Shown: positions 1-64,000 of the stretch, one piece after another
Position numbering within the stretch: position 1 is the stretch's first letter
Layout of the letters: the number at the start of each line of letters is the position of its first letter
Assembly: GCA_044450965.1 (NCBI GenBank)
Contig: JBIOJO010000011.1
Location: 13,091-77,090 of the forward strand
Reading direction: 5' to 3'
Source: Elusimicrobiota bacterium
GTDB taxonomy: Bacteria > Elusimicrobiota > Elusimicrobia > UBA1565 > UBA9628
DNA: 64,000 nucleotides
The notes under the pieces: model-generated
Databases searched by the model: none
What the model was told of the DNA's origin: nothing
The model's input: only the letters and a program-made list of their open reading frames with translations
Made by a program: the position numbers and the translations under genes

Positions 1-1
1 G

Positions 2-286
2 GCCGGCATCACCTTGATCCTGTCCAAGTCGAGCGGCTCCGGCTGGACCAACGTCGGCCGCGGCGTCACCGACGCCGACGGCCGCTGCAAGAGCCTCATG
101 AAGGAGGGGAAGCTGAAAAAGGGCGCGTACCGCCTGACCTTCGGCGTCGCGTCCTACTTCAAGAAGACCAAGCAACTGAGCTTCTACCCGTCGGTCTCCA
201 TCGTGTTCACGGTGCGCGACGCGCGCCACCATCACGTGCCGCTGCTGCTCAGCCCCTGGGGCTACTCCACCTACCGCGGCAGTTAG
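2..286 (+). CDS. uraH: 5-hydroxyisourate hydrolase (transthyretin-like), 5'-truncated by window edge
   Basis: Frame continuous from position 2. C-terminal YRGS tetrapeptide and overall transthyretin/HIUase-like sequence. Confidence 0.85.
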   Translation, partial: AGITLILSKSSGSGWTNVGRGVTDADGRCKSLMKEGKLKKGAYRLTFGVASYFKKTKQLSFYPSVSIVFTVRDARHHHVPLLLSPWGYSTYRGS

Positions 287-287
287 C

Positions 288-1811
288 TCAGCCTTTCGGA
301 GCGGGAGTCGGGGCCGGCGCGGGCGCGGGTGTCGGCGAGGGAGCCGGCGTCGCGTGGCCCGGCAGGAAGGAAATCAGCTCGCGGCCCATGCTCCACAGAA
401 CCATGGCGAAGCCGGCCGCGCCCATCGCGGAGAAAATCCAGATCAAGTAAGGATTGGTCACCGCCAGCGCGAGGCCGGTCATCAGCGCCTGCAGGACGTA
501 GCCTTTGGCCATCTGCGACGGACCGGTGAGCGGCGAACGGCCCAGCTTGAAGAGGGCGGAGTACAGCGCCACGGCCACGCCGGTGACGGTCATGGCGCCC
601 ATCGCCACGGCCAAGGTCAGCGGCGGCGCGACCAGCCCGAATCCCACCACGCCCAGGCTGATGCCCAGCGCCGCGGCGACGGCCGGGAACGCGCCGACGA
701 TGCGGTCGGCCGAGGAGGTGGCGGCGTCCATGAACTTGCCCTGGAACGCCGTGCGGCCCAGCGCGGCCGTGACCACGGCGGAGGAAAGAGGCTGGAGCCC
801 GCCGGCGGCCGTCGGGCCGATGAAGGCCAAAGAGGTCACGTCGAGAAGCATGTACACCGACGCGCCGCCCAAGGCGCCGTAACGCAGCACGGAGGACAGC
901 ATCTCTCCGGAGGAGGCCTCGGAGCCGTCCTTCGGCCGCGCGGCGAACATGCCGTAGATGGCGCCGGCGACGGCGCCCGCCGCGCTGGCGGCGGGGCGAA
1001 TGGCGGCCAATATTCCGACGGTCTGGGCGACGGACATCGTTAGAGGCACCGCGGCCGCGGCGCCGGCCGCGACGGGCGCCGCCGCGAGGGCGATGCCGGG
1101 CATCAGGACCAAGGCCAAGCCGATGAGCACTTTCACGATCAGGGGCAGGCCGTGGGACGCTTTCACGTCGGAGGCGGCGGACGGAACCGGCGCCGGGGAC
1201 TGCGCCGCGGCGGCGCCGCCGGGCTTGGAGAGAGGCGACGACGCGCGGCCGGCGGACGCGGCGACGGCGGACGACTCTCCCGTCGCGAGGTCCTTGCGCG
1301 CGGCGGAGCCGTCGAAGGTCCGGTTGGAGAGGGAGCGGGAGGTTTCCCAGCCGTCGGGCGTCTGCGGCGCCTCGAACTCGCGGATGGAAACGAGTTCCCG
1401 GCCGCGCGGGCCCGTGTGGACCATTTCGTCGCCGGTGCCCATGCGCGGATCGCGATGGCCGTCGGCGTGGGGGGACCAGTACTGTCCGGGGTGCAGCGGT
1501 TCCTGGAGAGGAGTGGGGCCGTCGGCGGCGGCGGGAAGAACGGGAGCGGCGAGAGGCGAAAGGGCCGGAGCGGGCGCGGCGAGGGCGGGTCGAACGGCGG
1601 AGATCGAGGGCGCGGCCGTCAAGTTCAAGGACGGCGCGAACGACGGAACGGTCATGGACGGCATTCCGGTCGCGCGGGAGGCGGCGCCGGCGGACGCGGC
1701 GGCGGACGGAGCGGCTCCGGCGGCGCCGACGGGAGCGTTGATCGACTGCGCGGAGGCGACGAGGGGGCAAGCAAGGACGAGCGCCAGGAAAGACAGGGTA
1801 TTTCGCGTCAT
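288..1811 (-). CDS. Secreted/membrane hypothetical protein (signal peptide, Ala/Pro-rich linker, C-terminal multi-TM domain)
   Basis: N-terminal MTRNTLSFLALVLACPLVASA signal-like segment. Several hydrophobic helices in the C-terminal half; Pro/Ala/Thr-rich tail. The alternative frames in this region look like GC artefacts. Confidence 0.5.
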   Translation of the reverse strand: MTRNTLSFLALVLACPLVASAQSINAPVGAAGAAPSAAASAGAASRATGMPSMTVPSFAPSLNLTAAPSISAVRPALAAPAPALSPLAAPVLPAAADGPTPLQEPLHPGQYWSPHADGHRDPRMGTGDEMVHTGPRGRELVSIREFEAPQTPDGWETSRSLSNRTFDGSAARKDLATGESSAVAASAGRASSPLSKPGGAAAAQSPAPVPSAASDVKASHGLPLIVKVLIGLALVLMPGIALAAAPVAAGAAAAVPLTMSVAQTVGILAAIRPAASAAGAVAGAIYGMFAARPKDGSEASSGEMLSSVLRYGALGGASVYMLLDVTSLAFIGPTAAGGLQPLSSAVVTAALGRTAFQGKFMDAATSSADRIVGAFPAVAAALGISLGVVGFGLVAPPLTLAVAMGAMTVTGVAVALYSALFKLGRSPLTGPSQMAKGYVLQALMTGLALAVTNPYLIWIFSAMGAAGFAMVLWSMGRELISFLPGHATPAPSPTPAPAPAPTPAPKG

Positions 1812-1880
1812 GCCCCTATGATAGCCCGGGGGCGAAAACGACGCCTGGGGCGAAAGGTCCTTTCCGACCCGGAATAGGGC

Positions 1881-3233
1881 CTACGCTTTTCTGCGACCTT
1901 CGAGAATCTTCAGGAACGACCGGCTGGCGAACTCCTCGGGGGTCAGCCCGGTGGCCGAGGCCTCGGCGGCGGTGATGGCGCCGCAGTTTCGGGCGCGCAG
2001 GAAGTAGTTCAGCAGGCCCTGGCCGGTGGCGGCGTCGTCGAACACGTCTCCCACCAAGGTGGCCTGGGCGGCCTTCTCGATGAAGTTCTTGAGCCGCGCG
2101 GTGGCCTGGGGCAGGCCCGCGATGAAGAACGCGTAGACGGCGGCGTAGCGCGTGGGAAGCTGGGCGGGATGCAGGTCCCAGCCTTGGTAGAAGCCGTTCA
2201 CGAGCGAATGCGTGGCGTGATCGTAATGCAGCTTCCAGGCGCGGCGCACGGCCTCCAAGTTCTCCCGGTCCTGCTCCGCGGAGAGGTATTCTCCGGCGGC
2301 GGGGCGGTGCGGGCCCACGGGCATGACGTTCGTGGCCCCGTCGGACATGGTGACGCCGGTGCCGGCCAAGGTCACCTGCATGACGGCCTTGGCGAAGTCG
2401 CAGGACGCGTGCATCATGTGCTGGTGCGCGGCGGTGATGTTGCACGACGCGGTGTAATCGTAGGTGCCGAAGTGGGCGCCGGTGATGCGTCCGCCCAGGG
2501 CGTCCACCATGGCGCGCAGCGGGGCGGTGCCGTCCGCGCCGATGATGGACTGCGGCGTCTCCACCATCAGTTCCACTTTGATCGTGTTCGGCTTGAGCTT
2601 CTTCTTCTTTTCAAAAGCGTCCAGGAGCTTCGCCAGGGCGGCGGCCTGGCCGGGGTGGACGATCTTGGGGAGGGTCACGCAGAACCAATCGGGAAGACGG
2701 CCCTTGGTCTGACGGATCAGCGTCGTGAGAAAAATGTCCATCGTCCGGGACGACCTTCCGGCCAGCTCATTCGAGAACGTCTTGATGCGTATGCCGATAA
2801 ACGGGGGCAAGGTCCCTTCTTCCAAGCCCTTGGCCACTTCCAGCGCGGCGGAGACGGCGTGGCCGTCCTCCTCGGCGTCGGGGCGGTTGCCGTAGCCGTC
2901 CTCGAAGTCGATGCGGAAGTCCTCCACGGCCTCGCGCTTGAGCTTCTCCACCACGCGGTCGTACACCTTGTGGGCCAGCGCCGGGTCCATGCCGACGGCC
3001 TGAGCGAAGGTGACGGCGTCGGGCGCGTAGCGCGACAGCGCGCGGATCGAAAGCTCGCCCAGCTTCTTGGCGGAGTCGGACTTGAACAGGTGGGCGCCGC
3101 CGTACACGGTGTGCACGGGCTGGCGTCCGGCGAAATCGCCGGGAAACCGGGCCGTGTAGGCGGAATTCTGCTTGGAGAGCTTGGCCAGGACGGGCTTGAA
3201 CGCCTTGGGTTCGAGGGTGACGGTGGGCTTCAT
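1881..3233 (-). CDS. Conserved hypothetical 450-aa protein, last gene of the Mo-hydroxylase operon (possible aldolase/citrate-lyase-like fold; function uncertain)
   Basis: Start trimmed to MKPTVTLEPK; its ATG overlaps the stop of the FAD subunit (ATGA at 3230-3233). Contains a DFEDGYG motif. The 230-aa Arg-rich N-terminal extension in the ORF track is rejected. Confidence 0.7.
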   Translation of the reverse strand: MKPTVTLEPKAFKPVLAKLSKQNSAYTARFPGDFAGRQPVHTVYGGAHLFKSDSAKKLGELSIRALSRYAPDAVTFAQAVGMDPALAHKVYDRVVEKLKREAVEDFRIDFEDGYGNRPDAEEDGHAVSAALEVAKGLEEGTLPPFIGIRIKTFSNELAGRSSRTMDIFLTTLIRQTKGRLPDWFCVTLPKIVHPGQAAALAKLLDAFEKKKKLKPNTIKVELMVETPQSIIGADGTAPLRAMVDALGGRITGAHFGTYDYTASCNITAAHQHMMHASCDFAKAVMQVTLAGTGVTMSDGATNVMPVGPHRPAAGEYLSAEQDRENLEAVRRAWKLHYDHATHSLVNGFYQGWDLHPAQLPTRYAAVYAFFIAGLPQATARLKNFIEKAAQATLVGDVFDDAATGQGLLNYFLRARNCGAITAAEASATGLTPEEFASRSFLKILEGRRKA

Positions 3234-4105
3234 CGCAGGGCTCCTTCCAGGAATCGCACGATCAGGTTGCGGGAGACGTCCAGGCGGTAGTCGCGGGTGG
3301 AGCGGATGTCGTCTATGGGCGACACGTCGGAGGTCAGCAGATCGGCGGCGCCGGCGACGGCCGCGGCGTCCAGCTTTCGGCCTTTCAAGAATCCCTCGGC
3401 GGCGGCCAGGCGGCGCACGGTCGGGGCGAGGCTGCCGAAGGCCAGGCGGACGTCCTCGACGGTTCCGTCCTTCTTCACCCAGATCAATCCGGCGAACATG
3501 GTCTTGGAGATGGCCTGCGCGGCGCGGGTGCCGACCTTCCGGAAAAGGCCGCGCGTGGGCGTCTTGGCCGGAAACGGGAGCTCGATGGCTTCGATCAGCT
3601 CTCCGGGCTTGAGAGACGTCTTCTTCACGCCGGCGAAGATGTGCAAAATCGGGACGACGCGTCGTCCGGCGGGAGCCGCGGGGCCGACGCAGTGGACGCG
3701 GGCGTCGTAGACGGCGAGAGGGGGAAACGTGTCTCCGGCGGGAGAGGCGTTGGCCACGTTGCCGCCCAAGGTCCCCCGGTTCTGGATCTGCGCGGCGCCC
3801 ACGGTGGCGCAGGCGGCGGTCAAAACGGGAAAGCGCGCGCGCAGAACGGGATGCGCCTGGATCTCCGCGTGGGTGACCAAGGAGCCGATGAAGACGGACG
3901 TCTTCGTGACGCGGATCTTCTTCCACTCGGCCACGCGGGACAGGTCCACGACGGTTCGTCCGTTCATCAGGCCCATGTTCCAGCCCACCATCAGATCGGT
4001 GCCGCCGGCCAGAGGGATCGCCTGGGGATTGTCCGCCAGCGCCTGCACGGCGGCGGCCGCCGAACGCGGGGTCAGGACGACCATGGACTTCGCGTCGCCT
4101 CTCAT
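3230..4105 (-). CDS. Molybdopterin dehydrogenase FAD-binding subunit (xanthine dehydrogenase/CoxM family)
   Basis: FAD-binding-domain-like sequence (AGGTDL, NRGTLGGN). Start at MRGDAKS overlaps the 2Fe-2S subunit stop (ATGA at 4102-4105). Confidence 0.85.
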   Translation of the reverse strand: MRGDAKSMVVLTPRSAAAAVQALADNPQAIPLAGGTDLMVGWNMGLMNGRTVVDLSRVAEWKKIRVTKTSVFIGSLVTHAEIQAHPVLRARFPVLTAACATVGAAQIQNRGTLGGNVANASPAGDTFPPLAVYDARVHCVGPAAPAGRRVVPILHIFAGVKKTSLKPGELIEAIELPFPAKTPTRGLFRKVGTRAAQAISKTMFAGLIWVKKDGTVEDVRLAFGSLAPTVRRLAAAEGFLKGRKLDAAAVAGAADLLTSDVSPIDDIRSTRDYRLDVSRNLIVRFLEGALR

Positions 4106-4560
4106 TTCTTGTTCCTCGCGGCGCAAATGACCGAGTCCACGATGTGCTGGTAGCCGGTGCAGCGGCACAGGTTCCCGGAGAGGGCGGTGCGGATGGACGC
4201 GTCGTCGGCCTTGCCGCCGGACTTGAGATGGGCGTGGGCGCTCATCAGCATGCCCGGGGTGCAGATGCCGCACTGGGCGCCGGCGCACTCCATGAAGCCC
4301 TTCTGCAGCTTCGAGAGCTTTTCGGGCGTGCCCAGGGACTCCACGGTCTCGATCTTGCGGCCGTCGACCTGGCACACGGGGATCAGGCAGGAATTGACGG
4401 GCTTGCCGTCGAGCAGGACGGTGCAGGCGCCGCATTCGCCCTCGCCGCAGCCTTCCTTGGTTCCGGTGAGGCGGAACTCCTCGCGCAGGACGTCGATCAG
4501 GCGCGTGAACGGGGCGCCGCTAAACGTTTTCTTCTTGCCGTTGACGGTCAAAGTGGTCAT
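4102..4560 (-). CDS. (2Fe-2S)-binding small subunit of a Mo-hydroxylase (xanthine dehydrogenase/CoxS family)
   Basis: 152 aa with two Cys clusters (CGEGECGACTV and CGICTPG...CRCTGY). ATGA overlap with the large subunit stop at 4557-4560. The long N-terminal extension of the track ORF is rejected. Confidence 0.9.
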   Translation of the reverse strand: MTTLTVNGKKKTFSGAPFTRLIDVLREEFRLTGTKEGCGEGECGACTVLLDGKPVNSCLIPVCQVDGRKIETVESLGTPEKLSKLQKGFMECAGAQCGICTPGMLMSAHAHLKSGGKADDASIRTALSGNLCRCTGYQHIVDSVICAARNKK

Positions 4561-6776
4561 TTCAGGGCCTGGGCGATTCGTTCCGGCGTGACGGGGAGTT
4601 CGGTGATGAGGCGTCCGGTGGCGTGCTTGACGGCCGCGGCCACGGCGGGTCCGGGCACGTCCATGGGCAGTTCGCCCACGCCTTTCGCGCCGAACGGTCC
4701 GCGCGAGTAGGGCTGCTCCACCAAGGTGACGTCGAACGGCGGCGTGTCCAGGCTGGTGGGGATGACGTAGTTCGTGAGCTGGGAGTTGATCATCACTCCG
4801 TCCTTGTAAACCGGCTCCTCCAGAAGGGCCCAGCCGAGGCCCTGGGTGGAGCCGCCGATGATCTGCCCTTCCGCGAACAGGGGATGGATGGCCTTGCCGA
4901 TGTCCTGGGCGGTGGTGATCTTCACGACGCGGACCTCGTAGGTGGACTTGTCGATCTCCAGGTCGGCGGCGAAGGCGGCGTACGAGTAGACGCCGTAGGC
5001 GTCTCCTTGATAAGTCTTGTCGTCCCAGGTGACTTCCGGCGGCTTTTCGTACTGGACCTCGAAGCGGCGGGCGGGGTTGGCGCCGCACAAGACGGCGGCG
5101 GCTTTCTTCAGCTCCGCGGCGGTGCGGGGAACGCGGCCGTGCTCGGCTTGGAACGCCGCTTTCATCTCGGCGGCGGCGCGCTGGACCAGGCCGCCCACGA
5201 CCATGCAGGTGCGCGAGGCGACGGTGGGGCCTGAGTCCGGGACCTTGTGGGTGTCCGGGGTCTCCACCTGAAACCAGTCGATGGGCATGCCCAGCGCGTC
5301 GGCGGCGACCTGGGAGAACATGGTGTTGGTGCCTTGGCCGATCTCCGTGGAGGCGGCCAGGACGAACAAGCCGCCGTCCTTGGTGAGGGCGACGCCGGCG
5401 CGGCTGGCCAAATAAACCTCGCCCGAACCGGTGAAGCCGGCGCCGTGGTGGGCGACGGCCAGGCCGATGCCCTTCCAGGTCGAGTTCTTCGAATTCTTGT
5501 TCCAGCGGTCGTACTCTTTGCGCTTGGCGGCGTACTTGGAGCGCTTGACGACGATGTCCAGGCATTCCGCGGCGCCCACGGACTCGCGCAGATGCTGGCC
5601 GGTGGCGGTGATCGTGCCCAGCTTGAACAGGTTCTTCCGCTTCAGCTTCAGCGAGTCGATGCCGAGGGCGTCGGAGATCTTTTCCCAGTGCAGTTCGGCG
5701 GCGAACAGGGACTGCGGGGCGCCGAAGCCGCGGAAGGCGCCGTTGGGGGGCGTGTTGGTGGCGATCACCTTGGAGCGGACGCGGACGTTGGGGCACTCGT
5801 AGGCGCCGGCGGCGTGAAGGGTGCCGCGCGAAAGCACCACGGACGACAGGGTCGCGTACGCGCCGCCGTCCATCAGCAGCTCGATGTCCTGGGCGACCAT
5901 GGTTCCGTCCTTCATCATTCCCGTCTTGTGGCGGGCCACGGCGGGATGGCGCTTGGTGGTGGCGGCCATGTCCTCGTGGCGGTCGTAAACGATCTTGACG
6001 GGATGTCCGCACTTGAGCGCCAGCAGGGCGGCGTGGCCGGCGATCATGGACGGATACTCTTCCTTTCCGCCGAAGCCGCCGCCGGTGACGGTCTGGATGA
6101 CGCGGACCTTGGTCTCGTCGCGGTCCAGCATGACTTTGAGAGCCTTGACCACGTAGTAAGGGCACTGCAGGGAGCCGGTCACCACCATGACGCCGTCTTC
6201 TTCCCAGGCGGCGACGGCGTTGTTCTCGATGTACGCCTGTTCCTGGGCGGGGGTGCGGTACTCGCCTTCCACCACGAAGTCGGCTTTGGCGAAGCCGGCG
6301 GCCACGTCGCCCTTCTGGATCATGTACGACTTGAAGACGTTGTCTTCTTTATAAATCTTCGCCTTCAGCGCGAGGCCTTCTTCCAGGGTCAGCGCGGCGG
6401 GCAGCTTCTCGTACTCGATGGTCACGCGCTTGGCCGCCTCGTAGGCGGTCGCGCGGTCGGGGTGGGCGATCAGGACGATGGCTTCTTCGCGGTGTCTCAC
6501 CAGCCCGTCGGCCAACAGCGGTTGGTCCGGCTCGATGAGCGTGACGACGTTCTTGCCGGGGATATCCTTGGCGGTGACGATGGCGCACTCGCCCCAGGCG
6601 AACGCGGGATCGAATTTAACGGCCTTGATCCGGCCGTGCGGCACCGACGAACGCACGGTGACGCCATGCCAGCAGCCGGGGAATTGATGGTCGTCCAGGT
6701 AAAGCGCGCGCCCCGTCAGCTTTTCCGGACCCTCGCGGCGCGGCATGCTTTTCCCGACGTTCGCCATGCCGGGCAT
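4557..6776 (-). CDS. Molybdopterin-binding large subunit of a xanthine dehydrogenase family oxidoreductase
   Basis: 739 aa. GxGGGFGGK motif and aldehyde-oxidase/xanthine-dehydrogenase a/b hammerhead and MoCo-binding-like regions. First gene of the L-S-FAD-unknown operon. Start could also be 6767. Confidence 0.9.
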   Translation of the reverse strand: MPGMANVGKSMPRREGPEKLTGRALYLDDHQFPGCWHGVTVRSSVPHGRIKAVKFDPAFAWGECAIVTAKDIPGKNVVTLIEPDQPLLADGLVRHREEAIVLIAHPDRATAYEAAKRVTIEYEKLPAALTLEEGLALKAKIYKEDNVFKSYMIQKGDVAAGFAKADFVVEGEYRTPAQEQAYIENNAVAAWEEDGVMVVTGSLQCPYYVVKALKVMLDRDETKVRVIQTVTGGGFGGKEEYPSMIAGHAALLALKCGHPVKIVYDRHEDMAATTKRHPAVARHKTGMMKDGTMVAQDIELLMDGGAYATLSSVVLSRGTLHAAGAYECPNVRVRSKVIATNTPPNGAFRGFGAPQSLFAAELHWEKISDALGIDSLKLKRKNLFKLGTITATGQHLRESVGAAECLDIVVKRSKYAAKRKEYDRWNKNSKNSTWKGIGLAVAHHGAGFTGSGEVYLASRAGVALTKDGGLFVLAASTEIGQGTNTMFSQVAADALGMPIDWFQVETPDTHKVPDSGPTVASRTCMVVGGLVQRAAAEMKAAFQAEHGRVPRTAAELKKAAAVLCGANPARRFEVQYEKPPEVTWDDKTYQGDAYGVYSYAAFAADLEIDKSTYEVRVVKITTAQDIGKAIHPLFAEGQIIGGSTQGLGWALLEEPVYKDGVMINSQLTNYVIPTSLDTPPFDVTLVEQPYSRGPFGAKGVGELPMDVPGPAVAAAVKHATGRLITELPVTPERIAQALK

Positions 6777-7146
6777 CTTACCAAAATCGCCTGGCGGGGG
6801 GAGGGGTGTAGCCGCCGTTTTGGTTCTTTGCTTTTAAGCATCGCCCCCCGGTAACGGGCGAATATAAACAGCCTAATTACCCGAGCGTTGCCTTAAAAGC
6901 AGCGAACCAAAAACGGAGGCGTCCGGGCTCCGGTGTTAGTGCTTTTCAGCGGCGGCGGCAGCCTTTTTCTGTTGCTTCATCCAATCCTTGTTGAGAGGAG
7001 ATGCCGAGGGGGGCGGCGGGGGCCGCCATTATCGGCGTGATGTGCCGGGGTCATCAGAGGCATCCATCGGACAAATATAAGCCACTTCCCGATCGCGATG
7101 ATCACTGGGGCACATCAGGCCGATTTTGAAATAAACCGGCCTATCT

Positions 7147-7827
7147 TTAATGCTTTTCTTTCGTGCTTACCGATTTCACGGCTGCCTTCTGTTGTCTCTT
7201 GAGCCATTTCTTCCAATAAAAAATTTCTTCTTGGAAGGCCTTCTTTACTTCTGGAGAATCGACACTTTGATCGGTTAAGACGGCAGACACGGATTGATCG
7301 GGTTGACCTTTGGCATCATTCCTACCAGTAACTTGGACGGCTTTCTCAAGTTTCCCGTCAGTGCTGATTCGGAACCAATACGAAATCGCATCTTGCCCGG
7401 AAGATTTCCGCATATATGTGTAGAAGCAGGATGGGTGGGTTTTGGTTAGAGGGGTCGAATTGTCAGTATTAATGGAATATACGACTGCGCATTCGTGGTG
7501 TTCCCAGCTAGTTTTATTGCGAGGAGTTTCAACCTCGACCACCTTGATGGGTATGGAAGCTGGAAATCCGAGATGCGGATTTACGGACTCATCATCGAGT
7601 GTATCAGCCGTTCCTGCTTTCTGCAAATAATCGACGAGTTGCTGAACCCCGACTTCCTCATCTTTTACCGAATCCCTAAGAATATTTTGGCGAGGAGACT
7701 TGGAGTGCTCATCTGAGGGGGATGCTTTTTCGCCAGCCTTGACAGTAAGCGGAAGCAGCATCATACTAGCGAACAGGGAAATGATTGTGATGTTGTGGCG
7801 GCTATTGACGGATAATATGAATCTCAT
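7147..7827 (-). CDS. Secreted hypothetical protein encoded in an AT-rich island
   Basis: Start trimmed to MRFILSVNSRHNITIISLFASMMLLPLTVKA (signal peptide). Local GC about 45% versus ~70% genome background; no recognisable domain. Confidence 0.6.
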   Translation of the reverse strand: MRFILSVNSRHNITIISLFASMMLLPLTVKAGEKASPSDEHSKSPRQNILRDSVKDEEVGVQQLVDYLQKAGTADTLDDESVNPHLGFPASIPIKVVEVETPRNKTSWEHHECAVVYSINTDNSTPLTKTHPSCFYTYMRKSSGQDAISYWFRISTDGKLEKAVQVTGRNDAKGQPDQSVSAVLTDQSVDSPEVKKAFQEEIFYWKKWLKRQQKAAVKSVSTKEKH

Positions 7828-10039
7828 ATCGTTGGTTAATTGTAACACGCACGAATTGACCGTCAAGACCCATGCGCGGCGTGGAGTCAGACGAACAATA
7901 TTGATTTCTGCCTTGATATGTCTAGGACCCAGCGTCGCATTTGCTCGGAAGGGTTTGGATGTCGTGCTTGCGGAGACCCGTAATAATAAAACTGCAGACG
8001 GAGCGCTCGCAGCAAAAGCCAAAGCTCTTCAAGACCAAAATAACAATCTGGCAGATAATAAAGTAGTGGCGAATCAGCTTGCTGATATTCAATCAGAAAG
8101 AACGCAACGCGCGCAGCAGAGCTACGGATACGCTGATGAATATAAAGACAGCGGGGAGATGCAGCAACTCGCGGCGGATTACGCTGTTCAGCGGGGTGAG
8201 TGGGCTCAGGGCCGGACGTTCGCGGATCGAGCAGTCAATTTGGCCGGCAGCGACCCGGCGAAACTTCTTCTAGCGCTGGAATCCTCGGCAAAAGTCTCGT
8301 ATGAGATGAAAGATTATGCTCGGGCGGCGGCGGACGCCGAGCGCGGGCTCAAATTGAAACGGGACGATCCGAATCTTCAATTCATACTCCATGCTTCGAA
8401 GGGACGCGGGGCTGTAGGCGGCTCAGCAACTACTGCCGGAACGGCCGCTCCGGCTCAGAATTCGGCGACGCCGCCAGCCGCTATCAGCGATGTCCCGCGC
8501 GTGCGGATGACGGATATGCATGCGCTGGAAGCGAAGCCGTTCATCGATAAGTCCGACAATTTTCTGCGGTTGAAGGATTATCGCAGCGCGTTGAACGCGG
8601 CGATGAAGGCGGCGGCGCTGGATCCGAACAGCGGCGACGCGTATATGCATCAGGCGATCTCGCTGGCGGCGCTGAGGCAACTGGGGGAGGCGCTGAAGAT
8701 TTTGGACAAGGCGATCGCGGCGTTCTCCGCGAACGGGCCGCGCGACGCGCTGCCCGCGGCGCACAACCTGCGGGCTTCCTATAAAAATGAAGCGGGGGAT
8801 TACTCGGGGGCGAAGGCGGACGCCAGCGCGGCGGTGGGGATCAATCCGAAGTTCGCCGACGGGTATTACCAGCGTTCGCTCGCCGAGAAGAATCTGGGGG
8901 AGAAGGCGGAGGCGGCCTCGGATCTCAAGGAAGCGGCGACGTACGATCCGGAACGGTATCAGAGCCTCTATCTGGCAGCGGCCCGGGAAACGGAGGGCGC
9001 CGACGAGGCGGCCCAGCCGCGCCGAGGAGCGCCCTCGGCGTTTTCGCGGCTGACCGACGCGACGGGCGGCGGATTGTCGCTGCTGGTGGGCACGGCCGGA
9101 GCGCTGTTCGTGCTGTTCGCCGCGTACGTGTTCTTCTTCGCCAAGGACGGCTCCCGCATGCGGCGGTTCACGACGTGGTCCACGCCGGACGCGCGGCCCG
9201 CGCCCGCCGACGACGGCCCGCTGGCGATCAGCGCGAAGTACGCGCGCGGCCGCAAGGTCGGATCCGGCGGGATGGGCGACGTTTACGAGGGGAAGGACAA
9301 CGAGCTCCGCCGCCGCGTGGCCATCAAGAGCCTGCGCGCCGAGCTGCAGTCCCGCCCGCGGGAACGGGAGCGGTTCGTGGAGGAGGCGCGCAAGGTCGCC
9401 GCCCTTCATTATCCCAACATCATCGAGATCTACGACATCGTGCAGGCGGACGCGGGGACGTTCATCGTGTTCGAGTACGTGGAGGGCCAGACTTTGCACG
9501 ACGTGCGCAGCGAAAGCCCGCGGCGCCGGCTGGAGCCCAAGCAGGCGCTCAAGTATCTGCGCCAGGCCGCGGAGGCCGTGGATCACGCGCACGGCCGAGG
9601 CGTCGTGCACCGCGACCTGAAGCCGTCGAACATCATGATCGACGAGCACGGCCGGATCAAGGTCATGGACTTCGGCATCGCGCGCTTCGTCCAGGACACC
9701 ATGCGCGACATCCAGACCAACACCATCGTCGGCACCCCGCCCTACATGGCGCCGGAGCAGTCCTCCGGCAAGGTGACCAAGGCGTCGGACATCTATTCCC
9801 TGGCGGTGTCGTTCTACGAGATGCTGTCGGGGGAGCTGCCCTTCCGCGGCGACGACTTGAGCGCCAAGATCGGCCGCAGCTTCACGCCGCTGTCGCTACT
9901 GGTGCCCGGACTGCCTCCGGCCGCGGACGCCGTCGTGGCCAAGGCGCTGGATCCCGATCCGGAGAAGCGCCAGAAGACCTGCCTGGAGTTTTACGAGGAA
10001 GCGGCCGCCGCCTTCGACGAGAAGACGACCCCCGCCTGA
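7817..10039 (+). CDS. Ser/Thr protein kinase with N-terminal extracytoplasmic TPR-like sensor domain, one TM helix and C-terminal Hanks kinase domain
   Basis: Kinase motifs VAIK, HRDLKPSN, DFG, APE in the C-terminal third. TM segment LSLLVGTAGALFVLFAAYVFFFA. N-terminal signal-like RRTILISALICLGPSVAFA. Start is ambiguous: ATG 7817 overlaps the divergent gene; TTG 7856 is an alternative. Confidence 0.9.
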   Translation: MNLISLVNCNTHELTVKTHARRGVRRTILISALICLGPSVAFARKGLDVVLAETRNNKTADGALAAKAKALQDQNNNLADNKVVANQLADIQSERTQRAQQSYGYADEYKDSGEMQQLAADYAVQRGEWAQGRTFADRAVNLAGSDPAKLLLALESSAKVSYEMKDYARAAADAERGLKLKRDDPNLQFILHASKGRGAVGGSATTAGTAAPAQNSATPPAAISDVPRVRMTDMHALEAKPFIDKSDNFLRLKDYRSALNAAMKAAALDPNSGDAYMHQAISLAALRQLGEALKILDKAIAAFSANGPRDALPAAHNLRASYKNEAGDYSGAKADASAAVGINPKFADGYYQRSLAEKNLGEKAEAASDLKEAATYDPERYQSLYLAAARETEGADEAAQPRRGAPSAFSRLTDATGGGLSLLVGTAGALFVLFAAYVFFFAKDGSRMRRFTTWSTPDARPAPADDGPLAISAKYARGRKVGSGGMGDVYEGKDNELRRRVAIKSLRAELQSRPRERERFVEEARKVAALHYPNIIEIYDIVQADAGTFIVFEYVEGQTLHDVRSESPRRRLEPKQALKYLRQAAEAVDHAHGRGVVHRDLKPSNIMIDEHGRIKVMDFGIARFVQDTMRDIQTNTIVGTPPYMAPEQSSGKVTKASDIYSLAVSFYEMLSGELPFRGDDLSAKIGRSFTPLSLLVPGLPPAADAVVAKALDPDPEKRQKTCLEFYEEAAAAFDEKTTPA

Positions 10040-10046
10040 GACGCGC

Positions 10047-10847
10047 CTACTTCGTCCCGGATTGGACCGAGAGGAAGTCGAAGTAGGCCATCAGGTCGTT
10101 CAGGTCGCGCGAGTCCAGCTCGTCGAAGTCCGGCATCTTCGTGTGGCGGAACGCGGACGCGCGGTGGATGTATTCCTTGAGATGGTCCTTTTCGTGGTAG
10201 CGCGTGATCCCGCGCGGCTCGTTGAGGTCCGGGCCCACGGAGCCGCCCTGCCCGTTCATCGCGTGGCAGGAGATGCAGCGGGACTTGAAGATCGCCCAGC
10301 CCGCCGGCGCGCGCGAGCCCTGCGGCACGTTGCGCGGCACCGCCTTCGGGTACTCGTCCTCGATGATCGCCGGCTTCACGTTCAGGATCTGCCACGGCCA
10401 CGGATAGCCTTTCGCCGGCGTCTGCTCCGGCCCCGTCCAGACCAGGTAGAAAGGACCCGGCTTGGATTTTTCCTTCGGCATTTCTTCCCAGTTAGGCGCG
10501 TCCGCGTCCTCGAACGCGATCATCCCGCCGTCCTCGCTCAGCAGCGACGTCTTCGCGTGGGAGCGGTAGCCGTCCAGCGCCTCGAAGAAGAATTCCCCGA
10601 TTCCGTTCTCGATCCACGTCGGCCCGTACGCCGCCGTGAGCAGGTCCTTCACCGGGACCGCGCGATAATGCTTGAGCTTGCCGTAGAAGGGATCCTGCAC
10701 CTCGATCACGCGCATGCCTTTGCGCCCGCGCAGGTCCGCCGCGGTGACGCTGAGCGGCGTTTGGTCGCCGGAACGGAAGGAGAGGACCGGGTCGGCCGCG
10801 CGCGCCGGGGCCGCGATCAGCGCGAGGAGCAGGAGAAGGCCGTTCAT
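10047..10847 (-). CDS. Secreted c-type cytochrome domain protein
   Basis: Signal peptide MNGLLLLLALIAAPARA; single CISCH heme-binding motif in the C-terminal domain. Confidence 0.8.
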   Translation of the reverse strand: MNGLLLLLALIAAPARAADPVLSFRSGDQTPLSVTAADLRGRKGMRVIEVQDPFYGKLKHYRAVPVKDLLTAAYGPTWIENGIGEFFFEALDGYRSHAKTSLLSEDGGMIAFEDADAPNWEEMPKEKSKPGPFYLVWTGPEQTPAKGYPWPWQILNVKPAIIEDEYPKAVPRNVPQGSRAPAGWAIFKSRCISCHAMNGQGGSVGPDLNEPRGITRYHEKDHLKEYIHRASAFRHTKMPDFDELDSRDLNDLMAYFDFLSVQSGTK

Positions 10848-10869
10848 TGGTCCGCCTTGGGAGAAAAGA

Positions 10870-11310
10870 CTACTGCGGCATCAGGTCGGTCGAGCAGTTG
10901 GTCTGGCTGCAGGTCATCGTCGGCCGGGCGCCCGGCTCCACGTCGTAGGTGATCACGTACTGCGTGTAGGTGGCCACGTTCGTGTTTCGCGTGACCGTCG
11001 CTTTCCACGCCGGGCTGCCGGTGCCCGCGGCGAAGACCGGGGCGCTGAAATACTTCATGGTGGGAATCTGCATGTCCCAGCCGCTGCAGGCCGAGACGGC
11101 GCCGGTGCAGTAGCCGCCGGTGGCGGCCAGGTAGCGCTCCTGCGCGCCGCGGACGGAATCCAGAGTGGTCAGCGCTTCGCTGACCTTGCCCTTCTCGACG
11201 ACCTTGAAGTACTGGGGCACCGCGATCGCGGCCAGGATGCCGATGATCAGCACCACGACCAGCAATTCGATCAAAGTGAAGCCTTGGTTCGACCGGAAAC
11301 GTTTCGGCAT
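10870..11310 (-). CDS. Type IV pilin-like / pseudopilin protein (prepilin N-terminal methylation domain)
   Basis: Start trimmed to [34 protein letters not shown], the class III signal peptide motif G/FTLIE. Confidence 0.75.
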
Positions 11311-11368
11311 GAGGGTGCCTCTCAGTTTAATTGGCCGTCGAGGAAAATGATAGAAAAAAGAAAGACGC

Positions 11369-13147
11369 CTAAGGGCCATTTTTTAGCGAAACGACAGGAA
11401 AATAAAGTCCTTTGCGTTCCCGCTTCCACCAGGAGCCGTCGGCGCGGCGCTCGTCGGCGGTGGAGAAGCGCGTCGCCCAGACCGTCGCCCGGGCGTACAG
11501 GGGCTTTTCACTTCCCAGCGGCGAGGGCCCCATCAAGCTCTCCACCGGGGAGCCGCCCTGCAGCAGGCGGTAGATCAGGTTGTTCATCCACGGGCTGGGC
11601 GCGCCCAGCGAGGCGAACCACATCTGCCAGTCCAGACGGGGCATGTGCGGCGCCACGAAGGCGGGCGCGCGGCGCGGGTCTCCGGGTTTCCATAGGAACG
11701 GCCATTCGCGCCACTCATGGCCGTCGGCGGAGACCTCCACCATGATCTCGTCGCGGGAGGTCGTCATCACCGCGAACAGCCCGTAGGAATTGATGGAGCG
11801 CAGGGGCTCCGCGAAGGACAGGGCCCGCGGAAATAGGCTTCCCGTCAGCCACAGCGCGGCGAAGGTCGCCAGCGCCCGCGCCCGCCACGGCGAGGCGGCG
11901 CGGGGCACGGCCTTCGGCGCCCAGCGCGCCAGCCACGGGCGGGAGTCGTCCAGCGCGGACAGGCACAGCACGAGGGTCAGCAGGTTGAAGAAGCCGTAGT
12001 TCCCGGTGAGCGCGATCAGGAGCATGAGCGCGGCGATCAGCGCGGCGCCGAAGGCGCGGACGCGGCGCGGGCCCAGCAGCAGCCACGGCGCGCCCAGCTC
12101 CACGGCGAACATCAGCGCGCAGGACAGCTTTTGAACCCCGAGCGGCAGGCGGTTCGCCCACCAGGAGAGAGGCGACGGAAGCGGCTGGCTCCAGTAGTGG
12201 TAGGTCAGCGCGGTGAGATCCCGCCAAGCGGCGTCGCCGCTGAGTAGCTTGACCATCCCCGACTGCAGGATCAGCTTGAAAAGCAGGAGGCGCATCATCC
12301 ACAGAGCGCCGCGCGAGGTCGCCGTCCGCCGCCGCGGGTTCCACGCCCACGGCGCCAGGAAAAGGGCGATGAGTCCCGTCTCCAGGAGCAGGACGTCCCA
12401 CTGGTAGCCCATGAACTGGGAACCGACGCCGCACAACGACAGGTACAGCGCCCAGCACGCCAGCGCGCACGGACCCGCGGCGACGTTCAGGATCAGGCCC
12501 AGCGACGCCAACGCTCCGGCCCAGCACATTCCGACCAGCGCGGCGTCGGACGCGGAGAACCAGGCGAACGTCGGCAGGAGCCAGAAGCGTTCCGGCCCGA
12601 CCTGCTTCGCGGCCGCGTCGAGATACTGCGCCGCCGGAAGAAGGCCGTCATGTCCGATCAGGCCCCGGACCTGCACGCCCAAGGACCAGAAGGCCGCCAG
12701 GTAGCACAGCCCCAGGCCCGCCAGAAGAGCGCGGGAGGTTCCGTCCACGCGCGCGGGTACCGGGGAATCGCCCCAAAATATTTTCGTCAATCGTGAAAAC
12801 GCCGGACGGCGCGCCGCGACGAAGCGGTAGGCGGCTTCGCTGGCCGCGCGGAAGGGGGGCAGGCTCCTGTAGAAGAAAAGGCCCGCCCGGTAGGCGCCGC
12901 CGGCGCGGTCCAGGCTGCGGAAAACCGCCTCGGCGCCGCGGGAGATCGTCCCGTCCGGTTCAACCAGGTGAACGGCTTCGCCCAGGTCGGCGGGAGACAG
13001 CTTCGGGAAGCGCGCGGCGGCCTTCTGCGAGGGGAGGTACTCGACCGCGTCGCCGGTCGCCAGGCGCCAGCGCTCGATCCAGAGCCGGCAGAACCCGCAG
13101 TCGCCGTCGAAGACCAGGACGGGTTTGGAGGGCTTCATGGTTTTCAT
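11369..13147 (-). CDS. Fusion protein: DCC-family thiol-disulfide oxidoreductase (DUF393) N-domain plus lipase-maturation-factor (LMF1)-like polytopic membrane domain
   Basis: N-terminus [12 protein letters not shown] (DCC motif), followed by ~500 aa with many TM helices resembling LMF1-family proteins. Confidence 0.8.
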
Positions 13148-13240
13148 TATACGCTGAATTGATTACTTCTTGATCGCGCCTTGAGCGCCTCCTGACGCCC
13201 GCCCGCTATCCTTCGGTGAGCGATGCGGCGAGGAGGCACC

Positions 13241-13834
13241 ATGCGTGGCTTCAGGGCGCCGGCCGTTCTGATCGCGTTGATCCTGGGAGCGGGCTTCGCG
13301 TCCGCGCGGACGCCCGCGGCCTGCGTTCCCGACGCTTCCGCCGAATCGGGCCGCGTCCGCCGCTACGATGCGCTCATCCTCCGCCACGCCCAGCGCCGGC
13401 GCCTGAATCCGCGCCTGGTGAAGGCCATCATCGCCGCGGAGTCCCAGTTCGCGACGGGGGCCGTCTCGCCCAGCGGCGCGCGCGGCTTGATGCAACTGAT
13501 GCCGGCGACGGCCCGGGAGATGGGCGTACCGCCGCGGTCGCTGTCGAATCCGGACGCGAACATCGGGGCCGGGACCAAGTACCTGGCGGCGCTGTTCGCC
13601 GCCTTGCCGGAACGCGGCGCGGCGCCGGAGCGCGACGTCCGCCGCGTGCTCGCCGCGTATCATTCCGGTCCCGCGGCCCTGCGCGGCGGCGGCTGGTCCG
13701 CGGCCACCCGACGCTACGTCCGCGTCGTGATGAGCTGCTATCAGTCCGAGGCGAGCGCGTTGACGCTCGCCCGGAACGGAGGAACCTATGATGAACCTGA
13801 TGAAACGGCACGATCGATCGCTTCTGCGCGCTGA
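13241..13834 (+). CDS. Secreted lytic transglycosylase (SLT domain)
   Basis: SLT motif ESQF...GARGLMQLMPATA. GAGGAGG Shine-Dalgarno 7 nt upstream of the ATG at 13241; signal peptide. Confidence 0.8.
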   Translation: MRGFRAPAVLIALILGAGFASARTPAACVPDASAESGRVRRYDALILRHAQRRRLNPRLVKAIIAAESQFATGAVSPSGARGLMQLMPATAREMGVPPRSLSNPDANIGAGTKYLAALFAALPERGAAPERDVRRVLAAYHSGPAALRGGGWSAATRRYVRVVMSCYQSEASALTLARNGGTYDEPDETARSIASAR

Positions 13835-14039
13835 GAGCAGCATCGTTCAGGCGGTGAGGGACGCCGGCTCCGACCGCCAGGCGCTGGTGGGCGGCGTCGC
13901 CGACGTTCTGGCGCGGGACTTGAAGGAAACCGGCCGCAAGGGCGCCGGCCTGCTGAGCGCCGTCTCCGCGCTGGCCGCGTTGACGGCGGACCTGATCGCG
14001 GGCGTCGCCGTGATGCTGAAGGAGCGCGCCGGGTGCTAG
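13788..14039 (+). CDS. Possible small protein (83 aa) of unknown function
   Basis: ORF only. Overlaps the SLT 3' end in another frame, convergent with argH. Could be a GC artefact. Confidence 0.2.
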   Translation: MMNLMKRHDRSLLRAESSIVQAVRDAGSDRQALVGGVADVLARDLKETGRKGAGLLSAVSALAALTADLIAGVAVMLKERAGC

Positions 14040-15394
14040 TTCCGGCGCATCGCCGGCGCCAGGAGGGCGGACCAGGCGCCGTCCAACGCGCGCCGCCGCG
14101 TTTTTTCCCAAGCGCGCTCGCGCGCGGCGTCGGCGGCCAGCAGCTTCCAGTCGGGACGGCCCGGGGCTCCGGAGTAATCGGGAAGCGGGACGTCCGTCAC
14201 CGGGAGCGGCGCTCCGGTGCGCGCGCGCGCGGAGGCGGCGACCAGCCGGTACGCGTCGCGGAAAGGGGTGCCGGCGCGGACCAGGGCGACGGCTTCGTGC
14301 GTGGCCATGAGATCCTGGGTGACCGCGGCGGCGCAGGCGTCTTTGCGGATGTTCAGCGCGCCGGGCAGGCGCGCGGCCACGTCCAGCATCAACTCCATCG
14401 CGTCCAGGGCGGCGAACAGCGGGCCCTTGGTGAGCTGGTAGTCGCGGTGATAGCCGGATGGAAGCGCGCCGATCGCGAGGACCTGGCTCAGCCAGCCCGG
14501 GAACAGCGCCGCGCGCGCGCGCGTCAGCTCCACCACGTCGGGATTCTTCTTCTGCGGCATGATGCTGCTGCCGGTGGTGAAGGCGTCGGACAGCTTGGCG
14601 AAGCCGAACTCCGCGGAGGTGAACAGCGACAGATCCCAGGCCAGCACGCCTAAATCCCGCGCCAACAACGACAACGAAGAAAGAACCGCGGCTTCCAGCC
14701 GCGGTCTCGATGTCTGCACGCGCAAGGTGTTGCGCTGCACGCGGGAAAAGCCCAGAAGCTTGGCGACATGGGCCCGGTCGAGCGGGAGCATCACGCCGTA
14801 GCCGGCGGCGCTGCCCAGCGGGCACGCGTCGGCCTCGTCGAAGGCGAAGCGCAGGGCGCGCTGGCCGTCCCAGAGGGCCTCCGCGTGCGAGGCGGCCCAG
14901 TGGCCGATCGTCGTCGGCATGGCGCGCTGAAGGTGCGAGTAGCCGGGGATCACGGTCTTTTGATTGCGGGCGCCGAAGGCGGCCCAGGCGTCGGCCGCCG
15001 CGCCCGCTTGGGCGTGGAGCGCGAGAAGGCGGTCTTTCAGGAACAGGCGCAGGTTCACCTGGACCTGGTCGTTGCGGCTGCGGCCCGCGTGGATCTTCGC
15101 GCCGACGTCGCCGAGCGTCTTGGTCAGGCGCTGCTCGACGGCCGTGTGGACGTCCTCCTGCTCGCGGGTGACGGCGAAGGCGCCGGGACGCTCGTGCAGC
15201 TTGGTCAGTTCGGCACGCAGGGCGGAGAGCTCCTTCTTGGTCAGCACGCCGATCTTCGCCAGGCCGGCGGCGTGCGCCAAGGAACCGTAAACTTCGTAAC
15301 GAAGAAGGCGGGAGTCCAACTCCGGGTCGTTCCCAACGGTGTACGCCTCCACCGTGGCGTCCAGGTCCGTCTTCGTCTGCCAAAGCTTCTTCAT
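14036..15394 (-). CDS. argH: Argininosuccinate lyase
   Basis: Fumarate-lyase signature GSSIMPQKKNPD; 452 aa. ATGA overlap with the upstream M20 gene. Confidence 0.92.
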   Translation of the reverse strand: MKKLWQTKTDLDATVEAYTVGNDPELDSRLLRYEVYGSLAHAAGLAKIGVLTKKELSALRAELTKLHERPGAFAVTREQEDVHTAVEQRLTKTLGDVGAKIHAGRSRNDQVQVNLRLFLKDRLLALHAQAGAAADAWAAFGARNQKTVIPGYSHLQRAMPTTIGHWAASHAEALWDGQRALRFAFDEADACPLGSAAGYGVMLPLDRAHVAKLLGFSRVQRNTLRVQTSRPRLEAAVLSSLSLLARDLGVLAWDLSLFTSAEFGFAKLSDAFTTGSSIMPQKKNPDVVELTRARAALFPGWLSQVLAIGALPSGYHRDYQLTKGPLFAALDAMELMLDVAARLPGALNIRKDACAAAVTQDLMATHEAVALVRAGTPFRDAYRLVAASARARTGAPLPVTDVPLPDYSGAPGRPDWKLLAADAARERAWEKTRRRALDGAWSALLAPAMRRN

Positions 15395-16449
15395 TTCGCC
15401 GCCGCGTTCAGAAAATAGTTCCGGATCAGCTTCTCGTAAAATACGACGCCGGCCTCGAGCTCGGTCACTTCGAGGTATTCATCGGGAGTGTGGGAGCGCT
15501 TGGACTCGCCCGGCCCGGCCTTCACGGTGGGGATTCCCTTAAGAAACACCCAGTCGGACAAGGTCGGGGAGCCATACACCTTCGAACTGGGATTGGCGGC
15601 CAGCGCGGCGCGGACGACGGCGTGGGACGGATCGGTCTCGACGGACCCCAGCCTCGAGGAGCGAACGTGGACGGAGCCCTCGACGGAGGCCTTCACGGCG
15701 GAAATGATCTCCTCGGGAGAATAATTCGGGGTCGTGCGGATATCGACGACCAACTTGCAGCGGTCGGGGATGACGTTGTGGCGAGCGCCGCCGGAAATCT
15801 GGGTGACGCTCAAGGAAGGCGTGCCCAACGACGAATGGGATTTGTCGAAACGGATCTTGGACAAGGACAGCACGTCCCTCGCCGCGATCTCCACGGCGTT
15901 GATCCCTCCGCCGTGCGCCGCGTGCGCCGCCCTTCCGTTCGCCGTAATTTCTAAAACAATTAATCCCTTCTGCGCCACGGCGGGCCGCAATCCCGTCGGC
16001 TCGCCGACGACCGCGGCGTCGGGGCGGGGAAGTTCCGGAAGAAGCTTCTCCAGGCCCTGGCCGAGGACCTCCTCTTCACACGTCGCCGCCAGAAGCACGC
16101 GGCCTTTGGGCGCGTTCGTCTGGAAGGCCTTCGCCGCGCCCAAAATCATGGCGGTGAGACACCCCTTCGCGTCATTGGTCCCGCGCCCGTATATTTTTCC
16201 GTCCACGATGTCGGCCGCCAACGGGTTCTTCGTCCACTCCTCCCCGACGGGAACCGTGTCGGTATGGGAATTCAACATCAGCAGGGGACCCGGCCCGCCG
16301 TCGAAGGTCGCGGTCAGGTTGCGGCCGCGGCGCTCGGGCGTCAGGCCCAGGGTCCGGAACGCGTCCTCCAGGCGCGCGACGACCGCGTCCTCCTGGCCGC
16401 TGGGCGAGGGGATGCGGACGAGGTCCTGGAGGAGCGCGACCGCGTTCAT
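15391..16449 (-). CDS. M20-family deacylase (N-acetylornithine/N-acetylcitrulline deacetylase ArgE-like)
   Basis: M20 peptidase motifs (NSHTDTV, GRGTNDAKG). Sits between argB and argH in the arg operon. Confidence 0.8.
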   Translation of the reverse strand: MNAVALLQDLVRIPSPSGQEDAVVARLEDAFRTLGLTPERRGRNLTATFDGGPGPLLMLNSHTDTVPVGEEWTKNPLAADIVDGKIYGRGTNDAKGCLTAMILGAAKAFQTNAPKGRVLLAATCEEEVLGQGLEKLLPELPRPDAAVVGEPTGLRPAVAQKGLIVLEITANGRAAHAAHGGGINAVEIAARDVLSLSKIRFDKSHSSLGTPSLSVTQISGGARHNVIPDRCKLVVDIRTTPNYSPEEIISAVKASVEGSVHVRSSRLGSVETDPSHAVVRAALAANPSSKVYGSPTLSDWVFLKGIPTVKAGPGESKRSHTPDEYLEVTELEAGVVFYEKLIRNYFLNAAAK

Positions 16450-17396
16450 GCGGCGGCGGACTGCGTCTCGGTCGCGGCCAGCTCGGCCTGCTGGTAGGCC
16501 ACGCGCTCGCGCTTCTCGACGATCATGGTGCCGCAGCCGGCGTTGGTGAAGATCTCGCGCAGCAGGGCGCCGGGCTTGAGGCCGTTGATGATGTGGGTGC
16601 GGCGCACGCCGCCCTGGAGCGCGCGGATGCAGGCGTCGGCTTTCGGGAGCATGCCGCCGGTGAGGCGGCCCGCCTTCTTGAAGGACTCCACTTCCTCGAC
16701 GTCGGTGTAGGAGACCAGGCTTCCCGGGTTGCCCACGTCCTTGAGCAGGCCCTCGGTGTCGGTGACGACGACCAGCTTCTCGGCCTTCAGCGCGCGCGCC
16801 ACGGCCTCGGCGATGGAGTCGGCGTTGATGTTGAGGATGGTGCCGTCGTTGTCGCAGCCCAGGCAGGAGATCACGGGCGTCATGCCGGCGTCCAGCAGGT
16901 TGAGCAGCATCTTGGGGTCCACGGTCTCGATGTCGCCGACGAAGCCGAAGTCCACCTCGACCGGGGCCTCGCCGGGGTTCTTCTCCATGGAGCGCTTGGG
17001 GCGGCGCGACGCGGTGATCAGGTTGCCGTCCACGCCCGACACGCCGACGGCGGGCGTGTGGTGGGCGCGGAAGGAGGACAGGATGTCGATGTTGAGCGTG
17101 CCGGCGTAGACCATCTTGGCCACTTCCAGCATCTGCGCGTCGGTGATCCGTCGTCCGGCCACGAACTCGGGCTCAAGGCCCAGCTTGCGCGCCAGCTCCG
17201 TGGCCTGGTTGCCGCCGCCGTGCACCAGCACGATGCGGATGCCGACCTGTTGCAGGAGGCTGACGTCCTCGACGAGGGCGTCGAGCGTCTCCCGGCGGCC
17301 GACGACGCGGCCTCCGACCTTCACGACGAAGACCTTGCCCTTGTACATCCGGATGTAGGGAATGGCCTGCTTGAGCATGATGGGCGAGTCGGTCAT
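16446..17396 (-). CDS. argB: Acetylglutamate kinase
   Basis: Amino-acid kinase family; VVKVGG ... HGGG motifs. 316 aa after trimming the track ORF to MTDSPIML; ATGA-coupled. Confidence 0.9.
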   Translation of the reverse strand: MTDSPIMLKQAIPYIRMYKGKVFVVKVGGRVVGRRETLDALVEDVSLLQQVGIRIVLVHGGGNQATELARKLGLEPEFVAGRRITDAQMLEVAKMVYAGTLNIDILSSFRAHHTPAVGVSGVDGNLITASRRPKRSMEKNPGEAPVEVDFGFVGDIETVDPKMLLNLLDAGMTPVISCLGCDNDGTILNINADSIAEAVARALKAEKLVVVTDTEGLLKDVGNPGSLVSYTDVEEVESFKKAGRLTGGMLPKADACIRALQGGVRRTHIINGLKPGALLREIFTNAGCGTMIVEKRERVAYQQAELAATETQSAAA

Positions 17397-18454
17397 CGGG
17401 AGTGTCTCCTGGAAACGGCGGGGGTGTTTTTGACTTCGGGAGCGAGCAGGTGTAGCAGGACGGCTTTGGCGGCATGAAGGCGGTTCTCGGCCTCGTCGAT
17501 GACGACGGACCAGGGCCCGTCGAGGACCTCGTCGGCGACGACCATGTTGCGGCGCACGGGCAGGCAATGCATGAACAGGGCGTCCGAGGTCTTCTTCATC
17601 TTCGCCGCGGTCACCATCCACTTCGCGCGGAAGGCGGCGTCGGACGAAGGCGGTTGGCCGTAATTCGCCAGCGAGCCCCAAGATTTCGCGTATACGACAT
17701 GCTGTCCCTCGTATGCGGCCGGAACGTCGTCGGTGACCCGCAGGGTGGTCCCGGCCCGCGCGCAATTCTTTTCTACGCGGGCCATCACCTCGGGGTCGAG
17801 GTCGTAGCCCTGCGGTCTCGCGATGGTCACGTTCATGCCCGCCATGGAGGACATTTCCACCGCGGAATTCGGTACCGCCATGGGTAACGCCTTCACGTGC
17901 GGCGCCCAGGCCAGCAGGAAATTCTTCTTCTTGGGCGCAAAGCGCTCCTTGATGGTGGCCAGATCGGCGAGCGCCTGGCACGGATGGCCGCTGGCGGATT
18001 CCAGGTTGATCACCGGCACGGTGGAATATTTAAGAAAGGCCGCGAGCGGCCGTTCCTTCTTGTCCTCGTCCCATGAAGCGCCCGCCGGGAACGAGCGAAG
18101 CCCCAGTGCCGCGCAGAATCGGCCCAGCACGGGCACCGCTTCCTTGAGATGCTCCGCGGCGGTGCCGTCCATGACGACGCCTTCGACGGACTCCATGCCC
18201 CAGGTTCCGCCCGTGCCGCCGCCCAGGCTGAGAGTGATCGGATGCCCGCCAAGCGAAGCGGTCGCCACCTCGCTGGAGACCTGGGTCCGGAGGGAGGGAT
18301 TCATGTAGCAGAACGCCAGGCTTTTGCCGGCCAACGGGGCGTTCGTGGGATGCGATTTCTTCAAGGACAGGGCGAAATCGGCGAGAGCCAGAAGCTCCTC
18401 GCCGGTGAAGTCTTTCAGATGGGTGAAGTGTTTGATCTTGTTCACAATATTCAC
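17393..18454 (-). CDS. argF: N-acetyl/N-succinyl-ornithine carbamoyltransferase-type transcarbamylase (argF' type)
   Basis: Transcarbamylase fold with HCLP motif; carbamoyl-phosphate site SLRTQ instead of canonical STRTR; 353 aa. Such features are typical of the acylornithine transcarbamylases, but this was not verified by search. Confidence 0.8.
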   Translation of the reverse strand: MNIVNKIKHFTHLKDFTGEELLALADFALSLKKSHPTNAPLAGKSLAFCYMNPSLRTQVSSEVATASLGGHPITLSLGGGTGGTWGMESVEGVVMDGTAAEHLKEAVPVLGRFCAALGLRSFPAGASWDEDKKERPLAAFLKYSTVPVINLESASGHPCQALADLATIKERFAPKKKNFLLAWAPHVKALPMAVPNSAVEMSSMAGMNVTIARPQGYDLDPEVMARVEKNCARAGTTLRVTDDVPAAYEGQHVVYAKSWGSLANYGQPPSSDAAFRAKWMVTAAKMKKTSDALFMHCLPVRRNMVVADEVLDGPWSVVIDEAENRLHAAKAVLLHLLAPEVKNTPAVSRRHSR

Positions 18455-19638
18455 CGGGCAACTGTTGGCGCCAACAGTTGATCTTGCGCGAATATGTCCG
18501 CGAGTGCGTCCCGGAGCATCCCGATTTCGACCGCGCTCACGGTGAGCGGCGGCAGGAGGCGGATCACGTGGGGATCGTCGGCTCCGCCGACCAATATATT
18601 CTTGGCCAACAACGCGGCGCGGGCCGCCTTGGAGGGGCGGTCGAGAACGATTCCCAAGAGCAAACCTTTGCCCCGGATCTCCACGATCTGGGGGAAATCA
18701 AAAGTCTTACGGATCAACGCTTCCATGGCAGCGGCGTTATCCCAGAGCTTCTTATCCGAGATCGACTTCAAGGTCGCCGTGATGGCGACGGAGGCGAGCG
18801 GGCCGCCGCCGAACGTCGAACCCAGGGCGCCCGGCTTCACCTTTTTCGCGACTTCCGGAGCGGCGAGCACCGCTCCGGCCGGGACGCCTGAAGCCAGCGC
18901 TTTTGCAAATGTCTGCATCTGCGGCCGCGCGCCCCAGGCGTGGCGCGCGGAGCGGGCGCCGACGCGTCCTAATCCGGTTTGGACCTCATCAAAGATCAAG
19001 AGCGCGCCGGACTTCTCGCAGAGCGCCTGAAGGCCTTTCAAATATTCGCTCGTCGCCGTGGTGGCGCCTTGCACGCTTTGAATCGGTTCCAAAAGGAACG
19101 CGGCCGTGTTCGAATCGATCGCGGCTTTCGCCGCGGGGAGATCGCCGAAAGGCACATGAACGATGTCGGAGCCCAGCCCCGAGAGCCCCTTTCTGTATTT
19201 AGCGCCGGTGGCGGCCACAGCGGCCGCCGTGCGACCATGAAATCCACCTTCGGCCGCGATCACCTTGGCGCGCCCAGTCACGGACCGCGCTATGCGTAAC
19301 GCATTTTCATTCGCCTCGGCCCCGGAGTTGCAGAAAAACACCTGGGAGCCGTCCTCGCCGCAGAATTCCACCAGGGCTTTCGCGGCCTCGGCGCGCGCGC
19401 GGTTGTAGACGAGGTTCGAGTAGAACAGGAGCTTCTTGGACTGAGCGGCTATCGCATCGGAGATCTCCGCCGGGCTGTGACCCAATGCCGCCACGGCGTG
19501 TCCGCCATAGAGGTCTAGATATTTATTTCCGTTCTCGTCCCACACCCAGCAGCCCTCGCCGCGCTCCAGCGCGAACGGGAACTTCTCGTACGTGGGAAGG
19601 ACGTAGGCGTCTTCCAGCGCCATGGACTGTTTCATCAT
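18451..19638 (-). CDS. argD: Acetylornithine aminotransferase (class III PLP aminotransferase)
   Basis: Class-III aminotransferase motifs (LIFDEVQTG, TFGGGP). Start trimmed to MMKQSMALED. Confidence 0.9.
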   Translation of the reverse strand: MMKQSMALEDAYVLPTYEKFPFALERGEGCWVWDENGNKYLDLYGGHAVAALGHSPAEISDAIAAQSKKLLFYSNLVYNRARAEAAKALVEFCGEDGSQVFFCNSGAEANENALRIARSVTGRAKVIAAEGGFHGRTAAAVAATGAKYRKGLSGLGSDIVHVPFGDLPAAKAAIDSNTAAFLLEPIQSVQGATTATSEYLKGLQALCEKSGALLIFDEVQTGLGRVGARSARHAWGARPQMQTFAKALASGVPAGAVLAAPEVAKKVKPGALGSTFGGGPLASVAITATLKSISDKKLWDNAAAMEALIRKTFDFPQIVEIRGKGLLLGIVLDRPSKAARAALLAKNILVGGADDPHVIRLLPPLTVSAVEIGMLRDALADIFAQDQLLAPTVAR

Positions 19639-19643
19639 CGTCC

Positions 19644-20675
19644 TCAGGGGTAGTGGCCGGCGAAGGCCAGGCCTTCGCTTTCGTTCCAGCCCATCATCAC
19701 GTTCAGGTTCTGGACCGCCTGGCCGGAGGCGCCCTTGACCAGGTTGTCGATGGCGGCGATCACGCCGATGCGCCCTTCCGAGACGGTGACGAACACGTCG
19801 CAGTGGTTGCTGCCGTTGACCGCGTTCAGCGACGGCGGCTCGGTCACCAGGCGCACGAAGGTGCATCCTTTATAGGCGTCCCGGTACAGGTCCATCACCT
19901 TCTTCTCGGTCCAGCCCTTGGGCAGATCCACCTGGCACACCGCGTAGATCCCGCGCGCGAACGGCCCGGAGATGGGGATCAGCGAGAGTTTGAGCGCGGA
20001 GCCTCCCGACAGCCGGTCCAGGATCTGCTGGACCTCGGGAACGTGCTGGTGGACGAACGGCTTGTAGGCGCGCAGGTTCGCGTGCCGCGTGGGGTGGTGC
20101 GTGATCACCGACGGCGACGCGCCGGATCCCGACGAGCCGGTGACCGCGGTGACGGAGACGGTGCCGGCGATCTTTCCCTTGGCCAAGGGCCCGAGCGCGA
20201 GCGCGGTGGCCGTGGCGAAGCAGCCGGGGTTGGCGACCCAGCGCGACTTGGCGATCTCGGCGCGGTTGAGCTCCACCAGGCCGTAGGCGAACTTCTTCAA
20301 GAGGGCCGGCGCTTTGTGCGTGCGCGTGTACCAGCGCGGATAAAGCTCCGCGTCGCGGAGCCGGAAGTCGCCGGACAGGTCGATGATGCGCAGGCGCGGG
20401 CCGGTCTCGGCGATGATCGCCGGGACGTTGCCCATCGCGTCGCCGTGTCCGCCGGCCAGGAACAGGAAGTCCAGCTTCGCGTAATCCAGCTTGCGCGTGA
20501 AGGACAGGTCGGTGCGGCCGCGCAGGTTGGGATGCGCCAGGAACACCGGCTGGCCGGGAAAGGTGGCCGAGGTCGCCGCGGCGATCTCCACCTTCGGATG
20601 GCCGAGCAGCAGGCGGATCAGCTCTCCGCCCGCGAACCCCGCGCCGCCTTCGATGCCGACCCGTATCTTCTTCAT
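19644..20675 (-). CDS. argC: N-acetyl-gamma-glutamyl-phosphate reductase
   Basis: 343 aa. ArgC-like sequence with an active-site Cys in the NPGCFAT context. Confidence 0.9.
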   Translation of the reverse strand: MKKIRVGIEGGAGFAGGELIRLLLGHPKVEIAAATSATFPGQPVFLAHPNLRGRTDLSFTRKLDYAKLDFLFLAGGHGDAMGNVPAIIAETGPRLRIIDLSGDFRLRDAELYPRWYTRTHKAPALLKKFAYGLVELNRAEIAKSRWVANPGCFATATALALGPLAKGKIAGTVSVTAVTGSSGSGASPSVITHHPTRHANLRAYKPFVHQHVPEVQQILDRLSGGSALKLSLIPISGPFARGIYAVCQVDLPKGWTEKKVMDLYRDAYKGCTFVRLVTEPPSLNAVNGSNHCDVFVTVSEGRIGVIAAIDNLVKGASGQAVQNLNVMMGWNESEGLAFAGHYP

Positions 20676-21724
20676 GCCTTCACTCCCGAAAAAACGGCGT
20701 CCTCGACGAACTTGCCCAGCAGGTCGTACTCGATGCGCGCGTTCATGGCGCGCACGCCGATCTTATTCTCGATGAATTCCTTCCCGACGGCGTTGTCCGT
20801 GGCCGGGCCGGAAATCAGGTCCACCCGGCGCTTGAACGTGTTTTTGAACAATTCGACGGCGCCCCAGGCGGCCACGGGATCGTTGGCGCACATCAGATGG
20901 GCCGAGCCCGCGTTCATGAGTTCATCGTCGTGCAATATTTCCTGGACGCCGTACTCTCCCAGGATTCCGTCGCCGAGCTCGATGACCAAGACGTCGGGCT
21001 CTTCTTTGTTCAGCGCGTTGATCAATCCCTTGGCCACCGGGACCGACACCTTCCCGGTCGTGGACACCACTCCGGCGTCCGTGAAAGAGAGACTTTTGAT
21101 CGCGCCGCGGTCCACCATGCTCATCGTGTCGCGCAGGAGCGAGACGCCCGTTAATTTCGCGCCGCAGACCTTGTAGCCCTTGCGCGTCAGATACCGGATG
21201 ACCTCGCCGCAGGCGAAGGTCTTGCCGGCGTTCATGCACGTTCCGGCCACGTAGACGATCGGGGCCGATTTTTCCAGATGATCGGCCCACGGGATCGCTC
21301 CCGTCCGGATCGAAGCGGGCACGCCCACTCGTTCACCCAGATGGGGGAACGAGAGAATCTGTCCCAGAACCTCGGCCTGCAACGGTTTCCCCAATTCGAG
21401 ATTAACGGACGTGCATTTCCCGATGACTCCGCCGAGGTTCAGCACGTCGAGGCGGTCGCCCACCTTGATGACTTCAGGGACGATTCCGGCATAACCGCGG
21501 AGAGCCCGGCGCGTACCGAGAACGGCGGCGATCACGTCGCCGTCGTTCAACCCGATCATGCGGCCGTAGACGTCCTCGACCTGGTTGTAGACCGTCTTTG
21601 TCCCGTGGATCCTCACCGCCAGGACGTTTCCTTCCTGGGCATGGATGTCGTCGGACAGGAGCACTTCCCGGGGAATGCGTGCGTTGCGCGTGACCGACGC
21701 GATCTTATCGAGGGTGACTTTCAT
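20672..21724 (-). CDS. DUF1611-family protein (DgcN-like putative N-acyltransferase) embedded in the arg operon
   Basis: 350 aa after trimming. Resembles the DUF1611 family (P-loop-like region YVAGTCMNAGKTF). ATGA-coupled to argG upstream and argC downstream. No argA/argJ is present in the operon. Confidence 0.65.
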   Translation of the reverse strand: MKVTLDKIASVTRNARIPREVLLSDDIHAQEGNVLAVRIHGTKTVYNQVEDVYGRMIGLNDGDVIAAVLGTRRALRGYAGIVPEVIKVGDRLDVLNLGGVIGKCTSVNLELGKPLQAEVLGQILSFPHLGERVGVPASIRTGAIPWADHLEKSAPIVYVAGTCMNAGKTFACGEVIRYLTRKGYKVCGAKLTGVSLLRDTMSMVDRGAIKSLSFTDAGVVSTTGKVSVPVAKGLINALNKEEPDVLVIELGDGILGEYGVQEILHDDELMNAGSAHLMCANDPVAAWGAVELFKNTFKRRVDLISGPATDNAVGKEFIENKIGVRAMNARIEYDLLGKFVEDAVFSGVKA

Positions 21725-22950
21725 GAGGCGCTCCCGGCCGTCTCCGGCGTTTTCTCTCCGCGCGCGTGCGCTCGCGCGGCGAGTGTCATGGGCAGGGCGT
21801 GGAGCTTGGCGAAGCCCGCGGCCTCCGGCCCGGTCCACAGCCGCGTCGTCTCGCCGTACGTGGCGGCTCCGGCGACCATGCTGTACGGGCTCTTCAACCC
21901 CGTCACGTCGAAATGCCCGGCGCGCAGGCGCAGGCGCGCTTCGCCGGTGACGGCTTCCTGGCTGGAGGCGATCATGGCCTCGATGTCGCGCATCACCGGG
22001 TCGAAGTACAGGCCCTCGTGCAGCATCTGGCCGTAGAATTCGCCGATGTGATTCTTCCAGAACACCTGCCAACGGGTCAGGACCAGCTTCTCCAATTCGT
22101 TGTGCGCGGAAATCAGCATCAGCGGCGCCGGCGCCTCGAACGCGATGCGGCCCTTGATGCCCAGTATGGTGTCGCCCATGTGGATGCCGCGGCCGACCGC
22201 GTAGGTGCGTCCCAAGACGTGAAGAGCCTGGACCAGGGACACCCCGTCGAGTTTCTTGCCGTCCAGGGAGACGGGAACGCCTTTCTCGAAGCCCACAACG
22301 ACGTCTTGGCCTTTCGCGGGCGCCGTTTCTGACGCGGACGGGAAGGCCGAATCCGGAACTTCCGTCCACGGATCGTGCGTCGCGCCGCCGCCGACCGTCG
22401 TGCCCCAAAGACCGGCGTTCACGGAGTAAGAAACCGTTTTGGCCGGCACCGGCACGCCGAACTTCGCGAGATAGTCCGTCTCCTGCTGCCGCGACCAGCC
22501 CAGGTCCCGGATGGGCGTGTGCACCGTTATATTAGGAAGGAGCACCTGGAAAACCGCGTCGAAGCGGACCTGATCGTTGCCCGCGCCGGTGGAGCCGTGC
22601 GAGACGCCGTCGGCGGAGACTTCCTTCGCCACCCGGGCCACGACCTCGGCCTGGAGCACGCGCTCGGCGGAGACGGACAGGGGGTAGGCGCGGCCGCGCA
22701 GGATGTTGCCCTGGATCAGCGGCACCGCGAAGCGGGAGAACACCTCGGCCCGGCCGTCGATGGTGCGGTGCTCCACGGCGCCCAGGGACTTTGAGCGCGC
22801 CGCGATGGCGGCCAGCTCCTCGGGGCCGAAGCCGCCGGTGTCCACGGTCACGGTCAGGACGTCGGCGTTCAATTCCTTCTGCAGCCACAGCACGCAGAAC
22901 GTGGTGTCCAGTCCGCCGCTGAAGGCGAGGACGATCTTGGGCTTCTTCAT
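21721..22950 (-). CDS. argG: Argininosuccinate synthase
   Basis: PP-loop AFSGGLDTT; 409 aa. Confidence 0.92.
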   Translation of the reverse strand: MKKPKIVLAFSGGLDTTFCVLWLQKELNADVLTVTVDTGGFGPEELAAIAARSKSLGAVEHRTIDGRAEVFSRFAVPLIQGNILRGRAYPLSVSAERVLQAEVVARVAKEVSADGVSHGSTGAGNDQVRFDAVFQVLLPNITVHTPIRDLGWSRQQETDYLAKFGVPVPAKTVSYSVNAGLWGTTVGGGATHDPWTEVPDSAFPSASETAPAKGQDVVVGFEKGVPVSLDGKKLDGVSLVQALHVLGRTYAVGRGIHMGDTILGIKGRIAFEAPAPLMLISAHNELEKLVLTRWQVFWKNHIGEFYGQMLHEGLYFDPVMRDIEAMIASSQEAVTGEARLRLRAGHFDVTGLKSPYSMVAGAATYGETTRLWTGPEAAGFAKLHALPMTLAARAHARGEKTPETAGSAS

Positions 22951-22951
22951 A

Positions 22952-23413
22952 TCAGTGGGCCATCCTTGTTTCCAGGAATTCGATCAGCTTCTTCTGCGCG
23001 GCGCCGGAATCCGACGCGACGAACACCGTGTCGTCGCCGGCCAAGGTGCCGACCAGTCCCGTCATGTTCAAGCCGTCCAGCACCAGGCCCACGCGGGGCG
23101 CGGCGCCGGCGTCGCAGCGCACGACCGTCAGGTTGGGCCCGGCCGCGACGACGCTCCGGACGAAGGTGCGCAGGGGCATTTCGGGGTCGTGCGCGCCTCC
23201 TTCGGCGGTGGCGGCCTTGTAGGCGCCGGCCACCTTGATCAGGCCCAGCTCGGCGACGTCGCGCGAGATGGAGACCTGGGTGGCGGGGATTCCGCGCTTC
23301 TTCAGGGCGCGCACCAGATCGTTCTGCGTGGCGACCGCTTCTTGAGAAACTGCCTCGAGGATGGCGGTCTGCCGGGCGGACTTGCGGTCCTCGCGCGTCG
23401 CATATTTATTCAT
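22952..23413 (-). CDS. argR: Arginine repressor
   Basis: 153 aa; winged-helix N-domain plus C-terminal arginine-binding domain (GTLAGDDTVFV). First gene of the arg operon. Confidence 0.88.
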   Translation of the reverse strand: MNKYATREDRKSARQTAILEAVSQEAVATQNDLVRALKKRGIPATQVSISRDVAELGLIKVAGAYKAATAEGGAHDPEMPLRTFVRSVVAAGPNLTVVRCDAGAAPRVGLVLDGLNMTGLVGTLAGDDTVFVASDSGAAQKKLIEFLETRMAH

Positions 23414-23416
23414 AAC

Positions 23417-23434
23417 TATGAATAATTATACATA
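23417..23434 (+). promoter_or_regulatory. ARG box-like operator (TATGAATAATTATACATA) immediately upstream of the argR start
   Basis: Matches the E. coli ARG box consensus TNTGAATWWWWATTCANW with one mismatch. Sits in a short AT-rich patch 4 nt upstream of the argR ATG. Confidence 0.5.
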
Positions 23435-23474
23435 ACGGCGCGCGGACGTCAAGCGGTAAATTCGCGGGGAGGGC

Positions 23475-25532
23475 TTAGAACCGGTAGGCGACCGTGTAGT
23501 CGACGCGGCGCCCGTTGACGAGGGGCATCGATTCCACGACCCGCTGGCGGACGTACTCCGGCACGGCCACCGCGCTGCCCGTCACGTTGTGGAGCGACAG
23601 CGTGTGCTTGAAGGCGCCGTTCTTGAAGCCGACGCTCGCGTCCGCCCACGCCTGGTCCGGCAGCCGCGTGCGCAACGTGTCCATGCTGGAGAAATGATTG
23701 GCGACCAGGCTCCCGAAGAATTCCCCGGGCCCGAAGGGATTGGGAGCGTTCCCCGACACCCCGGACGAGAGGGAGTACCTCGGCACGTACTTGAAGTTGT
23801 AGGACTGCGCGCCGGGAAGTCCGAAAACGCCCGGCGCGGCGATGGCGTGCGCGTCTCCCTGGCTGCCCAGGATGTAGTCGAAAGACGTGAAGGCGGCCAG
23901 GCGCGGCTCCGCGTAGCGCAGCTCCAATTCGGCGCCTTTGGCGTGATAGCGGGGCGCGTTGTCGTAGAAGTTCACGCCGCTGAACGACTGTCCGTCCCGG
24001 TTGAAGCCGCCCAGGTTCCGAAAGATCGAGTTCGTGTATTCCTCGTAATAGACCGTGGCTTGGCCGAAAACACGCTCGATCTGGGTGAGATAGGACAGTT
24101 CCGTCGAGAAGGTCTTTTCCGGCCGGAGGTCGGGGTTTCCGACGATGGTCACGGGGTTGTTCAGGAAATACAATTCGAAAGGAGTGGGAGCCCGGAAAGA
24201 CTGCCCGGCCATGAACTTGACGCTGTTCTTCTCGTTGATCATGTACACGGCCGATCCGCGCGAGGAGAAGTCGTCGCCGAATTGCTCGTTGTGGGTGTAG
24301 CGCGTGCCGGCCGCGAGCTTCCAGGGGTTCTGGTCGTAGCCGACCTGCGCGAAGACCGAACCTTCCCAGACCACGCGGTTGCGCATCCCGTTCTCGGAGA
24401 CCACGGTCTGCGAGGTGCTGATGAAGTTGTTGTAGCGCGAGTCCACCCGGTATTCGTGCTCCCCGCCGAGCTCCAGGGTGAACGGGCCGGGAAGGTCGAA
24501 GTCCGCGGTCAAGGCGTTGACGTAGCGGGCGCCGAGGATGTCCGAGCGCAGCCCGTCTCCCTCGTCTCGCGGGATCTGCCGCCGCTGGCGGTCGTAGGTC
24601 GCGGAATACTTCAGGTTCGACCAGTTGGGCCCGAAGGAGTACGCGTAATTGAGCAGCTCCATCTCCTTTTCGGCGGGGTTCTGCCCGCCGGTGGCCAGGG
24701 AGATGTTGTTTCCGCCGTAGTCCTGGAGGCTGTTGGAGACGTTCGCCAGAAGGCTGTGTCCGCCGTTTTTCCATTGCGCGTTGACGTTCCGGACGGTGTA
24801 GTACTCCTGGAGCTGGTAGGCGGCGCGCGTCTCGTCGGTGAAGGCGAAGGCGGGCTCGCGTTGATTGTTGTAATCCGCCGAGAAGAAGAGGGAGGAGTTC
24901 TCCTTGGCCTGGGAGTAAAGACCCGCGGCGTGGGAGACCTGGGCGGTCCCTCCGAAGCCGTCGTGGCCGTTGCCCACGCCGGCGCCGACCAGCCCCAGCT
25001 TGGAGTTCTTCTGCGGCCGCCGCAGGACGATGTTGATGGCGCCGTTGAGGGCGTTGGACCCGTAGAGAACCGAGGCCGGACCGCGGAGGATCTCGATGCG
25101 CTCCACCGAGTCGATGCCGACGCGGTCGATGTCCCCTTCCCCGGTGACCGCGTTCCACGCCGGGACGTTCTCGATCATCACCAGGACCTTGTTGGCGTAG
25201 TGCTCCTCCAGCGCCCCGCGGAAGGTGGGGATGTGCTGCATGCTGTAGGTCCGGGTGATCATGACGCCGGCGACGGTCTGCAGGGCGTCGGAGACGTTCT
25301 CGAAGTTGTAGCGGTCGATCGTGTCCCGGTCGATGACCGTGACGTTCGAGACGCTGTTGAAGACGTTTTCCGGGCGGGCGGAGGCGACGGTGACGGCCTT
25401 CGCCTCGTCCTCCATGAACTTGAAGTAGTCGGCCTCCTTGTCTTCCGCCGCCGCGCGCGCCGCCGCGCCGGCCATCAAGGCCGTCGCGAGCAGGAAGACC
25501 GGGAGAGCGGCGCGGGGGCGATGACGAGGCAC
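23475..25532 (-). CDS. TonB-dependent outer-membrane receptor
   Basis: Signal peptide, plug-domain-like N-terminus, long beta-barrel region, C-terminal aromatic YRF. Confidence 0.85.
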   Translation of the reverse strand: MPRHRPRAALPVFLLATALMAGAAARAAAEDKEADYFKFMEDEAKAVTVASARPENVFNSVSNVTVIDRDTIDRYNFENVSDALQTVAGVMITRTYSMQHIPTFRGALEEHYANKVLVMIENVPAWNAVTGEGDIDRVGIDSVERIEILRGPASVLYGSNALNGAINIVLRRPQKNSKLGLVGAGVGNGHDGFGGTAQVSHAAGLYSQAKENSSLFFSADYNNQREPAFAFTDETRAAYQLQEYYTVRNVNAQWKNGGHSLLANVSNSLQDYGGNNISLATGGQNPAEKEMELLNYAYSFGPNWSNLKYSATYDRQRRQIPRDEGDGLRSDILGARYVNALTADFDLPGPFTLELGGEHEYRVDSRYNNFISTSQTVVSENGMRNRVVWEGSVFAQVGYDQNPWKLAAGTRYTHNEQFGDDFSSRGSAVYMINEKNSVKFMAGQSFRAPTPFELYFLNNPVTIVGNPDLRPEKTFSTELSYLTQIERVFGQATVYYEEYTNSIFRNLGGFNRDGQSFSGVNFYDNAPRYHAKGAELELRYAEPRLAAFTSFDYILGSQGDAHAIAAPGVFGLPGAQSYNFKYVPRYSLSSGVSGNAPNPFGPGEFFGSLVANHFSSMDTLRTRLPDQAWADASVGFKNGAFKHTLSLHNVTGSAVAVPEYVRQRVVESMPLVNGRRVDYTVAYRF

Positions 25533-25546
25533 TTCTATAATTTACA

Positions 25547-25819
25547 TCATTTCGCGCTATTCAACTCGCGGCGCAGGTCGTCCATCTGCTCCAGCAGATC
25601 GACGATCAGGGAGCCCGCGAACACGTCCAGCTCCAACGCGTCGCACAGCCGCCGCAGGCGCTGCAGCCGCGCCAGCCGCGCGGCCGAAAGGGCGCGCGGA
25701 TCCCCCTTCAGTTCCTCGACGATCAAGACCCCTTGGCGGACGCACTCCTGAAGAAACTCCGGTTCGACGCCGAGATGCTCGGCCAGGAGGATGATCTCCT
25801 TCTCGCTGCGCCGCTTCAT
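25547..25819 (-). CDS. cbpM: Chaperone modulatory protein CbpM-like (MerR-like small protein)
   Basis: 90 aa directly downstream of cbpA with an ATGA overlap (25816-25819). Start trimmed from the track ORF. Confidence 0.6.
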   Translation of the reverse strand: MKRRSEKEIILLAEHLGVEPEFLQECVRQGVLIVEELKGDPRALSAARLARLQRLRRLCDALELDVFAGSLIVDLLEQMDDLRRELNSAK

Positions 25820-26796
25820 GACGAGGCCTCCTTCATGTCGCGATAGATCTTCTCCAGACGCTCGCCCGACGTGTCGGGGATGTCGATGCGGACGGCGGCG
25901 TGAAGGTCGCCGCGGCCGCCGCCCTCGCGCCCCAGCCCTTTTCCGGCGACGCGCAAGATTTTCCCGGAGTGGGTGCCCGGAGGAACCTTGATCCGGATGG
26001 TTCCTTCCAAGGTGGGCACGGCGGTTTCCCCGCCCAGCGCGGCGACCCAGGGCATGACGGTCACGGTCGTCTCCAGGTCGGCGCCCGAAATTTTGAACGA
26101 CGGATGCGGCTGAAGGCGGATGCGCAGGAAGAGGTCGCCGGGTTCGCCTCCGGGGGCGGGGGAGCCTTGGCCGCGCAGGCGCAGCTTCATCCCGTCGTGA
26201 ACGGCGGCCGGCAGGCGCGCGGTGATGGTCCGGGGCGAGGAGATTTCGCCCACGCCGCCGCAGTTCCGGCAGAAGTTCCGGCCGCTGCGCCCCGTGCCGC
26301 CGCACTCCGGGCACAGCGCGGGGACGTTCAAGGTGATGTTCTTCTCTCCGCCGCGCACCGCGTCCTCCAGCGACAGCGGCATCTCCGCCTCGATGTCCTG
26401 GCCCTTGCGGGGCCCGCGCCGCGCGGAACGCCCGCCGCCCGGGGCCTGTCCGCCGTACAGGTTCTCGAAAAAATCGCTGAATCCGGAGAAGGCTTCGTTC
26501 TCCTCGCCGTTCCCGGCGGGACGGCGCGGGCGTTCCCGCTCGGGGGCGGGCTGAGGCCCGCGCTCCCAGTCGGCCCCGAACTGGTCGTACTTGGCCTTCT
26601 TCTCGGGATTGGAGAGGACCTCATACGCCTCGTTGAGCTCCTTGAACTTCGCGGAGGCTTCGGCTTTTTTGGCCTCGGGATGCAGGTCCGGGTGATGAAG
26701 CTTGGCCAGGCGGCGATAGGCCTGCTTGACTTCCTCGGGGGAGGAGTCTTTCTTGACGCCCAGGATCTCGTAGTAGTCCTTGAAGCCGTCGGCCAT
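25816..26796 (-). CDS. cbpA: Curved-DNA-binding DnaJ-family protein CbpA
   Basis: J-domain with HPD (KDYYEILGV...HPDL). No typical DnaJ zinc-finger; C-terminal DnaJ_C region. Confidence 0.85.
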   Translation of the reverse strand: MADGFKDYYEILGVKKDSSPEEVKQAYRRLAKLHHPDLHPEAKKAEASAKFKELNEAYEVLSNPEKKAKYDQFGADWERGPQPAPERERPRRPAGNGEENEAFSGFSDFFENLYGGQAPGGGRSARRGPRKGQDIEAEMPLSLEDAVRGGEKNITLNVPALCPECGGTGRSGRNFCRNCGGVGEISSPRTITARLPAAVHDGMKLRLRGQGSPAPGGEPGDLFLRIRLQPHPSFKISGADLETTVTVMPWVAALGGETAVPTLEGTIRIKVPPGTHSGKILRVAGKGLGREGGGRGDLHAAVRIDIPDTSGERLEKIYRDMKEASS

Positions 26797-26876
26797 GGCG
26801 ATTCCGGGAGCATAGTAAATCGCTCCGCGCGGCGCCGCGGAGAAAATCGCGCCCAGGGATAATATAAGATCGGATC

Positions 26877-28034
26877 ATGAGGCCGTCCCGAGTTCTCACG
26901 GTCGCCGCCGCGCTCCTCCTGGCTCCGGCCTTCGCGCGCGCCTTCACGCCCGAAGATCAGAAGGTCATCGACCGGGGTCTGGACTCTCTCTACCGCAGCG
27001 ATTACGACGGCGCCGAGAAGGCCTTCTCGGACGCGCTCGCGGCGCGGCCGGGCGATCCGCCGATGTCGCTGGGCTTCGCGGTGGCGGCGTGGTGGCGCAT
27101 GGAGAACGACTTCGCTCCTCCCGGCGGTCCGGAGGAGGCGCGCTTCCTCGCCGCGGTCAAGACCGCAATCGACGACGCCCAGCGCGCGGTGTCCGCGAAG
27201 GGCGACGCCGAGTCCTCGCTGTGCCTCGGCGCGGCCTACGGCCTGCGAGGACGGCTGGAGGCGGCCCGGAAACAATGGTTCAAGGCCTACCGCGACGGCC
27301 GCCGGGCCTATCGCAACGCGCAGCGCGCCGTCCGCCTGGATCCCGGCCTGGACGACGCCTATCTGGGCCTGGGGGCGTTCGACTATTATTCCGCCACGCT
27401 GTCCCGCTTCGTGCGCTTCTTCGTCTTCACCCGGCCGGACAAGGCCAAGGGGCTGGCCGAGCTGGAGAGGGCCAAGCGCGGTCATTTCAGCGGCACGGCC
27501 GCCCAGCTGCTACTGGTGGGCATCGACTGGACCTTCGAGAAGAAGCCGAGCGAGGCCTGGGCCGCCCTCGAGGAACTGCGCGGCCGCTACCCCGACAGTC
27601 CGCTGATCGAATCGATGCGCCTCATCGGATTGTTCCACCTGCGCGACGCCGCGGGGCTGGAGCGCGAGGCGCGGAGCTTCCTGGCGAAAGCGGACGGAGG
27701 CGCGCCCTTCTACCGCCCGCTCGACAAGGCCGCCGGCCATTACTTCCTGGGCCTGGGCGAGCAATTGGCCGGGCGCTGCGAGGAGGCGATCGCGCAGAAC
27801 CGCGCCGCCTTGGAGCTGATTCCGGCGGGTCACCGCACGCGCGGACTGCCGTGGCTGTTCATCGGGGAATGCCAGGACGTCCTGGGGCGGCGGGGCGAGG
27901 CCGTGGACTCCTACCGGCAGGCGCTGGCCAATCCGCCGTTCTGGGGCGTGCCGCGCTACGCGAAGTACCTTCTGAAGCGTCCCTTCCGCGCCGGGGACAA
28001 CCCCCTGCCCGGCCGCAACGACGAATTGGAATAG
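26877..28034 (+). CDS. Secreted TPR-like repeat protein, function unknown
   Basis: Signal peptide MRPSRVLTVAAALLLAPAFARA; helical repeat composition. Confidence 0.6.
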   Translation: MRPSRVLTVAAALLLAPAFARAFTPEDQKVIDRGLDSLYRSDYDGAEKAFSDALAARPGDPPMSLGFAVAAWWRMENDFAPPGGPEEARFLAAVKTAIDDAQRAVSAKGDAESSLCLGAAYGLRGRLEAARKQWFKAYRDGRRAYRNAQRAVRLDPGLDDAYLGLGAFDYYSATLSRFVRFFVFTRPDKAKGLAELERAKRGHFSGTAAQLLLVGIDWTFEKKPSEAWAALEELRGRYPDSPLIESMRLIGLFHLRDAAGLEREARSFLAKADGGAPFYRPLDKAAGHYFLGLGEQLAGRCEEAIAQNRAALELIPAGHRTRGLPWLFIGECQDVLGRRGEAVDSYRQALANPPFWGVPRYAKYLLKRPFRAGDNPLPGRNDELE

Positions 28035-28044
28035 GAGGCTCGTC

Positions 28045-30186
28045 ATGAAGAAATTGATCGCGGTCTTGATGCTGGCGGCCGGCGCGCCGTTCTCCTCCGC
28101 GCGGGCGGCGCTGCCGGCCTCCAATCCTTTCGCGGCGCCCAGCGCGCTTTCCGACCAATTCCCGCCGTTCGACAAGATCAAGGACGCGGACTTCGCGCCC
28201 GCGTTCGAGGCCGGCATGGCCGAGCAGCGCCGCGAGGTGGACGCGATCGCGCGCGACGCGGCGGCGCCGTCGTTCGACAACACGATCGTCGCGCTGGAGC
28301 GCTCCGGGCGCCTGCTGTCGCGGACGTCGAAGACCTTCTTCAACCTCAACGCGTCCAACACCGACGACGCGATGCAGGCCCTCGAGCGCGAGCTGGCGCC
28401 GAAGCTGGCGGCGCATCAGGACGCGATCAGCCTGGACGGCGCGCTGTTCGCGCGGATCTCCGCGCTGCACGACAAGAGGGAGTCCCTGGGTCTGGACGCC
28501 GAATCGGCGCAGCTGCTCGAGCGCTACTACAAGCAGTTCGTGCGCGCGGGCGCGCGCCTGTCCGAGGCCGACAAATCCGCGCTGAAGGCGATCAACCAGG
28601 AACTGTCGTCCCTGACCACGCAATTCGAGCAGAACCTGCTGAAGAACGCGAAGAGCGGCGCCGTGGTGGTGGACGACGCCGCGGCGCTGGACGGCCTGAC
28701 CGAGCAGCAGATCGGCGCGGCCGCCGAGGCGGCGAAGGCGCGCGGGTTGGCGGGCCGGTGGGTCATCGGCCTGCAGAACACGACGATCCAGCCGCCGTTG
28801 GAGCAGATGAAGAACCGCGCCCTGCGCGAGCGGATGTACCGCGCCTCGATCGCGCGCGGAATCGGCGGCGAGGCCGACAACACCGCCCTGGTCTCCAAGA
28901 TCGTCGCCCTGCGCGCGCGGCAGGCGGCCCTGCTCGGCTACTCGAGTTACGCCGCCTATTCGCTGGAGGACGAGTCGGCCGGGACTCCGGACGCGGTCAA
29001 CGAGATGCTCTCCCGTTTGGGCAAAGCCGCCCTGCTCAAGGCCAAGGCCGAGGCCGCCGAAATCCAGACGGTCATCGACTCGGAGGCGAAGGCCCGTCAC
29101 GAGAAGCCCTTCAAGCTTCAGCCGTGGGATTGGGCGTACTACGCCTCGCGCGTTCGCAGGGCGCGCTACGACTTCGACGAGGCGCAGGTGAAGCCTTACT
29201 TCGAGCTGAACCGCGTGCTCAACGACGGCGTCTTCTACGCCGCGCACGAGCTGTACGGCATCACCGTGAAGGAGCGCAAGGACCTGCCGGCGTACCGGCC
29301 CGACGTGCGCGTGTTCGAGGTCTTCGAGGCCGACGGATCGTCCATCGGCCTGTTGATCCGCGACGACTTCAAGCGCGACAACAAGAACGGCGGGGCCTGG
29401 ATGGATTCGTTCGTGGACCAGACCGGACTGTTCGATACCAAGCCTGTGATCATCAACAACCTGAACATCCCGAAGCCGGCCGAGGGCCAACCGGTGCTGC
29501 TGACCTTCGACGAGGTCACCACCATGTTCCACGAGTTCGGCCACGCCCTGCACGGCCTGCTCTCTCATGTGAAGTACCCGCTGCTGGCCGGCACCGCGGT
29601 CCCGCCCGACTTCGTGGAGTACCCGTCCCAGTTCAACGAGATGTGGGCGCGCGAGCCCGAAATCCTGGCGCACTTCGCCAAGGACTACCGCACCGGCGAG
29701 CCGATGCCCAAGGCCCTGCTGGACAAGGTGCTCGTCGCGCAGGACTACGGCGAGGGCTACGCCACCAGCGAGTACCTGGCCGCCGCGATGCTGGACCAGT
29801 CGTGGCATCAGATTTCCGCGTCCGGCGCGCCGGCGCCTTCCGGCGTGATGGCGTTCGAGGAGGCGGCCCTGCGCCGGAACGGCATGACCTACGGGCCGGT
29901 GCCGCCGCGCTACCACACGCCGTACTTCGCGCACTCCTTCAGCGGCGGCTACGCGGCCGCCTACTACGCCTACATCTGGAGCGAGGTTCTGGCGCGCGAC
30001 ACCGGCGCCTGGTTCCACTCGCACGGCGGGATCAGCCGCGCCAACGGGGACTTCTTCCGCGCCAAGATCCTCTCCCGCGGCAGAACCGTGGAGCCGGGCG
30101 TCCTGTTTGAGCGGTTCTACGGCCGCAAGCCCGACGTGGAGCCGCTGCTCGAGTACCGCGGCCTGGCGGCGCCGGCCAAGCGCTGA
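28045..30186 (+). CDS. dcp: Peptidyl-dipeptidase Dcp (M3 family zinc metallopeptidase), secreted
   Basis: HEFGH zinc motif; 713 aa; M3A-family-like sequence; signal peptide. Confidence 0.85.
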   Translation: MKKLIAVLMLAAGAPFSSARAALPASNPFAAPSALSDQFPPFDKIKDADFAPAFEAGMAEQRREVDAIARDAAAPSFDNTIVALERSGRLLSRTSKTFFNLNASNTDDAMQALERELAPKLAAHQDAISLDGALFARISALHDKRESLGLDAESAQLLERYYKQFVRAGARLSEADKSALKAINQELSSLTTQFEQNLLKNAKSGAVVVDDAAALDGLTEQQIGAAAEAAKARGLAGRWVIGLQNTTIQPPLEQMKNRALRERMYRASIARGIGGEADNTALVSKIVALRARQAALLGYSSYAAYSLEDESAGTPDAVNEMLSRLGKAALLKAKAEAAEIQTVIDSEAKARHEKPFKLQPWDWAYYASRVRRARYDFDEAQVKPYFELNRVLNDGVFYAAHELYGITVKERKDLPAYRPDVRVFEVFEADGSSIGLLIRDDFKRDNKNGGAWMDSFVDQTGLFDTKPVIINNLNIPKPAEGQPVLLTFDEVTTMFHEFGHALHGLLSHVKYPLLAGTAVPPDFVEYPSQFNEMWAREPEILAHFAKDYRTGEPMPKALLDKVLVAQDYGEGYATSEYLAAAMLDQSWHQISASGAPAPSGVMAFEEAALRRNGMTYGPVPPRYHTPYFAHSFSGGYAAAYYAYIWSEVLARDTGAWFHSHGGISRANGDFFRAKILSRGRTVEPGVLFERFYGRKPDVEPLLEYRGLAAPAKR

Positions 30187-30187
30187 C

Positions 30188-31585
30188 CTATTTCAGGCGC
30201 AGCGACGCCTTGTCGCCGAGGTTCGCGGGAACGAGCTGGGGAGTCTGGTCTCGGTTCTCCCGCCGGGCCGCGTCCTGCACTTTCGGCCGAAGGTCGGCGT
30301 AGAGCTCCTTGATCGTCGCGTCGCCGCCGCGGGCGTTGAGGGCCTTGAGGAAATTGTAGGTGAAGAGCCCGTGCCCCTGGGCCTCGTCCGCTCCGGTGAT
30401 CTCGTCGGCGGCCGACGCGGTGAGGACCACGAGTTTCCCGGCCGCCTCGGCCGAGGTGTCGACCCTCGTGATCAGCGGGCGGGTGCCCTGGGCTATGACG
30501 GAGCGGCCGCCCGCGCCCGAAAAACAGGAGTCGAGGGCCACGATGACACGCGGGGCCTTCAAGGCGTTGAGCTTCTCGTAGAGACGCTTGATGGGGTACG
30601 CCGTGAATTCCAGGGACGAGGCGTCCGCGTCCCAGGGCAGCAGGTAGGCCTCTCCCGTCTTGACGTCGGGCGCTCCGTGGCCGGAGTAGTAGAAGAAGAC
30701 GGTGGATTTCTCGTTGACGTTGCGCGGCAGCCAGGACTCGAGATTCTTGGCCAAGCCGGCGCGGCTGGCCTGCTGGCCGGTCAGGTAGAGGATGTTCCTT
30801 TCCGGGTAGCCCAGCGCGAGCAGGTGCTTCTTCACGGCGGCCGCGTCGCGCTCGGCGAACTGCGCTTCGGGAAGGCCCGAGTACTTCTCGATTCCGACGA
30901 TCAGGGCGAAATCGTTCGGGCGCTCCTCGCCGCTGTAGTTCGGGTTGTCGACGTCGGAATGGATCGTCTTGGGCGCCGGCGGCGCCGGCGCGGGGACTCG
31001 AGCGGTTTCGGCTGGGCCGGTCTTTGACTTGGCGAACTCGGCGAGCTTCGGCGACGAGAGGATTTCCTTAAATAGCTGCGCGCCGGCCTTCCGGGCGGCG
31101 TCCCGCATGTAAGGTTCGGGAGTGAAGCTGACGTAGGCGAGTTGCGACTGATCTCCGGAGCCGCCGACCTCGTCGATCCGCTCACCCGATGGCGTCAGCA
31201 GGATCGCCCGGGCGTCGACGTGCATCGTCATCCCCTTAGTCGTGTAGACGTCGATCACGGCCACCACGTCGGCGCGGGAGGACGCGGAGTCCTGCAGGCT
31301 GGAGATCTTCACCACCGTGCCGAACGCCTTGGCGAACACGCCGCCGATCTCCTCGAAGATCGGGCCGGCGTCGACCTTCGGCGCCATGAACTGCTTCGTC
31401 TGCAGATAGGCAGCGACGTTCCGGCTGTTCTTGGACGGGAGGAGCGCGACCGTCAGGTTCGGGTAGGACGCGCCGGCGGCTTCGGCGATTCCGGCGAAGG
31501 GGTCCTCGCGTACCGGGGGCGCATTGCAGCCGGTCAAGAGCGAGAGGAGGCCCGCGGACAAGGGCAGGAGGAGAATTTTTGTCAT
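30188..31585 (-). CDS. Lipoprotein with C-terminal caspase-like (peptidase C14) domain, paralog A
   Basis: Lipobox LLTGC; catalytic dyad motifs YYSGHG and DSCFSG in the C-terminal ~230 aa; ~200-aa N-domain of unknown function. Confidence 0.8.
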   Translation of the reverse strand: MTKILLLPLSAGLLSLLTGCNAPPVREDPFAGIAEAAGASYPNLTVALLPSKNSRNVAAYLQTKQFMAPKVDAGPIFEEIGGVFAKAFGTVVKISSLQDSASSRADVVAVIDVYTTKGMTMHVDARAILLTPSGERIDEVGGSGDQSQLAYVSFTPEPYMRDAARKAGAQLFKEILSSPKLAEFAKSKTGPAETARVPAPAPPAPKTIHSDVDNPNYSGEERPNDFALIVGIEKYSGLPEAQFAERDAAAVKKHLLALGYPERNILYLTGQQASRAGLAKNLESWLPRNVNEKSTVFFYYSGHGAPDVKTGEAYLLPWDADASSLEFTAYPIKRLYEKLNALKAPRVIVALDSCFSGAGGRSVIAQGTRPLITRVDTSAEAAGKLVVLTASAADEITGADEAQGHGLFTYNFLKALNARGGDATIKELYADLRPKVQDAARRENRDQTPQLVPANLGDKASLRLK

Positions 31586-31661
31586 CCCGTTATTTTATAA
31601 AAAGAAACGCGCTGCGGAGAGGCTTGAAAACCGGCGGCCGGAACATTGCGTAGGCGATGGC

Positions 31662-32993
31662 GTGGGGCATTCATCGCGGATCGCCTTCTTTTCTCGCGCA
31701 AGCTCGGGGCTGCTCTTGGGACTGGCGCTCCTTCCGGCGTGCTCCTCCATTCCCGTCGCTCCTGCCTTGGAGCCGTTGCCGCCCGCGATGTCGACCGTCC
31801 GGCTGTGGGTGAATTCGGTGGATTCGGAGAACGACGTGCAGAAGGTCACCGAAGGGGGGTCCATCGACGCGGAGCTCCTTCCGGCGGTGGCCTCCGCCCT
31901 GAAATCGGCGGGTTTCCGTCTGGTCTTCGATCCGGCGTCCGCGGACGCGGCCGTCGGTCTCACCGCGACGTCCGGGCCGACGAACAGCTCTCCATATCAT
32001 ACGACCCTGATCTTGACCACGCCGCAAGGAGCGCCGGTCGATCATGTCTTTTATAAAGGAGGCGCCATCGGAGTCCCCTGGAGCGGCGCTCCCGAATACG
32101 TGGCGCGGCTGAACAAGCAGATCGCGAGCGGCATCGCACTCAACCTGGTGGACGAGCTGATGAAGTCGACGACGTTCCAGGCCTTCGCCGAGGAGCGCGG
32201 CCAGGGCCGCCCCGGGAGCGTTTCGTCCGACGCGGACAGGCCTCCGTACCGGCGGAGCGAGGTTCCGGGGGCGTTCGCCGTCGTCGTGGGGGTCGAGAAA
32301 TACTCCCACGATCTGCCCGCGGCGCGCTTCGCCGAGCGCGACGCCCAGGCCGTGAAGAACCACCTGATCGCGCTGGGCTACCCGGAGCGCAACATCAAGC
32401 TGCTGACCGGAAGCCGCGCGGTGCGCTCGGCGCTGGCGGCGTACCTGGAAGACTGGCTTCCGCGGAACGTCAAAGAGGACGGCAAGGTCCTCTTCTATTT
32501 CGCGGGGCACGGCGCGCCGGACCCCGGAACGGGACGGGCTTATCTGATGCCCTGGGACGGAGACCCCAATTATTTGGACAAGACCGCGTATCCTGTCGGG
32601 AAGCTCTACGCGCAGTTGAATGCGTTGAAGGCCGATAAGATTCTCGTCGTGCTGGATTCCGGCTTCTCCGGCGCGGGCGGGCGTTCGGTCCTGGCCAAGG
32701 GCGCCCGCCCCCTGGTGTCCCAAACGGACGGCGCGGCCACCCCCGGCGGAAAGCTGGTCCTGTTGGAGGCGGCTTCGTCGAACGAAGGCGCGAGCGCGCT
32801 GGAAGATCAAGGCCACGGACTATTCACTTATTACTTCCTGAAAGGTCTGGGCGCGGAGGCCAAGGACGGGTCCGGAACGATCACGCCTCGCGGCCTCTAC
32901 GACTTCCTCAAGCCCAAGGTCCAGGACGCCGCCGGGCGCCAGAACCGGGCGCAGACCCCCGTTCTGTCGGGGCCCGCGAACGGAGCGCTATGA
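31662..32993 (+). CDS. Lipoprotein with caspase-like C14 domain carrying a Cys-to-Gly substitution in the catalytic motif (DSGFSG), paralog B, likely pseudo-protease
   Basis: GTG start at 31662 gives the lipoprotein signal ...LLLGLALLPAC; the in-frame ATG at 31524 would overlap paralog A. His motif FAGHG is retained; the Cys motif reads gat tcc ggc ttc tcc ggc. Confidence 0.7.
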   Translation: MGHSSRIAFFSRASSGLLLGLALLPACSSIPVAPALEPLPPAMSTVRLWVNSVDSENDVQKVTEGGSIDAELLPAVASALKSAGFRLVFDPASADAAVGLTATSGPTNSSPYHTTLILTTPQGAPVDHVFYKGGAIGVPWSGAPEYVARLNKQIASGIALNLVDELMKSTTFQAFAEERGQGRPGSVSSDADRPPYRRSEVPGAFAVVVGVEKYSHDLPAARFAERDAQAVKNHLIALGYPERNIKLLTGSRAVRSALAAYLEDWLPRNVKEDGKVLFYFAGHGAPDPGTGRAYLMPWDGDPNYLDKTAYPVGKLYAQLNALKADKILVVLDSGFSGAGGRSVLAKGARPLVSQTDGAATPGGKLVLLEAASSNEGASALEDQGHGLFTYYFLKGLGAEAKDGSGTITPRGLYDFLKPKVQDAAGRQNRAQTPVLSGPANGAL

Positions 32994-34315
32994 AACATCT
33001 CGCCGCGGCGTGTTTGGGCATGGCGTTGATTCTGGCCGGCTGCGCCTCCATCCCGGAAGCGCCGACGTTCGATCCGCTGCCGCCGGGCGCGGCGAACCTG
33101 CGGCTGCGCGTCGGCGCGGCCGAGGGCGGGAACAACGCCGGAAAGGCCGGCGGCGGCGGGACGACGATCGAGCAGGAGCTTCTGGCGGCTCTGGGTTCCG
33201 CGTTGAAGGAGGCGGGATTCCAGCTGGTGTACGACGCCCGGACGGCCGACGCCAGCGTGAACGTCGCCGTCGGGTTCCACGGGACTTCGTTCGCCCCGTA
33301 CCGCACGACGTTGATCCTGCGCGGGCCGCGAGGCACGCAGATCGATCAGGTCCAATTCGTGGGCGGGCAGGGGAGCGACTACTCGGCGCTCGCGCGCGGC
33401 ATCGCGTCCAACCTGGTGGACAAGCTTCTGAAGTCTCCCATCTTCATCGCCTACGCGCAGGAGCCCCGTTCCGCCGCGGCCGCGGGAGAGACGGCCGGAG
33501 CGTCGCCCGTTCCGGAGCCCATCAAAAACTTCAGCTCCGACGTGGACGAGCCGCGCTACCGGCTCGCCGAGGACGCGGGGGCCTTCGCCGTCGTCGTCGG
33601 GGTCGAAAAATATTCCAACGACCTTCCGGCGGCGTCGTTCGCGGAGCGCGACGCGCAGGCCGTGAAGAACCATCTGGTCGCGCTGGGCTACCCGGAGCGC
33701 AACATCAAGTTCCTGACCGGAAGCCGGGCGGTCCGTTCGGCGCTGGCGGCGTACCTGGAAGACTGGCTCCCGCGCAACGTCAAAGAGGACGGTAAGGTCT
33801 TTTTTTATTTTTCCGGACATGGCGCGCCGGATCCCGGATCGGGGCAGGCGTATCTGGTGCCTTGGGACGGAGACCCGAATTTCCTGGACAAGACCGCGTA
33901 TCCGTTGAAGAAGCTCTACGCCGATCTGAACGCCTTGAAAGCCAAAAAAATTCTCGTCGCGCTCGATTCCTGCTTCTCCGGCTCGGGCGGCCGCTCGGTC
34001 CTGGCCAAGGGAGCGCGCCCGCTGGTGAGCCGGGTGGATACTTCTGTCGCGCCCGGCGGCAATATGGTCCTCTTCGCGGCCGCGTCGTCGCGGGAAATCA
34101 CGAGCGCCCTGGAAGAACAGGGCCACGGGATCTTCACCTACTACTTCCTAAAAGGCCTGGGCGGGGACGCGAAGGATCGATCCGGCGCGATCACCGCTCA
34201 GGGGCTTTTCGACTATCTCAAGCCCAAGGTCCAGGACGCCGCCAGCCGGCAGAACCGTGACCAGACGCCCGTCCTTGAGGGCGCCGCGGAAAGAGAGATC
34301 ATCCGCCTTAGGTGA
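32990..34315 (+). CDS. Lipoprotein with caspase-like C14 domain, paralog C
   Basis: Lipobox LILAGC; FSGHG and DSCFSG intact; ATGA overlap with paralog B. Confidence 0.8.
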   Translation: MKHLAAACLGMALILAGCASIPEAPTFDPLPPGAANLRLRVGAAEGGNNAGKAGGGGTTIEQELLAALGSALKEAGFQLVYDARTADASVNVAVGFHGTSFAPYRTTLILRGPRGTQIDQVQFVGGQGSDYSALARGIASNLVDKLLKSPIFIAYAQEPRSAAAAGETAGASPVPEPIKNFSSDVDEPRYRLAEDAGAFAVVVGVEKYSNDLPAASFAERDAQAVKNHLVALGYPERNIKFLTGSRAVRSALAAYLEDWLPRNVKEDGKVFFYFSGHGAPDPGSGQAYLVPWDGDPNFLDKTAYPLKKLYADLNALKAKKILVALDSCFSGSGGRSVLAKGARPLVSRVDTSVAPGGNMVLFAAASSREITSALEEQGHGIFTYYFLKGLGGDAKDRSGAITAQGLFDYLKPKVQDAASRQNRDQTPVLEGAAEREIIRLR

Positions 34316-34325
34316 TCATCCTCCT

Positions 34326-35786
34326 ATGAAGATTATCATGATCGTCGTGATTCTGACGGCCGGCTGCGCGACGGGCTCCCGTCCCCCGGCGCCCCAATCG
34401 TTTCCCGCCGCCGCCGGCGCGCCTCTGCCGCTGAGGGTCGGCGTATCGGGCGAGGAGCAGGAACTTCCCATTCTGGACGAGGGTTTCGTCAAAAGCGAAC
34501 CCGGCGAACTCGACCGCTTTTCCCAGATTCTACGCGAGGCGAAAATATTCAAGGAGGTGCGGTATCCGCTGAGCCAGGCCAATCGGTCGGGCGTCGACCT
34601 AGTCCTCTATCCGCGCCTGTCCGCACGCTACGTCGATGACGCCCTCTATATTCCGAAGGCGGCGGTGGTCGCTTTCACTCTGACTCTGACGGCGCCGTTG
34701 TTCCCGGCGCGCGAGGAATTTTCGGCGAAGGCCCGGCTGACCGTCAAGGACGGAGCCGGCGAGGAGCTGAGACAATACAGCGAGTCGCAGGAGGTTCTGA
34801 CCGCTTGGAACTTGGTCTGGGACAGCTGGAATCCGGGGGCGCGTTCCGCCTACGACAACGTCACCTCGCGACTGCTCCAGGACCTGATCAACGACAGGCC
34901 CCTGTTCGAAAGAACGGCGGACCGACTGCTCGCCGCGGAAAGGACCGAGGACGCGAAGAACGGGGGGCAGGCGCGGACGAGCCCGCCGCGTTCGGCCGCG
35001 TCGTATTCCTCCGATGTGGACGTTCCGACCCTGCGCTCGCCCGAGCGTCCGGACGACTTCGCGCTGGTCGTCGGCATCGAGAAGTATTCCAACGACCTTC
35101 CGGACGCCCAATTCGCCGAACGCGACGCCGAGGCGGTGCGAAGCCACCTTCTCGCTCTTGGAGTTCCCGAGCGGAACATGAAGTTCCTGACCGGAGCACG
35201 GGCCACCAAGGGAAACCTGGAGGCGTATCTCGAGGATTGGCTTCCCCGCAACGCGAAGGAAGACGGACGCGTGTTCTTCTATTTCTCGGGTCACGGAGCG
35301 CCCGAGGCGGATTCGGGGCGGGCCTATCTGGTTCCCTCGGACGGCGACCCGAAGTTCCTCGATAAGACCTCTTTCCCGCTCAAGAAGCTTTACGCCGATC
35401 TCAACGCGCTGAAATCAAAACGGGTCATCGTCGCCTTGGACTCCTGCTTTTCGGGCTCGGGCGGCCGCTCGGTCCTGGCCAAGGGCGCGCGTCCGCTGGT
35501 GAACCGGGTGGATACTTCGGTCGCGTCCGGCGGCAAGCTGATCCTCTTCAGCGCGGCCTCGGCCGACGAGACGAGCGGCACGCTGGAGGAGCAGGGCCAC
35601 GGCGCGTTCACTTACTACTTCCTAAAAGGGATCGACGGCGGAGCGAAGGACCAATCAGGAAGTATCACTCTGCGCGGGATTTTCGACTATCTCAAGCCCA
35701 AGGTCCAGGACGCCGCCAGCCGGCAGAACCGCGACCAGACGCCCGTCCTTGAGGGCGCCTCCGCGGGCGAGGTCCTCCGGCGTTAG
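34326..35786 (+). CDS. Lipoprotein with caspase-like C14 domain, paralog D
   Basis: Start trimmed to MKIIMIVVILTAGC (lipobox); FSGHG and DSCFSG intact. The 3' 100 nt are ~95% identical to paralog C. Confidence 0.8.
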   Translation: MKIIMIVVILTAGCATGSRPPAPQSFPAAAGAPLPLRVGVSGEEQELPILDEGFVKSEPGELDRFSQILREAKIFKEVRYPLSQANRSGVDLVLYPRLSARYVDDALYIPKAAVVAFTLTLTAPLFPAREEFSAKARLTVKDGAGEELRQYSESQEVLTAWNLVWDSWNPGARSAYDNVTSRLLQDLINDRPLFERTADRLLAAERTEDAKNGGQARTSPPRSAASYSSDVDVPTLRSPERPDDFALVVGIEKYSNDLPDAQFAERDAEAVRSHLLALGVPERNMKFLTGARATKGNLEAYLEDWLPRNAKEDGRVFFYFSGHGAPEADSGRAYLVPSDGDPKFLDKTSFPLKKLYADLNALKSKRVIVALDSCFSGSGGRSVLAKGARPLVNRVDTSVASGGKLILFSAASADETSGTLEEQGHGAFTYYFLKGIDGGAKDQSGSITLRGIFDYLKPKVQDAASRQNRDQTPVLEGASAGEVLRR

Positions 35787-38239
35787 CGGCGCTGGGCCGC
35801 CGCGGCGGGGACGCGCCAGCGGATCAGCGCGACCTTGAGCGCGTCGTTGACGATCAGGCAGGCGGCCGCCGAATACGCGAAGATCATGAGCGTCAGCGGC
35901 CAAGGCAGCGGCAGGAGCCCCGGCAGCCCCACCCGGGTCAGAACGGTGCCGGTGAGCGCGTCCGCCGCGAGCGCCGCCAGAAGAGTCTTGCTCGGCATCG
36001 TCGACCAGAACCAGCGCCGCTCCCGGGCGGACACGATGGAAAAGGCCGCGAAGTAGAGCAACGTCAGGAAGCTGAAGGTGTGGAGGGCGTGCTCGTTGGA
36101 CGCCAGGCCGAAGCGCGTCCAGGCGAACCAGAGGAAGAAAAGCGACTCGGCGACCATGGCCGCGCCCAGCGCGGCCGACACCGCGATGAAGCCGCCGATA
36201 TTCCAGGTCTCCGGATTTTGGGACGGACGCACGCGGTCGGTGGCTAGCGCGATCTTGGCGAAGTCCGTCATGAAGGTCAGCAGCAGCATCGCGAAAGCGG
36301 AGACGACGAATTTCCCGGTCGCCGCGAAGGCTATGGCCACGAAGGCCGCCTTCAGGATCGTGCGGCTGATCTTGTTGATGATCCAGGTCAGGATGCGCTG
36401 GTAGATGGTGCGTCCCTGCTCGACCAAGGTCACGATGTTCGTCAGCCCCGGCTCCGTCAGAACCACGCTGGCGGCGCCTTTGGCGACGTCGGTCGCGGAA
36501 CTGACGGCGATGCCCACCTCGGCCTGGCGCAGAGCGGGGGCGTCGTTGACGCCGTCGCCCGTCATGCCGGTCACGTGCCCGGCGGCCTGAAGGCGCTGCA
36601 CGACCGTGTACTTGTCCTCGGGGTACACTTCCGCGAGGCCGTCGGTTCCCGCCAACAGGTCGAAGGCTTCGCCGCCGGCTTGAGAGCCGGCGGCCTTGAG
36701 GTCCGCGACGCGCCGGATTTTCGTCAGGCCGACCCCGCGCCCTATTTCGCCGGCCACCGCCAGCGCGTCGCCGGTGAGCATCTTGACGGAAACGCCCAGC
36801 CCGCGCAGTTCGGCGATGAGTTGCTTGGCGTCCGGCCGCGGCGGATCATACAGGGTCACTAGGCCGAGAATCGCGGGCGCGCCCGTCTCGGGGCCTTGCG
36901 CCACCGCTAAAGTTCGATAGCCCTTCAGGGCCGATTCTCTCACGCGCGCTTCCAGGGCTTCGATCGCCGCAGGTTGAAGCCCGCAGGCTTGCGCGATGGC
37001 GCTCACGGCGCCCTTCATCACGCGCAACCGCCGCCCGTTCTGCTCGATGACGGCTTCCGTTCTCCGGTTCGTCGCGTCGAACGGCGCGAAGGAGACGGGC
37101 GTGGAGGCGGGCGCGCCGTTGAAGACATTCCGTTCTTTCGCGGCGGCGAGAAACGCCAGATCGATGGGGTCCTGATTGGATTCTTGGGAGGCGAGCGCCC
37201 CGGCGGCCAAGACGTCGGCCTCCGTCGCCTTCTCCAGTGGGATGACGCCGGTCACGGCCAGCCGGTTCATGGTGATGGTGCCGGTCTTGTCCACGCACAG
37301 CACGTCCATGGTCGCGGCGTCCTCGGCGGCGCTCAGGCGCGTGACCAGCACGCCCCGCTTGGCCAGCTCCTTGGAGCCGAGGGCCATGCTGACGGTGAAC
37401 ATGACGGGAAGGGCGACGGGCACGGCGCTCATCAGGAGGACGAGCATGAGCGAGACCATCTCCAGCATCGGAACCCCGCGCAGCAGGGACAGGACGACCA
37501 CCACGCTGAGAAGCGCGCCGACGATGACGAAAAGCCAGCGGACCACCTTGGCGACCACAGCCTCGATGTGCAGCTTCGGGCGCGCCTGCTGCACCAGCTC
37601 CGTGGTGCGGCCGAAGTAGGTTTTCGCGCCCGTAAGCAGGACCACGGCGTTGCCCTCGCCGCGGCGAACGATGGAGCCCGAGGAGAGCACTCCCCCGGCG
37701 ATCTTGTCGGCTTCCTTGGACTCGCCGGTGAGGGCCGACTGGTCGAGGCTCAGCTCTCCCGCCAGGAGCTTCAGGTCCGCCGGGACGATGTCTCCGGGCC
37801 GGACGCGGACGATGTCGCCGGGAACCAGCTCCCGGGCGGGAAGGACCCGCCAAGCCGAGTCGCGCAGGACGCGCGCGCTGACCTGCAGGCGCCGCCGCAG
37901 CGCCTCGACCACGCCCGCGGCCCGCCTTTCCTGCATGAAGCTCAGCACGGCGTTGACCACCAACAGGGCGCTGACCACCGCCAGGTCGGAGTATTTCCGG
38001 AGGACGGCGGACAGGATCATGATGAGCTCGAGCATCCACGCCGAGACGCCCCAGAATTTCGCGAGGAATCGAAGCAGAGGGTGCTCCTTCTCCTCCGCCA
38101 CCTCGTTGTAGCCGTGCGCCTTCCGCCGGAAGTCCGCTTCGGCGCTCGTGAGGCCGACCTGGGGGTTTACCTTGAGAGCGGCGAGGGTTTCGGGAACCGA
38201 GGCGGTCGCGACGTCGGGGGGCGCGGTGTTTTTAGACAC
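35783..38239 (-). CDS. P-type ATPase, type IIIA-like (plasma-membrane H+ or Mg2+-transporting family)
   Basis: DKTGTIT phosphorylation motif and TGDGVNDAPAL hinge; 818 aa; 10 TM-like segments. Confidence 0.9.
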   Translation of the reverse strand: MSKNTAPPDVATASVPETLAALKVNPQVGLTSAEADFRRKAHGYNEVAEEKEHPLLRFLAKFWGVSAWMLELIMILSAVLRKYSDLAVVSALLVVNAVLSFMQERRAAGVVEALRRRLQVSARVLRDSAWRVLPARELVPGDIVRVRPGDIVPADLKLLAGELSLDQSALTGESKEADKIAGGVLSSGSIVRRGEGNAVVLLTGAKTYFGRTTELVQQARPKLHIEAVVAKVVRWLFVIVGALLSVVVVLSLLRGVPMLEMVSLMLVLLMSAVPVALPVMFTVSMALGSKELAKRGVLVTRLSAAEDAATMDVLCVDKTGTITMNRLAVTGVIPLEKATEADVLAAGALASQESNQDPIDLAFLAAAKERNVFNGAPASTPVSFAPFDATNRRTEAVIEQNGRRLRVMKGAVSAIAQACGLQPAAIEALEARVRESALKGYRTLAVAQGPETGAPAILGLVTLYDPPRPDAKQLIAELRGLGVSVKMLTGDALAVAGEIGRGVGLTKIRRVADLKAAGSQAGGEAFDLLAGTDGLAEVYPEDKYTVVQRLQAAGHVTGMTGDGVNDAPALRQAEVGIAVSSATDVAKGAASVVLTEPGLTNIVTLVEQGRTIYQRILTWIINKISRTILKAAFVAIAFAATGKFVVSAFAMLLLTFMTDFAKIALATDRVRPSQNPETWNIGGFIAVSAALGAAMVAESLFFLWFAWTRFGLASNEHALHTFSFLTLLYFAAFSIVSARERRWFWSTMPSKTLLAALAADALTGTVLTRVGLPGLLPLPWPLTLMIFAYSAAACLIVNDALKVALIRWRVPAAAAQRR

Positions 38240-38325
38240 GAGACATCGTAGGACATTCGGGAGCCGCGGCGCGGAATAGGGGCGGCGGCATTGACGCGAG
38301 GCGGTTGTCCGGCTAGACTCATCTC

Positions 38326-39699
38326 GTGATATCGGTTCTGGTCATCGTGTTGCTGCGTCTGGGTTCTCCCGCGGTTCGCGCCGAAGACGGCCATCCGCCG
38401 GCCGGCTCCGTCTACGCCGAAGCCGCGGAGGATTACAAGGCCGGCGTCGCCCTGGCCGCGCGGAAGAGCTATCCCGAAGCCGTCGCGAAACTCTCGGAAG
38501 CCGTTCGACTGAATCCGAAGTTCGGCAACGCCTATTTTTGGATCGGCGCTTGCGAGTTCGCTCAGGGCCACGACGCCTCGGCCGGCTCCAATTGGAAGCT
38601 GGCGCTGGCCAATACGCGGGACACAAGCCAATTGGCGCTGATCCACTACAATCTGGGCGTCCTGTATTTGAAGAGCGGGGATAAGCCGCTGTCGGACGCG
38701 GAGTACGGCGCCGCGGTGTCGTTGAATCCGCTTCTGGCGAACCGGCCCATCGTGGCGCGTCCGAATCCCGCGCCCGCGCCCGCACCCGCGCCTCTTCCCG
38801 TCGTCCCCGCGCTCCTGATCGGAGCGGTATTCCTCGCGGGTCTCCTCGCGCTGGTCATCGCGTTGAGCCGTCGGCGTCGCGACGCGGCGCCCGCGGCCGT
38901 GGAATCCGCCGCGGCGCCCGGAATAGACGAACTGCGCCGCGCCGTCGCCTCCTGGAGCCCGGAAGAGGAGCTGCGGTCGGCCCCGTCGCCCCGTCCGGTG
39001 AAGCTGCGGTCGCCGGTCGCGTATTGGGGGTTGTTTGCGATCCCCCTGGTCTATGTCCTGGTCGTGACTTTGATCGCCGCGCCGTCGACCGTCAAGCGCG
39101 GGCTCATCTCGTGGCGGGGCGTGGCCGGGACAGGCACGGTCCTGCGGAAATTCCAGGTCCGGCGCGCCGCCAAGCACGGCAGCTACCTGGAGAATCGTCT
39201 CGAGTTCTCTTATGCGCCGGCGGGAGGCGGGCCCCAGACCGCGGAAGCGCCGACGGGGGACGATTCGTCCGTCGCCGTCGGCCAGACGGTCCCGATACGC
39301 TTCCTCCCGGATTATCCGGGCTGGGCGGCCCTGGACGACGATTTCGGATTCAGCGCGCAGAAAATGAAAATATTTTGGGTCCTCGCGGCGACGGGGGTGG
39401 GGACTTCCGTCCTCATTCTCCTCGTCGCCTGGCCCAGGATCCGGCGGGAACGGCGCCTGATTCAGTCGGGACGGATTTGCGCGGCCAGGATCGCGGCGGT
39501 GCAGATCGGCGCGAAGGGGATGGCCGCCGTTTCGTTCCACTACGAGGTCGACGGGCAGGTCCGGCCGGGCACCTTCCTCTCGACGCGCTCTCAAAACCTC
39601 CAGCCCGGCGAAGTTCTCACCGCGATGATCGATCCCGCCGATCCCCTTTCCGCGACGATCTACAAGGCTTCCGCCTGGCGCGTCGCGGCGCCGTACTGA
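38326..39699 (+). CDS. Membrane protein with N-terminal periplasmic TPR-like domain, function unknown
   Basis: Signal-like N-terminus; TPR-like region; Pro/Ala linker; two TM helices. 457 aa. Confidence 0.55.
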   Translation: MISVLVIVLLRLGSPAVRAEDGHPPAGSVYAEAAEDYKAGVALAARKSYPEAVAKLSEAVRLNPKFGNAYFWIGACEFAQGHDASAGSNWKLALANTRDTSQLALIHYNLGVLYLKSGDKPLSDAEYGAAVSLNPLLANRPIVARPNPAPAPAPAPLPVVPALLIGAVFLAGLLALVIALSRRRRDAAPAAVESAAAPGIDELRRAVASWSPEEELRSAPSPRPVKLRSPVAYWGLFAIPLVYVLVVTLIAAPSTVKRGLISWRGVAGTGTVLRKFQVRRAAKHGSYLENRLEFSYAPAGGGPQTAEAPTGDDSSVAVGQTVPIRFLPDYPGWAALDDDFGFSAQKMKIFWVLAATGVGTSVLILLVAWPRIRRERRLIQSGRICAARIAAVQIGAKGMAAVSFHYEVDGQVRPGTFLSTRSQNLQPGEVLTAMIDPADPLSATIYKASAWRVAAPY

Positions 39700-39770
39700 C
39701 CGCGCCGAACCCCGGCACCGGAGCGCCCGGTGCTCTTGCGCCCGGGAAGGACCGGGGCTACACTCCACGA

Positions 39771-41579
39771 ATGGCAGGTTCTTGGGCGCTCTGGAGCGCT
39801 TTAGACCGCGACGAGCGCGCGCAAACGCACGCCGCCGCCGCGTTCGCGCTGGCCTGCGCGTGCCTGTGGTTCCTTCAGCCGATCACCGGCGCGCTCGTGC
39901 CGGCCGACCTGGGTCCCCGGGCGCTCGGCGGCCGCGCGGGCGGCGAGTTGGCGGCCTGGGCCTTCCTGATCCTCGCGGGGCCGGTCCTTCTGCACGAGGC
40001 CTTCCTGCGGCTGGGAAGCCGCGCGCGGCGGGCGGCTTCCTTCACCGCTCTTTACGGGACGTACGTCGCGTTCTGCGCGGCGGACGCCCTGGCGCGGTCG
40101 GCGGCGCCCGGGCGCGCGGGGGCGTGGGCCTTCGTCCTCACGGCGGCGGGCGCCTGGCTGCTTTACGGCCAGCTGCTCGGCCTTCACGGCCTGGCGCCGA
40201 AGCGCGCCGTCGCGGGCCTGGCGGCGGCGCTGGCTTTATGGGTCCTTGCGCCGGCCGGGCTGGCGCGCGCGTTCCCCCGCGCGGTCGTCTCGGGGCTCTT
40301 CGACGACGTGAGCCGCGGCATCCAGGCGGTGTCCTGGCCGGCGGAGCTGCAGCCCGGGGGCGAAGGCCAAACGGACGCGGCCCCGGAGTACATGAAGGCC
40401 GACGGCCTCCTCGCCGGCATGGATCCCGGCTCCCCGGCCATCATTAAAATATCCCAGCAGCTCCGGAAGCCGGCTTTCGACGCGGACGCGGCAAGGGAGT
40501 TCGACGAGCTCCTCAAGAAGAACGCGGCCGCCTTGGCCGCTTTCCGCCGCGCGGCGCGCCTGCCGTTCTGCGATTTCAACGGCGGCGCGAAGACGATCGG
40601 CTTCAACAACGCGTTCCCGAACCGCTTCAAGCCGTTCCGCTTGAGCACCCTCGCCCTTTTGGACGCGCGGCGCGAGCAGGCGCGCGGCCGCCCGGGCTCC
40701 GCCGTGGACGATTACGTCGCCGCGCTCTCGATGGCCCGGCATTTCGCCCGGCAGACGAACGCCCGCTGGATGCACGCGTTCTGCTACCGCACGATCGTCC
40801 AGAACGCCTGGCCCGGGCTCTCCCTCCTGCTCGCCGAGGGAAAGCCGGCGCGCGCGGAGCGCGAGCGCCTGCTCGCCGCGCTGCGCGCCCTGGAGGACTC
40901 CAAGCCCAGCCTGGCGGCCGCCGTCGCGGACGAGGAGCGGCGCCTCGAGCTCCAGGCCGAGACCGTGGGCCCGATCGAGGCGAGCGTCTTCAGCGCGCCG
41001 TTTCGCCGGTCGTTCCAGGACGCCCGCCTGGTGGTTTTCGCGCGCGAGCGCGAGGCGGTCGTCGAGGCGGCCGAACGGAACCGGCCCGAGCTGGCCTCGC
41101 GCGAGCGCGACGTCGCCGCGCGCGATTACGGCGGAACCGTCTCCGGGGGCTCGCTGTTCGAATCCTACGCCGTCTGCCTGGCCGATCCGAAGGTCGCCGG
41201 GCGGTGCTGGGGCGAGGTCAACCTGCTCTACTCCACGGACTACGGCGGCCCCATCGTCTACCAATTCATCGCCGACGCCGCGGTGGGCGTGCTGGCGGCC
41301 GCGGCCGCCGCGCGCGTCTACGAGAGCCGTCACGGCACCGCGCCCCGGACTCTCGCCGATCTGGTGCCCGGCGAGCTGTCCGCCGTGCCCGCCGACCCGT
41401 TCGACGGTTTCCGGCCCCTGCGCTACGCGGTTCGGCGCGGAGAATGGACGGCGTACAGCGTGGGCCCGGACCGCGTCGACGACGGCGGCCGGACGGCGTT
41501 CGACATGAGCGAGGAGTTCGGAGGCCGTTCCCGGAAGCAGCCGCCGAAGGGCGATCTGGTCGTGCGCGTGCGATTCTGA
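39771..41579 (+). CDS. Polytopic membrane protein with large C-terminal soluble domain, function unknown
   Basis: Start trimmed to the ATG at 39771, removing the 249-aa N-extension that overlaps the upstream gene. Several N-terminal TM helices. Confidence 0.55.
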   Translation: MAGSWALWSALDRDERAQTHAAAAFALACACLWFLQPITGALVPADLGPRALGGRAGGELAAWAFLILAGPVLLHEAFLRLGSRARRAASFTALYGTYVAFCAADALARSAAPGRAGAWAFVLTAAGAWLLYGQLLGLHGLAPKRAVAGLAAALALWVLAPAGLARAFPRAVVSGLFDDVSRGIQAVSWPAELQPGGEGQTDAAPEYMKADGLLAGMDPGSPAIIKISQQLRKPAFDADAAREFDELLKKNAAALAAFRRAARLPFCDFNGGAKTIGFNNAFPNRFKPFRLSTLALLDARREQARGRPGSAVDDYVAALSMARHFARQTNARWMHAFCYRTIVQNAWPGLSLLLAEGKPARAERERLLAALRALEDSKPSLAAAVADEERRLELQAETVGPIEASVFSAPFRRSFQDARLVVFAREREAVVEAAERNRPELASRERDVAARDYGGTVSGGSLFESYAVCLADPKVAGRCWGEVNLLYSTDYGGPIVYQFIADAAVGVLAAAAAARVYESRHGTAPRTLADLVPGELSAVPADPFDGFRPLRYAVRRGEWTAYSVGPDRVDDGGRTAFDMSEEFGGRSRKQPPKGDLVVRVRF

Positions 41580-41681
41580 CGCGTCGCGAGGCTTTTCGCG
41601 GCGCGGGCGTAGGCTTGAGGGCGGAGGGACCGCGCCCCTTGCCCGCCATAATTGCTGTTCGAGAAAAAACGCGGAGCGGGG

Positions 41682-43349
41682 CTAGCGACGGCGCAGCAAT
41701 GCTTCGATGCCCGGCGTGGGAGCCAGATCGAACGCGGACTGCCCTTTGGCGTTGACCGCGTTCAGGTCGGCTCCGTGATCGATGAGGAGCTTGATCATGC
41801 CGGCATGTCCATCAACCGCAGCATACATGAGCGGCGTCGTGCCCACGAGGTAGAACGTTTTACCGCTCGTAACCGTCCAGTGATCATCTACGTACGTATT
41901 CGGGACGGGTTCGTTGACGTTGACCCCGGCCTTGATGAGCGCCGTCGCCGTCTCGAAGTTGTCGGCCCAGATCGCCGCGCGCAAGTCTTCAACGCCAAAA
42001 TGAAGGCCGTGCTGCGGCCCATTCTCAAGTATTCGTTTAGCAAGGGCCTGGTTTCCGGACCGGAGCGCGTGTTGCAGGGCCTGCCGGTCGCCCCAGAGGA
42101 GCTGCTCGATGGTTTGGTGTTCAGGGCCGGTCAACGCAACGCCCTTCAGCGGGCGAGGTGTCAGCGTGGGAGAGGGAGGATGGCTCAGCAGCTCCAAGAT
42201 TTCGCCGCGCGCCTTGTCGTGACTCTTGTCATCGCCCCAAGAGTACGAGCCGCCGGCGATGATGAGGTTGCTCAGACGTCTGTTACGAGCCCAATCCGCG
42301 GCAGTGTGATCGTCGTAATCCTTCAGGGAGGCATCGGCGCCCGCCTCGAGGAGGAGCTGGGCGGTCGCGACATCTCCGCGCGCCGCAGTTATCATGAGCG
42401 GCGTCAGCGCCCCGTGATAGGCGTAGTGCGAGTCTTCCCGTTTGTCGGAGAGCTTGCGCGTGCCCGGGCCGCGCGTATTGACGTCGGCGCCGTTCTCGAT
42501 GAGCAGCTTGACGATCTCCGTCCGGCCGAGGTCGATGGCCTTCAGCAGCGCGTTATTCATCGTTGATTTGTCGGCCGCGACGCCGTACTTGAGCATCGCG
42601 CTCACGCACGCCACAATGTCCCGACCTATCGCGTCGTCCAGAAGCCTGACGCGGTCTTGATCAAGAAGGATGGACGTCACGTCCTCCGTTTCCGTGATCT
42701 TCTGCGCCAGTTCTCGCGTGGATGCGCGTCCGGAGTTCAGTTCCAATTTGATTGAAGCGACGGTCTGGGCCAGTTCGCCGTGAGCGAGGTTGTCGGAGGC
42801 TGGAGCTCTGTTGATTCTCTGCTCGAGAGCGTTCAGGCGCTGCATCAGGGCCTTGATATCCTCCGTGGCCCCGGCCAACCCGACCTCCACCTTCTCGACT
42901 CGCCGGGTCAGGCTGTCGGCCAGAGCCTGCTTGAAGGCGGCGTCGGATTGGACGAACTTGAGGACGCGCTCTTTCTCGATGCGGACCATGGCGTAGCTCA
43001 TGCCGTTGCAGTTCTTGTACTCGAAATCGTCCTGTTCCCAGCCGGCGAGCAGGGAGCTCTGGGGCAAGACGTTCCCGATGCCTTCAGCGACCCGAGCTCT
43101 GTCGCGGCCCGGGCCGGCGATGCGCTTGATCTGCTCCAGATTCCAGAGCTGCGCATCTCCGGTCACTTGTTGGCTCAGGCTTCGCAGGGCTGCTTCGCGA
43201 GCCTCCTGGGCGTCGGCGGCCTTTCCGGCGCCGTAATACCAATCTCGGTCGCGAGGCAGGGAAGTGTAAAAGACGGGAGGAGTGCAGTCCTTCGAATACG
43301 CGGAGGGAGCGGCCGCCGACAGAAGGCTCACGGCGAGAATCAGACGCAT
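41682..43349 (-). CDS. Secreted ankyrin-repeat protein with N-terminal coiled-coil region
   Basis: Start trimmed to MRLILAVSLLSAAAPSAYS (signal peptide). Multiple ANK repeats (TPLMxAAxxGxxxxVxLLLxxGAD). Confidence 0.8.
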   Translation of the reverse strand: MRLILAVSLLSAAAPSAYSKDCTPPVFYTSLPRDRDWYYGAGKAADAQEAREAALRSLSQQVTGDAQLWNLEQIKRIAGPGRDRARVAEGIGNVLPQSSLLAGWEQDDFEYKNCNGMSYAMVRIEKERVLKFVQSDAAFKQALADSLTRRVEKVEVGLAGATEDIKALMQRLNALEQRINRAPASDNLAHGELAQTVASIKLELNSGRASTRELAQKITETEDVTSILLDQDRVRLLDDAIGRDIVACVSAMLKYGVAADKSTMNNALLKAIDLGRTEIVKLLIENGADVNTRGPGTRKLSDKREDSHYAYHGALTPLMITAARGDVATAQLLLEAGADASLKDYDDHTAADWARNRRLSNLIIAGGSYSWGDDKSHDKARGEILELLSHPPSPTLTPRPLKGVALTGPEHQTIEQLLWGDRQALQHALRSGNQALAKRILENGPQHGLHFGVEDLRAAIWADNFETATALIKAGVNVNEPVPNTYVDDHWTVTSGKTFYLVGTTPLMYAAVDGHAGMIKLLIDHGADLNAVNAKGQSAFDLAPTPGIEALLRRR

Positions 43350-43414
43350 CCGAATGATTGTACTAAATGAAAAATCAGAGGGGCCCTGCCGCCGGTGCGC
43401 GCCGTCCTGTGTGG

Positions 43415-43807
43415 TCAGCCGTGACTTTTCAAGACGGGATAAAGCTCCAAATCCCGTCGGCAGTTGGTGCAGACCTCGGCGATCGGCCATTGCGCCGGCC
43501 GCGGCTTCAAGACATTGGGTTTCTTGCAGCCGGGGCAAGGGACCGAACCGGACACGATGAGTCCTCGGACCGCGGCCGTCTTCGCCGAGAAATAAATCCC
43601 CAGGCACAAGAAAAGCGGCACCAAGACGAAATGGATCAGCGGCAATAAGACGCAGAAGAGGGCGATGCCCCAGAAAATCCCCAGCTTCGGCAGCATGTTC
43701 CGGAGCCGTTCCGAAGTCCGGAGCAGGCGAATCTGGGCGGCGCCGGAAGCCGGGAGCAACCCAAAGACTTTGGCTTCGACTCCGACTTCCGCGATCTCAG
43801 AGCGCAT
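43415..43807 (-). CDS. Small membrane protein with C-terminal Cys4 zinc-ribbon
   Basis: Two hydrophobic helices followed by CPGC...CTNC. Start uncertain. Confidence 0.4.
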   Translation of the reverse strand: MRSEIAEVGVEAKVFGLLPASGAAQIRLLRTSERLRNMLPKLGIFWGIALFCVLLPLIHFVLVPLFLCLGIYFSAKTAAVRGLIVSGSVPCPGCKKPNVLKPRPAQWPIAEVCTNCRRDLELYPVLKSHG

Positions 43808-43965
43808 ACTGGTTTCCCCTTGGCATTCGGCGCGATCGTGCGAGGCCGCGCGGCTTCTTTCGCGTGACAACGCAACGAAAGGGCCTCGCCTTTTATGCGG
43901 GAGAGTGGACGAAACGTTGCAGTAAGTTTGGTATGAAATCGCGTTCCAGCTCATTCGTTGGGTCT

Positions 43966-43990
43966 AATTCGGAACTTAAAGTCCGAATAT
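43966..43990 (+). promoter_or_regulatory. Imperfect inverted repeat ATTCGG-N10-CCGAAT directly upstream of the Rrf2 regulator start; candidate operator
   Basis: Palindromic halves visible 6-30 nt upstream of the ATG at 43996. Confidence 0.3.
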
Positions 43991-43995
43991 TGAGC

Positions 43996-44904
43996 ATGGC
44001 CGCTCCAGTTCGTCACGCGCTGCAGGCCTTGGCGGAAATGGGCGCCCGGCCGGACAGCGTTCGCCGCGTCGGGGAGCTCGCCCGCCGCCTGGGACTTCCC
44101 GAAGCGGGCCTTTCCAAGATCTTCCAGCGTCTGGCGCGCCGAGGTCTTCTCGACTCGCGGCGCGGTCCCAACGGCGGCTACCGGCTGACACGCGCCCCGC
44201 GCGCGGTGAGCCTCGCCGCCGTCGTCGATGCGGTCGATGAGTCGAGCCGCAGCCGGGGCCGCTGCCTTCTCCGGGATCGTGCCTGCGACGAAGGCAATCC
44301 CTGCGTCATGCATCACGCCGCCGCCTCCGCGGAGGCGCGCCTGCGGCGCACGCTCGAGTCTCTGACCCTCGCCGACCTCGCCTCGGGACTGCGCCTGCTC
44401 GCTCTGACCGCGCTCTTGCCTCTCGTCGCCGCCGCGGCGCCGGCGCCCAAGGGTCCGCCGGAATTCCCCGAGGATCTCGGGCCCGCGATGATCGATGTCT
44501 CGGGCTATCCACCGGAGCAGCAGCGCGTCTATCGAGAGTTGTTCCTGCCCATTTACAAAGAGCAGCGCGGAGGCGCGGCGCGGGCGATCAATTCGCCCCT
44601 CGTCGAGATCGACGCCGCGGGCGAGAGAGTCGAGCGTCGCGCGCATCCCGACATCGCGGCCGATCCGATGCTCGTCGTCTACACACGCGGCGGCTGGCGC
44701 GCCGAGGTCTTGAGGATGAAAAATCGGCCGCCGTGCTGCGGCGCCTGTCCGATCCTCACGCGTTCGGATGCCGAGGCGCTGCGGCGCTTCTTCGCATATG
44801 ATTCCATACGACGGAAGACCGGCACCGCCGCCGAGACGTGGGCCGCCCGGCGGCGAGAGCTGATCCGCCGTTTCGCCGAGATCCAAAAGGAGAAGAAGCC
44901 ATGA
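43996..44904 (+). CDS. Rrf2-family (NsrR/IscR-like) Fe-S transcriptional regulator with unusual ~160-aa C-terminal extension
   Basis: Winged-helix N-domain; ligand spacing C-x6-C-x5-C-x2-HH. Then a hydrophobic segment LRLLALTALLPLVAAAAP and a domain with a CCGAC motif. Stop overlaps the nirK start (ATGA at 44901-44904). Confidence 0.7.
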   Translation: MAAPVRHALQALAEMGARPDSVRRVGELARRLGLPEAGLSKIFQRLARRGLLDSRRGPNGGYRLTRAPRAVSLAAVVDAVDESSRSRGRCLLRDRACDEGNPCVMHHAAASAEARLRRTLESLTLADLASGLRLLALTALLPLVAAAAPAPKGPPEFPEDLGPAMIDVSGYPPEQQRVYRELFLPIYKEQRGGAARAINSPLVEIDAAGERVERRAHPDIAADPMLVVYTRGGWRAEVLRMKNRPPCCGACPILTRSDAEALRRFFAYDSIRRKTGTAAETWAARRRELIRRFAEIQKEKKP

Positions 44905-45890
44905 ACATGCGCATCGCCGCCGCCATCCTGCTGCTCTCGGCGCCGTTCGCCGCGGCGGAAACCGCGGAGAAGGCCGTTTTGACCACGGCGCCGAACGTGC
45001 CGCCGCCGATCACTCGCCGGACGCCGGCCGTCGTCGCGGTCGAGCTGGAAGCCAAGGAAGTCGTGGGCAACCTGATGGAGAGCATCGGCGAGCCGACTCA
45101 GTACTCCTTCTGGACCTTCAACGGGACCGTTCCCGGCCCGTTCATCCGCGTGCGCGAGGGCGATACCCTGGAGTTGACGCTGAAGAATTCCATGAAGAGC
45201 TCCATGAAGCACAGCATCGACCTGCACGCGGTCACGGGTCCCGGCGGCGGCGCGGCGATCACGCTGACCGATCCCGGGGCGACCACGAAGTCGCGCTTCA
45301 AGATGCTCGCCGCCGGCCTGTACGTCTACCATTGCGCCGCGCCGCCCGTCTCGGACCACATCGCCAACGGCATGTACGGGATGATCCTCGTCGAGCCGAA
45401 GGACGGCCTGCCGAAGGTCGACCGCGAGTTCTACGTTCTGCAGAGCGAGTTCTACACGAAGCAGGAGCTCGGCTACGAGGGGCTCGCGACGTACGATCCG
45501 ATCGCGGCCTCGTCGGAGACGCCGACGTACATCGTCTTCAACGGCAAGCACGGGTCGCTGATGGAGGACGGCGCGCTGCAGGCGAAAGTGGGGGACAAGG
45601 TCCGGATATTCTTCGGCAACGCCGGGCCCAACAAGATGTCCTCGTTCCACGTGATCGGGACGATCTTCGACAGCGTCTATCCCAATGGAAGCCTCGGTTC
45701 GCTTCCGGAGCACGGCGTCCAGACGATCGGCGTGCCGCCCGGCGACGCGGCCATCGTCGAACTGCGGTTGAAGGTTCCGGGCAACTACACGCTCGTCGAT
45801 CATGCGATCTTCCGGCTGGAGAAGGGCGCGGTCGGCGTCCTTCACGCCGAAGGCCCCGAAGCGCCCGAGATCTACGGCACGGTGAAGTGA
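44901..45890 (+). CDS. nirK: Copper-containing nitrite reductase
   Basis: Signal peptide; HSIDLHAVTG and YVYHCA cupredoxin copper-ligand motifs; ~330 aa. Confidence 0.9.
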   Translation: MNMRIAAAILLLSAPFAAAETAEKAVLTTAPNVPPPITRRTPAVVAVELEAKEVVGNLMESIGEPTQYSFWTFNGTVPGPFIRVREGDTLELTLKNSMKSSMKHSIDLHAVTGPGGGAAITLTDPGATTKSRFKMLAAGLYVYHCAAPPVSDHIANGMYGMILVEPKDGLPKVDREFYVLQSEFYTKQELGYEGLATYDPIAASSETPTYIVFNGKHGSLMEDGALQAKVGDKVRIFFGNAGPNKMSSFHVIGTIFDSVYPNGSLGSLPEHGVQTIGVPPGDAAIVELRLKVPGNYTLVDHAIFRLEKGAVGVLHAEGPEAPEIYGTVK

Positions 45891-45911
45891 GCCGTCGCGA
45901 GGGAGACCGCC

Positions 45912-46121
45912 ATGGTAAACGATGAAGGTCCGACGTTGGAATTGAGCGTCACCGAGACGATCGAGCGCTGGCCCGCCACGCGCGCCGTGCTGGTCGCCCG
46001 CGGACTCGACCTGTGCTGCGGCGGAGTCCATCCCGTCGGGATGGCGGCGGGAGCGCACGGCGTGGATCCCGAGGCCTTGCTTATCGAACTTCGCGCGGCC
46101 GCGGCCGGCGGGACGCGATGA
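45912..46121 (+). CDS. DUF1858-like small redox protein
   Basis: 69 aa with a CC motif in a helix-hairpin. ATGA-coupled to the downstream membrane protein gene. Confidence 0.55.
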   Translation: MVNDEGPTLELSVTETIERWPATRAVLVARGLDLCCGGVHPVGMAAGAHGVDPEALLIELRAAAAGGTR

Positions 46122-47476
46122 GCGGCGAGGCGGTCAAGCCGGCGCCGTTTCGCGGCAGCGGACCGTTCCTGCGCATCGCCCCGCCGCTGTGGCTCCCGCT
46201 GCGCCATTTCGCGCTGGCCGCCGTCGCCTTCGTCGTCTTCGCGGCCGCGGTCGCCTGGCGCGGCGGGAATCTCGTCGGTTTCGACATCGACGCGCGGTTC
46301 GCGCTGGGGCTGGTGCACGTCCTGACGCTCGGCTGGATCGCGCAGACCATCCTGGGGGCGTGTTGCCAGATGATGCCGACCCACGGCGAGGTCCCGCTCG
46401 CCTTTCCCCGCGCCGCCGCGGCCGGCTGGTGGCTGTTCGTCTTCGGGGTCCTCGCCTACGTGGGCGCGCTTTGGAGCGGCGTCGAGCGCTATTGGATACC
46501 GGCGCTCGCCGTCGCCGGCGGCGTCGCGATCGAACTCTTCGTCCTGGCCGTGACGCACGCGCGCGCGCGGAAGCGCGACACGACGTGGCTGCATTTCGCC
46601 GCGGCGCTCTTCTGGCTCGGCGCGCTCGCGACGGCGGGCGCGCTGATGGCTTACGACCGGCACCGCGGGCTCGTCTTTCGCGATCCGGAGGGCGGGCTGA
46701 TCGCGCACGTGCACATGGCGCTGATCGGCTTCGCCGCGACGACGATCTACGGCGCGGGTCACCGGCTGATCCCCTGGATCGCCTTGTGCCAGATCCGCAC
46801 GCGCTGGGAAGGACGGGCCAGCTTCGCGCTGACCCAGATCGGTCTCGCGGGTCTGGCGATCGACTCCCTGTTCCTGGGCCGGCGTCTGATGCCGCTGTGG
46901 GCGTGCCTGATCGCCGCGGGCTTTCTTCTGTACGCGCTGCAGCTGCGGCCCATCCTGACCGGCGGGGCGACGCTCGATCCTTCCCTGGCGTTGACGCTGC
47001 TGTCCTTCGCCGGCGGCGCGTTGTGGGCCGCGATCGGACTGGGCCTCGCGTTCGACGCCTTCGCCGACAGCACGCCCGCGCGGGGCGCCTACGTCTGGGC
47101 GGCGCTGGTCGGCTGCATCACGCCGATCATCTTGGCGCAGGTCCACAAGATCGCGCCTTTCCTGGTTTGGCTGCACGTCTACAGCCCTCGCCAATGGACG
47201 CCGCCGGTCAAGGTTCCCAAGATCGACGATCTGACCAGTCGCGGCCTCGCCTGGATGGAGTTCTTCACGCTGGCCGCCGCCGTGCCGCTCGGGACGGCTG
47301 GCTTGTGGCTCGAACGCGGCGGACTCGTGCGCGCGGCTGGAGGGTGCCTGCTCGCGACCGCCGCGTGCTACGCCTGGAACCTCGGGAGCGCGCTCCGCCA
47401 CGTCGTGCGTCCCGACGGCCATTGGGACCTGCCCGACGGCGCCCTCGAGATTGACGCGGCGTTTACGGTTGATTGA
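46118..47476 (+). CDS. Polytopic membrane protein, putative NnrS-family (NO-response heme-copper membrane protein)
   Basis: ~12 TM helices with conserved His residues. Located in a nirK operon, where NnrS is typical. Assignment is from context plus topology only. Confidence 0.5.
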   Translation: MSGEAVKPAPFRGSGPFLRIAPPLWLPLRHFALAAVAFVVFAAAVAWRGGNLVGFDIDARFALGLVHVLTLGWIAQTILGACCQMMPTHGEVPLAFPRAAAAGWWLFVFGVLAYVGALWSGVERYWIPALAVAGGVAIELFVLAVTHARARKRDTTWLHFAAALFWLGALATAGALMAYDRHRGLVFRDPEGGLIAHVHMALIGFAATTIYGAGHRLIPWIALCQIRTRWEGRASFALTQIGLAGLAIDSLFLGRRLMPLWACLIAAGFLLYALQLRPILTGGATLDPSLALTLLSFAGGALWAAIGLGLAFDAFADSTPARGAYVWAALVGCITPIILAQVHKIAPFLVWLHVYSPRQWTPPVKVPKIDDLTSRGLAWMEFFTLAAAVPLGTAGLWLERGGLVRAAGGCLLATAACYAWNLGSALRHVVRPDGHWDLPDGALEIDAAFTVD

Positions 47477-48224
47477 CGAGCTTTTCGAGGCCGGACAGAT
47501 TCGGCGATGCCGCGTCGGGCGCTACGCCGAGCTCTTCCAAAGGCAGATTCAAGCGGTTGACCCAGAACGTCTTGTAGCCGAAAGCCTTGGCTCCGGCCGC
47601 GTCCCAACCGGCGAAGGCGACGAAGACGATCTCGTCTCGCTTGAGGCCCAGCGCGTCCACGGCCATCTGATACGCCCGGGGATCGGGCTTGTAGGTCTTG
47701 AGCCTGTCCGTGCTGATCGCTTGCTCGAAAATCCCTTCCAGCCCCGAACTCTTGATGTCGGCTTCGAGCATCTTTGAAGTGAAGTTGGAGAGGAAAACCA
47801 GCCGGATTCCCGCGCCCTTGAGCGATCGCAGGATCGCCGGAGCGTCCGGCCAGGGCTTCAGGTCGAGGTAAGCGTCCATCAATTGCTTCCGCTCGTCGGC
47901 CGAAAGCTGGAGCTTCTGCTTTTTCGCGGCGAACACCAGCGCGTCCTCGGTGACTTGCCAAAAATCGGCGTAGGTGCCGGACATGGAGCGCAGCCACGTG
48001 TATTCGAATTGCCGCGCGCGCCAATCGTCGCAGAGGGCGGCGCCTTTGCCCGGGAAGAGTTTCTCCGCAAGGTCGAATACCGGGCGAGGGTCGAAGACCG
48101 GAAAGGCATCGAAGGCGACGGCTTTGATCTTGGAGCCGGGCGCGGCCGATGCGGTCGCGGTCAGTCCCAGAAGGAGGACGACGATGCACGCGGCCGAGCG
48201 GACTCTTCTCAGTGATGACGTCAT
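47463..48224 (-). CDS. HAD-superfamily hydrolase, 2-haloacid dehalogenase-like, with signal peptide
   Basis: Motif I AVAFDAF and conserved HAD motifs II-IV; signal peptide MTSSLRRVRSAACIVVLLLGLTATASA. Confidence 0.75.
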   Translation of the reverse strand: MTSSLRRVRSAACIVVLLLGLTATASAAPGSKIKAVAFDAFPVFDPRPVFDLAEKLFPGKGAALCDDWRARQFEYTWLRSMSGTYADFWQVTEDALVFAAKKQKLQLSADERKQLMDAYLDLKPWPDAPAILRSLKGAGIRLVFLSNFTSKMLEADIKSSGLEGIFEQAISTDRLKTYKPDPRAYQMAVDALGLKRDEIVFVAFAGWDAAGAKAFGYKTFWVNRLNLPLEELGVAPDAASPNLSGLEKLVNQP

Positions 48225-48240
48225 AGGAGGGATTCTATTT

Positions 48241-48272
48241 AAAAAGAAGAACCGGAGGCTGCGTGCCTCCGG
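48241..48272 (-). terminator. Rho-independent terminator downstream of the NTase-HEPN operon
   Basis: 8-bp GC stem CCGGAGGC/GCCTCCGG with a 5-nt loop, followed on the minus strand by TTCTTCTTTTT. Confidence 0.55.
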
Positions 48273-48393
48273 CTCTATCTTTATGAAGACTGCTCTCGAA
48301 AGTGGCGGCCCAGTCTATATGAAAGATAGAACTTTCAAGATAGAGTTCACTGTCAGCGGGGTCGGTGCGGTTTCCAGCTGACAAGGCCCGCGA

Positions 48394-48837
48394 TCACTTG
48401 ATCAGGAGAGGATGGCGTTTGCCGATGAGGCCGTGGAGAAGAGATGAAAATTTCTTGGCCTCACGGACCAGTTCCGTGACTTCTTGCTCGGACGCGACCT
48501 CGGTTCCAAGGTATTCCGCCAGGTTTCTTTTGGACCGGCAGTCGTCCAGATAATCCAGCACGTGATGGTGCTCCGCGTCCATGAGCTTGCGCAGCGCCAT
48601 GAACACGGTATGGTGGTGGCCTTGGCCCGCGGTGCGGTACCCTTCCGCGGCGAGGAAGGCGCGTCCCGCCTGGAGCGCGGCATTGTAGGCGATCGTGAGG
48701 CGGCGATCCTCGGAGAGACCCTTCACATGCGCATCGGCCAGATCGCGCTTGACGACGTCGAACAGCTTGCCGATTTCCTCGGCGGTCGCCTTATGAGGCT
48801 TAAGACGGCCCGAGTCCAAGAACTCTTGTAAACTCAT
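48394..48837 (-). CDS. HEPN-domain protein (nucleotidyltransferase substrate-binding-like), cognate partner of the upstream NTase
   Basis: All-helical ~147 aa with HEPN-like features. Directly follows, and overlaps, the NTase gene. Confidence 0.6.
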   Translation of the reverse strand: MSLQEFLDSGRLKPHKATAEEIGKLFDVVKRDLADAHVKGLSEDRRLTIAYNAALQAGRAFLAAEGYRTAGQGHHHTVFMALRKLMDAEHHHVLDYLDDCRSKRNLAEYLGTEVASEQEVTELVREAKKFSSLLHGLIGKRHPLLIK

Positions 48838-49405
48838 CTTCGGTGCCTATGATAAAAATTTTTGGACCCTTCAGGACGTCCTTGATAAAGGAGTCTCCTT
48901 TCTTGAGCCGGGCCTGCACTTCTTCAAGCGTGAACCGCGAAGTGTTGACCTCGCGCGACAATGCGGCCTTGGTTCCGGCAAGCGCCTTGTGGACCAGGGG
49001 GCCGGAGACCTTGCCCACGATGAACAAGTCTAGATCGCTCTCCGGAGTCTCCTCCCCTTTGGCGACCGAACCGTAAACGAACGCGAATCGGATGCCGGAC
49101 AGCTGGGTGAGGGCCGCGCGCAGGCTTCCGCCGAGTCCCGCGGTCTTGATGACCATAGCCTTGAGTTCGGGGTAGAGCGTGAAGGCTTGATTGACTTGCA
49201 TGTAGCGCCGATTTCCAGAGGTTTCGCGCTTCAAAAATCCCAGACGTTCCAAGCGGTCGAGTTCGACCTTGACCGCTCGCACGTCGGCTTTGATGAGCCG
49301 CGCGGCCTCTCTCAAGTATAGACGCTCTCCCGGCCTCATGGCGAAGGCGGCGATGAGGCGCGCTCGGGTGCGCGACGCGAAGATCCCTTCCAAGAGGTCC
49401 GCCAT
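48800..49405 (-). CDS. Nucleotidyltransferase (Pol-beta superfamily MNT) with N-terminal winged-helix HTH
   Basis: GSVAKGEETPESDLDLFIV matches the minimal-NTase GS-x9-13-DxD motif; N-terminal ArsR/MarR-like HTH. Confidence 0.75.
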   Translation of the reverse strand: MADLLEGIFASRTRARLIAAFAMRPGERLYLREAARLIKADVRAVKVELDRLERLGFLKRETSGNRRYMQVNQAFTLYPELKAMVIKTAGLGGSLRAALTQLSGIRFAFVYGSVAKGEETPESDLDLFIVGKVSGPLVHKALAGTKAALSREVNTSRFTLEEVQARLKKGDSFIKDVLKGPKIFIIGTEDEFTRVLGLGPS

Positions 49406-49418
49406 ATCGTTGCTAAGT

Positions 49419-49436
49419 ATACAACGAACGTTGTAT
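49419..49436 (+). promoter_or_regulatory. Perfect 8-2-8 inverted repeat ATACAACGAACGTTGTAT upstream of the NTase-HEPN operon; candidate autoregulatory operator
   Basis: Palindrome lies 14-31 nt upstream of the NTase start codon (49405). Confidence 0.4.
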
Positions 49437-49478
49437 GAAAGTCAACGGCATATATGTCGCGTTGCTGAAGGTGTCGGG

Positions 49479-49514
49479 AAAAGAAAAAGCCGCGCTCTCA
49501 ACAGAGGCGCGGCT
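49479..49514 (-). terminator. Rho-independent terminator downstream of tRNA-Asp
   Basis: Stem AGCCGCGCTCT/AGAGGCGCGGCT with a CAAC loop, followed on the minus strand by a T-rich run (TTTTTCTTTT). Confidence 0.55.
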
Positions 49515-49532
49515 CTTGCTCGGTAAAATTTC

Positions 49533-49607
49533 CGGGGCCAACGGGATTCGAACCCGTGATCTCCGCCTTGACAGGGCGGCGTGTTAGGCCAGCTACACCA
49601 TGACCCC
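49533..49607 (-). tRNA. tRNA-Asp (anticodon GTC)
   Basis: Manual cloverleaf: acceptor GGGGTCA/TGGCCCC, T-loop GGTTCGAAT, anticodon loop CUGUCAA. No encoded CCA. Confidence 0.85.
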
Positions 49608-49651
49608 AGCGCGACAGTATAACACATTCGCGCGAATCCCGCCAAACCGTC

Positions 49652-50863
49652 TCAACCCTCCGCGGTTTCTCCGTGCGCGACGAAGAAGACCGTGCCGATG
49701 AGCCCGAAGACCAGCCCGCAGACCGCGATCACGGCGTGCGCGCCGTAGGCGCGGAACAGCGTGGGCGAGGCGGACAGCAGCAGCAGTCCCGCCCCGGTCT
49801 CCGCGGCCATGCGCAGGCGAAACAGCTTCGGGATGTCGGCCACCGGGTAGCGCGCCTGGACCAGGTCCACGAACGGCAGGTCGCTCACCGGGCCGCCGAA
49901 CCCGCCCGCCACGCAGGCGAAGCCCAGCCAGAACAGGTTCGGCGCCAATCCCATGGCCAGGAAGCCCGCGCCCATGAACCAATAGCCGACGCACGCGATG
50001 GTGACCGGCCGGCGGCGGCGCATGTTCCCGGCGGACAGCGCTCCGGCGAAGTTGCCCACGCCGTAGCACGCCACGGCCCAGCCGAACGCGCGCACGTCGG
50101 CGGGGGCGATGGCGCGGACCAGCAGGGCCAGGCCCAATCCGTACGACAGGCTCCAGAAGCCGCCGATCAGGAAGCGCACCAGCATCAGGTCGCGCATCAG
50201 CGGGCTTTTCCCGGCGGCGCGCAGCCCGTCCAGCAGGCTTTCCTGGAAGCCGGCGCGCGGCGGCTCCGGGCGCGGCGCCGCGGCCGACCGTCCCAGCCGC
50301 ATCACGGAGAACGCGGACACCGCGAAGCTGGCGGAGTCCAAGGTGAAGAAGTGGATGGTGGACACGAACGGCGCCAGCAGGCCGACCACGGCGGGGCCCA
50401 CCGCGCGCGCCAGCCGCACCGTGGTGCTCATCAGCCCCGTCGCGGCCTGCAGCGTCTCCACGTCGGGCGACACGTCGGGTAGGGTGGCCTGGAGCGCCGG
50501 CTCGAAGAACGCGCTCAGCGCCGACAGCGACAGCGCGACGAAGAAGAGAAGCGGCAAGGTCACGCGACCGAAGTAGAACGCCGCGACCGGCAGGAGCACG
50601 ATCAGCGCCCGCCCGCCGTCCACGCCGATCATGGTGCGCCGGTGGTTCCACCGGTCCGCCCAGTGCCCGCCCACCAGGCACAAGGTCAGCAGGGCGCCCG
50701 ACTGCGCGGCGGCCAGGTAGCCCGTGTCCTCGCCGATCAGCCCCACCGCCAGCCAGATCAGCGCGACCCGGTAGATCTCGTCGCCGATGGCCGACAGCGC
50801 CTGGCCGCTCCACAGGAGGCGGATGGACCGTTCGCGCAGCGCCTTGAGCATCAGCATGGGCAC
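49652..50863 (-). CDS. MFS transporter
   Basis: 12 predicted TM helices; 403 aa. Confidence 0.8.
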   Translation of the reverse strand: MPMLMLKALRERSIRLLWSGQALSAIGDEIYRVALIWLAVGLIGEDTGYLAAAQSGALLTLCLVGGHWADRWNHRRTMIGVDGGRALIVLLPVAAFYFGRVTLPLLFFVALSLSALSAFFEPALQATLPDVSPDVETLQAATGLMSTTVRLARAVGPAVVGLLAPFVSTIHFFTLDSASFAVSAFSVMRLGRSAAAPRPEPPRAGFQESLLDGLRAAGKSPLMRDLMLVRFLIGGFWSLSYGLGLALLVRAIAPADVRAFGWAVACYGVGNFAGALSAGNMRRRRPVTIACVGYWFMGAGFLAMGLAPNLFWLGFACVAGGFGGPVSDLPFVDLVQARYPVADIPKLFRLRMAAETGAGLLLLSASPTLFRAYGAHAVIAVCGLVFGLIGTVFFVAHGETAEG

Positions 50864-50933
50864 GTGAGTGTAGCAGGACGGCGCTCCCGGTCAAGGGCCG
50901 GGCCTTGCATGCGGAGCGGATAGGCGATATTCT

Positions 50934-52160
50934 TTGGACGTGAGGCTTCTGGCCGCGGTTCTCTTCGTCGTCGCGCCGCTGTTCGCCGCGGACGCTCCGT
51001 CCTATCTCTCCCGGAACGGGAGCTTCGCGCTGACCATTCCGGCCCCGTACCGGCCGCGCTTCATTCCCTGGATCAACCTGGACATCGTGGGCTGGGAGCT
51101 GGAGGGGGACCACTCCGTCGCCGGCGCGGTCTGGCGCATGAATCACGACGTGTACCGGCGCTTCGGCGGCTCGGCGGAGGACGCCGCCCGGTTCATCCAG
51201 TCCACCCATATGTGCGGCGACCACGTCTGCGGTTCCACGCCGCTGTCCACCCAGGAGCTGCCGAACGGAGGAACGCTCTCCTTTTATGAGCTGCGCGATC
51301 CGTCCATCCCGTCCGACCGCGGCGTCCTCTCCGGGATCGCCCGGTCGGGAGACGAGTTCTACCGCGTGCAGGGCGTCAACTACGACCCGCTCAAGCCGTC
51401 GCGCGCCCAGCTCCTGGGCATTCTGCGCGGCCTGCGCGCGGCGCCGGGCGCGGACGCGCGTCCCGTGCCCATCCCGAACGGCGCGGGGAGCGGCGACGAC
51501 TGGGGCATACGCTTCTCCGGCGAGTCCGACCTGTCGTTGATGCAGGACATGCACAGCTCCTCGCCCATGCCGCCCGTTCCGCCGGCGCCGGCCGTGAGCA
51601 CCGTCACGCTCCGCGTCGCGGCGAGGACCAAGCCCAGGCGCCCGGAGAAGTTCCCGGCGCCGGCCGTTCTTCCCAAGACGAAGCCCAAAGCTGCCGTCAA
51701 GCCCCGCGCGCCCGCCGCGAAACGGCGCGCGGCGCCGGCGAAGACGGCGAAGGCCGCGCCCGCCGGGCCGCAGTCCTTTCCCGTGTTGCCGCCGGTCCCG
51801 CCGCACGAGAGTCCGGCGCTTCCCTCCGGCAAGACTTACGAAGATCTGGACGAGCGCCTGCAGCACGACGCGCTCCCCGATCTGATCGAGATGCTCCGCC
51901 ACGAGAACCCGCGCGTGCGCGCGCGCGTGGCCGACCTGATCGGCCAGCGCGGGGAGTCCGCCGCCGCCGCCGTGCCGCGCCTGATGGAAAACCTGGACGA
52001 CAAGGACGACCGGGCGCGTTCCAGCGCGGCGATGGCGCTGGGCAACATCGGCGCCCCGGCGCGCGGCGCGATCCCGAAGCTGAAAAAAATGGACCACGAC
52101 CCCAACCCCGACGCGCGCATGAGCGCGCGCAACGCGCTGGAAGAGCTGAGCGCGCTCTAG
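50934..52160 (+). CDS. Secreted protein with Pro/Lys/Ala-rich linker and C-terminal HEAT/PBS-lyase-like repeats
   Basis: TTG start with signal peptide. C-terminal repeats of the type ...VRARVADLIGQ...ARSSAAMALGNIG. Confidence 0.55.
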   Translation: MDVRLLAAVLFVVAPLFAADAPSYLSRNGSFALTIPAPYRPRFIPWINLDIVGWELEGDHSVAGAVWRMNHDVYRRFGGSAEDAARFIQSTHMCGDHVCGSTPLSTQELPNGGTLSFYELRDPSIPSDRGVLSGIARSGDEFYRVQGVNYDPLKPSRAQLLGILRGLRAAPGADARPVPIPNGAGSGDDWGIRFSGESDLSLMQDMHSSSPMPPVPPAPAVSTVTLRVAARTKPRRPEKFPAPAVLPKTKPKAAVKPRAPAAKRRAAPAKTAKAAPAGPQSFPVLPPVPPHESPALPSGKTYEDLDERLQHDALPDLIEMLRHENPRVRARVADLIGQRGESAAAAVPRLMENLDDKDDRARSSAAMALGNIGAPARGAIPKLKKMDHDPNPDARMSARNALEELSAL

Positions 52161-52810
52161 CGGACGGGCGGCGCGGGCTTCACGGAGAGCACCTTCCAGT
52201 CCACGCCGGAGAAATCCACCACGAATTCCAGCGCGGGCGGGCGGCCGCCCCGCGCGTCGCGCAGCGTCACCCGTCCCGAGTAATGATCCGTCGTCAATTT
52301 CTTGACGCTGTCCTCGTCCACTTGGGGGCGCGTGAGGCGCCACGCCTTCGGTTTCTTTCCCGGGACCTTTTCCGCGTACGGCCAGTAGCCCTTGGGGCTT
52401 TTCTTGGAGACGTAGGTCTCCACGACGGTCGCGAAGTTTCCCCGCACGTCGTCCAGGCTCATGGGGCCGGGCGCGGGATCCGGGCTGACGGAATTGTCCG
52501 ACTGCCCGGGGGCGATGTTGTTGTGGATGACCGGACCGGACGGCCCGGCGCGGACGCCGGCGGCGGTCGCGGCGGGCCAGTCGCCTTTCCCGCTGTTGCC
52601 GTCGCCGATGTGGTTTCCGTTGTCGACGGAGCCCGTCGGAGGCTGGTTCGGCTGGGGCTGGATGGGTTCGTAGCCCGAGGGGTCGGTGCCCACGCGTCTG
52701 TCGGCGCCGGGGTTCGGCGCGGGGTGGACCTGCGGGAAATCGGGATTGTCCTCGCCGCGCGCGACGGCCGCGGCGCACAGCAGCAGGAAGACGAGGGGCA
52801 AACGCTTCAT
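52157..52810 (-). CDS. Secreted hypothetical protein (Pro/Gly-rich N-region)
   Basis: Signal peptide MKRLPLVFLLLCAAAVARG; no recognisable domain. Confidence 0.5.
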   Translation of the reverse strand: MKRLPLVFLLLCAAAVARGEDNPDFPQVHPAPNPGADRRVGTDPSGYEPIQPQPNQPPTGSVDNGNHIGDGNSGKGDWPAATAAGVRAGPSGPVIHNNIAPGQSDNSVSPDPAPGPMSLDDVRGNFATVVETYVSKKSPKGYWPYAEKVPGKKPKAWRLTRPQVDEDSVKKLTTDHYSGRVTLRDARGGRPPALEFVVDFSGVDWKVLSVKPAPPVR

Positions 52811-52864
52811 CGCCGCAGTATAAAGCGGCCTCCGCGATAAATCAAGCGGGGAAATCCGCCGGGG

Positions 52865-53428
52865 CTACAGGCGGTAGGTCAGAGCGACGGTGAACATGTG
52901 GCCGCGCGTGCTGAAGTCCGTGCCGAATAGGCGCAGGGGCCGGGACCAGCTCACGGTCTCGGTCCAGAGGTAGCGATAGGAGCCGTCCAGCGCCCAGTTG
53001 GAGCCCAGCAGGAGCTCCATTCCCGCGCCGACGTGGGGGCCGAACAGGCGGGGGGACGCGTAGGGGCCGTCCGCGTGCGTGGGATACCAGCCGCCGCCGA
53101 TCAGCAGGTACGGCGACAGGCTGGCGTCCGGGGCGAAGTAGCCCAGGACCGTGGCCTGGACGGCGGTGGTGCGCACGTGGGTTCCGCCGGCGGTGTAGTG
53201 GGCGAAGTCCGCGGAGGCCTCGAAGGAGTAGACGGGCGTCATGTGCAGATGAAGCTGGACGCCGGGGGCCCAGGTCCCGTGGTCGGCGTCGTCGGGGTGG
53301 TAGAACGCGGCCCGCGGCCCCAAAGAGGTGGCGCTGTGCATGCCCTCGTCGGCGGCGCCGCCGTCGTAGGCCGACGCGCCGGACGCGGCGAGGAGAAGAA
53401 CGAGTGCGGCCGCGGCGCGGGAGCTCAT
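52865..53428 (-). CDS. Outer-membrane beta-barrel protein (OmpA/OmpW-like small porin family)
   Basis: Signal peptide; alternating amphipathic strands; C-terminal YRL. Confidence 0.65.
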   Translation of the reverse strand: MSSRAAAALVLLLAASGASAYDGGAADEGMHSATSLGPRAAFYHPDDADHGTWAPGVQLHLHMTPVYSFEASADFAHYTAGGTHVRTTAVQATVLGYFAPDASLSPYLLIGGGWYPTHADGPYASPRLFGPHVGAGMELLLGSNWALDGSYRYLWTETVSWSRPLRLFGTDFSTRGHMFTVALTYRL

Positions 53429-53477
53429 GGATCACTGTACTATAGTCGGGCCTCGCGCGCGGCGGAACGCCTGGGTC

Positions 53478-53506
53478 TTGACATCGAACAGATGTTCGAT
53501 TAAGCT
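53478..53506 (+). promoter_or_regulatory. Sigma70-like promoter (TTGACA-N17-TAAGCT) with an embedded Cheo-type LexA box CGAACAGATGTTCG (53485-53498)
   Basis: Exact match to the CGAACRNRYGTTCG SOS-box consensus, overlapping the -35/spacer, 15 nt upstream of the ImuA-like gene. Confidence 0.7.
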
Positions 53507-53512
53507 GTAGGG

Positions 53513-54142
53513 GTGGCGTCTCCGCAGCACCCCGTCCCCGTCGAAAACTCGCTGGCCGGAACAGAGTCCCTCAGGCCTTTGCTCCAGGACGGACGCATTG
53601 CGCCCGGACGCTACTCGGTGTCCGGCCCGCGCGATCTGAGCGGGCGCTTTCTCACGGCGTTGTGCCCGGCGCTGCTGAGCGGCACGCGCGTGCTGTGGCT
53701 GGACGCGGGGAATTCCTTCAACGCCTACGGGCTGGGCTACGCGTCGCGCTTCTTCGGGGCGGACGCGCGCGCGGCGCTGGCGCGCGTGGAACTGGCGCGG
53801 CCGTTCAACCTCTATCAGCTGGAGACGATGGTAAAGGTGAAGGTTCCGGAGCGCTGGCGCGGGGAGCCCATCGTGATCTCCGATCCGATGCCTTTGTTCT
53901 ACGACGAGGACGTGCCCGCGGCCGCGGCGCGGCGGGTGCTGGCGCGCGTGCTGGAGGGAATGGCGGCCCTGCCGGCGGTGTGGCTGGTGCTGACCGCGGA
54001 CCGCGAGGCGCCCGCGGGGCGCGAGGGCTGGGAAGATTTATTGAGCAAGAACGCGCATGGCGCGATGAGGTTCTATGGGCCGGACATTGCCGACGATCGT
54101 GCAGACGCTTCAGGCGGAAGAGGAAGCGTGGAAGCTGTTTAG
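53513..54142 (+). CDS. ImuA/SulA-like RecA-fold protein with degenerate Walker motifs (SOS-cassette first gene)
   Basis: VLWLDAGNSFNAYGLGYA parallels the RecA AFIDAEHALDPIYA core; ~209 aa, as for ImuA/SulA. LexA box upstream. Confidence 0.55.
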   Translation: MASPQHPVPVENSLAGTESLRPLLQDGRIAPGRYSVSGPRDLSGRFLTALCPALLSGTRVLWLDAGNSFNAYGLGYASRFFGADARAALARVELARPFNLYQLETMVKVKVPERWRGEPIVISDPMPLFYDEDVPAAAARRVLARVLEGMAALPAVWLVLTADREAPAGREGWEDLLSKNAHGAMRFYGPDIADDRADASGGRGSVEAV

Positions 54143-54362
54143 GCGGGCGCTGCGCAAGGAAGACCAGGAGGCGTTCGACGCGCTGTGGCGCTTCGCGCGC
54201 TACCACGCGGCGCCGGCGTCCATGGCCAGCCGGCCCATGCCGTTCGAGGCGGCGCTGATGGCGATGCTGGTGGCCGTGGAGCGGCAGCTCCTGGAGATGG
54301 AGCGGCTGGAGAAGAAGCGGAGAGCGGATGCCGACGGAAAAAACGGAGGGGTGGATCTTTGA
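54075..54362 (+). CDS. Small hypothetical protein (95 aa) between the ImuA-like gene and polB
   Basis: ORF overlapping both neighbours; helical, charged. Start uncertain. Confidence 0.4.
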   Translation: MGRTLPTIVQTLQAEEEAWKLFRRALRKEDQEAFDALWRFARYHAAPASMASRPMPFEAALMAMLVAVERQLLEMERLEKKRRADADGKNGGVDL

Positions 54363-56571
54363 CGCGTATCCCGAGGAAGAGGGGATGCGGGTCTGGATCG
54401 TGGAGCGCGGCGGCGGGCGGCGCTCCGTGCTGGACGCGTGGCGCCCCGCGTTCCATGTGGGCGGGGATTGCTCGACGCTGAAGAAGGCTCTGCGTCTGCT
54501 GGCGCGCCTTCCGTACCGCGCCGAGACGGGGATGGTCGAGAAAAAAGAGCTGTTCCGCGGGGAAATCCTGCGCGTTCTGGAAATCCGCGTGCCCGTGTTG
54601 GAGCGCGATCCATTGGTCAAGCGGCTGGCCGGAATGGAACTGCCGCTGTACGACGCGGACATGCATTTGGTGCAGGCCTACCATTATGACCGCGGCCACT
54701 TCCCCTTGGCGCTGTGCGGCTTTGAAATCGACGGCGATCGCATGGTCTCCCATGAATTGCGCGACGATCCATGGGCGGTCGATTACGAGCTCCCGCCGCT
54801 GACGACGATGCATTTGTCGTTGACGGGCTCGGAAATAGTCGGCGCGCTGGATCCAAACCATTCTGCGCGAGGAAGAATCGTGCTGTCGATGGACGGCCGC
54901 GCCTACGAGCTCGAGGGCCGCATGGAAGAACAGCTCGAGACCGTGTCTTGTCGTTTGAAAAAATGGGATCCAGATGTCATCACCACGGACTGGGGCGACA
55001 GCGTTCTGATGCCGGAGCTGGACCGGCTCTCGAAAGAACTCCGGGTGCCGTTGAATTTCTCGCGCGAGACGGGACGCGAGATGGCGGGCAAAAAAGAACG
55101 GACCTTTTTTTCGTATGGCCGCGTCGTTTACCAGGGCGGGGCGCGTTATCTGTTCGGGCGCTGGCACCTGGACGTCAAAAACAGCTTCATGATCCAACAA
55201 ACGGACACGGCGGGGCTATTCGAGATCGCGCGGATCGCGAAGATCCCGGTGCAGCGGGCGGCGCGCTGCACGATCGGGACGAGCCTCAGCTCCATGCAGA
55301 TGGCGTGGGCGTGGACGAACGGGATCTTGATTCCGATGGAGAAGCAGCAGGCGGAGGATTTCCGGCCGGCGACGGACCTGCTCATCGCGGACAAGGGCGG
55401 GCTGGTGTATGAGCCGGAGGTGGGCTGGCACCGCGAGGTGGCCGAGTACGACTTCACCTCCATGTATCCGGAGATGATGGTCCAGCGCAACATCTCCCCG
55501 GAGACGGTGAACTGCGGGTGCTGTCCGGAGAATGTGGTGCCGGAGATCGGTCATCACCTCTGTACGAAGCGGCGGGGTCTGGTGCCGTCGGTGCTGGCGC
55601 CCATTCTGGAGAAGCGGGCGAAGTACAAGGCGCTGTACAAGAAAAAAGGCCCGGGCTGGGAGGTTTACAAGGCGCGGGCCGACGCGCACAAGTGGACCTT
55701 GGTGTGCTGCTTCGGCTACCTGGGATTTAAAAACGCGCGCTTCGGGAAGATCGAGGCGCACGAGTGCGTGACGGCGTGGGGGCGGGAGGTGCTGCTGCGC
55801 GCGAAGGACGCGGTGGAGAGGCGGGGCTATCATCTTCTGCACGCGTTGGTGGACTCCATTTGGATCCGGATCGGGCCGGGCGCGGATTTGGAGGAGCTGC
55901 GGCTGGCGATCGAGAAGGAGGCGGAGTGTCCGCTGGCGCTGGAAGGGGTGTACGAGTGGATCCGTTATTGTCCGTCGAAGCAGGACGCGCTGTCCGGGGT
56001 GCCGGGGCGCTACTTCGGGGCGTTCAAGACGGGGGAGTTGAAGATCCGCGGCATCGCCTCAAGACGGCGCGACACGCCGAAGCTGTTTAAGAACATGCAG
56101 GGCGAACTGCTTTCGAAGCTGGCGGGAATTTCACCCGGCGCGGACCTGAAGACCTTGGTTCCCGCCTTGCTGGACATCGTGGAGGATTATCGCCTGCGCG
56201 TGCGCGAGGGGCAGGTCACGGCGGAGGAACTCGCGATTGCGTTCCATTTGTCCCGAGCGCCGGAAGAATATATGCACGACACGGTGTCGTCCACGGCGGC
56301 CAAGCAGCTGGCCGCGTCCGGGGTGACCTTGCACGTGGGGGAGACGGTGAGGTATGTGATCACCAACGCCCGCGACAAGGTGAAGGACTGGCGGTCCAAG
56401 CCATTGGCGCTGATGGAGAACGGGCTGGAGTACGACGTGAAGAAATATTTGGAGCTGCTGGAGCGCGCGGCGCTGGAAATTCTCGACGGGTTGGTGCCAG
56501 CGCCCCCGCCGGCGAAAAAGAACGCGGCGCTCGCGATCCAGGCGTTGGAGTTGCCTTTGATCTGGGGATGA
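54328..56571 (+). CDS. Family-B DNA polymerase, exonuclease motifs replaced (predicted exo-deficient), degenerate motif C
   Basis: Motif A YDFTSMYPEMM; K-x-Y-like GRYFGAF. Motif C reads LVDS instead of DTDS. The Exo I region FDIE aligns to MHLS. N-terminal domain resembles archaeal PolB N-termini. Confidence 0.85.
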   Translation: MPTEKTEGWIFDAYPEEEGMRVWIVERGGGRRSVLDAWRPAFHVGGDCSTLKKALRLLARLPYRAETGMVEKKELFRGEILRVLEIRVPVLERDPLVKRLAGMELPLYDADMHLVQAYHYDRGHFPLALCGFEIDGDRMVSHELRDDPWAVDYELPPLTTMHLSLTGSEIVGALDPNHSARGRIVLSMDGRAYELEGRMEEQLETVSCRLKKWDPDVITTDWGDSVLMPELDRLSKELRVPLNFSRETGREMAGKKERTFFSYGRVVYQGGARYLFGRWHLDVKNSFMIQQTDTAGLFEIARIAKIPVQRAARCTIGTSLSSMQMAWAWTNGILIPMEKQQAEDFRPATDLLIADKGGLVYEPEVGWHREVAEYDFTSMYPEMMVQRNISPETVNCGCCPENVVPEIGHHLCTKRRGLVPSVLAPILEKRAKYKALYKKKGPGWEVYKARADAHKWTLVCCFGYLGFKNARFGKIEAHECVTAWGREVLLRAKDAVERRGYHLLHALVDSIWIRIGPGADLEELRLAIEKEAECPLALEGVYEWIRYCPSKQDALSGVPGRYFGAFKTGELKIRGIASRRRDTPKLFKNMQGELLSKLAGISPGADLKTLVPALLDIVEDYRLRVREGQVTAEELAIAFHLSRAPEEYMHDTVSSTAAKQLAASGVTLHVGETVRYVITNARDKVKDWRSKPLALMENGLEYDVKKYLELLERAALEILDGLVPAPPPAKKNAALAIQALELPLIWG

Positions 56572-56623
56572 CGGCCGCCCGCCCTCGCCTCTCCGGCCTA
56601 AACCTGTTAAACTTCCTCTCGAC

Positions 56624-56698
56624 GGGCCGTTAGCTCAGCGGTAGAGCGATCCCCTTACACGGGAAAGGTCGGGGGTTCGATCCCCTCACGGCCCACCA
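56624..56698 (+). tRNA. tRNA-Val (anticodon TAC), CCA encoded
   Basis: Manual cloverleaf: acceptor GGGCCGT/ACGGCCC, D-arm GCTC...GAGC, anticodon loop CUUACAC, T-loop TTCGATC, 3' ACCA. Confidence 0.85.
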
Positions 56699-56706
56699 GT
56701 TTTGGC

Positions 56707-57150
56707 TTAAGGCAGGATGATCTTGGACTTCGGCGCGCCGACGGTCAGGACCTCGACGTCGAACTCCAGGACCTTGCCGGCGAGCGGATGATTGAGGTCG
56801 AGCATGACGTCTTCCAGCGAGATCTCGCGGACCACCGCGCGGAACGGGCCGTCCGGGCCCTCGCCCTGCACCACGGCGCCCACGGCCAGGTCGGGAAGGT
56901 GCGCCAGGGCCTGGCGCGGGGCCTTGATCAGCAGTTCAGGGTGGAGCTCTCCGTAGCCTTCGGCGGCTTCCACGCGGATGTGGCGCTTCTCGCCCTCTTT
57001 CGCGCCGGCCAGACCGGCCTCGATGCCGGGGACCAGCATGCCCTCGCCCTGCACGTACTGAAGGGGCTCGCGGCCCGACGAAGTGTCAACCACCGCTCCA
57101 TCCACCGTCAACGTGTAATGCATGCTGACCTTCGAGCCCGCTGCGATCAT
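56707..57150 (-). CDS. FKBP-type peptidyl-prolyl cis-trans isomerase (SlyD-like)
   Basis: FKBP fold sequence with an inserted IF-domain-like region; 147 aa. Confidence 0.85.
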   Translation of the reverse strand: MIAAGSKVSMHYTLTVDGAVVDTSSGREPLQYVQGEGMLVPGIEAGLAGAKEGEKRHIRVEAAEGYGELHPELLIKAPRQALAHLPDLAVGAVVQGEGPDGPFRAVVREISLEDVMLDLNHPLAGKVLEFDVEVLTVGAPKSKIILP

Positions 57151-57175
57151 GGAAATGTCTCCTGATGCGACTTGT

Positions 57176-57430
57176 TTAGTGCCCCTCGGGCTTCGCGGCG
57201 GGAGGGAGGGTTTTCTTCAGCTCTTCGAGGCGCACCTTCGTCTCGGCCAGGTGCTGCTCGACGGACGCCAAATATTTTTTCGCGTAGTGCCCCTGGATGT
57301 CGTCGGGCTTGTAGTACGGGATCTCGAACTTGAGATTCTCCGCGGTCTGCTGCAGCCCCGCGCACAGGCGCTCCAGATAATCGGCCAGCTTGAGGGGGTC
57401 GGTGGGCTCCACGGCGGCATTGTCCCACAT
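57176..57430 (-). CDS. Small hypothetical protein (84 aa)
   Basis: C-terminal part of a long track ORF, trimmed to MWDNAAVEP; helical. Confidence 0.35.
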   Translation of the reverse strand: MWDNAAVEPTDPLKLADYLERLCAGLQQTAENLKFEIPYYKPDDIQGHYAKKYLASVEQHLAETKVRLEELKKTLPPAAKPEGH

Positions 57431-57456
57431 CCGGCGCCCGTCGTCAAATGCCCGGG

Positions 57457-57819
57457 TTAGGGGATGTACTTGATCGTGCGCAGTTCGTAGCGCCCGCCCA
57501 TGTTCGCCAGCCGCTCGGCCCGGCGCAGCCCCTTGTACAGGTCGTTGACCTGGATGGTGCTGTCCAGCTTGATGGTGACGATCCCCTGCTCCTTGTCGAA
57601 GTCCAGGACCGCCTTCTGAACCTCGGGCAGCTTCATCCACTCGGCGGCGATGGCCCGCGCGCAGACCGTGCACAGCATGCCTTTCACCCCCACCGAGTAG
57701 CGCCCCGGAGGGAGCTCCGCGTAGGACGGCGGCGCGTCGGCGAAGCCGGCCGCCAGCGCCGTGCCGGCGAGGGTCAGAAGAAGGAGCGGCAGGGCCGGAA
57801 GTTTCATCCCCAGGAGCAT
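57457..57819 (-). CDS. Periplasmic heavy-metal-associated (HMA) domain protein, copper-chaperone-like
   Basis: Signal peptide, then an M-x-C-x-x-C metal-binding motif (GMLCTVCARAI). Confidence 0.6.
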   Translation of the reverse strand: MLLGMKLPALPLLLLTLAGTALAAGFADAPPSYAELPPGRYSVGVKGMLCTVCARAIAAEWMKLPEVQKAVLDFDKEQGIVTIKLDSTIQVNDLYKGLRRAERLANMGGRYELRTIKYIP

Positions 57820-57866
57820 AGCAGGCGCGATGGCGCCCGTCCAGAGGATTTGATAAACTCCGCGCC

Positions 57867-59273
57867 GTGGAACTCTTCGGTCGCGCGACGTGGCTTATGT
57901 TCGCGGCCGGCGCATTGCCCACGGGCCTGGCCGGCTGGTGGATCGGCAGCCGCGCCGGCGCGTCGTCGCCTTGGGTCCTGGGCCTGATCGCCCTCTCGTC
58001 GGTGTTCTTCTCCGTGGGCGCGTCCCTTTTGGCGTGGCGCTGGTTCGTCGCGCCCCTGCGAGAGCTGGAGCGGGGGCTTGAGCGCTGGACCCACGGCGAC
58101 CTGTCCACCCCCCTGGACGAGGACAAGATGTCCGGCTGGCAGGGCCTGGCCCGGCAGTTCTCGCGCGCCCAGATGGACCTCCAGCGCAGCCTGGAGGACG
58201 CCAAGGCCGAGCTGGCCATCGAGCGCGCGCGCATGCAGACGCTCATCGAGAAGATCCCCGACGCCCTGATCATGACCAACATGCGCGGGGAAGTGGTCTT
58301 CCTGAACGCCGCCGCCATGTTCGTGCTGAACGCCAAGCCCGCCGACGTCCGCGCCGGCGGCCGCGCCCTGTTCAGCCCGCTGCAGCCGGAGAAATGGCGG
58401 ATGCCCGTGCAGGAGATATTGAAGAAGCATTCCGCCGGCCTGCCGGTCGAGATCTCCGGCGTGGACGAAGCCGTCTTCACCTACCGCACCGTCGTCACCA
58501 TGTTCAACGACGCGTCCACCGGGGATTTCGGCGTCCTGGTCATGCTGCGCGACGTGACCGCGGAGCGGCGTCTGGACGCGATGAAGGAGGAGTTCTTCCA
58601 ATCCGCCGCGCACGACCTGCGGGCCCCCCTGTTCGCCATCCAGGGCTACCTGCGCCTGCTGAAGAAGTCCCTGATCCTGGACGAGCGCCAGACCGGCTGG
58701 TTCGGCTCCATCGACCAGTCCTGCGAGAAGCTGACCTTGCTGGTGAAGGACGCCCTGGATTTCGCGCGCATCGAGAACGGCTACCTGCGCCTGTCGCCGA
58801 CCCCCGTGGACCCGCGCGCCCTGGTGCGCCGCGCCGTCAATCTCTTCCATCCTCTGGCCGACGAGCGCGGGCTGGTCCTGGAGGTGCGCATCGACGCCGA
58901 CGCGCCGGCCGCCTTCGAGGCCGACGAGCGCCTGATCGAGCGCATGCTGCACAACCTCCTGGGCAACGCGCTGAAATTCACCCCGCGCGGCGGCCGCGTG
59001 GTGGCCCAGGTCTCCTCCCGGGGCGATCTGATCGAATTCTCCGTCGAGGACGACGGCCCCGGCATACCCGAGGCCCAGCGCGCCGTCATCTTCGAGCGCT
59101 TCCGCCAGCTGGAGACGGCGGGCCCCAAGTCCGGCTTCGGGTTGGGACTGTCCATCTGCGCCAAGATCGTCAAACTGCACCGTGGCGTCATCTGGGTGGA
59201 GCCGGGCCCGTCCGTCGGCTCCCGTTTCGTCGCGCGCCTGCCGCTCTCGCAGCACTCCAAGGAGAATGACTGA
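57867..59273 (+). CDS. Sensor histidine kinase (TM, HAMP, PAS-like, HisKA, HATPase_c)
   Basis: H-box FFQSAAHDLRAPL; N/G boxes LGNALKFT, GFGLGLSI; GTG start. Confidence 0.9.
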   Translation: MELFGRATWLMFAAGALPTGLAGWWIGSRAGASSPWVLGLIALSSVFFSVGASLLAWRWFVAPLRELERGLERWTHGDLSTPLDEDKMSGWQGLARQFSRAQMDLQRSLEDAKAELAIERARMQTLIEKIPDALIMTNMRGEVVFLNAAAMFVLNAKPADVRAGGRALFSPLQPEKWRMPVQEILKKHSAGLPVEISGVDEAVFTYRTVVTMFNDASTGDFGVLVMLRDVTAERRLDAMKEEFFQSAAHDLRAPLFAIQGYLRLLKKSLILDERQTGWFGSIDQSCEKLTLLVKDALDFARIENGYLRLSPTPVDPRALVRRAVNLFHPLADERGLVLEVRIDADAPAAFEADERLIERMLHNLLGNALKFTPRGGRVVAQVSSRGDLIEFSVEDDGPGIPEAQRAVIFERFRQLETAGPKSGFGLGLSICAKIVKLHRGVIWVEPGPSVGSRFVARLPLSQHSKEND

Positions 59274-59274
59274 T

Positions 59275-59865
59275 ATGAAGACCCTCGCCGCCTCGCCCAA
59301 CGCCGTGATGGCCGACGCCTTTCTGCCCGCGGGCGCGTTCGCCGACGGATTAGCCGTCGTCGTGGCCAGCGTGTTCGTGGCCGCCTGCTCCCAGATCGAG
59401 ATTCACCTGCCCTTCACGCCCGTTCCGATCTCCGGGGGAACCTTGGGAGTGCTGTACGCCGGCGCCCTTCTGGGCTCCCGCCGCGGCGCCATGGCCGTCG
59501 CCCTGTATCTTCTTGAGGGCGCGGCGGGCCTGCCCGTGTTTTCGGGCGGCGCGGCCGGCTTCGCGCACCTGCTGGGACCCACGGGCGGCTACCTGCTGGG
59601 CTTCCCGGTCGGCGCTTTCGCGGCCGGACTGCTGGCCGAGCGCGGCTGGGACCGCACCCCGCTGCGCGCGTTCGCGACCATGCTGGCCGGAAGCCTCCCC
59701 ATTTTCGCGCTGGGCCTGATCGGCCTGTCGCGCTTCCTCCCGGCCCGCGCCCTGCTGGGGGCCGGCCTGTGGCCGTTCGTGCCCGGCGACCTGATCAAGG
59801 CCGCCGCGTCCGCCGGCCTGCTTCCGTTCGGCTGGAAGCTGATCGGAAAACGCCGCAAGTTTTAG
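59275..59865 (+). CDS. bioY: Biotin transporter BioY (ECF S-component)
   Basis: ~196 aa, 5-6 TM; BioY-like sequence. Confidence 0.8.
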   Translation: MKTLAASPNAVMADAFLPAGAFADGLAVVVASVFVAACSQIEIHLPFTPVPISGGTLGVLYAGALLGSRRGAMAVALYLLEGAAGLPVFSGGAAGFAHLLGPTGGYLLGFPVGAFAAGLLAERGWDRTPLRAFATMLAGSLPIFALGLIGLSRFLPARALLGAGLWPFVPGDLIKAAASAGLLPFGWKLIGKRRKF

Positions 59866-59913
59866 CGGAAGTCGCGCCTTGCCGGTCCTCGGGAGCCTGC
59901 GACCAAATCGGGG

Positions 59914-59942
59914 TTGACAGGCCATGTACGGTCCGCTACACT
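59914..59942 (+). promoter_or_regulatory. Sigma70-like promoter TTGACA-N17-TACACT upstream of the CHASE2 kinase gene
   Basis: Consensus -35 and near-consensus -10 with 17-nt spacing, ~45 nt upstream of the ATG at 59986. Confidence 0.4.
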
Positions 59943-59985
59943 GAGCCCGAATTGACGAATACGACAAGGACCCGCGACACTCATA

Positions 59986-62981
<2,996 letters not shown>

Positions 62982-62985
<4 letters not shown>

Positions 62986-63797
62986 GGACCAAAGACGCCG
63001 TGGACGTGGCCGGCGCGACGGACCCGGGCTGCGTGCGCAAGAACAACGAGGACAATTTCGCCGTCGAGCCCGACCTGGGCCTGCTGATCGTGGCCGACGG
63101 CATGGGCGGCCACAACTCCGGCGAGGTCGCCGCGGACATCGCCGTCAAGACCGTCGTGGATTTCGCGCGCAAGATGCTGGGCGGCGCGAAGCAGATGGTC
63201 CCGGAGGGCAGCGCGGGCCTGTCCCCGCGCGGGCGCCAGCTGGAGTATTTCGTCAAGACCGCCAACACGATGATCTACGAGAAGGGCCGCGCGTTTCCGA
63301 AGGACGCCGGCATGGGGACGACCTTGGTCGCGGCGATGGTGGACGCGAAATCCGTGACCGTCGCCCACGTGGGCGACAGCCGTCTCTACCTGTGGCGGCG
63401 CGGGGAGCTGATGCAGCTGACCGAGGACCATTCCTTGGTCGGGGAGCAGGTGAAGCGCGGGCAGATCACCGCCGACGAGGCCGCGCGCTCGAACCTGCAG
63501 AACATCCTGACGCGCGCGCTCGGCGCGGAGGGCGACGTGCAGGTGGACGTGGCCGAGCATCCGCTTTTCCCGGGAGACGTCGTCCTGCTGGCGACCGACG
63601 GGCTTTCGAAGATGGTTCCCGACGCGGACGTCGCCGCGGTCATCGCCGGCGGGGCGGAGCCGCGGGCGGTCGTGGACGAGCTGATCGCCCGGGCGCGCGC
63701 CGCGGGCGGAGTGGACAACGTGACGGTGCTGGTCGCGCGCGTTCCATCGCGCGACTCCGGAGTCAAGGGGATCGTCTCGCGCCTGTTCGGGCGCTGA
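62982..63797 (+). CDS. PP2C-family Ser/Thr protein phosphatase
   Basis: ADGMGGH and DGLS metal-binding motifs; ATGA overlap with the kinase gene. Confidence 0.9.
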
Positions 63798-63813
63798 GGT
63801 CGAGGAGAATTCG

Positions 63814-64000
63814 ATGCCGAAGATGCTTTTGAAGTTCAACGCGGCGGTGATCAAGGAGATCCCTTTCGAGAAGGACGCCTTGTCCGTCGGCCGCAAGCCG
63901 GACAACGACATCGTCATCGACAATCCCGCGATCTCCGGGCATCACTGCCGGATCTCCGTGCAGGGCGGCACCTATTTCGTCGAGGATCTGGAGTCCACCA
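63814..64000 (+). CDS. FHA-domain protein, 3'-truncated by window edge
   Basis: Typical FHA N-terminus (SVGRKPDNDIVIDNPAISGHHCRI). Confidence 0.7.
   Translation, partial: MPKMLLKFNAAVIKEIPFEKDALSVGRKPDNDIVIDNPAISGHHCRISVQGGTYFVEDLEST

Follow-up and report, generated by a model that had tools for sequence, protein, structure and literature searches.

An Rrf2-family regulator gene fused in frame to a predicted exported, cytochrome c-derived domain upstream of nirK in uncultured Elusimicrobiota

Results

Organization of the locus

The locus lies within a 64,000-nucleotide stretch of DNA, referred to here as the window, and its features are collected in Table 1. A long open reading frame encodes an Rrf2 domain followed by a second domain that we call X, and downstream of it are nirK, a small gene and a gene for a polytopic membrane protein. 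A sequence-only reading had described all four genes as linked by ATGA overlaps. This holds at 44901 and 46118, but the remaining junction, from the end of nirK at 45890 to the next start at 45912, is a 21-nt gap holding a GGGAGA Shine-Dalgarno sequence, so that two of the three junctions overlap.

Table 1. Coordinates of the features of the fusion locus within the window
Feature	Position	Strand	Basis
Fusion ORF; start ATG 43996 (302 aa) or upstream in-frame ATG 43933 (323 aa)	43864..44904, uninterrupted	+	ORF analysis
Sigma54-type -24/-12-like element TGGACGAAACGTTGCA (GG-N10-GC)	43906..43921	+	Motif and locus comparison
Probable true start ATG 43933 with 21-codon N-terminal extension of the Rrf2 protein; 5' leader if ATG 43996 is used	43933..43995	+	Locus comparison
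Inverted repeat ATTCGGA-N8-TCCGAAT, candidate Rrf2 operator	43967..43988	.	Perfect 7-nt arms (43967-43973 and 43982-43988), 8 nt between
Rrf2 winged-helix and dimerisation domain, aa 1-130 in 302-aa numbering, ending LTLADLAS	43996..44385	+	Pfam, TIGRFAM and IscR alignment
Putative Fe-S cluster ligand loop C90-X6-C97-X5-C103-X2-H106	44263..44313	+	Alignment to IscR C92/C98/C104/H107
Fusion junction and retained signal-peptide core, GLR-LLALTALLPLVAAAA, AxA site, probable cut AAA/AP	44386..44439	+	Orthology to standalone signal peptides
Domain X, haem-less, cytochrome c-derived, predicted periplasmic	44440..44904 (stop codon included)	+	Family profile comparison
Lost CxxCH haem-attachment position, now Y-K-E-Q-R-G-G	44554..44574	+	Alignment and hhalign: opposite C-x-x-C-H-T of haem-bearing relatives
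CCGAC (C247, C248, C251) inside PPCCGACP	44734..44748	+	Invariant in 26/26 close homologues
nirK, two-domain copper nitrite reductase with Sec-type signal peptide	44901..45890	+	TIGR02376, 333 bits (cut-off 296); start overlaps fusion stop (ATGA)
69-aa ScdA_N/DUF542 protein, CCGG motif	45912..46121	+	PF04405, 34.3 bits (cut-off 32.5)
452-aa polytopic membrane protein, divergent relative of haem-copper oxidase subunit I	46118..47476	+	Homologue annotation; ATGA overlap with the ScdA_N gene

The identification of nirK as a true copper nitrite reductase was upheld by its family model. X lies immediately upstream of nirK in all 18 distinct loci, and CopD-like genes follow nirK in two of the relatives (L005 and L012), in keeping with a copper theme. 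The 69-aa protein had been assigned to DUF1858, for which its score is sub-threshold (17.6 versus 32.2), whereas ScdA_N/DUF542, the N-terminal domain type of RIC/YtfE, passes; this gene is conserved in related loci. The name NnrS-like had to be withdrawn for the 452-aa protein, since no NnrS match was found even at E<10. The protein itself gave no Pfam or NCBIfam match, but many of its 75 homologues, the named ones all from Elusimicrobia, are annotated as PF00115 COX1, and one with 30% identity is named cbb3 subunit 1. Its family profile matched cbb3 CcoN structures with an E value of 4e-7, over aa 33-123 only, and H67, H197 and H199 are invariant in the family.

The Rrf2 half and its upstream region

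The Rrf2 domain was matched by Pfam PF02082 over aa 5-129 (97 bits) and by TIGR00738 (91 bits), and it aligned with residues 7-132 of E. coli IscR. The 3Cys+His cluster ligands that had been read from the sequence are, in this alignment, counterparts of the IscR ligands; throughout the subfamily, whether fused or standalone, they do not vary (C111, C118, C124 and H127 in the 323-aa numbering), and the subfamily's invariant DNA-binding-domain residues are present in the window protein. These comparisons indicate that the Rrf2 half is an IscR-type (Cys3His) Rrf2 Fe-S transcription factor. The earlier designation NsrR-like is not borne out by the equivalog models, which scored 30.7 bits for NsrR (cut-off 182), 58 for IscR (cut-off 207) and 45 for RirA (cut-off 193).

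Translation is more likely to start at ATG 43933 than at ATG 43996. The N-terminal extension is in frame and stop-free in 9/9 loci, with a length of 21 to about 29 codons, and gene callers chose the 43933-type start in P0002 and P0004 (323 aa) and in standalone homologues. No start codon was found at the position equivalent to 43996 in L005 or in the second Rrf2 gene of L001. The dN/dS of the extension is 0.26-1.3, and protein-level constraint there is therefore weak.

An imperfect palindrome had been noted at 43966-43990, upstream of the gene. The inverted repeat exists, but if translation starts at 43933 it lies inside the ORF. Its core, CGGA-N8-TCCG with AT-rich flanks, occurs once ahead of every Rrf2 gene (9 loci), and because the dyad is found in two different codon registers, it is as a DNA sequence that it is conserved. 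A scan of 233 kb of loci placed every AT-flanked dyad ahead of an Rrf2 gene, except for one more similar site in L025. Known Rrf2 operators are 23-29 bp long, with 11-3-11 repeats or a 7-bp centre without base contacts, and the size of the 22-bp candidate is compatible with these (PMC5015018, PMC9338935). The sigma54-like element, with the consensus TGGCAgAAnCGTTGCg, is present in 9/9 Rrf2 loci, always 12-13 nt ahead of an ATG or GTG that is itself conserved. The window copy is one of only three loose matches in 64 kb and is the weakest at -24 among the loci, having the degenerate hexamer TGGACG; no rpoN or activator gene (GAFTGA motif) was found in the 64-kb window. From its motif, the element may act as a sigma54-type promoter.

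The long reading frame is a true gene fusion

As had been noticed, the Rrf2 frame continues beyond the normal length, by about 170 residues that include the hydrophobic stretch LRLLALTALLPLVAAAAP and PPCCGACP. The fused frame is open in six sequence-distinct lineages (the window, L014, L015, L001/2, L012/13 and L016), which share 76-93% identity. An NCBI MAG, a Logan run and a pair of ENA assemblies supplied these sequences, at least four assemblies in all. The dN/dS is 0.10-0.33 in the Rrf2 half and 0.13-0.25 in the C-terminal half, X, with dS up to 0.9; both halves are under purifying selection. Because the frame is open in six lineages and dN/dS is low in both halves, the long ORF is not a frameshift artefact. 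It is a true, selectively maintained evolutionary fusion of two formerly coupled genes, known so far from one clade of uncultured Elusimicrobiota.

Among relatives, three loci (L005, L009 and L025) have a separate Rrf2 gene and a separate X gene joined by an ATGA overlap, and three others (L003, L007 and L008) have X without an Rrf2 partner. These relatives show the ancestral state, in which the Rrf2 gene and a separate X gene share an ATGA at the stop of the former and the start of the latter. The sequence-only reading had offered either a membrane-tethered regulator or two genes joined by error, and had taken an Rrf2 stop followed by a separate secreted-protein gene in orthologous nirK loci to indicate an artefact. 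Two genes have indeed been fused, and such loci do exist, but the artefact does not follow from them since six lineages keep the frame; the tethering stays conditional.

A signal peptide retained at the junction

The junction segment aligns residue by residue with, and is orthologous to, the signal peptides at the N-termini of about 20 standalone X proteins (MDARLRLIALATLLPLSAAAAPA is one). The uncharged core of the fused forms has the length seen in standalone signal peptides and the same Pro, the small residues at -1 and -3 (AxA) are kept in 6/6 fused lineages, and the charges flanking the core, as read from the sequence, are +1 N-terminally and -2 C-terminally. Standalone Rrf2 proteins carry a basic tail of 7-13 aa after LTLADLA and then stop. 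This tail and its stop were lost at the fusion together with the start and n-region of the X signal peptide, and what was retained is the hydrophobic core and the AxA cleavage motif. The segment is a retained signal peptide of the cleavable type and not an evolved anchor, and membrane insertion of the regulator would be a logical consequence of the fusion. AxA may have been kept through inertia, the fusion being young (dS < 1), and not by selection for cleavage. The Hessa-type dG summed over 19 residues is +1 to +4 kcal/mol. The core is short and this energy is unfavourable for a stable anchor, so that the Rrf2 part may or may not stay at the membrane once X is exported. No conserved in-frame start was found between the cluster loop and the hydrophobic core across the fused genes, L012 being without any, and therefore X must be made from the fusion.

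Domain X

As a separate gene in relatives, X encodes a Sec-type secreted protein of about 150-170 aa; the roughly 20 standalone secreted homologues measure 167-191 aa. Neither X nor the profile of its family (224 representatives) matched a Pfam family or a PDB sequence. Aligned by hhalign with the CxxCH-bearing branch of the family, X gave a probability of 100% (E 2.9e-48), and this haem branch has sub-threshold to threshold matches to Pfam Cytochrome_CBB3 and Cytochrom_C. CxxCH is found in 125/148 representative matches and in 0/26 close homologues of the window protein, and it occurs together with CCGAC in 12 intermediate representatives of the family. Both CxxCH and CCxxC are present in P0033, whose gene is upstream of nirK and overlaps it; another relative of X, P0031, is fused to a COX1-like membrane protein. 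The AF2 model of X is mostly alpha-helical with a pLDDT of 87. The profile comparison shows that X descends from an unannotated monohaem cytochrome c family, with CxxCH lost and CCxxC kept, and we rejected its description as an unknown "CCGAC domain" because hhalign places it in that family. The CCxxC might act as a Cu(I) site or as a redox disulfide.

Discussion

Proposed mechanism

The best explanation overall, which we hold tentatively and at somewhat less than an even chance, is that a true fusion gives a pre-protein that enters the membrane, where signal peptidase probably cuts it, and heads an autoregulated nirK operon. The internal signal peptide would emerge after a cytoplasmic Rrf2 domain of about 150 aa and target the nascent chain to Sec. 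The fusion would insert N-in/C-out, which fits the positive-inside rule, and X would be exported to the periplasm, the workplace of NirK. Signal peptidase I would most likely cut after the conserved AxA and free X, and the signal-peptide core would then keep the Rrf2 dimer at the membrane until this core is degraded or extracted. The membrane segment begins about 3 residues past the last Rrf2 helix, and a dimer kept so near the membrane may have limited access to DNA. The Rrf2 part would bind the conserved 7-8-7 dyad, which stands at the start of its own operon (the fusion gene, nirK, the ScdA_N gene and the haem-copper oxidase-like gene) and about 35-55 nt downstream of the putative sigma54-type promoter. 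The operon would be repressed until NO or redox damage to the Fe-S cluster releases the regulator. X would probably use its three cysteines in the service of NirK, carrying Cu(I) or acting as a thiol-redox partner and not as a haem electron donor. We infer membrane insertion, cleavage, DNA binding and NO sensing alike from the sequence. If cut, the fusion would carry the ancestral translational coupling to an extreme, as a 1:1 polyprotein; if inserted, an Fe-S regulator obliged to enter the membrane would be an uncommon design, not an assembly error.

Alternative explanations

It is possible, although rather unlikely, that the protein remains uncleaved as a bitopic sensor-regulator like ToxR or CadC, with a cytoplasmic Rrf2 domain, one TM helix and a periplasmic X. 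X would then report copper, redox state, nitrite or NirK occupancy via Rrf2 dimerisation or DNA binding, giving two-compartment sensing. Known transmembrane transcription regulators share this layout, with an N-terminal winged helix-turn-helix, one hydrophobic segment and a periplasmic domain, and a census of them counts 128 Rrf2-domain proteins with a predicted TM segment among 50,302; however, the Rrf2 examples among the census entries listed are of 152-156 aa and have no extra domain (PMC10269533). Both halves of the fusion are conserved, residues 125-146 form one continuous helix in the AF2 model, and the LADLAxGL ahead of the core adds hydrophobicity, with a dG of +1 to +2.8 compared to +4.4 to +5.8 for the closest standalone signal peptides. 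Against this, AxA is unchanged in 6/6 lineages, and so is the short core with its Pro, a pattern typical of cleavable signal peptides. There is no linker from the Rrf2 fold to the membrane segment. Relatives function with X alone or with separate genes, and therefore the physical link between the halves is not needed for function.

We regard as improbable an internal initiation, by which the Rrf2 protein would carry a non-functional tail and X would be made from a non-canonical or unrecognised start, as in the two-gene ancestor. L014 and L015 have a TTG at the LTLADL codon with GGAG ahead of it, but in L001, L012 and the window the codon reads CTG. All fused genes have in common the ATG within C-x-M-H, which was the gene caller's start on the truncated contig L016, but a start at this methionine would give an n-region of 45 aa, and from the MH codon to the mature domain L012 has no ATG, GTG or TTG. 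With no stop in the way, the full frame would in any case still be read through.

Likewise improbable is a wholly cytoplasmic two-domain regulator, in which the hydrophobic stretch would be a buried linker helix and the Cys-rich domain an added metal or redox sensor. CCxxC could bind a metal or a cluster in the cytoplasm, and the summed insertion energy of the segment is positive. However, the segment's orthology to the secreted homologues' signal peptides speaks against it, as do the flanking charges, which obey the positive-inside rule, the descent of X from a periplasmic cytochrome c, and the conserved partner NirK, which is periplasmic with its own signal peptide.

An assembly or sequencing artefact or a decaying pseudogene, that is, a spurious or recent frameshift of no functional meaning, is suggested by close relatives with two separate genes or without Rrf2 but is essentially refuted by the same in-frame junction in six divergent sequences, drawn from four or more independent assemblies, by dN/dS well below 1 in both halves, by the conserved ligands, DNA-binding residues and candidate operator, and by the absence of about 10 Rrf2-tail codons and the X start, which from an ATGA-overlap ancestor needs more than a point error.

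Comparison with known systems

The Rrf2 half shares with IscR, NsrR and RsrR the winged helix-turn-helix and dimerisation-helix fold, the Cys3His ligands and a candidate operator, here a 22-bp dyad, at its own gene. In Nitrosomonas the NsrR gene sits in front of nirK, and the window's Rrf2 gene is likewise ahead of nirK. For comparison, NsrR regulons have been described (PMC1274295). The fusion differs from IscR, NsrR and RsrR in falling far below every equivalog cut-off, in its N-terminal extension of about 21 aa containing its own candidate operator, and in its C-terminal signal peptide and predicted exported domain. Compared with a single published Rrf2 operator sequence, that of S. coelicolor hmpA1, the half-site TTCGGA is different.

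With ToxR, CadC and the TTR class (PMC10269533) the fusion has in common an N-terminal cytoplasmic winged helix, a single hydrophobic span and a predicted periplasmic C-terminal domain, and it would also act from the membrane on a locus encoding exported or membrane proteins. In contrast, its DNA-binding domain is an Fe-S Rrf2 domain and not OmpR/PhoB-like, its span is a recently captured signal peptide of cleavable type with AxA and no juxtamembrane linker, and its periplasmic part exists as a protein of its own in sister lineages.

X may be compared with the class I monohaem c-type cytochromes that donate electrons to NirK (c550/c551 type) and with the NorC-like membrane-anchored cytochrome c subunits. 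The family to which it is homologous has an invariant CxxCH and a near-invariant Met, whereas the window X and its 26 close homologues have no CxxCH, do not conserve the Met and have the invariant PPCCGACP instead. X also bears some resemblance to the Cox17-type CCxC Cu(I) chaperones. It is a small protein predicted to act in the periplasm, as Cox17 does in the intermembrane space, with adjacent cysteines and a third nearby, and it is encoded next to NirK, a copper enzyme in need of metallation outside the cytoplasm; there is however no sequence or fold relationship, the motif is CCxxC in X and CCxC in Cox17, and metal binding by X is putative.

In Bradyrhizobium japonicum, the cytochrome b-c1 precursor FbcH, said to have been described by Thony-Meyer et al. 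in PNAS in 1991, is reportedly split at an internal signal peptide. Its internal signal sequence is said to export a cytochrome c-type C-terminal part and to be cut by signal peptidase, so that the partners are made 1:1. The window fusion would similarly give two proteins from one gene by means of an internal signal sequence, its cleavage being only predicted. FbcH begins with a polytopic membrane protein that belongs to the complex itself, whereas the fusion begins with a soluble DNA-binding regulator.

The fused reading frame and its regulator half

The regulator gene in front of nirK occupies a single unbroken reading frame with two possible ATG starts (see the table). The shorter of the two forms corresponds to the NCBI call, P0001, which is 100% identical, comes from an Elusimicrobiota MAG and is annotated as 'RrF2 family transcriptional regulator'. 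When 5.8 billion proteins were searched for homologues, the full-length fusion was recovered as five clusters with 76-100% identity, along with about 20 standalone proteins of 167-191 aa that match only the C-terminal half (domain X) and begin with a classical signal peptide. One further protein, P0006, was discarded as a standalone long form: the Rrf2 gene is merely truncated by the contig end, its frame being open as far as base 1. From the contigs fetched we distinguished six sequence-distinct fused loci (the window, L014, L015, L001/L002, L012/L013 and L016), originating from one NCBI MAG, one Logan run and two ENA assemblies. The L016 contig is cut within the Rrf2 part, with the frame open up to its first base. 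A metagenome scan for further loci produced one locus only.

Nei-Gojobori estimates from the five complete fused genes gave dN/dS values of 0.10-0.33 for the Rrf2 part, 0.21-0.53 for the hydrophobic segment and 0.13-0.25 for domain X, and the synonymous divergence among these genes reaches about 0.9. The frame has therefore long been kept open, with both halves constrained. The possibility that a missing stop or a frameshift had joined two genes artificially is excluded by the recurrence of the same fused frame in six lineages and by the purifying dN/dS in both halves. Separate Rrf2 and X genes with an intervening stop, which the sequence-only reading had taken as the mark of such an artefact, were indeed found in orthologous loci, but the artefact does not follow from them given the six fused lineages.

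Residues 5-129 match the Rrf2 family (PF02082, 97.2 bits, cut-off 30) and the related model TIGR00738 (91.2 bits, cut-off 73.3), and could be aligned with residues 7-132 of E. coli IscR (E 5e-10 to IscR structures). In this alignment C90-X6-C97-X5-C103-X2-H106 superposes on C92/C98/C104/H107 of IscR, and so the three Cys and one His ligand suspected from the sequence are retained. The Fe-S subgroup of the family (IscR/NsrR/RsrR type) is recognized by approximately C-X5-7-C-X5-C past the wHTH, with or without a fourth ligand. The fusion protein carries this pattern, by which its Rrf2 half is a Fe-S-type regulator with a predicted cluster. At the cluster ligands and in DNA binding, the fused proteins retain the residues that are invariant across the subfamily. 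The Rrf2 half is neither an NsrR nor an IscR equivalog: the NsrR model NF008240 scored 30.7 bits, below its cut-off of 182, which leaves the earlier label 'NsrR-like' unsupported by the sequence, and the IscR model scored 58 bits, higher than the NsrR model yet far under its cut-off of 207. The last ~170 residues, which open with GLRLLALTALLPLVAAAAPAP and include PPCCGACP, gave no hit to Pfam or NCBIfam, even with the threshold relaxed to E<10.

Coordinates of the features discussed, in the window and in related loci
Feature	Contig	Position	Strand	Remarks
Fusion reading frame	window	43864-44904	+	unbroken
Fusion gene, first ATG	window	43933-44904	+	323 aa
Fusion gene, second ATG	window	43996-44904	+	302 aa
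nirK	window	44901-45890		
Gene 3	window	45912-46121		69 aa
Gene 4	window	46118-47476		452 aa
Mechanical ORF	window	43415-43954	-	179 aa; overlaps promoter and fusion-gene start
Ankyrin-repeat protein gene	window	41682-43607	-	641 aa
Sigma54-like element	window	43906-43921	+	TGGACGAAACGTTGCA
-24/-12 element and start	window	43906-43935		
-24/-12 element and start	L001	about 5975-6003; about 4372-4400		
-24/-12 element and start	L009	about 4487-4515		
-24/-12 element	L005, L012, L014, L015, L025	equivalent positions		
Inverted repeat arms	window	43967-43973; 43982-43988		perfect, 7 nt each
Second Rrf2 gene	L001	4469-4867	+	uncalled, standalone
Gene-4 second paralogue	L008	4200-5465	opposite	
CopD/DUF4149-like gene	L005	8820-9293		after nirK
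CopD/DUF4149-like gene	L012	6874-7353		after nirK; fused locus
Upstream block, X loci lacking Rrf2	L003	about 5935-5960		ATACATGCGCTGGGACATATTT
Upstream block, X loci lacking Rrf2	L007	about 4940-4965		ATACATGCGCTGGGACATATTT
Upstream block, X loci lacking Rrf2	L008	about 385-410		ATACATGCGCTGGGACATATTT

Neighbouring genes

The annotation of the neighbouring genes could be corrected in several places. The sequence-only reading had linked all four genes by ATGA overlaps; those at 44901 and 46118 are present, but nirK and gene 3 are separated by a 21-nt spacer with a Shine-Dalgarno sequence. The second gene encodes a true copper nitrite reductase, as had been supposed, scoring 332.9 bits against the 296.3 required by TIGR02376 and containing both cupredoxin domains (Cu-oxidase_3 and Cu-oxidase_2). 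Gene 3 had been assigned to DUF1858 (PF08984), where it reaches 17.6 bits of the 32.2 needed; it passes the ScdA_N/DUF542 model (PF04405; 34.3 versus 32.5).

Nor is gene 4 recognizable as the NnrS protein (PF05940) that it was thought to be, since it has no Pfam or NCBIfam match even at E<10 and PF05940 occurs in none of its 75 homologues (P0176-P0250), many of which are annotated as COX1 (PF00115). The family consists of polytopic membrane proteins of ~440 aa, always in a nirK operon, and its named members are all Elusimicrobia. Subunit I of the haem-copper oxidases and NOR (PF00115) is characterized by a 12-TM core with the histidine ligands of haem and CuB/FeB; in the gene-4 family H67, H197 and H199 are invariant, and the family profile aligns with cbb3 CcoN structures at E 4e-7 over aa 33-123 only. 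Gene 4 could belong to the haem-copper oxidase superfamily as a divergent member that possibly reduces NO. Groundwater Elusimicrobia have been described as carriers of nirK and qNOR (10.1101/765248).

Some related loci differ in gene content. A second paralogue of gene 4 is present in L008 on the opposite strand, a gene for a CopD/DUF4149-like membrane protein follows nirK in L005 and in the fused locus L012, and a TusA/DUF2249 gene, missing in the window, lies between the ScdA_N and haem-copper-oxidase-like genes in L001 and L009-L011.

On the minus strand upstream of the fusion gene, only the C-terminal ~90 aa of the 179-aa mechanical ORF (MLPKLGIFWG...) look like a real small membrane protein, with two hydrophobic stretches followed by a zinc-ribbon-like CPGC...CTNC; a gene far shorter than this ORF, transcribed divergently from the nirK operon, is probable. 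The 641-aa protein encoded next has several ankyrin repeats (Ank_2, E 1e-23), a repeat type more typical of eukaryotes than of bacteria. It also shows a weak LPP20 lipoprotein-like match (E 0.026), and its N-terminal region contains what looks by eye like a signal peptide.

Domain X and the haem-bearing cytochromes

A profile HMM of domain X, searched against 1.84 billion cluster representatives, matched 224 proteins at E<=1e-3, most of them 150-210 aa in length. The window protein and all 26 of its close homologues lack CxxCH, the hallmark of class I c-type cytochromes, and CCxxC is kept in 26/26 of these homologues. Distant members have CxxCH at the exact position of YKEQRGG in the window protein. 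Among the 148 representatives listed, CxxCH is present in 125 (12 of which also have CCxxC), 13 have CCxxC only, and 10, mostly fragments, have neither motif. Within the CxxCH branch C-x-x-C-H is invariant and the Met of KRM nearly so; 13 of 51 members match Pfam Cytochrome_CBB3 (best 6.8e-7), five match Cytochrom_C, and others match C1, c551 or Dehyd-heme_bind. Aligned by hhalign, the haem-less branch and these 51 haem-bearing members gave a probability of 100% (E 2.9e-48, 140 columns). P0033, a protein with both motifs, likewise overlaps nirK; the haem-only member P0051 lies on a contig too short to show its neighbours. Taken together, the position of CxxCH, the profile alignment and the overlap of P0033 with nirK identify X as a haem-less descendant of a NirK-associated family of monohaem cytochromes c.

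The AlphaFold model of X is mostly helical (pLDDT 87). A Foldseek search of this model against the PDB gave nothing significant, the best hit being the c-type cytochrome SorU at E 2.9, and we found neither a Pfam model nor a solved relative for the family. Other arrangements of the domain were also seen. In P0031 a COX1-like membrane protein is fused to a haem-less X; we considered it as a Rosetta-stone link to gene 4 and discarded it, a BLASTP comparison of its COX1-like part with gene 4 being empty. In P0047 a haem-bearing X is preceded by a CarboxypepD_reg domain and, at the N-terminus, by a stretch that is cupredoxin-like by eye, with no Pfam support; P0056 joins an unknown N-terminal domain to a haem-bearing X, and P0063, P0068 and P0090 are tandem di-domain forms.

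Origin of the fusion

nirK follows X directly in 18/18 distinct loci, and the named source records are all Elusimicrobia, the sole exception being labelled 'uncultured bacterium'. Three arrangements are found in these loci. Besides the fused one, a 150-190-aa Rrf2 gene may be followed by a separate X gene whose start overlaps the Rrf2 stop by ATGA (L005/L006/L018, L009-L011 and L025), or X may have no Rrf2 neighbour (L003, L007, L008 and a number of more remote loci). With all three states present in sister lineages, the locus looks like a gene fusion caught in progress.

Standalone Rrf2 proteins of the subfamily end 7-13 mostly basic residues past LTLADLA. In the fused proteins this basic tail is missing, as are the stop and, on the X side, the Met and the n-region of its signal peptide; LTLADLA-SG is joined directly to LRLLALTALLPLVAAAAPAPKG. 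Near-identical sequences serve as signal peptides in the standalone X proteins closest to the fused form, MDARLRLIALATLLPLSAAAAPA being an example. Neighbour-joining trees built from X plus NirK group the fused loci with the L009 type in one clade with 100% bootstrap; monophyly of the fused loci to the exclusion of L009 has a bootstrap of 34% only. A word-indexed homology search with the Rrf2 half found no standalone Rrf2 protein above 62% identity to the fused type, a result that is indicative only and does not amount to absence, given that the same search missed P0001-P0005, which are 76-100% identical. The fused locus L001 has a second, standalone Rrf2 gene, flanked by genes for a hemerythrin and a Fer4 protein and 79% identical to the Rrf2 of L009 and 53% to the fused Rrf2. 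The fused Rrf2 is therefore a paralogue, and each of the two Rrf2 genes in L001 has its own dyad and -24/-12 element. Where the second gene lies, the collection instead calls an ORF of 60 aa on the other strand.

Upstream elements and proposed regulation

Three elements stand in the same order before all nine Rrf2 genes compared, fused or not. The first is GG-N10-GC, resembling the sigma54 -24/-12 consensus TGGCAgAAnCGTTGCg; this spacing and a GTTGC -12 box are kept in 9/9 loci at a fixed distance to the ATG, and the -24 box of the window copy is degenerate. A palindromic operator was considered for the same element and rejected, a palindrome being present there in L025 only. Sigma54 promoters are identified by GG and GC 10 nt apart in a TGGCAC-N5-TTGCW context plus a cognate activator; neither a GAFTGA activator nor rpoN was found within the 64-kb window. 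The second element is an ATG or GTG 12-13 nt after the first, always in frame with the Rrf2 domain and separated from it by 21 to ~29 codons, a placement that points to translation of an N-terminal extension from a leaderless or near-leaderless start. Two loci have no alternative start codon. These features suggest a sigma54-dependent, possibly leaderless, expression of this Rrf2 subfamily.

The third element is the palindrome previously noticed near the fusion-gene start, which was confirmed with perfect arms. Its common core is CGGA-N8-TCCG with AT-rich flanks. The codon register of this core is not constant but takes two forms among the loci, so the conservation is of DNA rather than of protein sequence. 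An RNA hairpin was dismissed since the loci share only the 4 bp of CGGA/TCCG, which are insufficient for a stem. Across 233 kb of loci the AT-flanked dyad is found only before Rrf2 genes, with one additional similar site in L025, and its span of 22 bp fits known Rrf2 operators (PMC5015018, PMC9338935). By these comparisons the inverted repeat behaves as a DNA dyad and is a candidate operator. In the simplest reading, the holo-Rrf2 protein would autorepress the operon comprising the fusion gene, nirK, the ScdA_N gene and the haem-copper-oxidase-like gene, repression would lift when NO or oxidants damage the cluster, and this autorepression would sit atop activation from the sigma54-type promoter.

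L003, L007 and L008, which have X but no Rrf2 gene, share a different conserved upstream block. In L007 and L008 the start codon is also preceded, at a distance of only 5-7 nt, by a -10-like TACAAT or TACACT, a hint that these loci have leaderless transcripts and another regulator.

Proposed export segment and fate of the protein

Between the cluster loop and the signal-peptide core there is no ATG, GTG or TTG in the window or in L012. The only later candidate, a TTG inside the core of the window protein, would delete most of the signal peptide, and no start codon is conserved in this region across the six fused lineages. An internal start for X was rejected for this reason, and we infer that X can be produced only within the fusion. 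Since X is conserved, cysteine-rich, of periplasmic ancestry and has a periplasmic partner enzyme, we also infer that the hydrophobic segment must still drive its export, which would place the Rrf2 domain at the membrane on its cytoplasmic side. An N-in/C-out orientation agrees with the flanking charges: the N-terminal flank has three Arg, one Asp and one Glu, the C-terminal flank one Lys and four Asp/Glu.

In all six fused lineages the segment has 14-15 apolar residues, a central Pro and small residues at -1/-3; it is unchanged relative to cleavable signal peptides and keeps an AxA site, and the Hessa-type insertion energy sums to a positive value (+1 to +4 kcal/mol). Because of this likeness and this energy, export followed by a signal-peptidase cut ranks first among the readings, and we favour it tentatively; the Rrf2 part would then be held by the signal-peptide core, at least transiently. 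An uncleaved, ToxR-like tether ranks second and is doubtful. Transmembrane regulators are defined by a DNA-binding domain and at least one membrane span: the fusion has the domain, the putative membrane segment starts 3 residues past the last Rrf2 helix, and the hydrophobic part is a signal-peptide core of 14-15 residues with a Pro. Somewhat less probable still is a new kind of sensor, intact and spanning two compartments, in which a membrane-anchored Fe-S (NO/redox) Rrf2 repressor would carry a periplasmic, haem-less, cysteine-rich domain. If such a sensor did exist, the DNA-binding domain would receive from the periplasmic domain a report on copper/redox state or NirK occupancy, the nirK operon would respond at once to NO in the cytoplasm and to the state of the NO-making enzyme in the periplasm, and, as a corollary, the X family would represent a c-type cytochrome turned into a thiol/Cu(I) protein.

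Significance and comparison with known systems

The finding, lineage-restricted and known from metagenomes only, changes no major paradigm. Its interest lies in a natural gene-fusion experiment and a family of haem-less cytochromes. The locus offers a clean system in which to ask whether a cytoplasmic protein placed before a signal peptide meets with cleavage, tethering or release, and a natural membrane-inserted Fe-S regulator would probe how far such sensors work from the membrane. The unannotated X family, comprising NirK-linked cytochromes c with one branch that has apparently lost haem and kept CCxxC, bears on the metallation or reduction of NirK in Elusimicrobiota.

We found no published description of the fusion architecture or of the X family. 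To our knowledge, no experimentally characterised Rrf2 regulator (IscR, NsrR, RirA, CymR, RsrR, HypR, SifR) is membrane-bound. In a census of transmembrane regulators (PMC10269533), one-component regulators of this kind are common, Rrf2-domain proteins are a rare class (128 among 50,302), and the Rrf2 examples seen there are of normal length (152-156 aa). The architecture of the whole fusion is like that of transmembrane one-component regulators, and its C-terminal half is homologous to c-type cytochromes, yet fails their defining CxxCH. In its probable biogenesis the fusion resembles FbcH of B. japonicum, the nearest precedent, a bacterial polyprotein that is reportedly split at an internal signal peptide.

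What the first reader, a model, noticed from the sequence alone, without database searches (positions are those of the whole stretch)
53478..56571. LexA-box-controlled cassette pairing an ImuA/SulA-like RecA-fold protein with an exonuclease-dead family-B DNA polymerase
A perfect Cheo-type SOS box (CGAACAGATGTTCG, 53485-53498) lies inside a TTGACA-N17-TAAGCT promoter. It is followed by three overlapping genes. Gene 1 is 209 aa with a RecA-like VLWLDAGNSFNAYGLGYA core and degenerate Walker motifs, as in ImuA/SulA. Gene 2 is 95 aa. Gene 3 is a 747-aa PolB in which Exo I is MHLS instead of FDIE, motif C is LVDS instead of DTDS, and motif A (YDFTSMYPEMM) is intact. Known SOS mutagenesis cassettes are imuA-imuB-dnaE2 (C-family) or umuDC (Y-family). 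This gene order instead recalls imuA-imuB-dnaE2 with a B-family polymerase in place of ImuB/DnaE2. To my knowledge that combination has not been described, but I cannot run a literature or database search. It would suggest an alternative damage-inducible translesion or mutagenic module.
Basis: partly seen in the sequence, partly recalled or inferred. Interest (0 to 1): 0.9.

Follow-up and report, generated by a model that had tools for sequence, protein, structure and literature searches.

The report
SOS-controlled bacterial PolB2 mutasome operon
This is a real, probably DNA-damage-inducible three-gene operon for a proofreading-free family-B polymerase and its two partner proteins, but it is the already described iRadA-PPB2-PolB2 "PolB2 mutasome" that bacteria acquired from archaea, not a new system.

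Summary
The sequence observation holds. A perfect CGAACAGATGTTCG palindrome (53485-53498) lies between TTGACA and TAAGCT. Three overlapping genes follow, of 209, 95 and 747 aa. The window comes from an Elusimicrobiota MAG.

- Gene 3 is a family-B polymerase with no Exo I or Exo II carboxylates. Motif C reads LVD instead of DTD, and motif A is intact.
- Gene 1 folds as a Rad51/RadA-type ATPase core with a dead P-loop. It is not closest to ImuA or SulA.
- Gene 2 is a three-helix protein that starts with the invariant MGRT arm.

This matches the published iRadA-PPB2-PolB2 operon (Makarova 2014, PMC4104785; Timinskas 2025, PMC11791011). That operon is archaeal in origin and was transferred to bacteria. 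It always has this gene order in bacteria and is enriched for neighbouring lexA. The 2025 supplement lists Elusimicrobiota operons, including a 73%-identical ortholog.

My own additions are small:
- The operator and promoter are conserved in ten orthologous loci, and the N4 spacer varies.
- The start codon usually lies 6 nt after the -10 box, which suggests a leaderless transcript.
- In relatives, lexA is the first gene of the operon or lies just downstream of it.
- PolB2 ends in a beta-clamp-like motif.

Verdict: real and correctly read as an SOS translesion module, but already known. Interest is low to moderate.

The parts
53478..53483 (+). -35 hexamer TTGACA
   Evidence: Read directly. A cTTGac element is conserved at the same distance from the palindrome in orthologous loci.
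53483..53500 (.). Putative LexA operator: 18-bp palindrome ATCGAAC-AGAT-GTTCGAT, with the Cheo-type core CGAACAGATGTTCG at 53485-53498
   Evidence: Only perfect match in the window, 0.10 expected by chance. The half-sites are conserved and N4 varies in ten orthologous loci: window, L001, L002, L004, L007, L013, L135, L136, L137, L138. The same extended motif lies upstream of recA, lexA and an IMS-family polymerase gene in unrelated metagenome contigs.
53501..53506 (+). -10 hexamer TAAGCT (weak, 3 of 6 to TATAAT)
   Evidence: Spacer of 17 nt. Orthologs have TATACT, TATGCT, TAAACT or TACACT here. The consensus scan did not call it.
53513..54142 (+). iRadA: inactivated RadA/Rad51-like ATPase core, 209 aa, GTG start 6 nt after the -10 box (probably leaderless)
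54075..54362 (+). PPB2 (arCOG07300 / Pfam DUF8156): 95-aa three-helix partner protein with the N-terminal MGRT arm
   Evidence: MGRTLPTI is identical in all nine loci compared, and most of them have a GAGG-type SD about 7 nt upstream. Homologs carry the precomputed Pfam family PF26485, DUF8156. The AF2 monomer shows helices 5-25, 28-44 and 57-88 at low confidence, pLDDT 64. The 'MGRT' motif is defined in PMC11791011.
54328..56571 (+). PolB2: exonuclease-dead family-B DNA polymerase, 747 aa
   Evidence: Pfam DNA_pol_B. The best NCBIfam model is NF004416 at 366 bits, against 168 for the PolB1-type model and 49 for Pol II. NF004416 is the model that an archaeal PolB2 fragment from the 2025 supplement hits above its cutoff, at 538 bits. 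Identity is 30% to that Methanoregula PolB2, and 73% and 58% to the catalogued Elusimicrobiota PolB2s P0059 and P0077.
54814..54825 (+). Degenerate Exo I: L-S-L-T in place of F-D-I-E
   Evidence: phmmer alignment to 5mdn. The column has no DxE in any of 34 homologs.
55447..55470 (+). Polymerase motif A, YDFTSMYP (D375)
   Evidence: D375 is invariant in 34 homologs.
55513..55563 (+). Invariant Cys/His cluster C396-x-C398-C399...H409-x2-C412
   Evidence: Invariant columns in alignment A2. The Methanoregula PolB2 has a 13-residue gap here. Function unknown; a metal site or disulfide is a guess.
55840..55857 (+). Polymerase motif C, H-A-L-V-D-S (DTD changed to LVD; D509 kept)
   Evidence: H505, V508 and D509 are invariant. 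The same 'LVD' is listed for Elusimicrobiota PolB2 in the supplement of PMC11791011.
56539..56568 (+). C-terminal QALELPLIWG: candidate beta-clamp-binding motif
   Evidence: L-x-L-P-L-[IVL]-[WFY] recurs at the C-terminus of many homologs, and some relatives end in QPELF. PMC11791011 reports clamp motifs in either PolB2 or iRadA of bacterial operons. This rests on sequence pattern only.

Best explanation
The locus is an Elusimicrobiota copy of the iRadA-PPB2-PolB2 operon, the 'PolB2 mutasome'. This is an archaeal translesion-polymerase module that bacteria acquired by horizontal transfer. Here it sits under a LexA-type operator.

Proposed mechanism, with the status of each step:
1. Without damage, a LexA dimer occupies the ATCGAAC-N4-GTTCGAT palindrome, which fills the spacer between the -35 and -10 boxes and blocks RNA polymerase. 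This is inferred from position, conservation and lexA synteny.
2. DNA damage leads to RecA-stimulated LexA self-cleavage and derepression. This is established SOS biology, not tested here.
3. A tricistronic and probably leaderless mRNA starts at or next to the GTG at 53513. This is inferred from the conserved 6-nt gap after the -10 box.
4. PPB2 and PolB2 are translated from their own Shine-Dalgarno sites inside the overlaps. The sites are visible in the sequence.
5. The products assemble as one PolB2, one iRadA and a PPB2 trimer, with the MGRT arm inserted between PolB2 and iRadA. This comes only from the AlphaFold models in PMC11791011 and was not tested here.
6. The complex may dock on the beta clamp through the PolB2 C-terminus. 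This is inferred from a sequence pattern.
7. The polymerase, which lacks proofreading, extends mismatched or lesion-opposed primer ends and so produces damage-induced mutations. This is by analogy with Sulfolobus Dpo2, the only member studied experimentally.
For: Identity of the three genes:
- The polymerase matches best the NCBIfam model that archaeal PolB2 hits above its cutoff. It has motif C LVD, an intact motif A and no Exo I or Exo II carboxylates.
- Gene 1 has a RadA/Rad51-type fold, no N-terminal domain and a dead P-loop.
- Gene 2 starts with the invariant MGRT arm, is predicted as three helices, and its homologs carry DUF8156.
- The gene order iRadA-PPB2-PolB2 is conserved in every related locus that spans all three genes.
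- Orthologs P0059 (73% identity) and P0077 (58%) are listed as PolB2 operons in the supplement of PMC11791011.

Regulation:
- The operator and promoter are conserved in ten loci with a variable N4.
- In L010-L012, lexA is the first gene of the operon. Its promoter has TGAACATCTGTACA between TTGACA and TATACT.
- In L008 and L009, lexA lies immediately downstream of polB2.
- The literature reports lexA enrichment next to bacterial polB2.
- The same extended box precedes recA, lexA and an IMS-family polymerase gene elsewhere.

Function: Dpo2 is damage-inducible, required for targeted mutagenesis, and acts as a mismatch extender, as summarised in PMC11791011.
Against: - No bacterial PolB2 operon has been tested experimentally. 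Polymerase activity, complex formation and mutagenesis are all extrapolated from Sulfolobus and from structure models.
- No lexA gene lies in the 64-kb window, and LexA binding to this palindrome is untested.
- The score against NF004416 is below that model's equivalog cutoff (366 against 516 bits).
- The -10 hexamer is weak.
- The PPB2 monomer model is of low confidence.
- The D(K/R) loop motif described for PolB2 is only loosely recognisable. R258 is conserved, but the acidic residue before it is not.
- More distant Elusimicrobiota loci (L008, L009) lack GAAC-N4-GTTC upstream.
Confidence: 0.8

Rival explanations
1. The polymerase is catalytically dead. The three proteins would then form a non-enzymatic regulatory or scaffolding complex, for example acting at stalled forks or in replication control.
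For: The first Asp of motif C is lost, and the exonuclease carboxylates I could align (Exo I, Exo II) are lost. In motif B, NS is replaced by CC and the Tyr by Phe. Makarova et al. 2014 proposed inactivation.
Against: Sulfolobus Dpo2 carries the same type of substitution (IID). According to PMC11791011 it is nevertheless active and required for damage-induced mutagenesis. The motif A Asp, the second motif C Asp and the motif B Lys are invariant across 34 homologs, which would be unexpected in a dead enzyme.
Confidence: 0.1
2. The palindrome is not a LexA operator. It would be either a chance inverted repeat or the site of another regulator, so the operon is not SOS-controlled.
For: A single occurrence in 64 kb is seen in 10% of shuffles. 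There is no lexA in the window. L008 and L009 carry different palindromes upstream.
Against: The half-sites are conserved and the spacer varies in ten orthologous loci, always between the -35 and -10 boxes. lexA is fused into or adjacent to the operon in relatives. The motif equals the Cheo-type LexA box and precedes recA and lexA in other metagenome contigs.
Confidence: 0.07
3. The cassette is a new SOS mutagenesis module of bacterial origin, analogous to imuA-imuB-dnaE2, in which an ImuA/SulA-like protein was paired with a family-B polymerase.
For: There is a superficial parallel: an inactive RecA-superfamily gene comes first, a polymerase comes last, and a LexA box lies upstream.
Against: Gene 1 is closest to RadA, Rad51 and DMC1, not to ImuA or SulA. 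There is no Y-family or C-family gene. The operon, its gene order and its lexA link are published, with Elusimicrobiota examples. The polymerase groups with archaeal PolB2 models.
Confidence: 0.02
4. The polymerase belongs to a mobile element or an anti-phage defence system, such as a casposon, a pipolin or a defence-associated PolB.
For: PolB2 reached bacteria by horizontal transfer. The neighbours of the three-gene block differ between loci.
Against: PADLOC gives no defence-system hit; its only hit is a homing-endonuclease model (HEase), matched over polymerase residues 461-709. The flanks carry no integrase, Cas1 or terminal repeats. The neighbours I scanned are an OMP beta-barrel protein, a protein with HEAT repeats, an FKBP-type isomerase, an HMA-domain protein and a histidine kinase. 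GC content of the cassette is 64.7% against 66.7% for the window.
Confidence: 0.02

Closest known systems
Bacterial iRadA-PPB2-PolB2 operon ('PolB2 mutasome'; Makarova et al. 2014, PMC4104785; Timinskas et al. 2025, PMC11791011), including the catalogued Elusimicrobiota operons UPT75586-88 and OIO08417-19
   Same: The three gene families and their order are the same. So are motif C LVD, the dead exonuclease, the MGRT arm of PPB2 and the dead P-loop of iRadA. SRAP or lexA are neighbours in relatives. PolB2 identity to the listed members is 73% and 58%.
   Different: Nothing essential differs. This locus has no lexA or SRAP gene beside it. Instead it carries an explicit LexA-type operator in a probably leaderless promoter. 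The papers in the searched library do not mention that detail: 'SOS box' occurs 0 times in PMC11791011.
Sulfolobus/Saccharolobus Dpo2 (archaeal PolB2) with arCOG07300 and the inactivated RadA
   Same: The components are homologous and expression is damage-inducible. The first motif C Asp is lost and there is no proofreading. The role as a translesion extender is inferred.
   Different: - Gene order is PPB2-PolB2-iRadA in Sulfolobales.
- Regulation there runs through Orc1-2 rather than LexA.
- The clamp there is PCNA rather than the beta clamp.
- Identity to an archaeal PolB2 is only about 30%.
- The bacterial protein has an extra Cys/His cluster.
E. coli Pol V mutasome (UmuD'2C-RecA)
   Same: Both are SOS-controlled multisubunit mutagenic polymerases that use a RecA-family subunit, a small subunit with an N-terminal arm and a clamp motif. 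The parallel is architectural and is drawn in PMC11791011.
   Different: The catalytic subunit of Pol V is Y-family, not B-family. Its RecA is the active cellular recombinase, not a dedicated inactive paralog. The components are not homologous, apart from the RecA superfamily.
imuA-imuB-dnaE2 SOS mutagenesis cassette
   Same: Both are LexA-controlled, with an inactive RecA-superfamily gene first and an error-prone polymerase last.
   Different: Here there is no ImuB (Y-family) and no DnaE2 (C-family). Gene 1 is RadA/Rad51-like rather than ImuA-like. The evolutionary origin is different (archaeal).
E. coli Pol II (polB)
   Same: It is a family-B, SOS-inducible extender polymerase that binds the beta clamp.
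   Different: Pol II is a single subunit with an active 3'-5' exonuclease. The NCBIfam Pol II models score only 49 bits or less here, against 366 for the PolB2-type model.

Membership tests
PolB2 mutasome operon (iRadA-PPB2-PolB2) | The catalytic subunit is a family-B polymerase of the PolB2 group rather than PolB1, PolB3 or Pol II | tested here: met
   The best NCBIfam model is NF004416 at 366 bits. PolB1-type models score 168, 145 and 104 bits, and Pol II 49. A Methanoregula PolB2 fragment from the 2025 supplement hits NF004416 at 538 bits, above its cutoff. Caveat: the window protein is below the equivalog cutoff of 516 bits, and I built no phylogeny.
PolB2 mutasome operon (iRadA-PPB2-PolB2) | The first Asp of motif C (DxD) is substituted, and the second Asp and the motif A Asp are kept | tested here: met
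   Motif C reads H-A-L-V-D-S. D375 and D509 are invariant in 34 homologs. 'LVD' is listed for Elusimicrobiota PolB2 in the supplement.
PolB2 mutasome operon (iRadA-PPB2-PolB2) | The exonuclease domain lacks its active site and is partly decayed | tested here: met
   Exo I FDIE aligns to LSLT, and the Exo II Asp aligns to Leu. Residues 250-281, where I expect the Exo III helix to lie, did not align to archaeal PolB.
PolB2 mutasome operon (iRadA-PPB2-PolB2) | iRadA has a RadA/Rad51-like ATPase core, lacks the N-terminal domain and has lost the ATPase residues | tested here: met
PolB2 mutasome operon (iRadA-PPB2-PolB2) | PPB2 is a helical protein of about 90 aa with three helices and a conserved N-terminal 'MGRT' arm | tested here: met
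   The protein is 95 aa. MGRTLPTI is invariant in nine loci. Helices are predicted at 5-25, 28-44 and 57-88 (low confidence). Homologs carry PF26485, DUF8156. Arg3 is present, but position 9 is Val, not Arg.
PolB2 mutasome operon (iRadA-PPB2-PolB2) | The genes are adjacent, on the same strand and, in bacteria, in the order iRadA-PPB2-PolB2 | tested here: met
   Shown in the window and in every related locus that spans all three genes.
PolB2 mutasome operon (iRadA-PPB2-PolB2) | PolB2 has a loop with a Rad51-oligomerisation-like beta-alpha motif followed by a D(K/R) motif | tested here: inconclusive
   A conserved [FLW]-S-R-[DE] lies at aa 244-247, and R258 is nearly invariant in x-R-[ST]-F-x-[ST]-Y-G. 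The acidic residue before R258 is not conserved, and I could not model the complex.
PolB2 mutasome operon (iRadA-PPB2-PolB2) | The proteins assemble as PolB2 : iRadA : 3 PPB2 | not testable with these tools
   Only single-chain prediction was available. The published models include the Elusimicrobia GWA2_69_24 operon.
PolB2 mutasome operon (iRadA-PPB2-PolB2) | A clamp-binding motif is present in either PolB2 or iRadA (seen in a fraction of operons) | tested here: inconclusive
   The PolB2 C-terminus is QALELPLIWG. The pattern L-x-L-P-L-[IVL]-[WFY] recurs in homologs, and some end in QPELF. This is a pattern match only. Conservation of the iRadA tail is confounded by its overlap with PPB2.
LexA (Cheo-type, GAAC-N4-GTTC) regulon | A palindromic operator overlaps the promoter of the regulated operon | tested here: met
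   The site at 53483-53500 lies between the -35 and -10 boxes. It is conserved in ten loci.
LexA (Cheo-type, GAAC-N4-GTTC) regulon | The cognate LexA binds the site, and the same motif occurs at lexA and recA of the same genome | not testable with these tools
   There is no lexA or recA in the window. Indirect support: lexA heads the operon in L010-L012 and has GAAC-N4-GTAC in its promoter.
imuA-imuB-dnaE2 cassette | ImuA together with a Y-family ImuB and a C-family DnaE2 | tested here: not met
   Pfam and NCBIfam show only DNA_pol_B. There is no IMS or DnaE domain. Gene 1 is closest to Rad51 and RadA.
E. coli-type Pol II | A single-subunit family-B polymerase with an active 3'-5' exonuclease | tested here: not met
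   The exonuclease motifs are lost. The Pol II models score 49 bits or less. The polymerase is encoded with two partner genes.

The most novel reading that the evidence does not exclude
In this Elusimicrobiota lineage, the PolB2 mutasome may be a direct member of the LexA regulon, expressed from a leaderless and operator-occluded promoter. It may also serve as the main SOS mutagenesis polymerase, taking the role that umuDC or imuA-imuB-dnaE2 play elsewhere. The conserved operator would then be the first explicit cis-regulatory evidence for SOS control of a bacterial PolB2 operon. It would also offer an easy entry point for testing an archaeal-type mutasome in bacteria.
Probability: 0.3. Interest if true: 0.45.

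Novelty: already known. Interest (0 to 1): 0.22.

Why it matters
The bacterial PolB2 mutasome has only been analysed in silico, and every functional statement about it rests on Sulfolobus Dpo2. This locus adds a clean promoter and operator architecture that is conserved across Elusimicrobiota. That architecture makes SOS control directly testable by EMSA, reporter fusions or 5'-RACE. It also flags an annotation problem: the functional MGRT arm of PPB2 is cut off in the public annotation of this contig. The locus does not reveal a new kind of system. Its value is confirmatory, and it could serve as a candidate for a first biochemical study of a bacterial PolB2 complex.

Tried and rejected
- Genome scan. 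I used the single protein rather than an alignment. It returned only four close Elusimicrobiota loci and two unrelated Oceanispirochaeta PolBs (23-24% identity). No named archaeal PolB2 loci were obtained, so I built no phylogeny.
- Metagenome scan for TCGAAC-N4-GTTCGATTA. None of the 120 stretches carries the cassette. It shows only that the same extended box precedes recA, lexA and IMS-family genes in other bacteria. It could not define the SOS regulon of this clade.
- Search for lexA in the window with E. coli LexA by tblastn: nothing found.
- Local Pfam and NCBIfam scans of genes 1 and 2: no significant hit. The local Pfam copy gave no DUF8156 hit for gene 2, although DUF8156 (PF26485) is precomputed for its homologs.
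- PADLOC: no defence system.
- Consensus promoter scan: it did not call the promoter, because TAAGCT matches only 3 of 6 positions.
- PPB2 monomer model: too low in confidence (pLDDT 64, pTM 0.34) for a fold search, so none was run.
- The afdb50 fold library was unavailable. I therefore could not compare directly with the AlphaFold models of S. islandicus iRadA and PPB2.
- Looking for lexA within 10 kb of the closer orthologs P0004 and P0057: none found.
- ImuA/SulA affinity of gene 1: rejected on the fold rankings.
- Mobile-element or defence reading: rejected on the flanking genes and on GC content.

Full report
**1. The observation**

TTGACA lies at 53478-53483, CGAACAGATGTTCG at 53485-53498 and TAAGCT at 53501-53506, with a 17-nt spacer. 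The palindrome extends to 18 bp (ATCGAAC-AGAT-GTTCGAT, 53483-53500).

It is the only GAAC-N4-GTTC in the 64 kb. Shuffles give 0.10 expected CGAAC-N4-GTTCG per window, and 10 of 100 shuffles had at least one. One mismatch brings the count to chance level. Taken alone, the site is therefore only mildly improbable.

Three ORFs follow on the + strand: 53513-54142 (209 aa, GTG), 54075-54362 (95 aa) and 54328-56571 (747 aa). They overlap by 68 and 35 nt. The window comes from an Elusimicrobiota MAG, since all three proteins have matches of 99-100% identity annotated as 'MAG: Elusimicrobiota bacterium'.

**2. The polymerase**

Pfam gives DNA_pol_B. phmmer against PDB sequences aligns the protein best to archaeal family-B polymerases such as 5mdn and 4fm2, with E about 1e-36. 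That alignment shows the following:
- Motif A is YDFTSMYP, intact.
- Motif C is H-A-L-V-D-S where the archaeal enzymes have G-D-T-D-S. The first Asp is lost and the second is kept.
- The Exo II Asp aligns to Leu.
- Residues 250-281, where I expect the Exo III helix to lie, did not align.

In 34 homologs, D375, D509 and the motif B Lys (K455) are invariant, and no member has a DxE at Exo I.

NCBIfam ranks NF004416 first at 366 bits, then NF004418 at 335 bits. PolB1-type models score 168 bits or less, and Pol II models 49 or less. A Methanoregula PolB2 fragment taken from the supplement of Timinskas et al. hits NF004416 at 538 bits, above its cutoff. NF004416 is therefore the PolB2-type model. 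The window protein is 30% identical to that archaeal PolB2.

**3. Gene 1**

Gene 1 has no Pfam or NCBIfam hit. Its 91 homologs are all annotated as hypothetical.

The catalytic Glu of IDTE is Gly in this protein. The P-loop GKT is G-R-F here, and in relatives the Lys position is W, H or Q followed by F. The RadA N-terminal domain is absent. Gene 1 is therefore an inactivated RadA-like protein, not an ImuA/SulA-type one.

**4. Gene 2**

The protein starts MGRTLPTIVQ. This start is identical in all nine loci compared, and most of them have a GAGG-type Shine-Dalgarno sequence about 7 nt upstream. Its homologs carry the precomputed Pfam family PF26485, DUF8156. The AlphaFold2 monomer is of low confidence (pLDDT 64) but shows three helices behind a free N-terminal arm.

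**5. What the cassette is**

A full-text search led to two papers. Makarova et al. 2014 (PMC4104785) described the link between 'inactivated' PolB2, the small helical arCOG07300 protein and an inactivated RadA in archaea. They reported the same link in several bacteria, where lexA is sometimes in the same predicted operon, as in Leptospirillum.

Timinskas et al. 2025 (PMC11791011) renamed the partners PPB2 and iRadA and reported the following:
- a single archaea-to-bacteria transfer;
- the order iRadA-PPB2-PolB2 in all bacterial operons;
- enrichment of lexA and SRAP in the neighbourhood;
- the 'MGRT' arm of PPB2;
- substitution of the first DxD aspartate;
- clamp-binding motifs in either PolB2 or iRadA;
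- AlphaFold models of a heteropentamer of PolB2, iRadA and three PPB2 subunits.

Their supplement lists Elusimicrobiota operons. UPT75586-88 has SRAP upstream and motif C 'LVD'. Its N-terminal sequence is identical to P0059 from locus L007, which is 73% identical to the window PolB2. OIO08417-19 from 'Elusimicrobia bacterium CG1_02_63_36' has the arrangement LexA-iRadA-PPB2-PolB2. That strain name matches P0077 (loci L010-L012), which is 58% identical. A 2026 survey of bacterial polymerases treats this group as established (PMC12926913).

**6. Regulation**

The three-gene block is syntenic in every related locus fetched that spans all three genes, while the flanking genes differ.

In ten orthologous loci the upstream region reads tGGGyCTTGa(ca)tc-GAAC-N4-GTTC-ga(t/c)-TAnnCT, and the N4 varies. 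These loci are the window, L001, L002, L004, L007, L013, L135, L136, L137 and L138, and their iRadA identity to the window goes down to about 52%. Conserved half-sites with a free spacer are what a dimeric repressor site predicts. Independent traces of the site appear in over-extended ORF calls of homologs, whose N-termini read ...LDIEQMFDYT. That peptide is the translation of the operator itself.

In L010-L012, lexA is the first gene of the operon. Its promoter has TGAACATCTGTACA between TTGACA and TATACT. In L008 and L009, lexA lies directly downstream of polB2.

The same extended box (TCGAAC-N4-GTTCGATTA) precedes recA, lexA and an IMS-family polymerase gene in unrelated metagenome contigs. 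This fits the known Cheo-type LexA box.

No lexA lies in the window, and binding is untested. LexA control is therefore a well-supported inference, not a demonstration.

**7. Details I added**

- The iRadA start codon lies 6 nt after the -10 hexamer in eight loci. An in-frame TAA sits inside the -10 box, so no upstream start is possible. The mRNA is probably leaderless.
- PolB2 ends in QALELPLIWG. L-x-L-P-L-[IVL]-[WFY] recurs in homologs, and some relatives end in QPELF, so this is a candidate beta-clamp motif.
- Cassette GC content is 64.7% against 66.7% for the window. The flanks I scanned encode an OMP beta-barrel protein, a protein with HEAT repeats, an FKBP-type isomerase, an HMA-domain protein and a histidine kinase. 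PADLOC finds no defence system. I see no sign of a mobile element.

**8. Mechanism**

LexA would occlude the promoter. Damage would relieve the repression, and the three proteins would be made from one transcript. They would assemble into the modelled mutasome. The proofreading-free polymerase would then extend distorted primer ends, possibly on the beta clamp, and generate mutations.

Only the sequence anatomy and its conservation are shown here. Assembly rests on published models. Catalysis and mutagenesis rest on Sulfolobus Dpo2.

**9. Verdict**

Its novelty claim and its ImuA/SulA label are wrong. The system is already known, and this locus is one more Elusimicrobiota copy. Interest is low to moderate. 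It lies mainly in the fact that bacterial PolB2 mutasomes are untested experimentally, and that this promoter gives a direct handle on their regulation.

Noticed in passing
window 53501-53515; also L001, L002, L004, L007, L013, L136, L137: The iRadA start codon (GTG or ATG) lies exactly 6 nt after the -10 hexamer in eight loci, and an in-frame stop sits inside the -10 box. This implies a leaderless mRNA. L135 and L138 have 9 and 17 nt instead.
   Followed up: partly
window 54075-54098: The public annotation of the source contig calls PPB2 as 87 aa (P0225). That cuts off the invariant MGRTLPTI arm, which the literature treats as the key functional element. The 95-aa ATG start, with its upstream Shine-Dalgarno sequence, is the conserved one.
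   Followed up: yes
window 55513-55563 (PolB2 aa 396-412): An invariant cluster C-x-C-C...H-x2-C is present in all 34 Elusimicrobiota PolB2 homologs. The Methanoregula archaeal PolB2 has a 13-residue gap here. It could be a metal site or a disulfide; its function is unknown.
   Followed up: no
L013/L014 4325-6035: A second copy of the SOS-box promoter (GAACAAGTGTTC followed by TATACT) sits directly in front of PPB2. Two extra small genes (53-69 aa and 148 aa, no Pfam hit for the 148-aa one) lie between iRadA and PPB2. An unannotated gene of 346-367 aa follows polB2.
   Followed up: partly
L008 7180-7226 and L009 7140-7184: In the most distant Elusimicrobiota loci (iRadA about 35% identical), lexA lies right after polB2. 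The promoter palindromes there are TGTAC-N4-GTATA and TATAC-N4-GTATA rather than GAAC-N4-GTTC. L010 has GAAC-N4-GTAC. This may be drift of the LexA motif within the phylum.
   Followed up: no
L007 8001-10213 (CP096137.1): In this complete genome, polB2 is split into a 660-aa ORF and a 69-aa ORF that together cover the full protein. The cause is a frameshift, a pseudogene or a sequencing error. SRAP (fused to a patatin domain) is divergently upstream.
   Followed up: no
window 54075-54142: The iRadA C-terminal tail (aa 188-209; the model has pLDDT below 50 over residues 195-209) is encoded by the same nucleotides as the highly conserved PPB2 N-terminus, in another frame. Its apparent conservation (GGRGS-LEAL) may reflect constraint on PPB2 rather than a motif of its own.
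   Followed up: partly
L016, L039, L067, L027, L106 (metagenome contigs): The same TCGAAC-N4-GTTCGATTA box precedes genes whose N-termini look to me like ImuA-type proteins (…GPPGFGLTRLG…) and a DnaE2-like PHP protein. It also precedes a gene confirmed as IMS-family.
   Followed up: partly
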